Positions 1 to 64,000 of a DNA stretch of 64,000 nt are shown piece after piece. Positions within the stretch are counted from its first letter, which is position 1, and every line of letters begins with the position of its first letter. Source of the stretch: Squalus acanthias (Eukaryota). The notes beneath the pieces are model-generated. The model made no database searches. It saw nothing but the letters and a program-made list of their open reading frames with translations, and was not told where the DNA came from. Location of the stretch: the NCBI GenBank assembly GCA_030390025.1, contig CM059435.1, positions 67,580,001 through 67,644,000 on the forward strand. The letters run 5' to 3'. The translations under genes and the position numbers were made by a program.

Positions 1-79
1 GTGGGAGAGAGAGAAAAAAAGGGGAAAAGGCACAAACCAAAAGGGTGGATAAAATGTATATATATGGCAGGGGCCGAGG

Positions 80-305
80 TTATGATCTGAAATTGTTGAA
101 CTCGATATTGAGTCCGGAAGGCTGTAAAGTGCCTAATCGGAAGATGAGGTGCTGTTCCTCGAGCTTACGCTGAGCTTCCGTGGAACAATGCAAGAGGCCG
201 AGGATGGTGAGGTCTGAGTGGGCGTGGAGCGGTGAATTAAAATGACAGGCGACCGGAAGCTCGGGGTCACCCTTACGGACTGAACGGAGGTGTTCCGCAA
301 AGCGG
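80..305 (-). mobile_element. Penelope-like element, C-terminal GIY-YIG endonuclease fragment (3' UTR continues to position 1)
   Basis: Minus-strand translation RFAEHLRSVRKGDPELPVACHFNSPLHAHSDLTILGLLHCSTEAQRKLEEQHLIFRLGTLQPSGLNIEFNNFRS*, typical of vertebrate PLE C-termini (VAxHFN, LxPxGLN). Confidence 0.85.
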
Positions 306-307
306 TT

Positions 308-405
308 GTTTCTCTCTCCACGGATGTTGCCTGACCTGCTGAGTGTTTCCAGCGCTTTCTGTTGTTATTTCAGTTTTCCAGCATCCGCAGTATTTTGCTA
401 TTGTA
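308..405 (+). mobile_element. Penelope pseudo-LTR end, inverted relative to the adjacent ORF fragment
   Basis: ctctctccacggatgttgcctgacctgctgagt...ccagcatccgcagtattttgc, nearly identical to 59216-59314. Confidence 0.75.
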
Positions 406-1329
406 TCAGCGCTAGGTGAGGTACTGGAATTCTAATAGGTTGCCCACCTTACATTCCCAATCTCTTTGTCTAGGTGGGAAAACATCAGTCCACATACCAG
501 GTCTTATAATTTAGGCTAAAACTGTAATTTAAATTTATTACCAGAAATAAGTTTGCACAGACACAAAGTATACTAGTATAAAATCAATCATACAGTAATT
601 AATTTACACTGGTACTTTGAACGGAAACCACAATGACGTGTTTGAATTCTTCCAAGTCTTTCTGGAGTCTTTTAACTAAGTCTTTAGATGATTCTTTTGT
701 GGAGTACACATTCATCAGAGAGTTCCCGCTCACTGCCACAGCATGGAAAATAAACCGAGGGAGCTGATCACCTTCGGGTTGATGCTCAGGTACATCCCTC
801 ACTTCCTTTGAAGTAGAGGCCAGCTTCTTTTGAAGGACACCTTCTGTTCATTTTCAACATGCTAGTAATTACAATATTATTTCAATCACCCAATTAGATG
901 GGGATTTGGACGGCAGCCGTGAAGTTTACTGGGTGAGGCCTAGCGAGTTTCTGACCATTATGGCACCCCTTAATGTTGTGACGGTCACAGACCATGAGCT
1001 CGGCTTTCTTCCCGCAGTGCTGGACTTGCCCACATTATCATTTCTGTGAACAAGAATCACTGGCTAGGCAACCTTGATCTAATTAGGGTTTGTTTCTGGG
1101 CAATAACATAAACAGAGGCAAGTCTCTTTCCCCAAGAGGTAGCAGTAATCTTCAGACAATATCGTGTATTGCTTAACACTCAAGCCCCAAGGCAAAGCCA
1201 AAATAGATTCTTCACAAGCAGCCGATAAGCACCATTTTAACCTGGATAAACTATAATGGATAAACTACAAGATGTATTAAAGAAATATTTTGCGATGTCA
1301 GTCAAGATGGAGCCTGTGTCAATCACTGT

Positions 1330-1510
1330 CCATCTGAAGAACTGGAAAAGCTAGATGGGTCATTTGTTTAATGTCTCTTTCAAAGAATATGACCTCCAAC
1401 AATGCAGAACTCCCTGAGTGATACACTAGGTTGTCAGCCTGGATTACGTGCTCAAAGTCTTGAGTGGGGTTTGAACCCACAACCTTCTGACTCAGGAGAC
1501 AGAATGCTAG
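1330..1510 (-). mobile_element. Degraded DeuSINE (SacSINE1-like) 5' part
   Basis: ttgaacccacaaccttctgactcag is the reverse complement of the tRNA-derived head shared with the copies at 42-43, 48.4 and 63.7 kb. Confidence 0.7.
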
Positions 1511-1834
1511 CGTGAGAAGTAGACATTTTAGGTAATAACAAAATCTTTATTACTGAGTTTATGTGGTGAAGCTGGTAGTCCTAATCAGACAGAGAATACC
1601 TAGCTCCCTGCAGTGAGTCGATTCCACTGCTGATGAGAGAGCCAATTTGCATTGACAAAATCCTCTAAGATTGTTGAGTGCTAGGTAATCTGAGCAGATA
1701 TGGAAATATTAGCTTGAGATCATCCAATTTGCAGTGTGTCCAGAGTGAAGACTGCACGAAACCCAGTGCTGGAGCAGTGAGTTGTCATATCAGTGTGCCT
1801 GTGGGGTGGAGGCAGTGTTTACACCACCAACTTA

Positions 1835-1910
1835 ACCACATAATCTGGCCTGAAACTCCGATGCAGTACTGAGGGAGTTCTGCATTGTCGGAGGTGCCGT
1901 CCTTCAGATA
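1835..1910 (+). mobile_element. DeuSINE internal fragment
   Basis: gcagtactgagggagttctgcattgtcggaggtgccgtc matches the other copies. Confidence 0.65.
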
Positions 1911-3139
1911 AAACTAGGGCTGCATCTGGTTGTTCCTTGGTTCTGCTGGAATCCTGTGTCACCTCATGAAATGTTTCCATTTGTCTTGTTCTCCTGAAGT
2001 TGTAGCCGCATACCAGATGAAACTTGTTTCAAGTACTGGCACTGAGAACACCAAGCCCAGTCAGTGCATGCCAATTTTGTGGAACGTAATCAAGTGCAGA
2101 TTGTTAACCTGTGGGTAGAGACTGTGCCCAGGTTCCCATTGATGGAAGAATTGGAGAAGTCCATGGTACCCGTATTTATGCTCGCTCTGGAAGTAAATTG
2201 AAGCACTTAATTAAAAGGACAAGTTTGTACAAAGAGCCGAGACTTGAGCTCTGTAATGTCATTTACTGTAAATAAAATGTTCAAATTTTAAAATTAAAAA
2301 AAAATTAAAAGGACAATCCAGTAGTAGCTGCCTCAGCTGTTGCCTGATCAGCATTGTATAGGATAATTGCTGACTCCCATTGCCATATCAGGGACAATTA
2401 ACCAGCAGTCAGTATGCCAAGCCTCAAATTATAACAGTATATTCTCAAGGATTGTCTACTGTGTGCATTCCGAGACATGCCATCCAAGTTGTGTTGACAT
2501 CTGTGTTTCTTTTTACAAATAATGTATTTTTGCCTTAGGCTTTCCTTTAACTGTCATTCAATTGAAATTGAGCAACAAATGGTGAAGCTATCAAGTGGAA
2601 GCATATAGGCCAAGGGCCTCAAAGCTTTATCGAAACCTCAATTGCATCCCGTTCTCCATAAATGACTGGACGTTGGTTAATAAGCCACTTGCCACATGAC
2701 TCCTTTGATCAGTTGTCATTTGGAAAGTGTCAGGAGCGTCAGGTACGGTCATGTTCTATTCAGTCATGGTGGCAAATAGAAGGTCGTGTTGGATTTTAAA
2801 GGATTGGAAACTTTGCACGACGGGTCGAACAAAGGGGAATCCAATTGCTCATTACGTTTGCTGCTTGCTGGATGAATGTTTTTTGTACATTGGGTGATCA
2901 GTGGTTTTCTGATGACCAGTAACTGCATCCACCATTGACAGCAGCAACTGTTAATTATAATCCATTACATCCAGTAATGAGTTGCATTGTGTGTCCTGTG
3001 TGCAGTTTAACAACTTGTTTCACCACCTCCGAGCCAGCACTTCTCCTTCAACATCTTGTATCACTCTGCCATTCAGGAAACCCGACTAAACTATTCACAT
3101 TAGAAACCCAGTCTCGCCTTCGGTGGGCTATCGCGCACA

Positions 3140-3530
3140 GTTTTTACCTCCTCTCCCAAGAGCACTACGTGAACCAGGTGCCCTCTGGTACCTCGCCAAG
3201 TGCCCATTTTTCATGTTTGAGATGAGACACCGAGTCTCGGAAAGCTATTCCTCCAGAGAAGTATCGCAGCTGTGGTTAATCTTTTCCTTGCCAAGCAGCG
3301 CTTCCAGCAGAGGGTCACTGGTGGATAGCAATTAGGAGTCGGAACTCTGGCTAATGTATTCCTCCCTTCCACCCCCCGCCACACCTGCTCCCTTCTCAGC
3401 CCAGGGGAACTGAGGCCAATTGTCACGCCATCACCGCTGCCCAGCTCGCCCAGCACAGACCGAAAATCAACTCTGGAACACACTGGTCGACATTGCTGCC
3501 CACTGCATTGTGCAGCCCCTTAAACACCGT
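3140..3530 (-). mobile_element. Old SINE-like interspersed repeat (unnamed family, several copies in window)
   Basis: Shares blocks ccaagtgccca..ttcatg, ccagcagagggtcactgg and cccaggggaactgaggccaattgt with 4700-5030 and, in reverse complement, with 53150-53415. Confidence 0.5.
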
Positions 3531-4699
3531 GCGGGGTATTCTCTGACAACCTTACCTGAAAGGAAATAGAACTAAGTGTAGTTCGTCGTGGTGCTCGGTT
3601 CTACATTTACAACTCGTGTATCAAATTAAAGAAAAATCTGATCACGGAAATTATTTAGGCAAAAGCCCCCAGTTCTGTGTGCTGATTTTAGGGAAGTATT
3701 GGTGCCCCGTCCTGTGAGTCGTACCTGGACATTTAAACACCGCTATTTATCCTGGGGCCAGCGTTAGTTTGTAGCAGAATTTCAGCTGGTAATGAAAATA
3801 GCAGTTTAAAGGAAAACAAGGGCAAGCTGCAGCACGGTAGCAGGATGATCAGAGCTTTTTATTGAAGAATTATTGACAGTAACGAGGGTGCAAATCCATT
3901 TATGTTCACAGATGGAGTGGGGCAAGGCGAAAATCCCAGCATGATTAGTCGGTGTCTGTCTTGATCATCTTCTCTGTATATCATTAAACACTGACCCCTG
4001 TCGTATCGCTGCTTGTGCAGCTTGTACTGAAGGCTGTGCTGAGCGTCATTGATGCAGAAATGGTAAAGGCCAAATAAAACGGGATGCGTAGCACGAGGTG
4101 ATGAAGGAGAGTTCTGTGAATACATTCAGAAGTAGCTATGACATACTACCATTAATGTAAAGTATGACCAGTCCTCTGTGCAGTTAAACTGTGCGACTGT
4201 AGCTGCTTAAACTCCCAACGGTGCCCCTCTCCTAGACACACTTGGGTGGGAAGGGTCCCTGAGCCTCATTTCTTGCCAACTTGCAGCTAAATCCTCTGGG
4301 ATTAAGTAGGTCACCAGAGAGAGAGAGAGAGAGAGAGTACACGCTCCATATCAGTAAATAAGAATGCTGTCTGTATAGATTGCTCAGGATTTCAGTTTGA
4401 GGTAAGTGTGGGTCTCTGCATGCGTCAGACCCCTGATCGATCGAAGAGGAAACAGAAAATATTAAAATAAAATCAACATCATCTTTACTGGAATAAACTG
4501 TTACGGGAAGGCTATTCCACTGACGGAGAAATTGAGCAGCCTATCAACTTTGGATTGTTGGTCCTTTGTGGAAGGGAATTTTAAACTTGCTTGTGGTGGG
4601 GTGGATTCAAAACCCACTAGTGAAAGCATGCAATATTTTGCAGTTTTATAAACCACAACATAAAATTGGAAGACCTTTTTCTTCCAATTTGCTCCCTGT

Positions 4700-5030
4700 T
4701 TCCCTCTCCATTTCCCGAAGGAGCTCCGCTCCCCACTAGTGTACAGTTCCTCGGCCTTTCCGTGCCTCACCCAAGTGGCCATTTCCCCATGTATGCGCCT
4801 GCCCAGTTGAGTGTCAGCATGCTGTTCTGCTCTGTAGGGCATCACGGTCAAGCTCGAACCTTTCCTCGCTCAACATTCACACCCAGGCGCTTCCCAGTAG
4901 GGGTCACTGGATGATGACCAGGCACAGGAACGCTGGCCAGTTCGTACCTCTGCCCCCGAGCCCAGGGGCAGTGGAGCCAATCATAATGCCCCAGCGACTT
5001 CCCAGCTGAGATCAGTAAATTGGCCATCTT
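4700..5030 (-). mobile_element. Old SINE-like repeat, same unnamed family
   Basis: cccaagtggccatt, ccagtaggggtcactggat, cccaggggcagtggagccaat and gctgagatcag blocks. Confidence 0.5.
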
Positions 5031-5279
5031 CGCACAGGTTGGTTCATGCACCATAAAACTCTCATCAAGTCCAATTTAAAATCCTAGCTTTATACATCTT
5101 CAGCTTTAATGGCCAATTTATGTTTCTCCCCCTGTTGTCAGATGACTTCATTCATTGTTGAGTTGGGCAAGATGTCCAATAGGATTGCTGCTATTTGTTA
5201 GTCCCGTTGGACGTCTACACGTGATTCAAGAGGTTCAGGTGGGACAATTTATGAATACTGTACAATAAAAGTACAAAGA

Positions 5280-5408
5280 AAGAACAAGGAAAAATTTGCA
5301 GGGCTCTGGAGAAAGAGTAGAGGAATGGGACTAACGGGATAGCTCTTTCCAAGAGCTGGCACAGGCAGCATAGGCCGAATGGCCTCCTACGCTGTAAGAT
5401 TCTATGAA
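5280..5408 (+). mobile_element. CR1 LINE 3' end
   Basis: CR1-type tail ggccgaatggcctcct...gattctatga. Confidence 0.75.
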
Positions 5409-6261
5409 CAAAGACAGTTGATTGAACCAGCGGTCTAGTCAGTTCTTCCTTGACCCACTTGACCATTAGGGGGAGCTCTCTGAAGGAAGTTTCTAGCTGG
5501 GAGATCAGAAAATGGATAATAGACTTAGCTTAATCTTTTTCACCACAGTTAGTTGTAATTAGACCTTTGAATCTCTACTCTGTGACAGTAACTCCAAGAT
5601 ATTGCTCCAGCCATGATGCTTTTTTTTCATTCACCTTCTCGGACTCTGCAAGAGGGATTTAATCAGGCAGCAGCCAGCTGCATCAGATTGAAAAATAGAT
5701 TAGAATTAGAAATTAAAATTTTACTTTGATCAAAGGACGGCACGGCATAATTCCCTTGTCCATAGCACGTGCATGCAACTTTAATACCTAATATATGGGT
5801 GTATATGTATTATTTAAGTGTTCATTACCCAGGCAATATGCACAGGCCCTTCATCTTAAGTCCGTCAAAATTACCATCATTTTCAAAGAGTAACTCGATT
5901 ACTTCTTGAGGTTGAAGAGAGAGATTCTGATAATTTGAAATGATGTCATCCCAGCTGTTGAGAATGTGACAGTGTGTCAAGATAGTTGAGTTAAAATAAA
6001 ACTGGGGTTGATGCCCAGGAACTGGGTGCTAAATGTAGAAGTTCTGTGGGTCCAGAATTTGCAGATGCTGAGATACTTTATGGTCACACACTCAAAATAT
6101 CTTTTGGAAATATAAATTAGGAGGAACTCAAGAAATCCTAATCATTTCTTGACTCTTGGGATTTACATTGTTCTTTCCCTTTATAAGCCCTTGGAGCGAT
6201 GGGATAAAAATGATATTTTCCATGTGTTTTTGTGCTGAATGACCCCAGTGCTGGAGAGAGT

Positions 6262-6664
6262 CACAACAAGGTCAGGTAGAGCATCACTGGGAACAAGTGT
6301 TTCCAGGTCAGTCACAGCATATCTAGGTACAAATGTTCCCAGGTCAGTTATAGCATAGCCAGCTACAAGTGTTCCCAAGTCAGGTAGAGCATAGCCAGGA
6401 ACACTTGTTCCCAGGTCAGGTAGAGCATAGCCAGCTACAAGTGTTCCCAGGTCAGGTAGAGCATGGCCAAGAACACGTGTTCCCAGGTCAGGTAGAGCAT
6501 GGCCAGGAACAAGTGTTCCCAGGTCAGGTAAAGCATAGCCAAGAACAAGTATTCCCAGGTCAGGTAGAGCATGGTCAAGAACAAGTATTCTCAGGTCAGG
6601 TAGAGCATGGCCAGGAACACTTGTTCCCAGGTCAGGTAGAGCATAGCCAGGAACAAGTGTTCCT
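6262..6664. repeat. Minisatellite, 36-bp unit GTTCCCAGGTCAGGTAGAGCATAGCCAGGAACAAGT, about 11 copies
   Basis: Direct tandem repetition; 12-aa periodicity in the overlapping ORFs. Confidence 0.95.
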
Positions 6665-6740
6665 CGATCATTTCTTCTCTTGCCCCCTCTCAGTGTGGTT
6701 TCCTGTTTATCTCTAATGGTGAATAGATTCATGCCTTTTC

Positions 6741-6754
6741 CCACTAGGGGGCTG
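6741..6754 (+). promoter_or_regulatory. Candidate CTCF core motif
   Basis: CCACTAGGGGGCTG fits the CCASYAGRKGGC core; motif match only. Confidence 0.35.
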
Positions 6755-6766
6755 AGTTTGGACTGC

Positions 6767-8590
6767 ACATAAGAACATTAGAAATAGGAGCAGGAGTAGG
6801 CCATTTGGCCCCTCGAGCCTGCTCCGCCATTTAATGAGATCATGGCTGATCTGATCTTGGGCTCAGCTCCATTTCCCTGCCCACTCCCCATAACCCATCA
6901 CTCCCTTCTTGTTCAAAAATCTTAAATATATTCAATGACCCAGCCTCCACAGCTCTCTGGGGCAGAGAATTCCACAGATTTACGACCCTCTCAGAGAAGA
7001 AATTCCTCCTCATCTCAGTTTTAAATGGGCGACCCCTTATTCTGAAACTATGCCCCCTAGTTCTAGATTCCCCCATGAGGGGAAACATCTTCTCTGCATC
7101 TACCTTGTTGAGCCCCCTCAGTATCTTACATGTTTCAATAAGATCACCTCTCATTCTTCTAAACTCCAATGAGTATAGGCCCAACCTGCTCAAACTTTCT
7201 TCATAAGTCAACCACTTCATCTCAGGAATCAACCTCGTGCACCTTCTCTGAACTGCCTCCAATGCAAGTATATCTCTCCTTTAAATAAGGAGACCAAAAC
7301 TGCACGCAGTACTCCAAGTGTGGTCTCACCAATACCCTGTACAGTTGCACCGCACAAAGGGGAGGAGAAGCATCCAGGAAGGCGCCGAACACCTTGAGTC
7401 TCTTCGCCGGGAGCAAGCGGAAGCCAAGCACAAACAGCGGAAGGAGCGCATGTCAACCCAAGCACCCCAACCACCTGCCCCTTCAACCACCGTCTGCCCC
7501 ACCTGTGACAGAGACTGTAGGTCTCGCATTGGACTCATCAGTCACCTGAGAACTCATTTTTAGTGTGGAAGCAAGCCATCTTCGGTTCCGAGGGACTGCC
7601 TAAGAAGAAGTATAGTTATAGCAGGAGTTCCCTGCTTTTATACTCCAACCCCCTTGCAATAAAGGCCAACATTCCATTTGTCTTCCTGCTTACTTGCTGT
7701 ACCTGCATGCTAACTTTTTGTGTTTCATGCACCAGGACCCTCAGGTCCCTCTGTACTGCATCATTTTGTAATCTTTCACCATTTAAATAATAATTTGCTT
7801 TTTTATTTTTCTTATGAAAGTGGATAGCCTCACACTTTCCCACATTATACTCTATCTGCCAAATGTTTTCCCACTCATTTAGCCAGGCTATATCCCTTTG
7901 CAGATTCTTTGATTTGTCCAATCAATATGAAGATTAAAATCGCCCATGATTATTGCTGTACCTTTCTTACAAGCCTCCATTATTTCTTGATTTATGCTCT
8001 GTCCAACTGTGTAGCTACTGTTAGGGGGCCTATAGACTATGCCCACCAGTGACTTATTTCCCTTACTATTTCTTATCTCCACCCAAACTGATTCTACATC
8101 TTGCTCTTCTGAGCCAATATCATTTCTCACTACTGCACTGATCTCATCCTTTATTAACAGAGCTACCCCACCTCCTTTTCCTTTCTGTCTATCCTTCCGA
8201 AATGTCAAGTACCCCTTAATATTCTGTTCCCAGCCTTGGTCGCCTTGTAACCACGTCTCTGTAATGGCGATCAGATCTTACCCATTTATATCTATTTGTG
8301 CCGTCAACTCATCTATCTTGTTACGAATGCTGCGTGCATTCAGATAAAGAGCTTTTAATTTTGTCTTTTTACTATTTTTCCGTGCTTTGACCCCACTTTC
8401 TGATGCACTCTTATTTTTATATGTTCTGTCCCTTCCTGTCACACTCTGGTTACCATTACCCCCATCGCTACCCTGCTCTATTGCCTTCTCCGTTCTCTTT
8501 GACTTTTTAAATTCCCGCTCACCTGGACCCTCCCCCCCCCCTCCCCCCACTATTTAGTTTAAAGCCCTCTCTACAGCCCTAGTTATTCAT
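6767..8590 (-). mobile_element. CR1 LINE remnant: APE endonuclease N-terminus fused by internal deletion to RT C-terminus and 3' UTR, interrupted by an RTE
   Basis: ORF fragments LYLNARSIRNK, GGGVALL..VGIVYRPP..IMGDFN, LVRPHLEYCVQFWSP and LEFRRMRGDLIE..RVVNLWNSLP; CR1 tail at the left end. Confidence 0.92.
7348..7610 (+). mobile_element. RTE-clade LINE 3' end nested in CR1
   Basis: C-terminal CPTCDRDCRSRIGLISHLRTHF*, short UTR, (AAG)n tail; degenerate TSD tacagttg/tatagtta. Confidence 0.8.
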
Positions 8591-8789
8591 TGTACATGTA
8601 TTGCTTATGGCTAGTGTTTAGAAACGTTCAATGCTGTGTTTTATAAATGGATCCCCACAAAAAGCAGACAGTTGAACAATAATTCATCTCCGTACAACAG
8701 CAGAAAGATGGCCCGTCTGAAGACTTCCCGTTGAGAGCACGATATATTTGTTGAAGACAATCGTCTATATTCAATGCATAGAAGTAGAG

Positions 8790-9090
8790 GGCCTCCACCT
8801 TTCCCCAACCCCCAGTTTTCTCATGCTTCCTCTCCTCGTGGAGGTGGTGGCCCAGTGGAACCTCAGCGAAGTAGTCATTCTTTACTTCTGAATACGGACG
8901 GGGAGTGTCAGCAGACTGTTTGACTTTGGGGCCACTTAACGGCCAATTCTGATCCTTTCCTCACCCGGCCTTGGTTGTAATGCCCACCCCTCCGCCCTGT
9001 AATTGCCAATGCTCCTGGTCAAAGCTCACATATGAAGAATGTCCACTGGGGCTAGACACCGGCGAGTTACCCGTGGTGATGGAATCGCAC
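8790..9090. mobile_element. Two oppositely oriented fragments of the unnamed old SINE-like family
   Basis: Minus copy (aagtagtcattcttt..gagtgtcagcagactgtttgac) abuts plus copy (gctcacatatgaagaatgtccactggg). Confidence 0.45.
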
Positions 9091-10694
9091 AAAGACTCAG
9101 TGACTTCAGAGGAAGAGGGGAGAGAATGGGCTGAAAATGGAGAGCAGAATACAAGCCCCATTGACACTCTCTGGGCATTGCGGTTGAGGATTGTTAAGGG
9201 GCTTTGATTCTGCGAGACAAATTAATACTTGTTATTGTTCAGTCTTTTCCCCTCCCCCCCCATCCTAATCAAGGAGAGGGATGTTAGTATTGGGGCAAGG
9301 AATACATGTTTTCACGGTGCTGGATTGAAGCACTCCCAGGCCAACACATTCTTGCTCTTTGAGAGCTGCTGTTTACTCAACTGCGACAGGAGTATGTTAG
9401 CATCTTAATGGCTAATTACTAATTTCCCTCTCTGTCACTGCATTTCTATTTTGAAGTGACCTATTTGTGTACACATTAATGTTTTCAATATCTTGTGTTT
9501 TGGCGCAAACGATTTGGGCATTGAACACGAGTCCCTTCTCACGGATGGCCGGTCAAAGGTTGCAAATGTGCGCAGACTTCAGGTCACAAAGCCTACCCGG
9601 AATTTGACATCCAATTTGTCACTGCAGCTGCTGGGCGGCGATGGAAATGTCAATGGGTATCGCCGGAGATGCTCCTCATGCACCAGCATCGAGCTGCAGT
9701 CAGAGCTGGTTAAAATGAAGAGGATCTTCAGGAGAGATTTGGTTGCTTTGTGTCCCTGTGACCATCTCGTGGACTTCAAAACGATGCTGTGTGAAATTCC
9801 TCCCTCTGCTATATTAAGGGGGGTCCCAACATGTTAAAATAAACACACCAACATCTCCGATGAAATAACGGAGGAAGGAGTTTCATCCGAATGTATATAC
9901 GTTGGTATCCCACCGTGTTATTTCAAGTGTTGTATTTTGTGATCGTAACTTTCACAATGGTTCAAAAATGCAAGGAGCTGACTGTAGTCTTGTGTCTCAT
10001 TAATAAACTTCTTAACTGTGGGTGGAAGCAAACTAGATTTACACATTCTACATTGAAAATATTTCCAAATGATCGTATCCTAGCTTCCTTTCCAGCACGC
10101 TGTGCTGTAGTGCCTGCAGGCGATGTGTGAGCAGAGCTTGAGTGTTGTTGTCATTGGTGATGTTTAATTGCTTTAGAAAGGGAAGTTATTGCCAGTAGTA
10201 ACCCTATCAGCTTTTCACTGTCTCGTCTTCCCACCTCAGGCAGTATTTAATTAACGGCTGTCCGATTAACCAGATCTGGATGCTGCTCAGCTCCCGCAAA
10301 AAAATCGCACAATGAATTTGTTAGGCACCCAACTGACTCGGATCCTCAGAAATCGGAATAGACTGTGAAATTGTTGACTGTAAATTAAAAATTGGTATCA
10401 TGCGCTGAGTTGTCACCGGTGTGTGAATGAATGCCAAACAAATCCAGCGGTAATTAGGAATGTAGCAGCAGTCAGAGTGGGACAACGCCACAGAATGCAT
10501 AAGGGATGTAGTAATCTAAAAAGGCGAGTGCTGATCCAGGGGGTGTTTATACTGCAATTTCAGCACCTCGGTTTAACTGTGAGCAGAACAGCAATCAGCA
10601 GTTTGACTCTGTAGAGCACTCCAGACTGTACAGTGAAACAGTTGGAGGCGTCACTCCTGAGGTGGAACCTCATTGGTGTAAGGTAGTTATAGTA

Positions 10695-11118
10695 ACAGAG
10701 AAGCAAACAGGAGTCGGCCATTCAGCTCCTCGAGCCTGTTCCGCCAATCAACTAAATCATGGCTGATCAAAATACCAACTCCATTTACCTGGCTTGGTTC
10801 CATTTCCCTTAATAACCTTACCTAACAAAAATCTATCAATCTCAGCCTTGAGTTTGTCAATTGACCCAGCCTCAAGAGTTTTTTGGAGGAGAGAGTTCCA
10901 GATTTCACCAGAATGATACCCGGGGCTAAAAGGATTAAATTATGAGGACAGGTTGCGTAGACTAGGCTTGTATTCCCTTGAATATGAAATATTAAGGGGT
11001 GACCAAATTGATGTGTATAAGATGATCAAAGGAGTTGATAGGGTAGATAGAGAGAAACTATTTCCTCAGGTAGGGGGAGTCCAGAACACTCGGGCACAAC
11101 CTTAAAGTTAGAGCTAGC
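10695..11118 (-). mobile_element. CR1 3' fragment with inverted 5' segment
   Basis: 10695-10908 is the minus-strand CR1 3' end; 10904-11118 is a plus-strand RT C-terminal region (FTRMIPGLKGLNYEDRL). Confidence 0.8.
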
Positions 11119-11124
11119 CGCAGG

Positions 11125-11533
11125 GAGCTAACCTCCAGGATCTTCACAGCAGGCGGCTATGGCTTCTACCCTAAGTTGGTGGGGTCCTTTTTCTCATAAG
11201 CAGGTCGGGTCCTGATGATATCATCGGGAGTTGACTGCAATTTTTAATTTCTTGTGGGACGAGGAGGAGCGGGAATGCTCCTCCAGGCCCCATAAGGAAA
11301 TTTTGAGCCTCTGCTGCCCCTTCCTCCCCCCCCACCAATTGCGAGAGACCCCCATGGGACGGCCTGGCAGTCGATCATGCAGACTTTACCTGCGCTTGGT
11401 GGACGACCACCGGGCTGTGCGAATTTGCGCCGCTTCCTGTCCTGAACGGGTGGGACGTTGGCCAGCGGTATTTAAATGAGGCCCCGGAGTTTTGAACTGA
11501 CGTTTGCCGAAAACTGAGTTAAAATCGGGGCCT
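11125..11533. mobile_element. GC-rich non-autonomous DNA transposon (MITE) remnant, same family as 57830-58422
   Basis: Shared blocks ttcttgtggg..aggagc..ccataaggaa and ggccagcgg.atttaaat.agg, and terminus gagttaaaatcggggcc. Confidence 0.6.
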
Positions 11534-11827
11534 TTGAACAGGGTACGGTCTTTGGAAGCATGACACGTGTTCAGATCATTGTGAGTCCTTTGCCCTTGCA
11601 GCGTTTGGCACAGCCCAACCCATGGCCCAGAAGTTGACTTCTTGTATTTTATTTACTGTATTTGTTCCTTTTTAATACAAGATTATAACATATAGTTCAT
11701 TGTTTAGGGATTTAATGTTTGAGGGGGTCATCTTACTTACAAGTCATTTTGGTGAATGACTAACTCACGCGGGAATGCGTTCACCCACTCCAGCTGTTCT
11801 GCATATTCTGACTTTCCGCGCCACTCA

Positions 11828-11878
11828 CCACTCCCCGTCTCAAACTCTCCATCTCCCAGTCCCCGTCTCAGACTCTCC
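11828..11878. repeat. Two copies of the 28-bp minisatellite unit left of MITE A
   Basis: ccccgtctcaaactctccatctcccagtccccgtctcagactctcc, the same unit as 12967-13499. Confidence 0.85.
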
Positions 11879-12966
11879 GGGCTGCATTTTGTCTTGGGGT
11901 CGGGTTGGGGTCGTGTCATCCGCATTTCGTGTTCCCCCCCCCCGACTCCAGATTAATGTGGATGAATGATGCAATTTTCACTTAATTGGGCAATTGAGTT
12001 CCAGCATGTGGGTTTCCTCCGGGTGCTCCGGTTTCCTCCCACTGTCCAAAAAAAAATGTGCGGGTTAGGTTGATTTGGCTATGATAAATTGACCCTTAGT
12101 GTTAGGGGGGGATTAAATATGTGGGGTTATGGGGATAGGATGGGATATGTTAGGGGGAATTAAATACGTGGGGTTACGGGGGTCGGGTGGGATATGTGTA
12201 CTGTGGGGATTAAGGCAGGGACAGGGTACTGGATTTGAATGATCAGCCATGATCGTATTGAATGGTGGTGCAGGCTCGATGGGCCGAATGGCCTACTCCT
12301 GCTCCTAGATTCTATGTTTGTTTCTATGTTTCTATGTGGGAACCCATGAACTAATTAGTGGTTTCAGTCTGAAAGTCGCCTCTGATGATGTCATCATTGC
12401 TGACTGCCTGGTCTCAGAGACTGTCTGGATGTTGGTGAGAGAGGACCTGCCTGGCTTTTGATGTGAGTGGACCTGGATGCAAAATGAGAGAGAGAGAGAG
12501 TATTTTTTTTCCATCCAAGTCCTCTCACAGCAAAGGCCATGCAGTCTCTGAAGACATTCAATGCAGCAGCATCAGAGGCGACTTTCACACCTAATACTAC
12601 TACTACCTTCATCATCACATCTCCGTTGTAATAGTGGACCTGCAGCTGATAGTCAGCTATCCACTTGTGCTCCCGCCAGGTTTCACTGGAGTGTTTCACA
12701 TCAGGCGTACTTCACGTCGGAAAAGGGTTAAACTAGCTAAAACGTTTCAAAATGGCATTACAGAGCCAATTTAGGGCTTGTTAAGGGCTTTAATGGCCTC
12801 TCCCGCCTCTTGGAGGCGGGACGGAGTCGGGAACACCGCGACTGATTTTGTCAAAATTGCGTGGAGGTGGGATGTAGTCGGGATGGGGTCGGGACCCCCG
12901 ACCCCGCAAATTTAACCCCCCACACGCCTCCAAACCCGACTCCATGGGTCATTCAAAATCCAGCCC
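11879..12966. mobile_element. PIF/Harbinger-like MITE A (carries an HE1 SINE insertion)
   Basis: TIRs GGGCTGCATTTTG / CAAAATCCAGCCC (12 of 13 complementary); 3-bp TSD TCC at 11876-78 and 12967-69; no transposase. Confidence 0.8.
12006..12340 (+). mobile_element. HE1-like V-SINE, 5'-truncated
   Basis: V-SINE core tgggtttcctccgggtgctccggtttcctcccac; CR1-derived tail gatgggccgaatggcctactcctgctcct..(tttctatg)n; flanked by direct ATGTGGG. Confidence 0.85.
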
Positions 12967-13499
12967 TCCATCTCCCAGTCCCCCTCTCAGACTCTCCATC
13001 TCCCAGTCCCCCTCTCAGACTCTCCATCTCCCAGTCCCCCTCTCAGAATCTCCATCTCCCAGTCCCCGTCTCAGACTCTCCATCTCCCAATCCCCCTCTC
13101 AGACTCTCCATCTCCCAGTCCCCCTCTCAGAATCTCCATCTCCCAGTCCCCGTCTCAGACTCTCCATCTCCCAGTCCCCGTCTCAGACTCTCCATCTCCC
13201 AGTCCCCGTCTCAGACTCTCCGTCTCCCAGTCCCCGTCTCAGAATCTCCATCTCCTAGTCCCCGTATCAGACTCTCCATCTCCCAGTCCCTGTCTCAGAC
13301 TCTCCGTTTCCCAGTCCCCGTCTCAGGATCTCCGTCTCCCAGTCTCCATCTCAGACTCTGTCTCCCAGTCCCCGTCTCAGACTCTCCGTCTCCCAGTCCC
13401 CGTCTCAGACTCTCCGTCTCCCAGTCCCCGTCTCTGACTCTCCATCTCCCAGTCCCCGTCTCAGACTCTCAGTCTCCCAGTCCCTGTCTCAGACTCTCG
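12967..13499. repeat. Minisatellite, 28-bp unit CTCCATCTCCCAGTCCCCGTCTCAGACT, about 19 copies
   Basis: Direct tandem repetition. Confidence 0.97.
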
Positions 13500-14338
13500 G
13501 GGCTGGATTTTGCCAGCCGATACGAGTCGGGGGCGGGATTTCTGGTTTCCGTGTTTTAGTCCCGCCCTCAGCGACGTCTGACGAACAAACGCTATTTTCC
13601 CTTGATTGTCCTTGTTAAGCCTGCCAATTAAGGGAAAGCCGGTGTCAGATAACATCAGTGCATGACGCTTCATCTGCCGGTTTTCTTAAAGGGACAGGCC
13701 CCATAATTTTTTGACAGAGTAATTGGTAGTGTTTGACAGCATTGAGGTGCTGTCAAACACTGACAATCACTGTCTAAAGGTGAGCCCTTGCACCCAGGCT
13801 CACCAATGACTCTCTCCTTAGGAGAAAACAGATGGCAGCTGCATGTGAGATTGCAGAAGCCATCTGTCAATTCTCCCGATCAGATGAGGCTTCACAGAAA
13901 CATCAAATCTTGTCACCTGCAGATACATATAAACAGAATAAAAATATTTCTCACTACATTCTCTCACCTGTCATACTTAGCTGTGCGCAATTGCACCCAT
14001 CACACTACCTCTGCAGTTGTCATTTGCACACTTACACTGCAGCAGACCCACAGCTCACCTCACTGACCCTGGCGGGGTTTCCCACCATCGGGAAGCCCGC
14101 ATCAGCAGGCTGAAAATGGGGAAAAGCCTCTTAACTGCCTGTTAACAGGCAGTTAATTGGCTCTAATCCCCCTCCCGCCGCTAGGAGATGGGTCCCTGCG
14201 CGAGTCGGGGACCCGCCTCCCGGGAAGATGGTTCGGAGGCGGATTGGGAGCGGGGTTGGGACCCGCTCCCAATTTTTCCCATTTTCCCAGCAGTCTCGCC
14301 TCCAAATCCGCCTCCTCAGGGCTGGTAAAATCCAGCCC
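13500..14338. mobile_element. PIF/Harbinger-like MITE B
   Basis: TIRs GGGCTGGATTTTGCCAGCC / GGCTGGTAAAATCCAGCCC (18 of 19 complementary); 3-bp TSD TCG at 13497-99 and 14339-41; internal hairpin at 13728-13761 and palindrome at 14131-14156. Confidence 0.85.
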
Positions 14339-16928
14339 TCGATCTCCCAGTCCCCCGTCTCAGACCCTCAGTCCCCCGTCTCAGACCCTCGGTCTCCCAG
14401 TCCCATCTCAGACTCTCGGTCCCCCGTCTCAGACCCTCGGTCTCCCAGTCCCATCTCAGACTCTCGGTCCCCCGTCTCAGACCCTCGGTCTCCCAGTCCC
14501 ATCTCAGACTCTCGGTCCCCCGTCTCAGGCTCTCGGTCTCCCATCCCCGTCTCAGACTCTCGGTCTCCCATCCCCCGTCTCAGACTCTCGGTCTCCCATC
14601 CTTGTCTCAGACTCTAGGTCTCCCATCCCCCGTCTCAGACTCTCGGTCTCCCATCCCCGTCTCAGACTCTCGGTCTCCCATCCCCCGTCTCAGACTCTCG
14701 GTCTCCCATCCTTGTCTCAGACTCTAGGTCTCCCATCCTCGTCTCAGACTCTCGGTCTCCCATCCCCGTCTCAGACTCTCGGTCTCCCATCCCCCGTCTC
14801 AGGCTCTCGGTCCCCCATCTCAGACTCTCGGTCTCCCATCCTTGTCTCAGACTCTAGGTCTCCCATCCTTGTCTCAGACTCTCGGTCCCCCGTCTCAGGT
14901 TCTCGGTCTCCCATCCCCGTCTCAGACTCTCGGTCTCTCATCCTTGTCTCAGACTCTAGGTCTCCCATCCTCGTCTCAGGCTCTCGGTCTCCCAATCTTG
15001 TCTCAGACTCTCGGTCTCCCATCCCCCATCTCAGACTCTCGGTCTCCCATCCTCGTCGCAGGCTCTCGGTCTCCCATCCCTGTCTCAGACTCTCGGTCTC
15101 CCATCCTCGTCTCAGACTCTTGGTCTCCCATCCTCGTCTCAGACTCTCGGTCTCCCATCCCCGTCTCAGACTCTCGGTCTCCCATCCTTGTCTCAGACTC
15201 TAGGTCTCCCATCCTCGTCTCAGACTCTCGGTCTCCCATCCCCGTCTCAGACTTTCGGTCTCCCATCCCCCGTCTCAGACTCTCGGTCTCCCATCCTCGT
15301 CTCAGGCTCTCGATCTCCCATCCCCGTCTCAGGCTCTCGGTCCCCCATCTCAGACTCTAGGTCTCCCATCCTTGTCTCAGACTCTCGGTCCCCCGTCTCA
15401 GGCTCTCGGTCTCCCATCCCCGTCTCAGACACTCGGTCTCCCATCCTTGTCTCAGACTCTAGGTCTCCCATCCTCGTCTCAGGCTCTCGGTCTCCCAATC
15501 TTGTCTCAGACTCTCGGTCTCCCATCCCCCATCTCAGACTCTCGGTCTCCCATCCTCGTCTCAGACTCTCGGTCTCCCATCCTCGTCGCAGGCTCTCGGT
15601 CTCCCATTCCTGTCTCAGACTCTCGGTCTCCCATCCTCGTCGCAGGCTCTCGGTCTCCCATCCCTGTCTCAGACTCTCGGTCTCCCATCCTCGTCTCAGA
15701 CTCTTGGTCTCCCATCCTCGTCTCAGGCTCTCGGTCTCCTATCCCCGTCTCAGACTCTCGGTCTCCCATCCCTGTCTCAGACTCTCGGTCTCCCATCCCC
15801 GTCTCAGACTCTCGGTCTCCCATTCCCCCGTCTCAGACTCTCGGTCTCCCATCCCTGTCTCAGACTCTCGGTCTCCCATCCCCATCTCAGACTCTCGGTC
15901 TCCCATCCCCGTCTCAGGCTCTCGGTCTCCCATCCTCGTCTCAGACTCTCGGTCTCCCATCCCCCATCTCAGACTCTCGGTCTCCCATCCCCGTCTCAGA
16001 CTCTCGGTCTCCCATCCCCGTCTCAGGCTCTCGGTCTCCCATCCCCGTCTCAGACTCTCGGTCTCCCATCCCCCATCTCAGACTCTCGGTCTCCCATCCC
16101 CGTCTCAGACTCTCGGTCTCCCATCCCCCGTCTCAGACTCTCGGTCTCCCATCCCCGTCTCAGACTCTCAGTCTCCCATCCCCGTCTCAGGCTCTTGGTC
16201 TCCCATCCCCGTCTCAGACTCTCGGTCTCCCATCCCCGTCTCAGACTCTCGGTCTCCCATCCCCATCTCAGACTCTCGGTCTCCCATCCCTGTCTCAGAC
16301 TCTCGGTCTCCCATCCCCGTCTCAGACTCTCGGTCTCCCATCCCCATCTCAGACTCTCGGTCTCCCATCCCCGTCTCAGACTCTCGGTCTCCCATCCCCG
16401 TCTCAGACTCTCGGTCTTCCATCCCCGTCTCAGACTCTCGGGCTACCATCCCCCGTCTCAGACTCTCGGTCTCCCATCCCCATCTCAGACTCTCGGTCTC
16501 CCATTCCCCCATCTCAGACTCTCGGTCTCCCAATCTTGTCTCAGACTCTCGGTCTCCCATCCCCGTCTCAGACTCTCGGTCTCCCATTCCCCCATCTCAG
16601 ACTCTCGGTCTCCCAATCTTGTCTCAGACTCTCGGTCTCCCATCCCCGTCTCAGACTCTCGGTCTCCCATCCCCGTCTCAGACTCTCGGTCTTCCATCCC
16701 CGTCTCAGACTCTCGGTCTCCCATCCTCGTCTCAGACTCTCGGTCTCCCATCCCCGTCTCAGACTCTCGGTCTTCCATCCCCGTCTCAGACTCTCGGTCT
16801 CCTATCCCCTGTCTCAGACTTTCGGTCTTCCATCCCCGTCTCAGACTCTCGGTCTTCCATCCCCGTCTCAGACTCTCGGTCTCCCATCCCCGTCTCAGGC
16901 TCTCGGGCTTCCATTCCCCGCTCTCAGC
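14339..16928. repeat. Minisatellite, 27-28-bp unit CTCGGTCTCCCATCCCCGTCTCAGACT, roughly 95 copies
   Basis: Direct tandem repetition over about 2.6 kb; C-rich + strand. Confidence 0.98.
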
Positions 16929-17756
16929 CTTGCTGCCTCTCACTCCCCTCTGTCAGGGCAGGGGGGAATGTTGACTGCTCCAGATGCTAGAAAACTCAAC
17001 AGGATGAAATTGTAGATTGGTGCAAGATATGTCTAATGCAGCACATTAAAGCTTCAAATGATCCCTTTACAGGTGGCAGGAGTTCACACTGGTAATATAT
17101 TATCTTAAACCCAACCTTTATATAGCTTTAAAATGCGCAGTCAAATATCCTGGGATGCAAGGACATTAATTCTCAGTGCAGTAGAATTTCAAAATGTTCC
17201 GTCTCATGATCTCTCAGACATGGGCTTTCCCTTGTGGTCATTTCCAGAATCATGTCTTTTCTACCTGTTAAATGACTGAAGTTTTCTTAATTAAGAACCA
17301 ACAGGGCCCCAGTTGTGTGAGATATATATATATATATATATACATAATGACTACAGTACCGAGCAGTGGAGATTGGAGCGAGCAGGGTAATAGAGACAGC
17401 ATTGACTCTGGCCTCAGCTCCCGCTGGTCATACTGCACCGCTTTATCTGAGGACGGCGTCCAAGAGTGCCAGACAAGGTGTTCCTCTTGGGCCCACCTCA
17501 TACTTCATCTGTAAAGCTGGGGTGCTCTAACTTCTCCAGATACGCCGCTTGCTGCCACAGGCATTTTAATTCAGCTGCCTGTTCTTCCCTTTAAATGGCC
17601 GCAGCAGCAGTGTAAATGTTTCCCCCTTGGTGCTCGCTCCCAGCTTGCAATGATTAGTTAATAAGGGGCAAACCTGCAAATTCTGGTGGGTGTGACCGCA
17701 CGCTGTTCATTATTCCCCCCTGGAGGTGTGCATAACAGAAAATCTACCCTTACGTG

Positions 17757-18057
17757 ATGTGAAACGCAAATTAGATAGATCTGTTTCAGAAAATAACATT
17801 TTGGGATACGGTATATGAGTAATTGGAGACATGATGTGGTAAGTGTAGCGGGCTGGGGAGGAAAAAGTTGACTTTGGACTTATGATCCCTGAAGCTCTTC
17901 ATCACTGGGGGTTTTTCCTTCTGTCATGTCTGGATTTGTTGTAGACTAATTGATAGAGATTGATTGTTATGATTAGTCAACAACTCCATTATCGTATCGT
18001 GCGACTACCAGGATGGTAGAAGGTGTTTTTCGTCTGGCAATTCCTCTGGTCCTATGA
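17757..18057 (+). mobile_element. CR1-like LINE 3' end with long UTR
   Basis: KRKLDRSVSENNILGYG-type ORF2 end followed by a UTR ending ttcctctggtcctatg. Confidence 0.55.
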
Positions 18058-20774
18058 ATTAGATGAACAAAACACCGTGCTTGGACAGCTGACACGCAGC
18101 GCTAAAATAAGCCAGCATTGTTAGGAGTTGTAAAGGATGTAGTAACGTGCTGTGCCAGTGGATTTGTGCCTGTGATTATCAGAACTTTTGATGTCAAGAA
18201 AATGTTAGGAGTGGGCTTTACGAGATAGATTGAGGCCGATCACAAACCCATTAATAAAAAAAAGGTATGGAGCTCTTTTTTGGGGGAGGGATGCGCCGAA
18301 ATCCGTGATCATTTTAAGCCAAAAAATGAGTGAGTCTCAGTCCAACTGACTGACACTTAATAGGCCAAATGATTCTCCATGCAGCAGATACCTAATTGTG
18401 GTCATGATGTTGGGATGAGGTGCCAAGCAGCATCTGACACTTGTATCCTGTCCCCCCACCCTGGTTGCTTTCATTCATCTCCGTATGGATTTGGACAGAA
18501 TAATCCGGTTTTTGAGCCTGCTGTCTGGAAGTTTCCAGGAAGTAAACTGCACATCAAAAATCTAATTTCTTTTTTAAATAAACATTTAGTTTTCCACTAA
18601 TTGTGTGTCGCATGATGTGGAGACATTTGGCTTTGAGGCTATTATTGGGCTTGCCAAGAATTTTCATCAGTAGTAAAGGAAACATCAAAATTGCAAGCCT
18701 TGTCCCAAACTATACTGCACCCTTATCCAGTACTGCAAAAGATGGCAACCCTAGCTCTGTGTATGTGTGAAGTACGCCACTGGGACTCTTCTGGTAGATA
18801 TCATTCACAATCCACTCTTTCTGCCTTCCATTCGGAGTTATAATCAACTTGCTTGTTTGTTGTTTAGATATCTGTATAGCCAACCCCTTTTTAGACAACT
18901 TCTAGCCTCCTTGGGGTGGTAAGTGGGAATTGTTTGGGTTGAGATGGCTACAAGCTGACATTGTCTGACAATGGGCGATTGAAAGCGAGTTGTGTGGCAG
19001 ACTGAGGTAATTCAATCCAGGGTTGTCCGTAGTTCCCCAGGCACTGTCAGTTGACCGGCTAGCTTGGCTCATTAATGGGACCATGAGGGGTAGATCAGTC
19101 ACTGGGGGCTGGGACTCTTCCGACTAGGCTCCAAATAACCCTCAAAGCCATAACCTAATAAGTAGATGGACCTAGTTGGAAAAGCAGTGGGAAGGTAAGC
19201 AGTGGGAAGGTTACCAGTGCTCTCTACTGGTAAGCTGTGCAATTTTAAACCCCATGTAGTACCCATGCATATATTTGGTGTTCCTTCAACCTTAACTATT
19301 GACAGCCTGCGCCGAAGCTCTCTGGATTTAGATAAGTGGGGTGTGTCTTGCAGGTATTGAGGGTGTTGAACAAACATAAAATCTACTTGTGTGGATTTCT
19401 CATAAGTTTGGCTTGAAGATTCATAAGTATAGGTTGTTACCTGTGTCAGGCACCCATCCAATCCCTCAAAAATCCAAAAAATGCCCAGAATCCCAGAAAT
19501 ATGTTCTTGCATAAATCCCATATGGTTTTCCGAGCAATATTGTGTGTTCCGTGATATTGTGCATTTTTTTACTTGAATTTCTGTTAATACCGTCCATTTA
19601 GTGACGTGCTGAGGTCACTGATGATATCTGCACGCATCCGTAGACTTGATATTTGCCGGAAGAAACTAATTCTTTGCAGTTTTGCGGGGTCCTGGACCAT
19701 TTTTAGGTACTGCAGGAGGTGTGTACTGTTTATACAGCAGCAAACATCAGGTTTTAATTCCTTAGTTAGGTATGGAGCAAGGACAGTAGTGTGCTGATAC
19801 AGTTTCCATACTGACAATCCCTCGAAGACTGAGGACACGAATCAATGGCTGAATCAGGGCATACACACTAAGGCATTCTTTACTAAAAGCATGCTCACAA
19901 TTGCCCCCTCCTCCCCTCCTCACCGCCGTGTGTAAACTCCAAAAATTTCTATTATTTCATCATTACAGTGGCAGGTAAGTGGCTGGAGCTACATCAATAA
20001 ACATAATTTCTTCACTTAATTAAAAAAAAAACTATCAAAGATTTAAGCAAGAGACCAACAGTGAACCCCATAAAACGTGGTGTCCATGAACTGTGTAAAT
20101 AATTTTGGGTTGTCACGTAGGTTGACTGTTCCTTGCTTGTTTTATTGCTTTTTAACAGTGCTCAATAAAAACCCTTTTGTTTTGCTGATTTTTTCCAAAT
20201 TCACCTGAGTTCTTTTTGGGTCCAATTCTGTTCCGACTACTCTTCGCCCATTTTAAAAAGCTGAAAATAAAACCTGCAACAAAATAAAATTGGGGTTTTA
20301 AATCGGCAAGAAAAGCTGACTGCAGTATTCTGTATTCATAATTAAACAAATGTGTGAGAAAACTTAGCATGAAATTAAGTTGATGATCTGAATGGTTTTG
20401 CTCATCAGTGAATTTAATGAAAGCACAGGGATTAAAATATTGTCGACACTCTCACACTCGCAGCTTGAAATTACACTGTAGAATTATAGACACAAAGGCT
20501 AAGCACATTCATCTTGCTACTATATTTAGCAGAGCCCCACTTGTTAAACTGCAGAATGTCCTCGCTGTAATGGACAGGAATTTCAGATGAACACATTAAG
20601 CATTTATACCTATTATCCAACAGTGTAATTTCAAGGCTCTAAATCTTTGGCCTGTTTTGCTTTTAAGCAAACAATTAGTTACTGTAATTACTGTATCGGA
20701 TCGGCTGCAATGGGAGAATTAATGTACTAGAGTGATCAACTTTGATGGGGGAAATGTACTGTCAGAATGGCCTT

Positions 20775-21236
20775 CCATAGGAGAGTTGATGCACTGTAGG
20801 GATGGGCTTTGATGGGAGAGTTGATGCGCTGTAGGAATGGGCTTCGATGGGAGAGTTGATGCGCTGTAGGGATGGGCTTTGATGGGAGAGTTGATGCGCT
20901 GTAGGGATGGGCTTCGATGGGAGAGTTGATGCACTGTAGGAATGGGCTTTGATGGGAGAGTTGATGCGCTGTAGGAATGGGCTTCGATGGGAGAGTTGAT
21001 GCGCTGTAGGGATGGGCTTTGATGGGAGAGTTGATGCGCTGTAGGGATGGGCTTCGATGGGAGAGTTGATGCACTGTAGGAATGGGCTTTGATGGGAGAG
21101 TCGATGCACTGTAGGAATGGGCTTTGATGGGAGAGTCGATGCACCGTAGGGATGGGCTTTGATGGGAGACTTGATGCACTGTAGGAATGGGCTTCAATGG
21201 GAGAGTCGATGCGCTGTAGGGATGGGTTATGATGAG
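20775..21236. repeat. Minisatellite, 35-bp unit GATGGGAGAGTTGATGCRCTGTAGGRATGGGCTTY, about 13 copies
   Basis: Direct tandem repetition. Confidence 0.96.
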
Positions 21237-21410
21237 AAAATTGACTTTCTAGAGTGATTAGAGTTGATGTGCCGAATGGCCTTTTATCATTGTGACTTTT
21301 CCTAGAATCTGCTGTTATTTAGAGTAACTTGTGTCGTGAGAACATTTGTAAACTGGTGAAATTGGCCTGTGATGAAATTTGTGCTTACTTTATGCTCTGT
21401 TATTTTACAG

Positions 21411-21493
21411 ATAGACTGTTGAACTAACAACCGAGACAACAGGAGCGTATCCCCTTGGAAATTGATGCTACCCTCTTTGAACCGGAGCTGAGA
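21411..21493 (+). other. CNTN1: 5' UTR part of the CNTN1 ATG-containing exon (exon 21411-21548)
   Basis: Acceptor ctctgttattttacag| at 21410; 138-nt exon, similar in size to the mammalian CNTN1 ATG exon as recalled. Confidence 0.75.
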
Positions 21494-21548
21494 ATGTGGT
21501 TCCTGTTCAGTCATTTTTTTGCATTGTCATTCATTTGCTGCTTGGCAG
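21494..21548 (+). CDS. CNTN1: Contactin-1 first coding exon (signal peptide)
   Basis: MWFLFSHFFALSFICCLA + G|gtaagt (phase 1); resembles human CNTN1 MKMWLLVSHLVIISITTCLA; splices in frame to 47674. Confidence 0.88.
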
Positions 21549-23465
21549 GTAAGTTGAGCGTTGGGCATGACACTGACGTGAAGGGTTTTCTGCTGCTCCC
21601 CTTGGCATGATTTCAGATGCAAAGCACTTCAAGGTCAGGACTGAAATTTCATGAAAGATTAATCTTTGCACTTACAGCTTCCGTTAATCAGCGATCGCGG
21701 CATTCTTGAAGCGTGAAGATGGGCGAATGACTGTGATCTTCGATGCCGATGAGCAACAGTCAGATGAAACAAAAAGAAAAGGCACTGGGGCTGATACAAA
21801 ACCTAACCTTTGTTTGTCTCTCTGTTTGAGCAGTTGAATCCCATGAGTTCCTGTCTACTTTGTGCCAAGTCTATAATTTCACATTAAAAGTACTCTTAAA
21901 AGAGCTCGGTGCAATGTGGGTGAAAGTAATGCTTTTATGAAATTTTATGGATTGATGTCTGACTGATAACTTGCACATCTATCCTGTTTATGGACATAAC
22001 TTAGTGTTTACCAAGTGCTTCCATGAGGTAATGGGCCATTATAACTTCGTATAGACCAGCTCGATTCCCTGATGACCATGCAGCATAGTCCTTAAAAGGA
22101 CATTGCAAAACAGAAAGGTGGTAATTTATTTCTAACTGTCGTTGTGTGCTGGTACAAAGAACACATCAATTATAGATGCAAAGATGCACCAGGCCTTGCA
22201 AAGCTGAAACGTCCAATTTGGTAGGAGCTAAAACCAAGCATCACCAGCTGGCACTTTGAAGGTGCTGCTAATCTGTTACTTCATTCCCAGCTGTCATCTT
22301 GAGGCCAGCATCTACTCACTGAATTCTAAAAATGTTTAGCAAGAAAAATTGTGCTGGGGGTTCAGTCCTTAACGCCAAGCTTTTCCTTCACAAAGTGACT
22401 TCAGTGAAGGGTAGTTCTTGCTGGCGTTTGTTTCAAGCCAGGAAAAAGACCATGGAGTGAATGAATGCAACTTACAGTAAAGGTAGATGTGATTTATTCT
22501 CGGCTCATCTTCCAAACTGCATCAGCAACCTTAATGACCAGTATTAGCCACTTGCATGGAGGAAAAAGAAAAAGAAATTAAACTTTTTTTATCAGCACAA
22601 AAAATGTAAAATCTGGGATGGACGACATATAGTTGGGATATTTAAGTGCCTGGCGTATAAAGTATGTTGGATCCTGCTGAATATTGCCACTATTCTCCCA
22701 CTGACCAAGTGTAGATTCTTAACTACAGAGGGAAATATTTATTGTCATATGTACGTCTTGATGGTAAATGGGATGTAAATTCAGTGAAAAACAAAACCAT
22801 GTTAGTTGGCATTGAAGCCTATCCAGAAACCACTGATATATTTGACAGATTTTGACGAAACAAGTATTGTCTTCTGGCTGTCCATAACAGGCAGTCCATT
22901 GTGGGAAGGCTGTTGTGAACTCAAGATGTGCAGGCACAATAAAGCCAAAGGACTGTCCATTTTCATGCAAAGCGTCCCGCTTATTTCTAGATTGTTCCTT
23001 TTTTGGTGTAAAATGATTATCGTTTGCCATAGCTGCACTGCCATTCCCAAGTCTCCAAGAGAATGGGACTGTCACTGGCTGGAGCCAGAGATGCTCTCCA
23101 TGCAGCCAGCATTAAGCAACAGCCAAGCCCGCTAGGTCAAGAGATGTCCCGATACGGATTTGCGTGCAGACAGTCGTATTCCATGTAGTTTCCTGTTGAA
23201 TGTCTTCAAGTTGTAATTTCTCAAATAACTTCTTAGCAGTATATCCGTTAAATGGAGCGACCTGCCTTTACTTGCTTGACTCTAATCTTTTAAACTTGGA
23301 TTTCCATTATAAATTCTCGTAGAGGTGCAGAGACAACTGGTGCCATGCTATGAATCGCTATATAATGATGTGTGTGACGCATTAAAAGATGACTGGAGGA
23401 ATAGGCGTGGATGAGTCGGCTGGAAGTCACAACTGCTCAGGAAATTGCATTCTCAGAGATTCAAG

Positions 23466-23720
23466 TTGGTGGCCGTACCTTCTGTTGCTTAGACCCTAAG
23501 CTCTGGAATTCCCTGCCTAAACCTCTCCGCCTCTCTGCTTCTCTTGCCTCCTTTAAGACGCTCCTTAAAACCTACCTCTTTGACCGAGCTTTTGGTCACC
23601 TGCCCTAATTTCGCCTTATGTGGCTCGGTGTCAAATTTTTTGTCTTATAATACTCCTATGAAGCGCCTTGGGACGTTTTACTACGTTAAAGGTGCTATAT
23701 AAATACAAGTTGTTGTTGTT
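23466..23720 (+). mobile_element. L2 LINE 3' end
   Basis: GGRTFCCLDPKLWNSLP..FKTLLKTYLF; tail gctatataaatacaag(ttg)n. Confidence 0.88.
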
Positions 23721-25229
23721 GGATGTTGCAAGACTTAATCCAAAGAAGAAAGCATGCAGCAGTTAATGAAAAGATCATGCTGACTAACGCTTGATGCATT
23801 TAAGATTTCAGTATCAATTCTTCCAGGTCTTTCACATCAGCTAACACGTATTTGATTTAAAAAAATCTTAATGCAATATGTCTCATGTCTGTCAAAAGTA
23901 ATTATAGTTACCATAAAAGTCCCCATATCAGTTTTGGATGTGTAGAGTAGCATTATGTGTGCCTGTAATCCGTAGAAGGTTTTGGTCCTTTGGGTGCTTT
24001 CTTGACATAGAACCACATTGAAATGCTGTACTTGTGTTTCTGCAGAAGGAGGAACATTTGTATATCAGCATGACATGTGTGAGGACATCCAATCTTAATG
24101 TATCCGTTCCTTACTGTAAAATGTTTGTAAAAATGCAGCTGGGCATTGTACATTAACTAGTAAGCTGATAAACTGATGATCTGTACAGTTACCACAACGT
24201 TGGTTATGACTAATATTTTAAGGATTGAAGTATTTTTATAACTTGGAACGCCCATGTGATAAACCTTTCCGAGAGTAACTCATTTCATGGAGATTTGCAG
24301 ACTCATTTGGAAGAATCTAAATTTGGTTAAAGCAGGCCCAGTTTGCATTAGGTTGTGCCTGCTCCTTTCGGTAAATGTTAGGGCACATTTGCACAGGGAC
24401 ACAATGACCCCTTGCATGTGCGGTACGCCATTTTCTTCCTCAACACAAGAGTTCTTTTCCTTCCGATGGATGTCAGCAATTGGAAGTGACTATGTTAAAT
24501 TCTGCTTCTGTGGTTTACATTGTTTTTTCATGGTGGCTTTATGGGATATGTGCTTTTTTTGTTGGTGAGCATGCTTCTGAGCTCCCAACGGTCTTGTTCT
24601 AACACATTACCAAGTCCTTGGGGGTCCACTGGAGAGTCATCCTCTCTTGCATGCTCTCTGTATTAAATGAGAACTTGAATTCTGGAGTCCCTGATGCAAA
24701 ATGTAATGGTGTTCAACTGTACAACATAGCACTTATTGGCATTTACTGAGTGGAATTTTCTGTCACTTGTCTGTGGCCAAATATATATATAAAGTTATAC
24801 CAAGGATAAGATACAGCATGAATTACTTAAGTAGACTTTCTCACATGCTGATGATGAGCTGATAGATTCAACTCGGCCACAGAACAAATCTTATTCTAAT
24901 ACGTTCAGCACATTAAGGCAAATATAAGCACAAACCCAGCATGTGCAAACAGCTACAAGTAAATGAGGCAGAGAATTCCTCCTTGTAGCTTAACTTGCAA
25001 GTCAAAAAATGCCCATGTTAAAGGGAACCCACTAATTCTGCATTGTGTTGTGGGGTAAAAGGTTTTCCTTTGCGCCCAGCTGTGCAGGATTGCTGGGTTG
25101 AGAAACAAAGTGCAGGGCAGTCATTCTAGTCAACGATGTGCAGACCTTATTATTGGAAAATTGTGCTGATCACTGTGTGTAGAAGCACTGAAAATATTTT
25201 CAAAAACATAATGGCCCACATTTTGCTGG

Positions 25230-25730
25230 AGTGAGGCATCTCCCAGCGTGCCCCGTTAGTTAGACTTGTTCGTGCATGTTTAGGTTTCAAAATCTTTTGC
25301 CCACAAAGTTGCTGGGAGTGCGAGCTGATAACGGCGCAGTGAGGGCAATAGAGCATCTGGGACCTTGGTAAACAACGGGACAAACAGTGTATCTCCTTAA
25401 CCAATGGAATTAAAGGATTGAGAAATAAACAGAGGAAGGACTAAGAAATAGGGTGAATTAGAGTGGGTGAATTCAATGTCAAATCAGGTACAGAAAGAGA
25501 AATAAAGAGAGGGAAAGAAAGACTGGATTAAGCGAGAGAGAAAAAAAGAGACAGGAAAAATAAGAGAAAAAATAATTAAAATTTAAAATGTGAAATTTAA
25601 AAAATCTCCAAACACAATTCACAACCTGAAGGAATGAGCTCACTTTTAACTGTTCACTTTCTGGGCAAGAGTTGATTGGCAGTCATTAACAATTATCATG
25701 TCATTAAAAGGGTACTTTTCCACCGAGGAG
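25230..25730. repeat. Probable interspersed repeat / DNA-transposon remnant
   Basis: Composition and recalled resemblance to shark repeats; no TIR pair resolved. Confidence 0.3.
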
Positions 25731-28195
25731 TGGAGTATCAATGCAAAAATATTTTATATCATTAGAGGAGCTTGCATCAAGAGCCATGTTGAGCTACGCA
25801 GATGTTACCATAGTGGTTAAAGCACTTAACAAGCCAGCAGTTGGCGACATCAAATTTCAGGCTCAAATTCAATCGTCAGGAGCATTCTCCATTCTTAACA
25901 CTAGTGTAGCTACCTGTAGACTTTACTTGAGGAGAAGAGTGAATCTTAGACCGTTCCCCTTTTGCAGGAAGACGGTGGGCATGTGGTACCAAGTTATTGA
26001 ACTGATCAGTTTAGTTGATAATTGCGAATAGCACAACCCCACTTTACCAACTAAGCAATAATGTACATGGATTAGAGAAACGAAGGGTAGTTCAGTGGCT
26101 TGGTCTTATTAACCTTGGCTTTCTGTAACGCTGTCTGCACAAGTAGAAACTTATTGCTGTTCAGTCATATCTTGAACACAGTGCGGAAAAGCACTCCTTC
26201 GATGTTGAAAACAGTGCTTGGTTTATTTGGAGACAAGACCGTGCTACTTACAATCCATTTCATAAAGGACTCAGCAATCTGACGAGAATGCAAGATATTT
26301 TGTGCTTCCTGCAGTTGTTCGCCGTTAAGGAAACCCATTGAAGGAGTGCAGCGTACAGTGACTTAACATGCAGGTTACCAGATGATGCATTTCCATGTGA
26401 CTTGTTTGTAAACCAAAAGATAAAAGGTTTACAAGAGTTTTCTGTGTGAAGATAATGTTCCTATTCACGTTCTGTGTCATTGGGCTGCTTTACCATTTTT
26501 TTGTAGCAATCTCTTCCTACCTACCACCTACTGTGTAACCAGTGGAAATTGTGCATTTAGCCTACAATCACGTACTTGGTGATTCATGGCACATTTTCTG
26601 CACAAATCACTGTCATTGCTTACTTAGGAAGCTTTTACTGAAACAGTTGTTTGCTTCAGGTTATCACTCGTCTGTCTCAGGACATCATATACAGAGACCT
26701 ACTCCCCTGTTAGGGAGCGTCTGCCATTTGCGACATGCAACACAAGGTGGCTGCTTGGGTAGTACCTTCCAGGTCTCACAATCGTATCTAAAATGGAACT
26801 TCACGTGGAAAGACAGAATATGACAACTGGAACGGTTGGACTGAAGATGATCCTGTGGCTCAAGGTAGAGGAGATCTTGCCATGTGCCTATTGGACTTTT
26901 GTTTACTGGGCATCTGATCAAGGGAAGTTACCTTGGGATAGAACACTCTCGTTTAAGCAAAGAGACGATTTATTGAGGATATTGACCACCTTTTTGTCTT
27001 GTGACTGTAAAGGATAGACTATCCTCTGTAAGAAATCAAACAGATGGCAATACTACGTGATATTTCTTCTGTCTGTGGATAATTAATAGGTGTCTGTGCC
27101 TCTTGCTGTTTCATTCTTCTGAAATCAACAACTTGCAGTTTACAGAAGTTAGTGAGCAGTACTAAAGCACAAATTTGTGGGTGAATAATTCTGTTTGTTG
27201 ATAGCATGATAGCTTCTTCATATCCATGTGGTTCAGTCATCAGTTTCATTACCTTAGCTACCCTCAGCATAACGGTATGTTCTTTTGATGGCTGCAGATA
27301 GGCACTTTGCCTATCATATTTAAGCCATTTAATATTTTCTATACTCTAATGAGGTTCTCTTCCTCCATTCCCCCCCCCCCCACCCTTAACTGCCATCTCC
27401 CCAGTCTTATCTGACGAGCTAGCACAGGGTTGGCATTAGATCTCGAGCAACATGGTGACGTCTGCACGGAGTCAGTCAAAGTCTCGTGCTGATACGTACA
27501 CTGTTTCACAGTGTTTCTTTTCAAAATATCAGACCTCTACTCACCAGCTTCCTGAAGCTGCCTTGATGTGAATTTACAATTAACAACCACTCTACACCAA
27601 GACCCAAATGAAGATGGATCCTCAGTGCTTGGACAGTTCACCAACAGAAAACTGACACTTGGGCAAATCATGGTGTCGATACACATCCCCATCTTCATGA
27701 ATTCAATGTTGCCTTTACCTGATCTTGCCGCTGTTATATAGCAGTCCTAACTTTGCAGATTAGTAGAGTAAATGAGGTAGCCTCTGGAGGCTCTAAGAAC
27801 ATACCCAAGGAGTTTTTGTATTGGCACCACCAGAGGCAATAGTGCCCATGATACCAGTGTACAGAATACCACGTAGCCATCGTGTCTGGCTGTCTGTGGG
27901 CTGGGCAGTGATGTGGTTTCTTATTGGCTGTCCTATGTGAACCTCCCAAAGTCTCGGTGGGGAAGCTAAGGCTCAATGCTGGCTCAATGAAGAACTCAGA
28001 CTCGAAAAGTACCTGCAAGGTTGGTTGGTTTACAGATTGTGCCCTGCAATAGTAACAAAGAAGTGGCCAAAGCAACAGGAGTACATTTAGAGGGCGGGTT
28101 CTTGAAGCCGTTTTGCAACATAAAGACACCGTTACCACATTTTGTCCAAAACAATACACCACAGGCAGGAAAAGTGAAATCCAGTACAGCAAATT

Positions 28196-29590
28196 GGTGT
28201 GGGGGTTGGGAGTTCAGGGGTTGGGGGTGTTGGCAGTGGGTGGGTTGGGAGTGCTGGGGTTTGGGGGTGATGGCAGTGGGCGGGGTGGGAGTGCTGGGGT
28301 TTGGGGGTGTTGGCAGTGGGCGAGGTGGGAGTGCTGGGGTTGGGGGTGTTGGCAGTGGGCAGGTTGGGAGTTCAGGGGTTGGGGGTGTTGACAGTGGGCG
28401 GGGTGGGAGTGCTGGGGTTTGGGGGTGATGGCAGTGGGCGGGGTGGGAGTGCTGGGGTTTGGGGGTGATGGCAGTGGGCGGGTTGGCATTGCTGGGGTTG
28501 GGGGTGTTGGCGGTGGGCGTGCTGGGGTTTGAGGTGCAGGGTTTGGGATGTTGGCAGTGGGCGGGCTGGGAGTGCTGGGGTTTGGGGTGTTGGTAGTGGG
28601 CAGGGTGGGATTGCTGGGGTTTGGGGGAGCTGGGGTTGGGAGTGCTGTGGTTTGGGGTGTTGGCAGTGGGCGGGTTGGGAGTGCTGGGGTTTTGGGGGTG
28701 TTGGCGGTGGGCGTGCTGGGGTTTGGGGTGTTGGCAGTGGGCGTGCTGGGGTTTGGGGGTGTTGGCAGTGGGCGGGTTGGGAGTGCTGGGGTTTTGGGGG
28801 TGTTGGCGGTGGGCGTGCTGTGGTTTGGGGTGTTGGCAGTGGGCGGGGTGGGAGTGCTGGGGTTTGGGGGTGTTGGCAGTGGGCGGGGTGGGAGTGTTGT
28901 GGTTTGGGGTGTTGGCAGTGGGCGGGATGGGAGTGCTGTGGTTTGGGGTGTTGGCAGTGGGCGGGATGGGAGTGCTGTGGTTTGGGGTGTTGGCAGTGGG
29001 CGGGATGGGAGTGCTGTGGTTTGGGGTGTTGGCAGTGGGCAGGGTGGGAGTGCTGTGGTTTGGGGTGTTGGCAGTGGGCGGGGTGGGAGTGCTGTGGTTT
29101 GGGGTGTTGGCAGTGGGCGGGATGGGAGTGCTGGGGTTTGGGGTGTTGGCAGTGGGCGGGATGGGAGTGCTGGGGTTTGGGGTGTTGGCAGTGGGCGGGG
29201 TGGGAGTGTTGTGGTTTGGGGTGTTGGCAGTGGGCGGGTTGGCAGTAGGCGGGTTGGGGGTGTTGGCAGTGGGCGGGATGGGAGTGCTGGGGTTTGGGGT
29301 GTTGGCAGTGGGCGGGATGGGAGTGCTGTGGTTTGGGGTGTTGGCAGTGGGCGGGATGGGAGTGCTGTGGTTTGGGGTGTTGGCAGTGGGCGGGATGGGA
29401 GTGCTGTGGTTTGGGGTGTTGGCAGTGGGCGGGATGGGAGTGCTGTGGTTTGGGGTGTTGGCAGTGGGCGGGATGGGAGTGCTGTGGTTTGGGGTGTTGG
29501 CAGTGGGCAGGATGGGAGTGCTGGGGTTTGGGGGTGTTGGCAGTGGGCAGGGTGGGATTGCTGGGGTTTGGGGGAGCTGGGGTTGGGAGA
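28196..29590. repeat. G-rich minisatellite, about 39-bp unit TTGGCAGTGGGCGGGATGGGAGTGCTGTGGTTTGGGGTG
   Basis: Tandem repetition; 13-aa periodicity in the spurious ORFs. Confidence 0.96.
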
Positions 29591-29675
29591 ACCGGAGTTT
29601 GGAGTCAGGGTGTTAATGGTGTCCGCGTTGGAAATGGGGTGGGGTATTTGGGAGTGGGGAGGTTGGGGGTAATGG

Positions 29676-30238
29676 AGCCGGGTTGGGATTGGGGATGCCG
29701 GGATTGGGGATGCTGGGATTGGGATTGGGGGTGCCAGGGTTGGGATTGGGGTGCCGGGATTGGGATTGGGGATGCCAGGATTGGGGATGCTGGGATTGAG
29801 ATTGGGGCTGCCGGGATTGGGATTGGGGGTGCCAGGGTTGGGATTGGGGATGCTGGGATTGGGGATGCCGGGATTGGGGATGCCGGGATTGGGGGTATTG
29901 GGATTGGGGTGCCGGGATTGGGATTGGGGGTACTGGGGTTGGGATTAGGGGTGCCAGATTTGGGATTGGGGGTGCCGGGATTGGGGCGCCGGGGTTGGGA
30001 TTGGGATTGGGATTGGGGTTTGGGGGTGCCAGAGTTGGGATTGGGGGTGCCGGGGTTGGGATTGGGATTGGGGGTACCGGGGTTGGGATTGGGGGTGCCA
30101 GAGTTGGGATTGGGGGCCCCGGATTGGGATTGGGGGTAACCGGGTTGGGATTGAGGGTGCTGGGGTTGGGATTGGGGGGCCGGGGTTGGGATTGGGGGTG
30201 CCGGGATTAGGATTGTGGGTGCCAGGGTTGGGATTGCG
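29676..30238. repeat. G-rich repeat built from GGGATT hexamers and GGGGTGCC blocks
   Basis: Runs such as gggattgggattgggggtgcc repeated. Confidence 0.93.
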
Positions 30239-30271
30239 GAATCCTGGATTCCATGAACAAATTTAAAAAAA

Positions 30272-30402
30272 AATTGCTGTTTTTTGTGGGATCTTGCTCT
30301 GTGCAAATGGGCTGTACATTTGTGCAAAGAATAGCTGCTCCACTTCTTAATTAATTCATTGCATGTCCTGAGGATGTCATCAAGAGCTATATAAAGTCTT
30401 CT
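30272..30402 (+). mobile_element. Degraded DeuSINE 3' end
   Basis: tgtgggatcttgctctgtgcaaat..cctgaggatgt..gctatataaa. Confidence 0.55.
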
Positions 30403-31374
30403 ATTTCCATCCTACTACACATAAGCAGTGAAATACTAATCAATGTCATAGAACAGATGCAAATGATTCCAAGGTTGTAACCTAAGAGAAAGGGCCAAAT
30501 CATCTAAACTCGAGTTTAGATTACTGCTTGAAATACTTATGGAAAAGTATTTTTAAACGATGTACAAATCAATACAATGTCACACTAAAGGTTCGTTAGT
30601 TCATTCTCTCTCTGGTTTATTGGTGAGAGGTGTCGGTGGTGCTTGCTGGGAGGTATGGGCTGTGGTTGAGGGAGGGATCGAGCTGGGCTGCAGCTGGCTG
30701 TGGAGTGATGAGTGGTGGATTGAGGGGCCACAGCGTGCTGACAGAAAGCAACGTGAAAGGGTTGATGCTCCACCAGTGCCACACTTTGAGTCTTTTGTTC
30801 TGTCCTCTCCTCTGCCACACACACCCACTGGCCTTGAGTTCTCCCATTGCTCTTGTGGCTATCAGTATTGGTTTATACCCTCCCCCCCACCCCAAACAAC
30901 ATGACAGCAGTGGCCAATGTTCTCCTTACAGCACCTGATCTCCTCAGCAACAGTACAGAGTATCACGAATTAATGATTTTGAAAACTTCAGCTCAGGATT
31001 GTTGATCATTTACATTTTGGAATGAAGTAAAGACTGCAATTAAGTCTTTGGGCTTGTGCTGACATTGGTGATACATTCAAACTCAGTGCTCAGCATTTGC
31101 GTCATCTGTTTGATTTGTAGCCTTGTAACATTGCCTGTGCTGCTTCCCATTAGTTCTAGCTGTACTTTCTCCTGTACAGTGATCTCTCACCCAGTGTTTT
31201 CCCAACACCATCCTTGTCTTAATCTCTGGTTCTTGTGGCAAAAGTGGGTACTGGCGAAACTTGGCAAGCCTGATCAGTGAAGTACAAAAGGCAAGATCTT
31301 TGCATAATCTAAAAAGATAACTGTATGGGACAGACACGGACTGGATTTTATGAAGCCATGAGGTCCCCAGATCA

Positions 31375-31915
31375 ATTCATACAATCATGCAGCACAGTAG
31401 GAGGCCATTCAGCTCATCGTGTCTGTGCCGGCTCTTTGAAAGAGCTATCCAATTAGTCCCACTCCCCTGCTCTTTCCCCATAGCCCTGCAAATTTCTCCT
31501 TTTCAAGTATGAATCCAGTTTCCTTTTGAAAGTTATTATTGAATCTTTCGGGCAGTGAATTCCAGATCAAAGAAAGAAAGAAGAAAGAAAGACTTGCATT
31601 TCTATAGCGCCTTTCACAACCACCGGACGTCTCAAAGCACTTCACAGCCAATGAAGTACTTTCGAAGTGGAGTCACTGTTGTAATGTGGGAAACGCGGCA
31701 GCCAATTTGCGCACAGCAAGCTCCCACAAACAGCAATGTGATAATGACCAGATAATCTGTTTTTTTTGTTTGCAACTCGCTGTGTAAAAAAAAACTAGTC
31801 TGCATTTCCCACCTGGATTTTTTGCCAATTATCTTAAATCTGTGACCTTTGGTTACCGACCCTCCTGCCAGTAGAAATAGTTTCTCCTCATCTACTCTAT
31901 CAAAACCCCTCTTAA
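31375..31915 (-). mobile_element. CR1 3' fragment interrupted by a DeuSINE 3' fragment (31569-31770, minus)
   Basis: CR1 tail ggaggccattc and GFDRVDEEKLF..GHRFKIIGK; insert starts (aaag)n acttgcatttctatagcgcc. Confidence 0.85.
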
Positions 31916-33348
31916 CCACTCAATTCAATGTTAAAATTCTCATCAGCACTTATATGGTTTGATATAAACAGAAGGTATATTTAGCAGCAATTTGACGGAA
32001 AATTATACCATGTGCCGTGTAGTGCAGAAGCTATTACCCACTGTTAGTTGGATGCTAAAGTCCATCTTATCGGTTATTTTTGGCAGTGCTACCAAGTCAA
32101 GGAGAATTGCTCTTAATGGCCAGCAGGGAATATATAAAGAAAATAAATTCCTCTTGATTTCTTCAAATCAAATGTTCCAATAAATGGTTTGGTGAAAGCT
32201 ATTTTGGTTATCGGGCGTCATGTAACTAGCGGGCTATCTGTTAGATGGATCCACCTCATTTCCATGGAGATGGTCAGATCTTCCCCTGCCAGCGGGCAGA
32301 AGTGCCCTTAAATGATTGAAGAATGTGCAAGGCAATACGTTAACGGTCACCATTCCAGCTTGGGTTGCTTCTCCAACTCCAACTCCAACTCATTCTTCCT
32401 CAGGACCAAGGAACTCCTTACCACCGTCAGTCTTCCCTTCCTCCTGCGGAATCCGAGCTTTTAAAACCCAGGCTTGACATCACCAGATCACAATCTTCTG
32501 ATTCACCACATCGTGTCTCCTCCTCTTTTCGACCTCGAGACTGTCTTGCCCTGGGGACCTTGTCCGCTCACTTTGGTTTCGTAATTTAAAATAAGAAATC
32601 GGGGATTTGTGCAGGCTAATTGGAAATTTAGAGAACAGTAAGTTTGCCAGTTCTTGGGAATTGTGAATGTGTTTGTGTTCCAATTGATTTTTATGGACTT
32701 AAAATAAGACCTTAGACCCAAGAGTTAGCTTGATGTACAACCGAAGGTGAGGTGTGTGTCCCCAATACATTGGCTTGATTGACTGTGAATTGTAGAGGTT
32801 GAGTAATGAGGCAGAGTTGCCCAGATTTGACTTGAGAAGTTGCTGGTTCAAAAAAAAAACTCAAAGCAGACCTGCCAACTCTTGAGGCTTGGAAGAAATG
32901 CCTATTGTTCGAATACTGGCAAAAGGCTTGACGAGCAGTCAAACAGTGGCACACTGGGAGCATTTAAAGCCCCATGGAAAATCTCGCCTTTCTCTTCGGT
33001 GGTGGATATCTTTCCATACCAATAGCGTTGTCACCAGGAAACCCCCCCCCACAAAAAAAATGCTTTCTGTTCAGATTTGGAGAACAAAGTGTTCCTGCCA
33101 AAAAAATGTCTTGAAGGCTCTGTGTTGTCCTTCGCGGGCGGGGGAGGGGTCATGTTGTTATGCCACTGTTGGATTGGCTTAGAATTAGCCCAGGCTGTTC
33201 AGAATAGTGACGCATTGTTTTTGACATCGTCCGCAGTGGTAGCAGATGAGTGAGCGAGTGCGATGGGTTGGCATGATCTATCACCATTTACTAATTGGAG
33301 TTTCTCCTTTGCAAGAAAAATAGATGGCACACGGGTTGTAGTGCTATT

Positions 33349-33485
33349 AGAAACTGTCCTGAATGATGATGAGCTATAAGAAACTGTACTGAATGATGAG
33401 CTATGAGAAACTGTCCTGAATGATGAGCTGTGAGAAACTGTACTGAATGATGAGCTGTGAGAAACTGTACTGAATGATGAGCTAT
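33349..33485. repeat. Minisatellite, 27-bp unit AGAAACTGTMCTGAATGATGAGCTRTG, 5 copies
   Basis: Direct tandem repetition. Confidence 0.93.
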
Positions 33486-33504
33486 CAGCAAGACAAAACA
33501 AAGC

Positions 33505-34021
33505 GGCCTAGAAATTGCACCGTACCCGAATCGGGGCTGAGCCTGGTGCAGTGCACACTGCATGCGCCGAATGAGGCTGCAGCAGGACCATGGCAAATTG
33601 GTTCATCGGACTCGCATTTGTTTATTACCGGTGAGCTGCGGGTGGCAATCGCAGCCCCAGAGGCAGCTCGGCAGGTCGCGGGGAGGATGGTGGGGTGGCG
33701 GGGGGGGGGGGAGGGGTGGGAGCGCAGCAAGATCGAGCGGTGGGAGGCAGCGGCCCGTGGTTTTAACGTGGAGCATTCTGGGTCATCCCGGCTCCCCAAT
33801 AAGGCGACACATTCACAATCGTAATTCCGCAAAGGGGGCCTGAAACTGGCTTTGGGCCCTCGATTTGCACGTGCAAAGGGCTTAACGCCAATTTCAGGGG
33901 CGCGTCATGGACGCCTACGGAGGAGCCCTAACCAATCTGGCAGGCAGAATGAGCGCGTGCATGGCATATTGGCCCATTTTACGCCAGTATTATAAGCGCA
34001 GCTCGATCCAATTTCTAGGCC
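33505..34021. mobile_element. GC-rich MITE (Harbinger-like termini)
   Basis: Perfect 13-bp TIRs GGCCTAGAAATTG / CAATTTCTAGGCC; TSD not preserved. Confidence 0.75.
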
Positions 34022-35083
34022 TTTTAATCCCACTAAATTACTGGTTCTCAGACTATCCCATACGGGCATCCCCTGCAAATATCAACATGCCTTTGGGATC
34101 CTAAGGCCACTGAAAATGTTGGCACATTCCTAGTGACCGCCCTGCCCCACCACCCCCAAAACTATCGAGATGTTCCTTGGAACATTTTACAAATATTAAT
34201 ATACTTCAGGGGATCCCCTGAAAAATTTGACAAACTCCCAGCGTCTCAATGCACTAACTTTCAAAAGACAATGCCAGCTACCCAAAGGAAATGAGAGCTA
34301 TTGTAGAAAATGTTTAATTTTTATTAGAATGCAGCATGACCTGCAGTTGGGGGTTTTGCTGTGCACGAAGTTCCACCATTTGGTGGGTAAGGGGAGCATT
34401 GATGTGCGTGAAGGTCTTCTCTCACCCTGCTTTTCCCTATGTTTGTATATTCAGAGTTGAAGAAGTAAGATGTTGACAAGTCAGTAAATACAGGATAATG
34501 CTGAAAAATAAAGGATAGGGAGTTCTGGAAATACCGAACCCCAGTCCCAGACAGATAGAAATCACAAGATCCCTTTGATCTTCTCTGGGGCCCTAGTTTG
34601 GAAACCTATGAGCTGAAAATATCCAACAAGCCTTGTTTATATTGTTTAAATGAGATGACCAAGAGTCTTTGAAAATATCATACAGAATGATTAACACAAC
34701 ATCACCAAATGTTCATGTGGCCATTGATTTCTTGAAGGCCTTGTGAAGTTTAAAAGATTGGATAGTATTTGGCGGATGGTTTCTCCACTGCAATGGAATG
34801 CTTCTCCAATATCCAACAAAACCAGCATGGAGGAAGTTTTCCTTGTGCCTTCTCCCAGCTACTCCAGCAGCGCTGTTAAGCAGGGAGCTCTTCCTAAAAC
34901 TATTACTGGCACCACAATCACTCGTAAAGCAGCTCGTGTCAAAGAACGGCGAGTTAACAAACAAATATCAACTAGTTCCAATGGATACTTTCACACTTGC
35001 GAGCAGGAAGCAAGGATTGGTAATCCTAAGAAGTTGAATTAGCAGAGACATTGGTTGAAGCATCCACATCTGGTGAATTGTGT

Positions 35084-35495
35084 AAAAAAAGAAAGACTTG
35101 CGTTTATATAGCATCTTTTATGACCACCGGACGTCTCAAAGCGCTTTACAGCCAATGAAGTACTTTTGAAGTGGAGTCACTGTTGTAATGTAAGAAACGT
35201 GGCAGCCAATTTGCGCACAGCAAGGTCCCACAAACAGCAATGTGATAATGACCCGAATATCTTTTTTTTGGCTATGTTGGTTGAGGGATAAATATTGGCC
35301 AGGACACCGGGGATAACTCCCCTGCTCTTCTTCAAAATAGTGCCATGGGATTTTTTACTTCCACCTGAGAGCAGATGGGGCCTTGGTTTCACGTCTCATC
35401 TGAAAGACGGCCCCTCCAACAGTGCAGCACTTCCTGGAGTGGGACTTGAACCCACAACCTTCTGACTCAGAGGCAAGTGTGCTACCAGCTGACAC
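35084..35495 (-). mobile_element. DeuSINE (SacSINE1-like) with internal deletion
   Basis: tRNA-like head (gggacttgaacccacaaccttctgactcagag), Deu-type body, L2-like tail. Confidence 0.85.
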
Positions 35496-36454
35496 CAAAG
35501 GGGTCTGATTGTTGGCAGTGTTGACAAGGTCTCCTGTGTACGTGAACGTTGACTGCCATTGGAGTTTTAAATCCAACTGAGTAATTGGATATTTGATTAG
35601 AGTCCTGCCCCTTTCCTGCACAGTGCTGCAACTTCAGCGGTTGTGGATTACTGGAAATTTCAGAACTGAACTGCGCACTTCATGTTTATTCTACACCTGA
35701 ATTCATCAGGAAGCCAGCTCCTGTTACACTGCTAATTTGTGTCAATGCAAAACAGGTTCCGCTTCTTGTTGACGTAAAACCAGGAGTTTACCCAGAGGGT
35801 CAGCCTGTCACTTTTGGCTTGAGGAATGAAAGCACCTCCAGTCGGCAGTTTCATACCCTCTGGCTTCGTAGCAGATGTGGCACAGAAAGTGCCCAGGTGG
35901 TCTAATGGACAGCCTGGGCACTGTATAAACTTAAGCAGAGTCTCTTTAATGTTGCGAGTTTGTGCTTTCAAAACATCAAGTTTATTAGTGGCGGAGCACA
36001 GCACTAAAACCCCGCAGCACGCAGATCTTTCTAACCCAAGCTTTACCTCATTCGCTCTCCTTCCCTCTTCAAACTGCAGTGTAGGCCATGGCTCTTTCCC
36101 AAGGTTTCTTTGTTTAAAAAAAAATGTCTTGAGATATTTATTATTCAACTCCCATTACTCTATACACCGCACAGAGTTCTGAAGTCATTGAAGAAATGCG
36201 ACTGACCATATAATTATACTCTTGTTATCGTTCATTTTATTCCATGCCAATGGGACTGCAAGCCACGAATAATGAGACCGACCTGTGTGTTGGGTAGCAT
36301 TGACTTTGTGCTGCTCACGTGGTTCCTTCAAGCAGTTAGTCCCACCTACCCTCATCTCACTTGGCTTGTCTTGCACTCTTCCGATTTCATGATCACTCTA
36401 GCTCTGTCCAAAGTTCACTGCCACGTCACTCCTAACTAAAGGAGCGCTGTCTTC

Positions 36455-37035
36455 ACGAACCTTGGTTAGACCACACTTGGAGTACTGTGTACAATTCTGG
36501 TCGGCCTATTATAAAAAGGATATAGAGGTACTGGAGCAGGTGCAAAAAAGATTTACAAGGATGATACGAGAAATGCGAGGTTATACCTATCAGGAAAGGA
36601 TGAACAGGCTGGGCTCTTTTCTCTTGAAAATAGAAGGATGAGGGGTGACCTAATAGAGGTCTTTAAAATTATAAAAGGTTTTGATAGAGTGGATACAGAG
36701 AGAATGTTTCCACTTGTGAGGAAGAGCATAACTAGAGGTCATCAATATAAGATCAGTCACCAAGAAATCAAATAGGGAATTCAGAAGAAACTTCTTTACC
36801 CAAAGAGTGGTGAGAATGTGGAACTCGCTACTACAGGGAGTGGTTGAAGCGAATAGTATAGATGCATTTAAGGGGCGGTTGGATAAGCATATGAGGGAGA
36901 AGGGAATAGAGGGTTATGCTGATAGATTTAGATGAGGAAAGACGGGAGGAGGCTCAAGTGGAGCATAAACGCCAGCATGGACTGGTTGGGCCGAATGGCC
37001 TGTTTCTGTGCTGTATATCCGATGTATTTCTATGT
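36455..37035 (+). mobile_element. CR1 3' fragment
   Basis: LVRPHLEYCVQFW..RGDLIEVFK..RVVRMWNSL; tail gggccgaatggcctgtttctgtgctg. Confidence 0.9.
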
Positions 37036-37289
37036 AAGAAAGTATTGTTCAAACCTTTTATTTGCGAAGTGAGAAGAGTCAGAAGAACCGTTCATCATTT
37101 CTGTTGGGAGGATGTTCTACACAAGCAAGACATTGATGAATGTCAATGCTTCATTGAGTTGTGAGCTGACAAACAAGTGCAGATAGGTTTGCGAAATGAT
37201 GTTGCACGAAGCGGGCCTTTTTATTAAGTCGAAATCCACCAATTTATCTGTTTCTGGTTGGAGCTGTCAATTCAGAAAAAAGCAGTCCA

Positions 37290-37720
37290 CTTGTTCGGCA
37301 ATCATCCACCATCTTAAACATCACTTCCTCCACCACCGGCGTACCGTGGCTGCAGTGTGTACCATCTACAGGATGCACTGCAGCAACTCGCCAAGGCTTC
37401 TTCGGCAGCACCTCCCAAACCCGTGACCTCTACCACCTAGAAGGACAAAGGCACCAGGTACATGGGAAAACTATCTCTTCCAAGTTCTCCTCCATGTCAC
37501 ACATCATCCCAACTTGGAAACATATCACTGTTCCTTCATGGTCGCTGGGTCAAAATCCTGGAACTCCCTCCCTAACAGCACTGTGGGAGTACCTTCACCA
37601 CACGGACTGCAGCGGTTCAAGAAGAAAGCTCACCACCACCTTGTCAAGGGAAACTGAGGATGGGCAATAAATACTTTCCTTGCTAGCGACGCCCATATCC
37701 AGAGAATGAATGAAAAAAAA
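37290..37720 (+). mobile_element. Non-LTR retrotransposon 3' end (CR1/L2 group; same family as 58514-59158)
   Basis: HHRRTVAAVCTIYRMHCSNSPRLLRQHLPNP; UTR gggcaataaat..gaatgaatg(a)n. Confidence 0.85.
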
Positions 37721-38253
37721 TCAGTTTAATTCCTACAACCCCCAGTTAGTAATCACAGATAAACAGAAACAAGAACCACAAATAGAAATGCCTTTCTGGA
37801 GCCACCTATTTCCACAAGTCTTGTTACAATTTTTCTACCAATCTTGCTCGCATCAAGTCTTCATGATTAACAGACACAAAAAAAATTGAAGCTTTTATTT
37901 TGATGGACATTGATGAATTTTAAACTTACCGTACAATCCTTTTGAAAGGTTGCATCAATTTCCATGCATTGATGAGAGAAACAATTGAGTGGACTCTTTC
38001 ATTAGCTTTCTCTTTTCCAAGTGGCACAATTTTTAAAGGAATTCCAGGAGCAGAGCTGCCTCTCTCCAAGATGATCACTGCTGTCTCAGTGGGTTGGCTT
38101 TCAGTACCATGAATTCGTCCTCATTTCGTGAAACAAAACCAATGGTAAAATAATGCAGTTGCTGGAAGTCTTAAAAAAGGCTGAAAATGCTGGAAGAACG
38201 TAGGAAGGTCAGTCAGCATCACGTAAAAGCCTGAAGATTGTTGTACGAACAGA

Positions 38254-38444
38254 AGCCTGCTCCGCCATTCAATTAGATCATGGCTGATCTGTACCTGAAC
38301 CCATTGACCTGCCTTAGCTCCGTATCCCTTGATACCCTTACCCAACAAAAATCTTTTGATCTCAGTCTTGAAAGCTCCAATTGTCCCAAAATCCACAGCT
38401 TTTTGAGGGAGAGAATTCCAGATTTCTATTACCCTTTGCGTGAA
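38254..38444 (-). mobile_element. CR1 3' fragment (preceded by a degraded Penelope end at about 38155-38220)
   Basis: FTQRVIEIWNSLPQKAV..FKTEIKRFL. Confidence 0.85.
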
Positions 38445-40894
38445 GATGGCCTTAAAGATCTTGCTCCACTCTGGGGCAGGGCTTGATGTTAACAACCTCA
38501 CCAATTGCTTGGCAGAAATTCAGTGATAATTGTATAGTTTGATTCCAGCTGTATCTCTGAGCTGTGCCCCTATATTAGGAGCACAGGGTTGATTCATAGT
38601 TAACTGACTTTTGACATTATTGTCCCAAAGTATCGAAGTTTTGTGATATCCAAACATAAAATATAAGGTCCCCTGTGTAGCACATAAGTAGAGAATAATG
38701 GGTACGTGGAAGTGATTACAAGGCAGTGATATGATCAAGAGTTTCAGTGAACACCATAAACCTCGAGAGAAAAGCTTGAGCTGCTTATAACCGTGCTGTC
38801 AACCCTAAAATGAGATTACAGCTTCTACGTAACTGCAGGCTATCTATTTGTTCTAATATATATTCTGAACTTCAAAGTCCAATATTGTGCCTATATTTTC
38901 AGAGAAGTGGTCTTGTTGCAGCCATCCGTGGGCAGTGCACTGTGTGTGGTCGATGTGTAATGGCTTCTAGATTGATGGCTCAGCGTTTGTGAGCTGACAG
39001 CTGGGCGTTCATCCAGAGATATCATGGACCAGTTTCCTGGGAGGTTGGGCATCCAGTAAGTGTTAAAGCCTGTTTGCTTGAGAAATGAAACTCAAGAGCC
39101 TAAAAATAAGGTACCCACTTTGCTTAATCGCTGAGTGCAGTTGTACTTTTAAATCCCAGCGACATCGCAGTGACAGTGTAACTCACGAGTCAGTTCTTGA
39201 CTTGACTCAGAAGGGTAGTGACACGAGACACCCTGATGGAGACCGTCTCATGCCACCTTGCTTTGAGCCAGGTGGAGTACAATTGCAGGTTGGTTCTTGG
39301 GACGGAGGGGCAGGCTTCTGTCTGTTGGACCTCCTGGGCACTTTGGAAACTGAGGTTGAATTTCTTCCAATGTTTTGAGATTCCGAAACACGCATGCACC
39401 AAGGCAGTCAAAATTTCTCACTCGAAGGAGAACTCTTGCCCGCGCGTCTTCAGAGCTTTCTCTTGGCCACTAGAGCCATATTCACAACCAGGTCTAAATG
39501 AGCTGTGACCGGCTGGAAATTGGTACTGCAGCTACTGATCTGAGGCAGTCTATGTACTGAAGGAAGAACCATCTCAAAGTATTACAGGGAAAAACTACCA
39601 TTAACTGCTTCGTGAGCACACTTATCAAGCAGTTGCTTCCTGTCTTATAGAACAGAATTACAGTGTTCTTGCTGCTGCCTGGTTCATTGACTGCACTTTC
39701 TTTCTGACAGCTAGCGGCACAGATGCACCCTCAGAATATATCCAATGGCACATTCTGTTACATGCACAGAAGGTTCATATATATTAATAAGGAGAGTATT
39801 GCTAGGAAGGAATTCCGTAGAGTTAGATACTGATGTTCTACATACTAGTGGCTTCATTTTAATCTTGTTGTGCGTGATGTGGGAATGAGCGCACTAGTAA
39901 CTTGGTCAGTGACACAACTGCGAACAGTTGGGGCCAGTTTTTCATCGGCTGCAAAGCTTGTGGATATAATGGGGCCGACATGGATCCATGCAGGAAGAAG
40001 TGTTAAGTCAGGTCAGTAGGATGGTGGATTGATGTTTGATTGGCGTGGAGGTGCGTGCCCATTGAAGCCACTTACTGTGCCCTACGAGAAGGAAGGACAG
40101 TATTATAATCTTGCCTCGTGAGCCAGCTGTATAATCTTCCCATTTCATATTATTCTTTTGATCAGATCCATTTCCAGCTGCCTGCACTTGCTGGACTTGA
40201 CGTAAAATTCACTAACCCAGCGAGGGCAGGAACTCGCCATAGCCGCACGTGCGTTTGCTAATCTTCACGTGTAGCGGGTGGTATAAAGTAACATGGGGCC
40301 TAAGTGTGCTGTGGAAAGAGGCGCCTTTAAAAAGCGGCATCGTCTATTCACGAAAGTCGGTTTGGGCAAGTTTTATAAAGACAGTGAGACGTAACTTGTG
40401 CTAAAATGAATCATTACATGATATGTGCTTGACGTTACTTGGGATGAAAACGATGCACAGCTCCACTGGCTGCTGATGCTCAGCCAGAAATAAAAGTTTG
40501 CCAATTATTTATTTTCCTGGAAGCTGTGCCCCTTTAAGCTGTTTTCACACTTGTCTTCGGTATTACCAATGTAGATTCTTCATTTCGCACCCCTCAGTGC
40601 AATGAGAACAAATGTCACATTATGCGCTGGTCTCATTAAGCTTGCAGTAGAGTTCTGTGCTTTAATACGTTTGAATGTAGCTTGATCCCGTGTGTGAAAT
40701 CATTGTGTCAGCCTGTTGCTCAAACTGAGTGAGCCATGTGGCCAGCGGAGATTGCGAGCACAGAGCATGCAATGATCATCTTATCGAAGGAGATGGTCGA
40801 TGTCTGTGTGCGTCTGTGTGTGTGTGTTTATGTACAGTTTGACTTGGAGCAATGTAGGAAGTCTGGGGGAATCGTGGACATGATAGGGCCTAGC

Positions 40895-42054
40895 GTTGTG
40901 TCTGTCTTCACGGAAGAAGACACAAAAAACTTCCTGGAAATAGTGGAGAAACAAGGCTCTAGCGAGAATGAGGAACTGAAAGAAATTAGTATCAGTAAAA
41001 CAATAGTACTGGAGAAATTAATGGGACTGAAAGCCGATAAATCCCCATGACCTGATGGCCTACATCCTCGGGTTTTGAAAGAGGTGGCTATAGAGATAGC
41101 GGATGCATTGGTTGTCATTTTCCAAAATTCCATAGATTCTGGAACGGTTCCTGCGGATTGGAAGGTAGCAAATGTAACCCCACTATTTAAGAAAGGAGGG
41201 AGAGAGAGAACGGGGAACTACAGACCAGTTAGCCTGACATCAGTAGTAGGGAAAATGCTAGAACATGGTAACAGGGCACTTAGAAAATAATAATAATAAT
41301 AGGATTGGGCAGATTCAACACAGATTTATGAAAGGGAAATCGTGTTTGACAAATCTGTTAGAGTTTTTTGAGGTTGTAACTAGCAGAATAGATAAGGGGG
41401 AACCAGTGGATGTGGTGTATTTGGATTTTCAGAAGGCATTCGATAAGGTGCCACACAAGAGGTTATTAAACAAAATTAGGGCTCATGGGACTGGGGGTAA
41501 TATACTAGCATGGATTGAGGATTGGTTAATGGACAGAAAACAGAGATTAGGAATAAACGGGTCATTAGGCTGTAACTAGTGGGGTACCGCAAGGATCAAT
41601 GCTTGGGGCCTCAGTTATTCACAATCTACCTCAATGATTTGGATGAGGGGACCAAATGTAATATATCCAAGTTTGCTGATGATACAAAGCTGGGTGGGAA
41701 TGTAAGTTGTGAGGAGGATGCAAGGAGGCTTCAAGGGGATATAGACAGGCTAAGTGAGTGGGCAAGAACATGGCAAATGGAATATAATGAGGAGAAATGT
41801 GAAGTTATCCACTTTGGTAGGAAAAATAGAAAAGCAGAGTATTTTTTAAATGGTGAGAGATTGGGAAATGTTGGTGTTGTACACGAATCACTGAAAGTTA
41901 ACATGCAGGTACAGCAAGCAATTAGGAAAGCAAATGGTATGCTGGCCTTTATTACAAGAGGATTTGAGTATAAGAGTAAAGACGGCTTACTGCAATTATA
42001 TAGGGCCCTGGTGAGACCACACCTGGAGAATTGTGTACAGTTTTGGTCTCCTTA
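40895..42054 (+). mobile_element. CR1 reverse transcriptase core, frameshifted
   Basis: DWKVANVTPLFKKG..NYRPVSLTS, VYLDFQKAFDKVPH, KFADDTKLGG. Confidence 0.95.
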
Positions 42055-42380
42055 CCACAAACAGCAATGTGATAATGACCAGATAATCTGTTTTTGTTAT
42101 GTTGATTGAGGGATAAATATTGGCTAGGACACCAGGGAGAACTCCCCTGCTCTTCTTCGAAATAGTGCCATGGGATCTTTTACATCCACCTGAGAGAGCA
42201 GACGGGGCCTCGGTTTAATGTCTCACCGGAAAAACGGCACCTCCGACAGTGCGGCACTCCCTCAGTACTGCACTGGAGTGTCAGCCTAGCTTTATGTGCT
42301 CAATGTCCCTAGAGTGGGACTTGAACCCACAACCTTCTGACTCAGAGGCGAGTGAGCTGCCAACTGAACCACAGCTGACA
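42053..42380 (-). mobile_element. DeuSINE (SacSINE1-like), 3' part missing
   Basis: Head and Deu-type body match the other copies. Confidence 0.85.
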
Positions 42381-42754
42381 TATATGTCTGTGTGTGTGTG
42401 TCTGTGTGCGAGTGTGTGTGTGTATGTATGTGTGTGTGTGTATGTATGTGTATGTGTGTTTGTGTCTGTGTATATGTATATCTGTGAGTGTGTATGTGTG
42501 ACTGTGTATATTTGTTTGTGTGTCTGTCTNNNNNNNNNNNNNNNNNNNNNNNNNNNNNNNNNNNNNNNNNNNNNNNNNNNNNNNNNNNNNNNNNNNNNNN
42601 NNNNNNNNNNNNNNNNNNNNNNNNNNNNNNNNNNNNNNNNNNNNNNNNNNNNNNNNNNNNNGTACATGTATATATGCATGTGGACGTTTGTATCTGTACA
42701 TGTGTGCGTGTATATATGCGTGTGGACATGTGTATATATGCATGTGTGTATATA
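42381..42754. repeat. (TG/TA)n compound microsatellite containing a 132-N assembly gap (42530-42661)
   Basis: Seen directly. Confidence 0.95.
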
Positions 42755-43149
42755 AAAGAAAGAAAGACTTGCATTTATATAGCACCTTCCTAAAACACTT
42801 TACAGCCAATGAAGTACTTTTGAAGTGTAGTCACTGCTGTAATGTGGGAAACGCAGCAGCCAATTTGCGCTCAGCAAGCTCCCACAAACAACAATGTGAT
42901 AATGACCAAATAATCTGTTTTAGTGGTGTTGATTGAGGGGTACCAGGGACAACTCCCCTGCTCTTCTTCGAAATAGTGCCATGGGATCTTTTACGTCCAC
43001 CTGAGAGAGCAGACAGGGCCTCGGTTTAATGTCTCATCTGAAAGACAGCACCTCCGATAGTGCAGCATTTCCTCAGTGCTGTACTGGAGTGTCAGCTTAG
43101 ATCTTTGTGCTCAAGTCTCTGGAGCAGGACTTGAACCCACAACCTTCTA

Positions 43150-43181
<32 letters not shown>

Positions 43182-43190
43182 TGGCTGACA
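42755..43190 (-). mobile_element. Near full-length DeuSINE (SacSINE1-like)
   Basis: A-box TGGCTCAGTGG and B-box GGTTCAAGTCC on the minus strand; body; L2-like tail with (ttct)n. Confidence 0.88.
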
Positions 43191-43291
43191 CTCTTTTATG
43201 TTTGTGTTTATCTATATGTGTGTGTGCATGTGTGTGTGTGTATGTATGTATGCATGTTTGTGTGTGTATATGTATGTGTGCATGTATATAT

Positions 43292-44129
43292 AGTGTTAAA
43301 CAGTGAGGAAGATAGTAATAGACTTTAAGAAGACATGGACAGGCTGGTGGAATGGGCGGACACATGGCAGATGAAATTCAATGCAGAGAAGCGTGAAGTG
43401 ATACATTTTGGTAGGAAGAATGAGGAGAGACAATACAAGCTAAATGATACAATTTTAAAGGGGGTACAAGACCAGAGAGACCTGGGGGTGTTTGTGCACA
43501 AATATTAGAAGGTGGTAGGACAGGTTAACAAAGCAGATAATAAAGCACATGGGATTCTGGGCTTTATAAATAGAGGCGTAGAGTACAAAAAGGTCTGGGC
43601 ACCAAACTTTAGGAAGGACATGAGGCTTTGCAGAAGGTACAGAGAGATTTACTAGAATGGTTCCAGGGATGAGGGATTACAGTTACATGGATAGACTAGA
43701 GATGCTGGGGTTGTTCTCCTTGGAGCAGAGAAGGCTAAGAGGAGAATTGATAGAGGTATTTAAAATTATGAAGGGTTTAGATAGAGTAAGTAAAGAGAAA
43801 CTGTTTCCAATGGCTGAAGGGTCAGTAATGAGAGGACACAGATTTAAGGTGATTGGCAAAAGAACCAGAGGCGATATGAGGAAAAACTTTATTACGCAAA
43901 AAAAAAGTGGTTAGGATTTGGAATGCACTGCCTGATAGGGTAGTGGATACAGATTCAATAGTAGCCTTCAAAGGGGAATTGAATAAATACTTGAAGGAGA
44001 AAAAATTGCAGCGATATGAAGAAAGAACGGGGGAGTGGGACTAACTGCATTGCTCTTTGACACAGCCGGCACAGACTCGATGGGCCGAATGGCCTCCTTC
44101 TGTGCTGTACTATTCTAAGATTCTATGAT
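43292..44129 (+). mobile_element. CR1 3' fragment with internal deletion
   Basis: WADTWQMKFN, LEQRRLRGELIEVFKIM; CR1 tail. Confidence 0.9.
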
Positions 44130-46899
44130 ATATATGTGTGTGTGTGTGTGTGAACTGTAGTTGATTAAGCCAGGTTTGGTTAGTACAACTGAACAGCCTG
44201 TGCAATATCCCATTCTGACACCTCATAACATTCTAAAGTATCATTACAATATCCCAGAACTGGGGAAGGGCAAATATTGCAATTTGTTTTTAAGCACAAT
44301 GGATTGATATTCATACATAAACACTTAATGTGTTTGTATGAAAGTCCTTTGAGTGCTATTTTAACAAGGCAGTAACCCACTTATTTCTTTGTCGAAATAG
44401 TGAACAAAGTAATTTCATTCAAATAATATTAAACTGGGTCACTGTGTTAATATTGCACAGCATAATTTCAGCCCATAAACCAATTAGGATGGAATATGAG
44501 CCTTTAAGGCAGTTTCACATTTCATCATCTCTTTTGAGGCACTTCTGTTATGATCTGAAAATACATTATTAATTTCCTCCATCCAGAGATTACCTCAAGA
44601 GCTTTAGCATTAAGTCAAACAGAGTTGCTGTTGGCTTTTCTTATTCATGTTAATCTCTTGCTCCTACAAGCATAGAGAAAGCCCTCCTGTACATTTACCA
44701 TAGGCAGTGAAGCATGGCCCGTGTCATTCAAGGGTCACTATGGAGTCACCAAAACTAAGCCATGTTGTCACCCAGGTTTCATTCAGGTATACTGGTGGCT
44801 GAGTGGAATTTTCATATTATGCCCTCTTGAACGGAATACAGTTTTACAATTCTAGACTTTGCCGTTCCAAAACAGACGTGGGTTTGGAGAGAGCTCTTTG
44901 CGTTAGATGACTCTGAGGTGGAGATTTGGTGGTTACTAGCGGTGGGGGAAAATTTAAATAATGAACTTTGGCCAACTTTATTTGCATCGCATGTTGGTAG
45001 TAGAAGATTAAATAAGCCTAGCAACAAAACTGGATTAAAAAAAACTCTCATAAATCCGACAGAGGATGAAAAATTAAAGGATAAATGATCAGAACATCAG
45101 AACAGAAGTCCCAGGGAAGGGCTTTTAATATTTTAAACATTACAAGTTGTACAGTATAAAACTTCACTTACTGTGAAGGGTGCATTCAAATCCGGTGTGA
45201 CAAAAACTCTTCATTTTAGCATTTTATTGAAGAAATCTAAGACATACTGATCTCAAACTTGAAGACCTGTAAGCCTTGAAATGGCTGCTGATGATAGCAA
45301 CAGATTGACGCTTAATGCTTTAGTGTGATCTCTGTCCGCTGTTATAATATGGCCATTAGACAGGGTTAACACCTCTGCTACAACAGTGAATGTCACGTAA
45401 GCACGTTAGCCTAGATTTTCTGAACGACCGTAACCCATTTTTGGTTAATGCCAATTGGCACATCTCATTTCATCTCTGAAATCGCCATCAGTAGTTTCTG
45501 GGACTGCAGGGTCTCTTTCACAGGGATCTGAGGTAACTCTGGAAGGTTGGCTCTGTACATTTTTGAACGGTGTCTCACGCTGCAAAGGCGATTATTCACG
45601 GGCCTGTAAACAAAGATGGCATCCTGTGTTGTCAAGCAGTGATGACATTGTCATTTGACTACCTTCATTTCAAACTGTCAGGAATTTAGTTAGAGCTGAA
45701 AATAATATTTTTATTAATAACTGGTTATCAAAGGCACTGCTGAGATGTTCTCCCCTTGAGTTTTGTTCCAAAATGAGGGGGAAAACCCCAAATAAAGTTT
45801 ATCGTTATCCAGAGCTTTAAAATCAAGTGTCAGACATCATTGCTTCATGGCAGTACATTAGAGCTGATTCCAAGTGTCACAGTATCGTTGGATGATGAGC
45901 AAATGTTTGCATTGTTCTGAAGTTTAATATAGATTTTGAGTCATATTTCCGCAGCATGAGTATTAGAGTGATGCATGTTGACAGGAGTAGGATTTCGTTA
46001 TCTGCAGGAAGGTGGCAAACAAGGAGACGGAACTGTCACGGTGGCTGTTCTGCATGCAGACTGCTGCCCATTCTAGCTGGAGGTGTTCGCCTTGCACAAT
46101 TAAATAGCAGGTTTTCCCTGGACCTTCATTACGATTGCTTCACTTTCAAATATCCTCTCGGCAAAACTGTCAGATTAGCTCCTAATTGCGGCTTTCTTTT
46201 GAACGTATGGCACTTGAGCTGCAGAGGGTGAAGTGGTGTCAAGTCAAGGTTGGTGGCCTCGTCTCCATCTGCTGTGTTTTGTGCGGTGGGTGGGGGGCTG
46301 GGGAGCAGGGGGAAGGAAGACCTGTTCTCTGAAATTCCACCCTGTAAGAATCTTAATTCTTAAGCTCAAATCAAGTGTTGAGTCTATCTGAAAAGTGAAA
46401 ATGGGAGCAAATCAGCTTTGGAAGATCATACTTAGACCAACTCAACTCGGAAGGAGTCCTTAGTGTACGCTGAAGCCATGATCTTCTACCACCAGAAATG
46501 AAAATTAGACTTCATTGCGTTCAGAGCGTACAGTTCACATATTGATTGCACATCATCTTTTTATTAGTTATCAATCTTCTAGATGTTCAAAATCTAGACT
46601 AGATTTGTACTCTTAAGTGCTTTCTCCATTCAAGACTTGAAGAGGTTTAAGATGCACAACTTGTATGATTTCATAATGACCGTATCTTGAGATGTACACA
46701 GTTAATAGTGATTTCAATAGAACGATTCTCTTTTTTTGTGTAATAGAGATGAAATGTATTGCATACACTGAGAAACTAATGCAAGCTGCCATCTTTTGTG
46801 AGTCCATAATTAATATGCACCCCTGGTATCTGCTTTCGTTATATCACAGCACCTGACAGCATTTGTCTCATTGTTGCCACTACACCAGGGCTTCCCCAG

Positions 46900-46942
46900 T
46901 ATGGCTTTATTTGCCTAAAGGATATCGTGATGGATTAACAGG
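46900..46942 (+). CDS. CNTN1: Candidate CNTN1 alternative microexon (acceptor at 46900 or 46921); frame unresolved
   Basis: Strong donor GG|gtaagt. The only open frame reads (VWLYLPK)GYRDGLT, positionally similar to human YGHGVS, but the length is 3n+1. Confidence 0.35.
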
Positions 46943-47673
46943 GTAAGTAGTTAAAAGAAAGATTGAGCAGCATGTTTTGGCAGATGCACATTACGGACTC
47001 ACAAAAGTCACCCCATCGGATCAATGCTTTGGCTCTTCAAACTGTTTGGGCATGTTACGGAAATTTGAAGTCTAAATAATGACGTTTGGAGGAGTTAAAG
47101 ACATAGACTGACTGCTTCTGTCTGAAGAAAAGTCAATGGAATCTTCTATTGGGAAAAGAGTAAGAGTTGAACCTGTGTTACAGAAAACAATGCATCTTGA
47201 GCAATGGCTTGGTTTATGGGCTTTGAGTAGAAGGTGTGGTGAATGTAAGATAGAATGGTGAGCCCAAGGTGATCGCGTAATCTCAGGAAGAATAAGTCTG
47301 TCTTCAATGCTGGGCGAATATTGATGGAAAGGAAGGAAGAGCTGCACTCTCTATCAGTCTGTGCTCTTTTATTGCATGTGTTGCCATGGAAAGTGAAGTA
47401 AATAGGGAGTGGCATGGTGACAAGCCGGCCAAGTGGTAGTATTTTATTGACATTAAAAGAAAGGTAGGAAGGGTTAAAAAAAGAGTGGTGTGTTGCTGTA
47501 CCAGTACTGGGAAAAGAGGTGATGAGAAGGTAGGCCAGGTTATCCTCCCAATGGATGGACCACATCAGACCAGCACATTTATAACACATATGCTACTTAG
47601 ATTTGTAGGACATGCCACAGTATTTCTTACAGGTGCTGTCTCTGGCTATAATAGCTTTGTGTTGTACTTGCAG

Positions 47674-47800
47674 AAGACAGCAGGCAGCATGGACCAGTGT
47701 TTGAAGAACAACCACTGCCTACCATCTACCCAGAAGAGTCTGAGGAGGCAAAAGTGTCACTAAACTGCCGAGCTCGGGCAATTCCTCCCCCAGTCTACAG
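47674..47800 (+). CDS. CNTN1: Contactin-1 exon, Ig1 N-terminal half
   Basis: gtacttgcag|..|gtaaaa; [42 protein letters not shown](R) versus human [42 protein letters not shown]. Confidence 0.95.
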
Positions 47801-48167
47801 GTAAAAGAAACTGCTTTTTTTCTGCATAAATGTGCCAGTGTGTTGTTATGGGTGTTCAAAGGAATGTAGTTACATGTGTTTGGTATCGATATTAGAAGGT
47901 ATGTCAAACCTGCTTTACCTCACTTTATGTTCCCTTTTACTTTTCCTACTCCTCTATTGTCATCATTTGATCACCAGGTGAGTACTGGAATGGCTTTCAT
48001 TTAGCCTCTGCATTCATGTAAAATGCGCACCATGTACACTGTCGCTGTTTTCATTGTGTCTAATATAATTGCAGGAACGTGTTGTGTGCTGGGACCTCCC
48101 CTGGTTGCACGGGCCTTTCTCTCTGTATTTTTTTTACATGTAGAAATGTGCTTTGTGTTTGATGTAG

Positions 48168-48340
48168 GTGGAAGCTAAACAACCGGGACATTAAATTGGA
48201 CGATACCCGCTACAGTATGATCGGCGGCAACCTAGTTATCAACAACCCGGAGAAGGCGAAGGACCGTGGCAAGTACCAGTGCCTGGCAACAAACAAGTAC
48301 GGAACCATCATCAGCAAAGAGGCCGAGCTGCAATTTGGAT
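48168..48340 (+). CDS. CNTN1: Contactin-1 exon, Ig1 C-terminal half
   Basis: gatgtag|..|gtacgt, 173 nt, phase-compatible; [57 protein letters not shown] versus human [30 protein letters not shown]. Confidence 0.95.
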
Positions 48341-48437
48341 GTACGTAGTTATCTGGGAACCAGAAATCCTCCTAAATAGATCTCTGTGCCAGTTAGTATT
48401 TGTTGGGTATTTTATTGTTGCCATTTGTTTCTTCTGG

Positions 48438-48887
48438 GTGTCAGCCTTGGCTCTGTGGGTAGCAGTCTCTCCTTGGAGTGAGAAGGTTGTGGCTTCAAGT
48501 CTCACTCCAGAGAGTTGTGCACATAATCTAGGCTGATACTTCAGTGCAGTACTGAGGGGGTGCTGCACTGTCAGAGGTGCCGTCTTTTGGTTGAGATGGT
48601 AAATCAAGACCCCGTCTACCCCCTCAGATGGACATAAAAGGTTCCATGGCACTATTGGAAGAATTCTCCTGGAGTTCTGGTCATTTATTCCTCACCCAAT
48701 ATCACTGGAAAAAACAGATGATCTGGTCATTCATCTCATTGTGGGACCTTGCTGTGTGCAATTATACTGTCGCGTTACCTACATTGCAATAGTGACTGCG
48801 CTTCAAAAAGTACTTTATTGGCTGTGAAGTGCTTTGGGACATCCTGAGTTTATGAAAGGAGCTGTGGAAATGCAAGTTCTTTCTTTT
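48438..48887 (+). mobile_element. Full-length diverged DeuSINE (SacSINE1-like)
   Basis: gtgtcagccttggctc..gaaggttgtggcttcaagtc head, Deu-type body, tail aaatgcaagttctttc. Confidence 0.85.
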
Positions 48888-49906
48888 CCTCAGAATCTCC
48901 TGAAAGCCTTGTCTTTGTGACAAAAATGAAGCATCTTTATCTTTGTTAAACTACCTATTGATTTGTGGCCACAATACACACATAGAGTTAAGGTCAGTTA
49001 TTGCTAGCTGTTTTCTGTAAGTTACATAACAAGCCCACTAATATTCACACTCAGGGCAAGGCAGAAAATGGTTCTGCTGGTCTGCCTGGTCTGTTTGCTG
49101 CTGTGGTATCTAGATGGGGACCCATCCAGTAGGTAACTCCAAGTATTTGGCACAGATCAATGAATCTAACCATCCCATCCAATTCCAAACAACCTGGTGA
49201 TTTTGATTGACAGCTGTGTCTGGTGTGAAGACAGGACTGTGTGGGTGACCGGGCCAGCGATTCTCCTGATGGATAGCTCTGTGGCCAGGAGCTTCCGATT
49301 CTGGGCTCATGTTTGGTGCATGGGCTCAGCTTGGCAGTCAGCCTGAAGCCAGCAAGGAGACTGAGCTTGGATGTTGCTCCACGGTAGCGTTTCACCACGT
49401 AAGAAGTGGGCAACTGTCGAGAGGTAGTGCAGGACGAGTGTCTTTGTTACGTTGATGTTCTACCGAGAACTGCTTATTTACCTGTTCAAGGTTAAATAAA
49501 TTTGTCTATTGGTTTCTAGTCTGAGCCTCGGTCTGATAGTGTACAGAAGATGAGTGGTTCACATAACAGCACATGATGTATTGCAGTAGGCTGGAGTACC
49601 ATGGCAAGGGTTCTCTGTTTGCCCCTGGGACTTGCTGTATTTACCTAGATATTGAGGAGATAAAGACGTACTTTGGCTGGTAGCAACCGGGAGGTTCACT
49701 TAAGGGAATGGTCATTGACACTGTAACCCAAATAATGCATCGAGTAAAAAACCAGAACATAACCGCATCCATCCTTCGAGAGGGTCCGAGAAGAACAGTC
49801 CAAATGATTTTGCGTCTTAAAATTACTTAGTTAGGAGGAGGAGCTTGCAGAATTAAAGATTAAGAGAGGATCAAATCCAGGTTTCTGGAAAGGAATGGAT
49901 CAGAAA

Positions 49907-50065
49907 AGCTTTTATTTATATAAAGTTTTATCACGTCTTCGAAACGTCTCAAAGTGCTTCATGTACAAGGAATTTAACTCGCTGCTGTGTTGTCCAACGT
50001 GACAGACCTTTTTGCACTGAATTAGGTCTCGCGAACATCAATGAGTTCAACGATCAGTTATCTGA
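49907..50065 (-). mobile_element. Degraded DeuSINE 3' end
   Basis: atttatataaag..acgtctcaaagtgcttca. Confidence 0.5.
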
Positions 50066-50731
50066 GGTTTTTTATTGTGTGTGGCCAGTCAGGTTTCAGC
50101 AATGTAGGCTGTGATAATTCATTGATATCCGGGAGCCTTTCGCAGTTACCTTCAGGCCAGGGAGAAATGTTGAAGGAATTGCTTTCGGACATTTTATGTG
50201 TATTTGTTTATTTCCCTTAGGAGCTTGTAGATAAATCCAGCACGCTATTTCAAATTAAACTCTGATGGTAGGACAAGGGGGCACAAGTTCAAAGTAATGA
50301 AAATAATTTATTTTCTGATGTCAGGAAGTTCTTCATGTAGAGTCCTCAATGCGTTGAATAGACTCCTGGGTACAGCAGTGGTTTTCGAACTGTCTTGTGT
50401 GGGGAAACCCACTGTGCTCCCAGGGAGCCCCCTCTGACCAGACCTCCAGAAGATAGCGTCAGCCGAACCAAAATAGGGCCATATCCCCGCAGAAATATTT
50501 TTTTATTATCCGACAGCAACAGGCAGGCTAAATAATACAGAAATATACAAGGACTGCATTTTGAAAACCTGTGTGCTCGATTGGTGGAGACCAAAGATGG
50601 TTTCTAAGAAACAGTCGGATGTAGTGATGGAAGCGCTATCGCTTCTTTTAAGAAGGATGAACTTAGACGGGCAGGATAGTTTTTCTCATCATATCTATCC
50701 CGAGATCTTTTGTAAATTGGAGAGGTCCATG

Positions 50732-51188
50732 ACAACAACAACAACTTGTATTTATATAGCGCCTTTAACGTAGTAAAACATCCCAAGGCGCTGCACAGGA
50801 GTATTTTAAGACAAAAAATTTGACACCGAGCCACATAAGGATAAATTAAGGCAGGTGACCAAAAGCTTGGTCAAAGAGGTAGGTTTTAAGGAGCGTCTTA
50901 AAGGAGGAAAGAGAGGTAGAGAGGCGGAGAGGTTTAGGGAGGGAATTCCAGAGCTTAGGGCCTAGGCAACAGAAGGTACGGCCACCAATGGTTGAGCGAT
51001 TATAAACAGGGATGCTCAAGAGGGCAGAATTAGAGGAGCGCAGATACCTCGGGGTGTTGTGGGGCTGAAGGAGATTACAGAGATAGGGAGGGGCGAAGCC
51101 ATGGAGGAATTTGAAAACAAGGATGAGAATTTTGAAATCGAGGCGCTGCTTAACCAGGAGCCAGTGTAGGTCAGCGAGCACAGGGGAG
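50732..51188 (-). mobile_element. L2 LINE 3' end
   Basis: SPVLADLHWLLVKQRLDFKILILVFK..GPKLWNSLP..LKTYLF; (aac)n tail. Confidence 0.92.
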
Positions 51189-51645
51189 ACACTGCAAGTT
51201 CTGCATGAATGTTGAAGTGGACCCAACTGGTCACCTCTCAATGCACAATGCCGTGTTCCATTAATGCTCCCTTCCACTTTTTTCTTTTAACGTAAACACT
51301 TAGGTGCATGAATTTTCTATTTAGAGTCTTTTTTTGCACTTTTATCTAATTGGTGACAGCGCATTTCTCCCAAAATGGTGCATGAATCTGAACTCGAACC
51401 CTGTTTACATCATTTCAGTTCATTTGCAATGAATAAAGCAGCAGGGATCAGTTTAAACTGAATCGGATTTTAGTTGGAAACTCGCTGTTTGTTGTAGGTC
51501 TATCTTTCAGCCAGTGTAAGATGAAGAATCTTAAGAGTTTGCTGCTTTGGGTGCACATGGGATGAGCTTATTACCAGCTTCGCTGTGTTGCTAAAGACTC
51601 TGCTGATCACTTGAAAACCGTATAATTGTGCAACATAAAATGATA

Positions 51646-52307
51646 GGGGGAAAAATTCACTAACATCGCCTGGGCGCTAAATTTAATGCCCGGCGAAAAA
51701 TAGCGCCAGCGATCGTTAAATTCAGTTTTTAGCCCCAAGAGGGAGGTGGAACGCTAATTCAAGCGCTCCACTTCCTTCTTAGAGCGCTAACCCCGAATAT
51801 CGGGCGGTGCGTTCTGCAGCGCTACGCACTGTGCCACATAGCGCTGCCTCATGGAAGGGCTCTTCCCCTCATTAAAGGGGAGGGCCCAAGCCCACAACTC
51901 TGCGGGGCCCTACCTGGACCACCGGGGAGAGGGGTGCCGTGCCAGAAGCCAGATCGCGGCACAGACCCTGCGTTGAAAGACGCAACGGGCCGTGACAAGA
52001 GATCGGAGAACTTTTCTTTTCCTCGTCCGCCACCTCCCCTTTACTTACCGCCGCTCGAGCCTCCTGCTGCCCGGCGCAGATTCAGGGGGCGCGCGGTCAA
52101 TTATGCAGGTGGGGCAAAAATGGGGTGCTGTGCACTGTGATGATGGCGTCATCGCCTGCGCAGCGGGGCGGTACCGGTTACCGCCGCCACTAAACTCCCG
52201 CTGAATTTAGCGGGAGTCGTTAGCGGTGCCGCGCCTGGGCAAAAAGTCGTTTGTGCCCCTTTAGCGGCCCCCACCCCGGAGGGGCAAATGCACCGAATTT
52301 CTAGCCC
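51646..52307. mobile_element. PIF/Harbinger-like MITE
   Basis: Imperfect TIRs GGGGGAAAAATTC / GAATTTCTAGCCC; ATA on both sides (3-bp TSD); GC-rich with internal hairpins. Confidence 0.7.
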
Positions 52308-53149
52308 ATAGTACCTACACACACGAACCAGTTTCACATTAATGTTGGTGGCATCACACTAATTTGCATATTATTTTAGTCAGCTGTTAAAATTTACACT
52401 CAACTTTTACCTTTTTAGTTGCAGTCATTTAGCTCATGTACTTTCAGCCTTTTAAAAGCCAAGCCTGGCGTCACCTAATCCATTTACCTCGTCTGATCAC
52501 CTATTCTTTTCTAACCTTGCCAATGCTTTGCCCTGTGAGCCTTGGTCCTTCGACCAGGCATGCCAAGAAAATAAAGGACACAGAACGAATCCGCGGGGTA
52601 GAATTTATATCCACTGGCGATTTCGACCCTAACTGGTTTGTAATTTGTCACTTAGGAGTTGTCAGGTCAGCTCACTGGAGAGGTATAAATCGTATCCCTC
52701 AGCTCCCCATCATATTGCCCTCTGTTTATTATTATTATACTCTAAGAGATGGTCAGGGATGGATTACTAAGCTATAAGCGTCACTCATTGTTTATGGGGG
52801 GAGGGAAGAAGGGGACTTTCAATGAATGTTTATGAACTCTTAGCCAATCCAAGGCAGCACGTGCCTCTGTAATGTGTCCCTGGCCATCCATTACTCTCTA
52901 GATTGTGCAGTGTGCATGAATTTGATTCCGAATCAATTCAGCTTACGGAGTCCCTTCCAAGCAGACTGGAATGCAGCAGAGATGTGCCTCAAATGTAGTT
53001 GAGTGAAACCGCAATCTCTTTCCCCTGCGTTGACGGAAAGAGCTATTTAAACAAATCTCGGTTCCAGCGTTCATTTTAAAAAATCCCGTAAACGTGTTAA
53101 ATTCCACCATCTCAGCCTTGGTGAAGGTGAGCACTCACTAACAGGAATA

Positions 53150-53415
53150 GAAGGTGCCTAAGCTGATCGCAGCCAGGGCAGTCGAAGATGCACGATAATG
53201 GGCTTCAGTCCCCCTGGGCGGGGGAGGAGAACATCAGCTTAGTTTGCGATCTTGGTCCCTGTCTAGTGACCACTGCTGGGATGTGCACCTGTGTGAGGAT
53301 AGGGCTGGGCTTGGCTGTGATGTTCTCCAGAGTCGAATAGCCTGCTGATACTCGCACGTGGCGAAAAGCCACTTTTGGGCAGGTGTTGGAGGGAACTCAT
53401 GGAAGCGTACCTCAG
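53150..53415 (+). mobile_element. Old SINE-like repeat, same unnamed family
   Basis: gctgatcgcagccagggcag..cccctgggc..agtgaccactgctgg..gtcgaatagcctgctgatactc. Confidence 0.55.
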
Positions 53416-54502
53416 AAAGAGTCAAGGCCTTCACTGGGTAGGTTTGGATGAAGAAAGCCCTTCAGCCCATTTGATCCCATCCCTCCAGAACACCATCCCT
53501 CCCATTGTAGCATCGGGCTGTTTTAAACATTCCAGGGTCTGGTCTCAGCCACCCACCCTGGCAGCTAATTCCAGCTCTTGCTCACCCTAATATAAAGGGG
53601 ACAGGGGAAGTGTATTTGGATCACCATTTTATTTTAACCTAGGTGCTGTTTCCCTGTCAAAAGATTACTGTTCACCAGGCAAAGCGCATGCATGTTCTGT
53701 GTAAGATAAACGGCAGCATCCTTCCAATATCCATAGAAAGATAAATCACTGGGGACGAATACAAGTTCACCAATAAATCTAACAGCACAGTGAATGCTTT
53801 TACACCTACACACCTAACTACATCGACAGAAAGCGAATGTGCTTGCATTTGGTTGCAGTTATTTCAAGGGGTATAGAGGGTCGTAGAATATTTCTGAGAT
53901 ACAGTCACAGAACAGTTAGAAGAAACGATTAATTGTGACTCAGTGTTGTCCTCGTGGATTAACTACCGTTCTGTCCAGCGCCTTAGTGAACATTGTTCAC
54001 GCGTGTCATGATTGAAACCAGTGTTTGTGCTAATGGGAACACCGCTCAGTGAAAGATTTCTTCTACATGCATCAGTAGTTGCCTCCCTTGAAGAGGAAGC
54101 AAAATCTAGGGGTAGAACTTTTTGTTCAAAGTATTCACCCGTCTTCCACTGAGAAAACAAAGCTCCCAAGGTTTGTGCGATATTTTCTAAACGTGCGGTT
54201 CCCGCTGACCTACTGGTATTAATTCGGTTCGTGTTCTGCTTTTTCTGTCACATGCTTAAAAATGACTGCAAATCATTTGTGTTAATGACTCGTTGGCAGC
54301 TGTTGCCTGTATCTGAGAGTGTTTCGTGTCTTAGAATTGTGGCTATCGACCACAAAACTATTGTGATGAATTCAGATGTGCCTTAGGTTTCCATAAAGAA
54401 CTTTTTGCTTTAAGCAAGAACAGTTGACTGGGATATTTTTTAAGTCCTACGGACTGTTGAAGAATGCGAGCAAAGATTATATTGCTTTATATCATTAGAA
54501 TT

Positions 54503-54615
54503 AAGCCCCAATTTGAACCGAAATTTTAACTTCAATGGAGTCGAAAATCAGGTGTAAATCGGGCATCCGACCTGTCATGTTCTCAACGGGTGGGTGCAGT
54601 TAAAAATCGGGGCTT
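54503..54615. mobile_element. Short MITE-like inverted-repeat element
   Basis: AAGCCCCAATTT ... AAATCGGGGCTT termini. Confidence 0.5.
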
Positions 54616-55236
54616 CACTCTTTGAAATTCGACTCGTGACTGTCAAGAAATAAAAAGGACGTCTTTCCATCTCTTTCTCCTCCAGATCTCGAGAGATTTC
54701 CAACTGATGAGCGCCAAGCCGTGAAAGCGAGGGAAGGAGTTGGTGCGATGCTTTTCTGTGCCGCACCTCCACATTTCCCAGGTAATTCCACACACCTACC
54801 ATGCCATTCCATGAATTTTTATGCGTCTCAATTGTACTTCCTTTTTGCTTCGCTTGTCTTGCCAAATTTCCCGCCCCCTTCCTCCCGAAGGCATTGACTC
54901 CTTCCTGGAGTATAGCCCACGGGAACTGATCGTCCTTCAGTGCCTCATCCCAAGTGGCTGTTCAACTGTGAGTGTTGGCAGGCTGTCAATTGTGGGGGGC
55001 GAGTTGGGGGGCATTTTTTGAACCCAGCGTTAGCATCAAGTGATACTTGGGCGGGTATAATAGATATATGATAAACCTCCCACAATTCTGCTCTAAAAGG
55101 TGCATTACAACATCCACCTCAAAACAGTGCCTCCACCCGCTCCCCAACAAATTCATGTTGCTAATGGGAATCATAGAATCTCTCACCCCTATTCCAAGAA
55201 ACACTGAAAGCCCCTTACAGTCTTACCAGATCACTG

Positions 55237-55865
55237 ATAGAATCTTACAGCACATTATGAGGCCATTCGGCCCATCGTACCTGTGCTGGCTCTTTGAAAG
55301 AGCTATCCAATTAGTCCCACACCCCTGCTCTTTCCCCACAGCCCTGCAAAGTTTTCCTTTTCAAGTATTTATCCCATTCCCTTTTGAAAGTTACTATTGA
55401 ATCTGCTTCCACCGCCCTTTCAGGCAGTGAATTCCAGATCATAACAACTTGCTGTGTTCAGAAAACATTCTCTTTTATCTTCCCTCTGGTTCTTTTGCCA
55501 ATTATCTTAAATCTGTGTCCTCTGGTTACTGACCCTCCTGCCAGTGGAAGCAGCTTCACCTTATTTATTCCATCAAAACTCCTCATAATTTTGAACACCT
55601 CTATTAAATCTCCCCTGAACCTTTTCTGCTCTAAGGAGAACAATCCAAGCTTCTCTAGTCTCTCCACATAACTGACGTCTTTTATCCCTGGTACAATTCT
55701 GGTAAATCTCCTCTGCATCCTCTCCAAGGCCTTGACATCCTTCCTCAAGTGCGGTGTCCAGAATTGGGCACAGTACTCCAGCTAAGGCCTAACCAGTGAT
55801 TTCTAAGGGTTTAGCATAACTTCCTTTCTTTTTGTACTCTATGCCTCTTTTTATAAATCCAAGGA
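55237..55865 (-). mobile_element. CR1 3' fragment
   Basis: RKDVKALERMQRRFTR..RGDLIEVFKIM; tail gaggccattcggcccatcg. Confidence 0.9.
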
Positions 55866-57549
55866 TCATGTGATATTCAAATGGTAAGGACGCATCTAAT
55901 TAAAGGCTGCAGTCTGCTCTTTCTCTGGGGTGTTGGTGTGAGGATCCCACTGTCCTGTGGCAAAGGTGGTACTTGGTGATCAATACGCCAAACTGGCTCC
56001 ACGTAATCATGACCTAGTCATCGTATTCAATGGGTGATGTCCGTCTCAAATGGGTTTCCTTTGTTGTCTTCGAGCATCTTGAGCTGCACAAACTGTTGAA
56101 GCTGTTGGGGGAATCCATTACAGTTACGTAGGAAGCAACAATATCCAGACATTAACTCCTCACCCCACCAGAGATCAGATCCAGTAAACTTCCAGTGTGT
56201 TTGATTGCTTCAAAGACAACAGTCCTATGCTGAAAGATGGCCAGTGACATAAATTATAGCTCTGGCTCCTTGTCTTTCGTTTCGGAAGATTCATCCGAAT
56301 TTCGTGGCTCAATTGGAATTTGCATCGTCCATGTAGAACATTTCATCGTGAAAGTCGGCCAAGAGATAAACCTGACCGTTTGTCTAAAATTTCTGCTGAT
56401 CAGATGAAGTTTGGTCAAAAAAGAGGATATTATGATGTGGACTGATTCTAATTTTATTTTTTTCGAAGTAGTGGGCTGTTTCGGGATCTTGCTGTGCCTT
56501 GCTGCTCCTGTGAATTCATTAACCTTCAAATAACCCAGACCAAGTACATCTAACCTGTACATTTTGGTCAGACACCTTACGGTTTTCCACCTTTCGGATG
56601 GGACAGGATGGTGGGCATCCCTCGTAATCTCTAGTGAGCAATACTTTGTGATTGGAGGTTAGCTGTTGACCCTGGGTATGCTAACTCATACATGACACAT
56701 ACAAGGATGATGGTTTTGGGTCATGGGAGACTTGGGCTGGCATTTTTCTCCTCAATCTTGCCCAGCATGGTGGAGAATGAGGTCAAATTCAGGCTGTGAG
56801 GCCTCCCGCTAGCTCACTGCTCCCCCCCGCCCCCCCCCCCCCCGCCATCACCAGGGCTACTGATGGCCACTCCTTTCCTGCCCGCTGATGACAATGGCCG
56901 CTGGGGAGGCAGGGCCCATGTCCTGGCAGGATTTCCCTTCCATTTCCCCGCGCCCCCAATTTGCCGCTGTTTCCTGCCACTGCCTTGCATACGGTAGCGG
57001 TAAGCCCTAGGAAACAGCAGGAGCGGCTTGGAACTCTACCTGTGGAGAGAGTGGACTTCGTACTGACCACCTCTCCTCTCCCTCTGGTCAGGCCTCAAAC
57101 ATTTGGCTGAAGCCCCTGTCTCGGCCTAGGCCTTCAGTGGGACGTCCACTCTTCTGCCCCTTTTAAGGTCTCTTGCCAGCTCCCTTAGTGCTTAGCGGCT
57201 GTGATATTCTCCCCTTTGCATGCTTGGCAGCGTGAATCTCGCCAGAAGTCCACGTGCATACAGGACGAACCCTGGGCTAGCGTAATAGGTTGGGTTTGGA
57301 GGGGAAGACCAGAAGACTCGCCACATCCAACTATACCCCAACGAGGAGAATTCTGGCCTCGTTCTCCGATAGACCGAAACCACCTTCTTGCTGACAACTT
57401 GTCGTGAACACGAGAACAAAGCAGAACAGTCCGAAATCTAATGCTCACCTCTGCTCCAGTATCGGGTTCCATTTCCCACACCAAACACTTGGTGCTAGGT
57501 TCCAGGCAGCCTCCTGCTCTTAGAAGCAGCACAGTTTACAACTCAAGAA

Positions 57550-57810
57550 AAGATATTTAGCCCATCGCGCCTTTTCTAGAACAATCTACGCTGACACCAA
57601 TTCCCCACTCTCCCATAGCTCTGTATCTTCCTGTGCGTCAAATATTCATCCAATTTTCCCTTAAAAGATGCATTGATCTCTGCCTCAACCGCTCCCTGTG
57701 GAAAACCTTTCTATGCTTCAGCAATCCTCTGCATTAAGAAATGTTTCCTACGCTCTCCCCACACTCTTCATGATCATTTTAAATTGACGACGCCTCATCA
57801 ACCAGGGCAG
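57550..57810 (-). mobile_element. Degraded CR1 3' fragment
   Basis: cagcccatc..ccccactctcccatagc..tctgcctcaaccgctccctgtgg pattern. Confidence 0.55.
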
Positions 57811-57829
57811 TGGGGGGGGGGGGGGGGGG

Positions 57830-58422
57830 GGGGAGGTTAAAATAGCCCTGGAGCTGACCATTCCCAATTGTAACCTGCTCAACAAAGCAGGAGGCAGGGG
57901 CACACACCCAAAACTGACGGGGGTCCTTTTGACACGTGTAGGTCGGGTCCCAATGACGTCATTGGGACCCAACTGCCATTTTAACTCAGGGGCCTGACAG
58001 GATTTTTCAGTCGGCTGGGAACGAGGATCCAGGCCCAGGAGAGGTTCAAAAAGGTAAGTACTTTTTTTCCCACTTTCCTTGTGGGGCCTGAAGGAGCAGC
58101 CTGGAGGAGCAGGAGTCCCACAAGGAAAGTTTACGCCTCCCCTAGGGTGGACCTGCCACTCCCTCCACCTCCCCTGGGGTGGACCTGCCACTCCCTCCAC
58201 CTCCCCATCCCGTTGGTGAGACCCCACAGGATGGCCCCAGCAGCCAGTCCCACCAGCTACCTGCTGTCAGCATGATTTTTCCACCACTTCCCACTCAGAA
58301 CATGTGAGAAGTTGGCCAGCGGGATTTAAATAAGGTCCAGGGATTTCTGGAGCAGCGGGTATGTCTTTAACTTGCATCTCTACCCACCCACTCTAAACTG
58401 GTCCGGAGTTAAGATCGGGCCT
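57830..58422. mobile_element. GC-rich MITE remnant (family of 11125-11533)
   Basis: Shared internal blocks and terminus gagttaagatcgggcc; 26-bp palindrome at 57945-57970. Confidence 0.6.
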
Positions 58423-58513
58423 ACTCTGTGCTAACCCAACATGCGACCCAGTGCAATAAAAACAGAAACTGCTGGAAATACTCAGCAGGTCAGGCAGCAT
58501 CTGTGGAGAGGGG

Positions 58514-59158
58514 TTAACTGGACTAGCCACATAAATACTGTGGCTAAATACTGTGGCTACAAGAGCAGGTCAGAGGCTGAGTATTCTGCGGCGAGTGTCT
58601 CACCTCCTGACTCCCCAAAGCTTTTCCACCATCTACAAGGCACAAGTCAGGATCCACTTGCCTAGATGAGTGCAGTTCCAACAACACTCAAGAAGCTTGA
58701 CACCATCCAGGACAAAGCAGCCCGCTTGATTGGCACCCCAACCACCACCTTAAACATTAACTCCCTCCACCACCGGCGCACCGTGGCTGCAGTGTGTACC
58801 CCCTATAAGATGCACTGCAGCAACTCGCCAAGGCTTCTTCGGCAGCACCTCCCAAACCCGCGACCTCTTCCACCTAGAAGGACAAGGGCAGCAGACGCAT
58901 GGGAACACCACCACCTCCAAGTTCCCCTCCAAGTCACACACCATCCTGACTTGGAAATATATCGCCGTTCCTTCATCGTCGCTGGGTCAAAATCCTGGTA
59001 CTCCCTACCTAACAGCACTGTGGGAGTACCTTCACCACAGGGACTGCAGTGATTTAAGAAGGCGGCTCACCACCACCTTCTCAAGGGCAATTAGGGATGG
59101 GCAATAAATGCTGGCCTTGCCAGCGATGCCCACATCCTGGAATGAATTAAAAAAAAAA
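58514..59158 (+). mobile_element. 5'-truncated non-LTR retrotransposon (CR1/L2 group)
   Basis: TTLKKLDTIQDKAARLIG..SLHHRRTVAAVC; A-tail; flanked by gttaac/gttaat. Confidence 0.88.
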
Positions 59159-59194
59159 GTTAATGTTTCAGGTCGATGACCTTTCATCAGAACT
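59158..59194 (-). ncRNA. Minimal type I hammerhead ribozyme motif of Penelope (probably degenerate)
   Basis: Minus strand AGTT-CTGATGA-A-AGGTC-ATC-GACCT-GAAA-CATT-AACT: conserved cores, stem II and stem I present; stem III reads ACAT instead of palindromic ACGT. Confidence 0.65.
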
Positions 59195-59636
59195 GGAAAA
59201 AGTCAGAGATGTAACTCAGTTTCTCTCTCCACGGATGCTGCCTGACCTGCTGAGTATTTCCAGCATTTTCTGTTTTTATTTCCGATTTCCAGCATCCGCA
59301 GTATTTTGCTTTTGTATCAGTGTAACTTGGGTGCGCTGTTGCATATTAATTGAATCTGTTAAAACATATTTCTGGTGCTTCGGCTTGTGCCCTGCTACAG
59401 AATGACATTGGGAATGGGGTAAGATGTCCATTTGGCTTCTCAGCTGAAGAACCTGGTGGGACAATCCCTGAACAAAATGGAAAGAGACAAATAAAGAAAA
59501 ATATGCAATAAATACTTCAGAGGTTTATTTTAAACACGTTTGAGTTGTTTGAAAACCAGTACTTGGAATTCTGGGCTGCGTTCATTGCATTAAGATATTA
59601 TTGAATGGGACGGAATCGGCTTCCCTGATTGTACAC

Positions 59637-59963
59637 GAGAGAGATAGAGAGGGAGGGGGAAGAGCAGGAGAGAGTGTAGCTCAGATAGAGAGGGAGGGGG
59701 AAGAACAGGTGAGAGAGAGTAGCTCAGATAGAGAGGGAGGGGAGAGAGTAGCTCAGATAGAGAGGGAGGGGGAAGAGCAGGAGAGAGAGTGTAGCTCAGA
59801 TAGAGAGGGAGGGGGAAGAGCAGGAGAGAGAGTGTAGCTCAGATAGAGAGGAAGGGGGAAGAACAGGAGAGAGAGTGTAGCTCAGATAGAGAGGAAGGGG
59901 GAAGAGCAGGAGAGAGAGTGTAGCTCAGATAGAGAGGGAGGGGGGAAGAGCAGGAGAGAGAGA
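59637..59963. repeat. Purine-rich minisatellite, about 42-45-bp unit (GAGAGAGTGTAGCTCAGATAGAGAGGGAGGGGGAAGAGCAG), about 7 copies
   Basis: Direct tandem repetition. Confidence 0.92.
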
Positions 59964-61916
59964 TTGGCTGTGGAGGCCGGTCTCCATTAGGCACCGAACT
60001 GAACTAATCCCCATTTTATCGCCCAGCAGTCAAGGGATGCAGTGCGACATCCACTGCTCCATCCCTGCAGGCTCCTGTTTTCTGCCCACGTCCTCAGGGA
60101 TGGCACTCATTTTATTCACGTCATAAAGATGAAAGGCTGCATGAAGCCTGCTGGCAATCAAACTCTGAATCTCTGGCGCTCAACCAACTGAAATCCCTCT
60201 TTTGTGTGCTTGTGGATGAGGTCATGTTTTTTTCTTTTGATGTCCTCCATCTTCAGTCTCCTCGGAGAGAATAACGCTCTCCCTTCCCTTCTGGTAGCAG
60301 ATTATCTTCCCTGACCAACTAACCTGTAACAAAAGGGCTGGGATTTGCCCAGAGCTTGTCAAACATCAGGGGTCACAGTCCCATGGGCTCTTCTACCCCC
60401 ACATCCTCACATACAGCGCAAGTTAAACTTAACTGAGTGAATGAGTACAGCTTCCCTGGTTAAACTCTCTGGTTCTGTCAATGAATGAGAGATCGGAAGC
60501 TGCATTTCAAATGAACACTTTATTTACAATAGATGGAAAAGCAGCTGCCAAGACACCAACACCTCCATCAAACCTGCTGGAAATGGAATGGAGCCGTCTT
60601 AAGCCAACTCCCTGCAGGGCTTTAACTGTCCTTATTTGAGTCGGTTGTGTCGATGAGAAACGTTTTTCTGCAATGCATATCTCTCCCCACCTTGTGGCTG
60701 TTAACAGTCACTACGTGGGAAACAACCTATGATTTCTGGAACCATCCAAGGGATTTCACATCTCTTATGCTATCTGTGGATTCAAGAATAATATTTGATC
60801 TGGACGACTGTGTCAATATTTTATCAAATCTGCTCGAAATGTCCGAGTCCTGTAAATGCAGATCCCCACAAGCTGGGCCTTCAGCAGAGGGTCAGAGAAC
60901 ATAAAACCTGCCTGGACATGGGCGATGCGTTAATGTTTCTGCTGAATCCCAAGCATCCGGAGTTGGGGCTGACCGCAAGTGCTTAATAGGTGATGAACGA
61001 GTCAGCAAGTATGACCGCTTAGATAGTGTAAAGCGAGCGATGGATTAGTACTCTGGCTGGATTAGTGTGTGGACTTTCCTCCTTTTCCTGTTGCTTGCTT
61101 CCTATCCGAGATAGCAGTAAATATTCAGCATGACTCTCTGTCAGTGAGACACTGCTGAGCTCCCAACAGGGGGCATGCCCATCCGCCCCATGAGGAGGGC
61201 ACGATCGGGTATCCACAGGTCTTTTTCACACTGGGTGCTTGTCTTTGCCTCTTTCTCCTTTCTGTTCTTTCACTTGACTTACTGTTTTCTCATTTCCAAC
61301 TGTGTAATTTCCCCTTGCAGGCTTCCCAAAGTAGTTGCTCATCATTGAACTGAACCTAGATTCTCTAACAAGAAGTTACCAGCCACCTCTTTATTGTTCA
61401 GTACACAGAGGATTCTATTACTTAGCCTTAATGTAGGATTCTTCCTAGTTTTCTTCGAGAAGCCCCATTAACCGATAATTAGTGTAATTCGAAATAAGAA
61501 TAGAATTGACAGAGGTGGACAGCGCTACTCCTCCCCAACAGAGAAACCCAAAATTATAACTCCCAACTTACATATCCTGGCATGAACAAGCTGGACGATG
61601 CAGACACTCGATGGCCGGCCCATCTCACTGCGGAATACCTCCAAAATGCTATGCTCGTACCTCTCAACTGCCCTGGTTTCTGTGGGGGAATTTCAGTCCT
61701 GTCCTGCTGACCTGATTTAGGAACAGGATTCCTGAATTTTAAAGTGCTCTACAAACCTAAAACTTATTTTGGGAGTTAAAGGAGTTGGAGATAAAGCAAA
61801 TAGGTAATACATTTTTTCCCCCCACAGTTCTCAGTGTGTATTTATGGTACTAGCAGATGTGCCTTTGGCATTGCTCGTGATCATTGAGGATACAGTGATC
61901 AACAATGTGTAAAGGA

Positions 61917-62675
61917 TAGAACAGAGTACTTTCTACATGGTGAAAAGCTATAAACAGTGGAGGTCCAAAGAGACTTGGGGGTCCAGGCACATAGGTCATT
62001 AAAATGTCATGAACAGGTACAGAGAGAAATAAAAAAGGCTAATGGAACACTAGCCTTTATATCTAGAGGACTAGAATACAAGGGGGAAGAAGTTATGTTG
62101 CAGCTGTACAAAGCCCTGGTTAGACCACACCTGGAGTACTGAGAGCAGTTCTGGGCACCACATCTTAGGGAGGATATACTGGCCTTGGAGGGAGTGCAGC
62201 GTAGGTTTACCAGAATGATACCCGGACTCCAAGGGTTAAATTACGAGGAGAGTTTACACAAACCTGGGTTGTATTCCCTGGAATTTAGAAGGTTAAGGGG
62301 TGATTTGATCAAAGTTTTCAAGATATTAAAGGGAACAGATAGGGTAGCTGGAGAGAAACTATTTCCACTCGTTGGGGATTCTAGGACTAGGGGACATAGT
62401 CTAAAAATTAGAGCCAGGCCTTACAGGAGTGAAGTTAGGAAACACTTCTACACACAAAGGGTGGTAGAAGTTTGGAACTCTCTTCCGCAAACGGCAATTG
62501 ATGCTAGATCAGTTGTTAATTTTAAATCTGAGATTGATAGATTTTTGTTAACCAAAGGTATTAAGGGACATGGGGCAAAGGCGGGTATGTGGAGTTAGGC
62601 CGCAGAGCAGCCATGATCTCATTGAATGGCGGAACAGGCTCGAAGGGCTGAATGGCCTACTCCTGTTCCTATGTA
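61917..62675 (+). mobile_element. CR1 3' fragment
   Basis: QRDLGVQ..LYKALVRPHLEY; RRLRGDLIKVFK..WNSLPQ; CR1 tail. Confidence 0.92.
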
Positions 62676-63700
62676 ACGGGGAAAGTTATAGGAAGTAAGT
62701 GTGATGTTTACAGGCAGTGCACACTATCCACCCGTGAGTTTAATATATTTACGGCTGACCTCCTGTGGCATTGTTCCTGGTGCCTTGGAGGATACGCTGA
62801 AATGTGACAGGAAGGGAGTGCCATGCTGACAGGAAGTGTGTGCTATTTGGAATACTTCTAATATATTCTAGATAATTGTATTTTATGGTGTATTATCAGT
62901 GTATTTTTATAATTTAAGCCTTAAACTATTCACTGTCTGATTCCAATGAAGTTTTAACTCCTCTGATTGAGCAGTGTGCGGACAGAATAAATTAATCACA
63001 CGCCAGGCTTATTCTTCATTCATTTGTAATTTGGTTTTGTGGATCACAAAAATGCATTAGCGTATAAATAGTGAAAATAAATTAAACTGAAGGTCGTTCG
63101 ACTGTTTGTGACACTTCACACAATTAAAATGAAGTGCTCCTAATTTTGACCGTTAGCCCCTGTTCTGTGGAGCCTGTATCCCTGATTTCCAGGTCTACAG
63201 GCGGAGTGATACTTTCCTGTCCCCGTCTGTCCCATTGACCATCCACCTCCCTCCGGCCTAGGCCGAAGGGAGGACACAAAATTTAATGCTGCCAAGAGAG
63301 AACGCTGGTTTCACGTTTCAACTGGGGCATTTCTGGAGCGTAAGCTTTGACTTTTCTCTCCCAGATGTTGCCCGCTTGCCGTAGTTTCTCAGTATTTTCT
63401 GCTCTTATTTAGCACCTAAACGGGACTGTGCTGCAAAGTGAGTTGGAAGATTGTCATTTTGCTCTTGGGAACTGAGTCTGAATTGGAGCCTCACAAGACG
63501 GGGAGTGGGAATGGGGAATGGGATTGCCTTTCCTCTCCCTTGAGACCCTGAGCACTGGCCATAAATTGGCAGATTCGCTCACGAGTCCTCATGCGTGAAA
63601 CTGCTGCACATATGAAAAAGTGGGTACTTCTCTTAGATTGGGATTAAGGTCGTTGGAATCAAGACCTCCTCTGGTTAAGAGATGTCCCTGACATTGCAAG

Positions 63701-63905
63701 GTGTCAGCCAGTGGCTCAGTGGTAGCCCTCTTGCCTCGGAGTCAGAAGGTTGTGGGTTCAAGTCCCACACCATGCACTTGAGCACAAAATCTAGGCTGAC
63801 ACTCCAGTGCAGTACTGAGGGAGTGCTGCACTGTCAGAGGTGCCATCCTTCAGATGAAGATGTTAAGCCGAGGCCCCGTCTGCCCTCTCACGAGAACGTA
63901 AAAGA
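63701..63905 (+). mobile_element. DeuSINE 5' half
   Basis: tggctcagtggtagc..gggttcaagtcc head and Deu-type body. Confidence 0.85.
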
Positions 63906-64000
63906 TAAGAACATAAGAAATAGGAGCAGGAGTAGGCCAATTGGCCCCTCGAGCCTGCTCCGCCATTCAATAAGATCATGGCTGATCTGATCCTAACCGC
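63906..64000 (-). mobile_element. CR1 3' end interrupting the DeuSINE (continues beyond window)
   Basis: ataagaacataagaaataggagcaggagtaggcc, as at 6767. Confidence 0.85.

What the first reader, a model, noticed from the sequence alone, without database searches (positions are those of the whole stretch)
11828..14345. Two Harbinger-like MITEs inserted at the same position of a minisatellite unit: a satellite acting as a transposon landing pad
Seen: MITE A (11879-12966) and MITE B (13500-14338) share GGGCTGSATTTT termini but have largely different interiors. Each interrupts the 28-bp unit immediately after CAGACTC-TCN and duplicates that triplet (TCC and TCG). Established: 3-bp TSDs and GGGC-type TIRs mark PIF/Harbinger elements, and zebrafish Harbinger3_DR prefers an extended target recalled as AAACAC-CWG-GTCTTT. 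Inference: the unit context AGACTC-TCN-RTCTCC resembles that target, so the array may be a multimerised Harbinger target site, or may have been seeded by insertion and excision footprints.
Basis: partly seen in the sequence, partly recalled or inferred. Interest (0 to 1): 0.72.

Follow-up and report, generated by a model that had tools for sequence, protein, structure and literature searches.

The report
Harbinger target preference hits a minisatellite
Two different non-coding jumping elements sit at the same position of a tandem repeat's unit, most likely because that unit happens to resemble the landing sequence their family prefers all over this genome, which is known behaviour for this kind of transposon.

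Summary
Observation confirmed. A (11879-12966, TSD TCC) and B (13500-14338, TSD TCG) are independent insertions of two abundant non-autonomous Harbinger families. A carries a nested SINE-like insert and derives from a 4.2-4.3 kb Myb + DDE element found here. Other genomic copies show a palindromic target, roughly RA(C/G)(A/T)C-WWW-G(T/A)(G/C)TY, whose arms match zebrafish Harbinger3_DR. Matrices trained without this locus put 88-97% of predicted insertions in the array at the one register both elements use, and rate the array 12-45 times background. Same-base re-use is the rule for the family: one base in a LINE reverse-transcriptase region is filled in 724 of 4331 exact sites. So 'landing pad' holds as passive mimicry. 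The origin ideas do not: the array is single-locus, looks like a diverged 14-mer dimer, shows no footprints in 117 units, and 0 of 102 other sampled sites lie in a minisatellite. Unexplained: both insertions used weaker ATC units, not the 98 better GTC units. Ordinary mechanism, clean example.

The parts
11828..11878 (+). Left stub of the 28-bp minisatellite (about 1.8 units), ending in the left TSD copy TCC (11876-11878)
11879..12966 (+). Element A: non-autonomous Harbinger, about 760 bp plus nested insert; ends 86-90% identical to the ends of a 4.2-4.3 kb two-gene Harbinger
   Evidence: 1.2-2.0% from family majority
12013..12333 (+). Nested 321-bp SINE-like retroposon insert flanked by a 7-bp direct repeat (12006-12012, 12334-12340), with a short-repeat tail; V-SINE/HE1 identity is recalled, not tested
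   Evidence: the 39 best other A copies skip query 135-454; joint skipping 328; 75 hits, 5 of 200 bp or more, in fetched loci
12967..13499 (+). 28-bp block of the minisatellite (19 units); begins with A's right TSD (TCC) and ends with B's left TSD (TCG, 13497-13499)
13500..14338 (+). Element B: 839-bp non-autonomous Harbinger-type element of a second, older family, with internal hairpins
   Evidence: 3.8% from the majority of its 29 best-hit copies
14339..16927 (+). B's right TSD (TCG) then the 27-bp block of the minisatellite (about 95 units); higher-scoring target units, none occupied

Best explanation
Two non-autonomous Harbinger elements of different families occupy the same register of a single-locus minisatellite, most likely because each unit carries by chance one good match to the family's palindromic target. 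Shown: 3-bp TSDs, shared 12-13 bp ends, a palindromic flank consensus in other copies, a two-gene (Myb + DDE) parent for A, and a target matrix that singles out this register. Inferred: Myb and transposase proteins supplied in trans cut with a 3-nt stagger at the centre of the palindrome. Inferred order: array first, then B, then A, then the SINE-like insert. The array is a passive mimic of the target, like the much stronger hot spots in LINE copies.
For: 57 position-ordered A copies: 38 of 57 exact 3-bp TSD, 0 of 57 at 4, 5, 8 or 9 bp; symmetric arms with A at -7 in 92% and C at -4 in 75% of 114 half-sites. Same bias in 61 held-out A ends, 39 B ends and 12 other ends. Six training sets, two widths: register share 0.88-0.97, relative rate 12-45x; six other arrays in the window 0.03-0.25x. 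With 72,543 exact ends genome-wide the present array expects 0.4-1.4 insertions against 0.03 at random. Calibration: one LINE site filled in 724 of 4331 exact sites (17%) against 20% predicted for a near-identical site. 49 of 230 ends fall in 11 clusters of re-used flanks, with both families and both orientations. An A-family copy sits at an equivalent register in an unrelated 33-bp minisatellite (L162). Parent element. Satellite units joined to a B-type end in runs of two other organisms.
Against: Both insertions are in ATC units, which hold 15 of 117 units and 1-2% (matrix) or 5-9% (empirical) of expected insertions; 98 better GTC units are empty. If only the 28-bp block existed at the time, P of two hits is about 0.001-0.003 per array, so the pair is still a somewhat lucky draw. 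Both sites score modestly (21st percentile of 38 true sites) and their TSDs are C/G-rich, whereas the family prefers WWW. The matrix assumes independent positions.
Confidence: 0.87

Rival explanations
1. The array is a multimerised Harbinger target, seeded or expanded by insertion and excision.
For: Each unit holds one good target match. B lies near the change from 28-bp to 27-bp units. Only 1.6% of random 28-mers reach 10x when tandemised.
Against: No unit of 117 has a duplicated triplet at the register. PIF/Harbinger excision is usually perfect (PMC2836001 passages). The unit's two 14-mer halves match at 10 of 14 positions, which suggests ordinary slippage. Variant gradients run across B rather than switching at it. 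The exact 29-mer pattern occurs only here (7 of 7 matches). 0 of 102 other sites lie in a minisatellite. One 26-bp unit (13349) lacks 2 bp at the register, which slippage explains as well.
Confidence: 0.04
2. Something beyond sequence drew the second insertion: B's ends recruit transposase locally, or chromatin or CpG methylation opens the 28-bp block and closes the 27-bp block.
For: A landed 533 bp from B in a weak unit while better units are empty. 3 extra exact ends within 600 bp of 61 index elements against 1.4 expected.
Against: The neighbour excess is small (13 ends observed, 10.6 expected overall) and partly nesting. B's own TSD contains a CpG. A later expansion of the 27-bp block would explain the pattern, although both blocks are equally diverged (5%).
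Confidence: 0.07
3. Pure coincidence, or one insertion duplicated with the array.
For: About 56,000 minisatellites are expected genome-wide (9 in 594 kb), and a shared register has a 1/28 chance.
Against: The families, TSDs and ages differ. The shared register is the one predicted in advance from other loci.
Confidence: 0.02

Closest known systems
Harbinger3_DR / Harbinger3N_DR of zebrafish (passages of PMC3016246 and PMC2836001; the primary paper was not held)
   Same: Two-gene Myb + DDE parent with non-autonomous derivatives, 3-bp TSD, extended palindromic target; arms AAACAC / GTCTTT fit the RA(C/G)(A/T)C consensus found here.
   Different: Central triplet is degenerate and WWW-biased (19 different triplets among 38 TSDs), not CWG; perfect TIRs are only 12-13 bp; about 36,000 or more copies share these ends.
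Tourist-like MITEs such as mPing (PMC2836001 passages)
   Same: Short non-coding elements mobilised in trans by PIF/Harbinger; 3-bp TSD; extended target preference.
   Different: Longer (760-850 bp); target about 15-17 bp rather than 9 bp; TSD not fixed to TAA/TTA.
Target-specific DNA transposons such as Dada (PMC3706591, PMC8869645; search listing and start of abstract only)
   Same: Repeated insertion at one base of a multicopy sequence.
   Different: No dedicated target here: most copies lie at unrelated sites, and the best single site holds about 1% of exact ends.

Membership tests
PIF/Harbinger (non-autonomous) | 3-bp TSD | tested here: met
   TCC and TCG here; 38 of 57 exact, 47 of 57 within one mismatch, 0 at 4, 5, 8, 9 bp; B family 10 of 18 exact
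PIF/Harbinger (non-autonomous) | Terminal inverted repeats (25-50 bp typical, PMC9179366 passage) | tested here: met
   12-13 bp near-perfect; B extends to 31 bp at 81%; shorter than typical
PIF/Harbinger (non-autonomous) | Parent with DDE transposase and Myb/SANT genes sharing the ends: element A | tested here: met
   L091 4477-8754 and L119 1124-5333, 95.6% alike, own 3-bp TSDs; PF13873 and PF13359 over cut-off on opposite strands; A matches their first 197 and last 353 bp at 86-90%. Both copies have broken frames.
PIF/Harbinger (non-autonomous) | Parent with both genes: element B | tested here: inconclusive
   Only 42 bp at 79% to the L119 end; no parent among loci held; no dedicated search was run
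PIF/Harbinger (non-autonomous) | Extended palindromic target preference | tested here: met
PIF/Harbinger (non-autonomous) | Mobilisation in trans and precise excision | not testable with these tools
   taken from PMC2836001 passages
Harbinger3_DR-type target | Central CWG triplet | tested here: not met
   0 of 38 exact TSDs are CAG or CTG; WWW-biased
Satellite-targeting transposon | Enrichment of insertions in tandem repeats genome-wide | tested here: not met
   1 of 102 empty sites in any tandem repeat (an 8-mer, 2.5 copies), 0 in a minisatellite; background cover 2.4% and 0.4%. A small enrichment cannot be excluded at this sample size.
V-SINE / HE1 (nested insert) | V-domain and LINE-derived tail | not tested
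   resemblance recalled; PMC4824008 passages only state that HE1 is a shark and ray V-SINE; no Rfam match at gathering level

The most novel reading that the evidence does not exclude
This Harbinger lineage's target has been tuned to abundant repeats as safe havens: it fills one base just past the reverse-transcriptase FADD motif in about one in six intact LINE copies, so it acts as a genome-wide disabler of LINEs, and the minisatellite is a bystander that reads out the same preference. Against tuning: the arms already match the zebrafish consensus, so the preference may simply be old.
Probability: 0.12. Interest if true: 0.6.

Novelty: new member of a known kind. Interest (0 to 1): 0.3.

Why it matters
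As a locus it matters little: it is a predicted consequence of a known property of the superfamily. Its use is as a clean natural test. A target matrix from unrelated sites predicts the register in the array and, within a few points, the fill rate of a LINE hot spot. It also warns that same-base insertions of these elements recur often, so they are homoplasy-prone markers, and it gives a target consensus for a vertebrate Harbinger family that my searches did not find described in the held library.

Tried and rejected
Tandem duplication of one insertion: rejected. Best Pfam DDE_Tnp_4 hits as the parent: the 30 loci belong to a family with other ends (GGCCCAAAAATT-type) and do not match A or B ends; the parent was found instead among A-end loci. 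Rfam: six weak matches, all under gathering scores. Host gene: 130 of 246 non-repeat ORFs scanned (602-35039; five array ORFs and all beyond 35039 left out), none over cut-off, so intron status is open. No RNA holder listed. Empty alleles: contigs break inside the array, so presence or absence of A and B in other individuals could not be scored; a 55-letter contig over A's left junction in X2 is under the 31-letters-each-side rule, and X2 may be the source sample. The unique flank 11640-11819 had no cover in X6 and X8, so their junction contigs are unanchored. The primary Harbinger3_DR paper was not held. Findings look-ups near the locus and by words returned nothing. No supplements were read.

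Full report
Observation. The window lies at G000:C11:67580001-67644000 in a 3.71 Gb genome. A spans 11879-12966 between TCC copies and B spans 13500-14338 between TCG copies; both follow CAGACTC-TCN and removal restores a normal unit. The array has a 1.8-unit stub left of A, 19 units of 28 bp between the elements, and about 95 units of 27 bp to 16927. An exact 29-letter unit pattern has 7 matches in the genome, all at this locus, so this is a single-locus minisatellite rather than a dispersed satellite family.

The elements. B's 39 best other copies are 88-93% identical over most of its length. A's 39 best other copies match its first 134 and last 633 bases at 89-98% and skip a 321-bp insert flanked by a 7-bp repeat; the insert is itself a dispersed repeat and looks SINE-like (family name recalled). 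A and B share only terminal matches. A is 1.2-2.0% from its family majority and B 3.8% from that of its best hits. An exact A-type left end occurs 4040 times with a non-A base 15 letters upstream; the shared 12-letter end occurs 72,543 times against 113 for the control. Two of 61 sampled A-type left ends belong to 4.2-4.3 kb elements with their own 3-bp TSDs, a Myb/SANT frame on one strand and a DDE_Tnp_4 frame on the other; A matches their ends at 86-90%. A is therefore a derived non-autonomous Harbinger. B is assigned by ends, TSD and target only.

Target. I fetched 60 regions around the first 61 of the 100 listed A ends (C1, in positional order). 57 of 61 had a paired right end within 1.5 kb. 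38 of 57 have an exact 3-bp TSD and none a 4, 5, 8 or 9 bp one. Both arms show the same bias, giving RA(C/G)(A/T)C-WWW-G(T/A)(G/C)TY. Held-out A ends (61), B ends (39) and other ends (12) agree: mean half-site score 3.6-4.6 against -5.2 for background. The arms fit the zebrafish Harbinger3_DR consensus AAACACCWGGTCTTT (PMC3016246, passages); the centre does not.

Test on the array. With both elements removed, the matrix puts 91% of predicted insertions at the register both use, and rates the array 20x background; six other arrays in the window rate 0.03-0.25x. Across six training sets, including de-duplicated and non-A sets, the share is 0.88-0.97 and the rate 12-45x, with wide bootstrap ranges (4-92x). 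Expected insertions in today's array are 0.4-1.4, against 0.03 at random. The model is calibrated by a LINE hot spot just past the FADD motif (translation; RVT_1 match): 724 filled against 3607 empty exact sites, 17%, with 20% predicted for a near-identical site. This count needs an exact 12-letter end for filled sites and only 4 more letters for empty ones, so it is rough. Re-use of one base is common: 49 of 230 ends fall in 11 flank clusters that mix families and orientations. Among 19 other ends with this locus's right-flank motif, one A-family copy sits at an equivalent register in an unrelated 33-bp minisatellite and one element in a CT-rich array.

Origin of the array. Footprint seeding is unlikely. 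No unit of 117 repeats the triplet, and excision in this superfamily is usually perfect (PMC2836001, passages). The unit's halves match at 10 of 14 positions. Unit variants change gradually across B (TCC to TCA to TCG before it, CCCAGT to CCCAT about seven units after it). In runs of two other organisms, contigs of 103 and 63 letters join satellite units to a B-type end. They lack unique flank, so they show either the orthologous older insertion or a further independent one. A's interior is barely represented in those two runs while B's is abundant; depth is no copy number, so this is a hint that A's burst is later. Other sites are not satellite-enriched: 0 of 102 in a minisatellite.

Against my reading. 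Both sites score at the 21st percentile of true sites, and both are ATC units. Such units are 15 of 117 and should take 1-2% of insertions by the matrix or 5-9% by counts. A younger 27-bp block would explain this, but both blocks are 5% diverged from their majority unit. If only the 28-bp block was available, two hits have P about 0.001-0.003, and a rough genome-wide sum gives 1-3 such arrays, or up to 50 for arrays of today's size. Local clustering of elements is slight.

Mechanism. Shown: ends, TSDs, target consensus, register prediction, parent of A. From established knowledge (PMC2836001, PMC9179366, passages): the Myb protein binds the ends and brings in the transposase. Inferred: trans-mobilisation, a 3-nt staggered cut at the centre of the palindrome, and the order array, B, A, SINE-like insert.

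Novelty. Extended target preference is a known feature of PIF/Harbinger, 15 bp in vertebrates (PMC2836001). Searches for shark Harbinger targets or minisatellite hot spots found nothing pertinent (held library only; the primary zebrafish paper was not held). PMC9179366 (passages) reports no Harbinger in elephant shark and asks for other cartilaginous fish to be examined. Papers on Dada were seen as listings only. Verdict: real, well explained, a new member of a known kind; interest 0.3.

Noticed in passing
G000-wide; examples L078, L104, L112, L052, L008: One base just past the FADD motif of a LINE reverse transcriptase is filled by these elements in 724 of 4331 exact sites (about 17%, 1% of all exact ends), by both families and in both orientations; one element with other ends sits there too.
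   Followed up: partly
L002, L004, L033, L060, L088, L089, L091: A second re-used site in LINE-like coding sequence is hit by A, B, another family and the two-gene parent.
   Followed up: partly
window 11634-11636: Contigs from all four laid runs break here with 67-328 further unaligned letters, so the window's allele seems to lack a stretch present in other individuals and relatives; the left side resembles the end of another Harbinger family.
   Followed up: no
L131-L160: A second, young Harbinger family with GGCCCAAAAATT-type ends, many open 384-391 aa transposase frames and copies up to 99% alike.
   Followed up: partly
L162 (G000:C1:229873648-229876669): A-family element inserted at a target-like register of an unrelated 33-bp minisatellite of 6.5 copies.
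   Followed up: partly
L093, L098: A-family copies nested inside other elements with the same ends; in L093 at a palindrome that also occurs in B.
   Followed up: no
L064-L123: 10 of 57 paired A copies have TSDs differing at two or more of three positions, which seems more than about 5% divergence should give; recombination between copies is a possible cause.
   Followed up: no
window 13711-13778, 13828-13867, 14125-14162; 12367-12590: Internal hairpins and nested inverted repeats in B and A.
   Followed up: no
window 6269-6663, 20780-21234, 28203-30236, 33343-33485, 59642-59962: The window is rich in other minisatellites; none has these element ends, and all score below background as targets.
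   Followed up: yes
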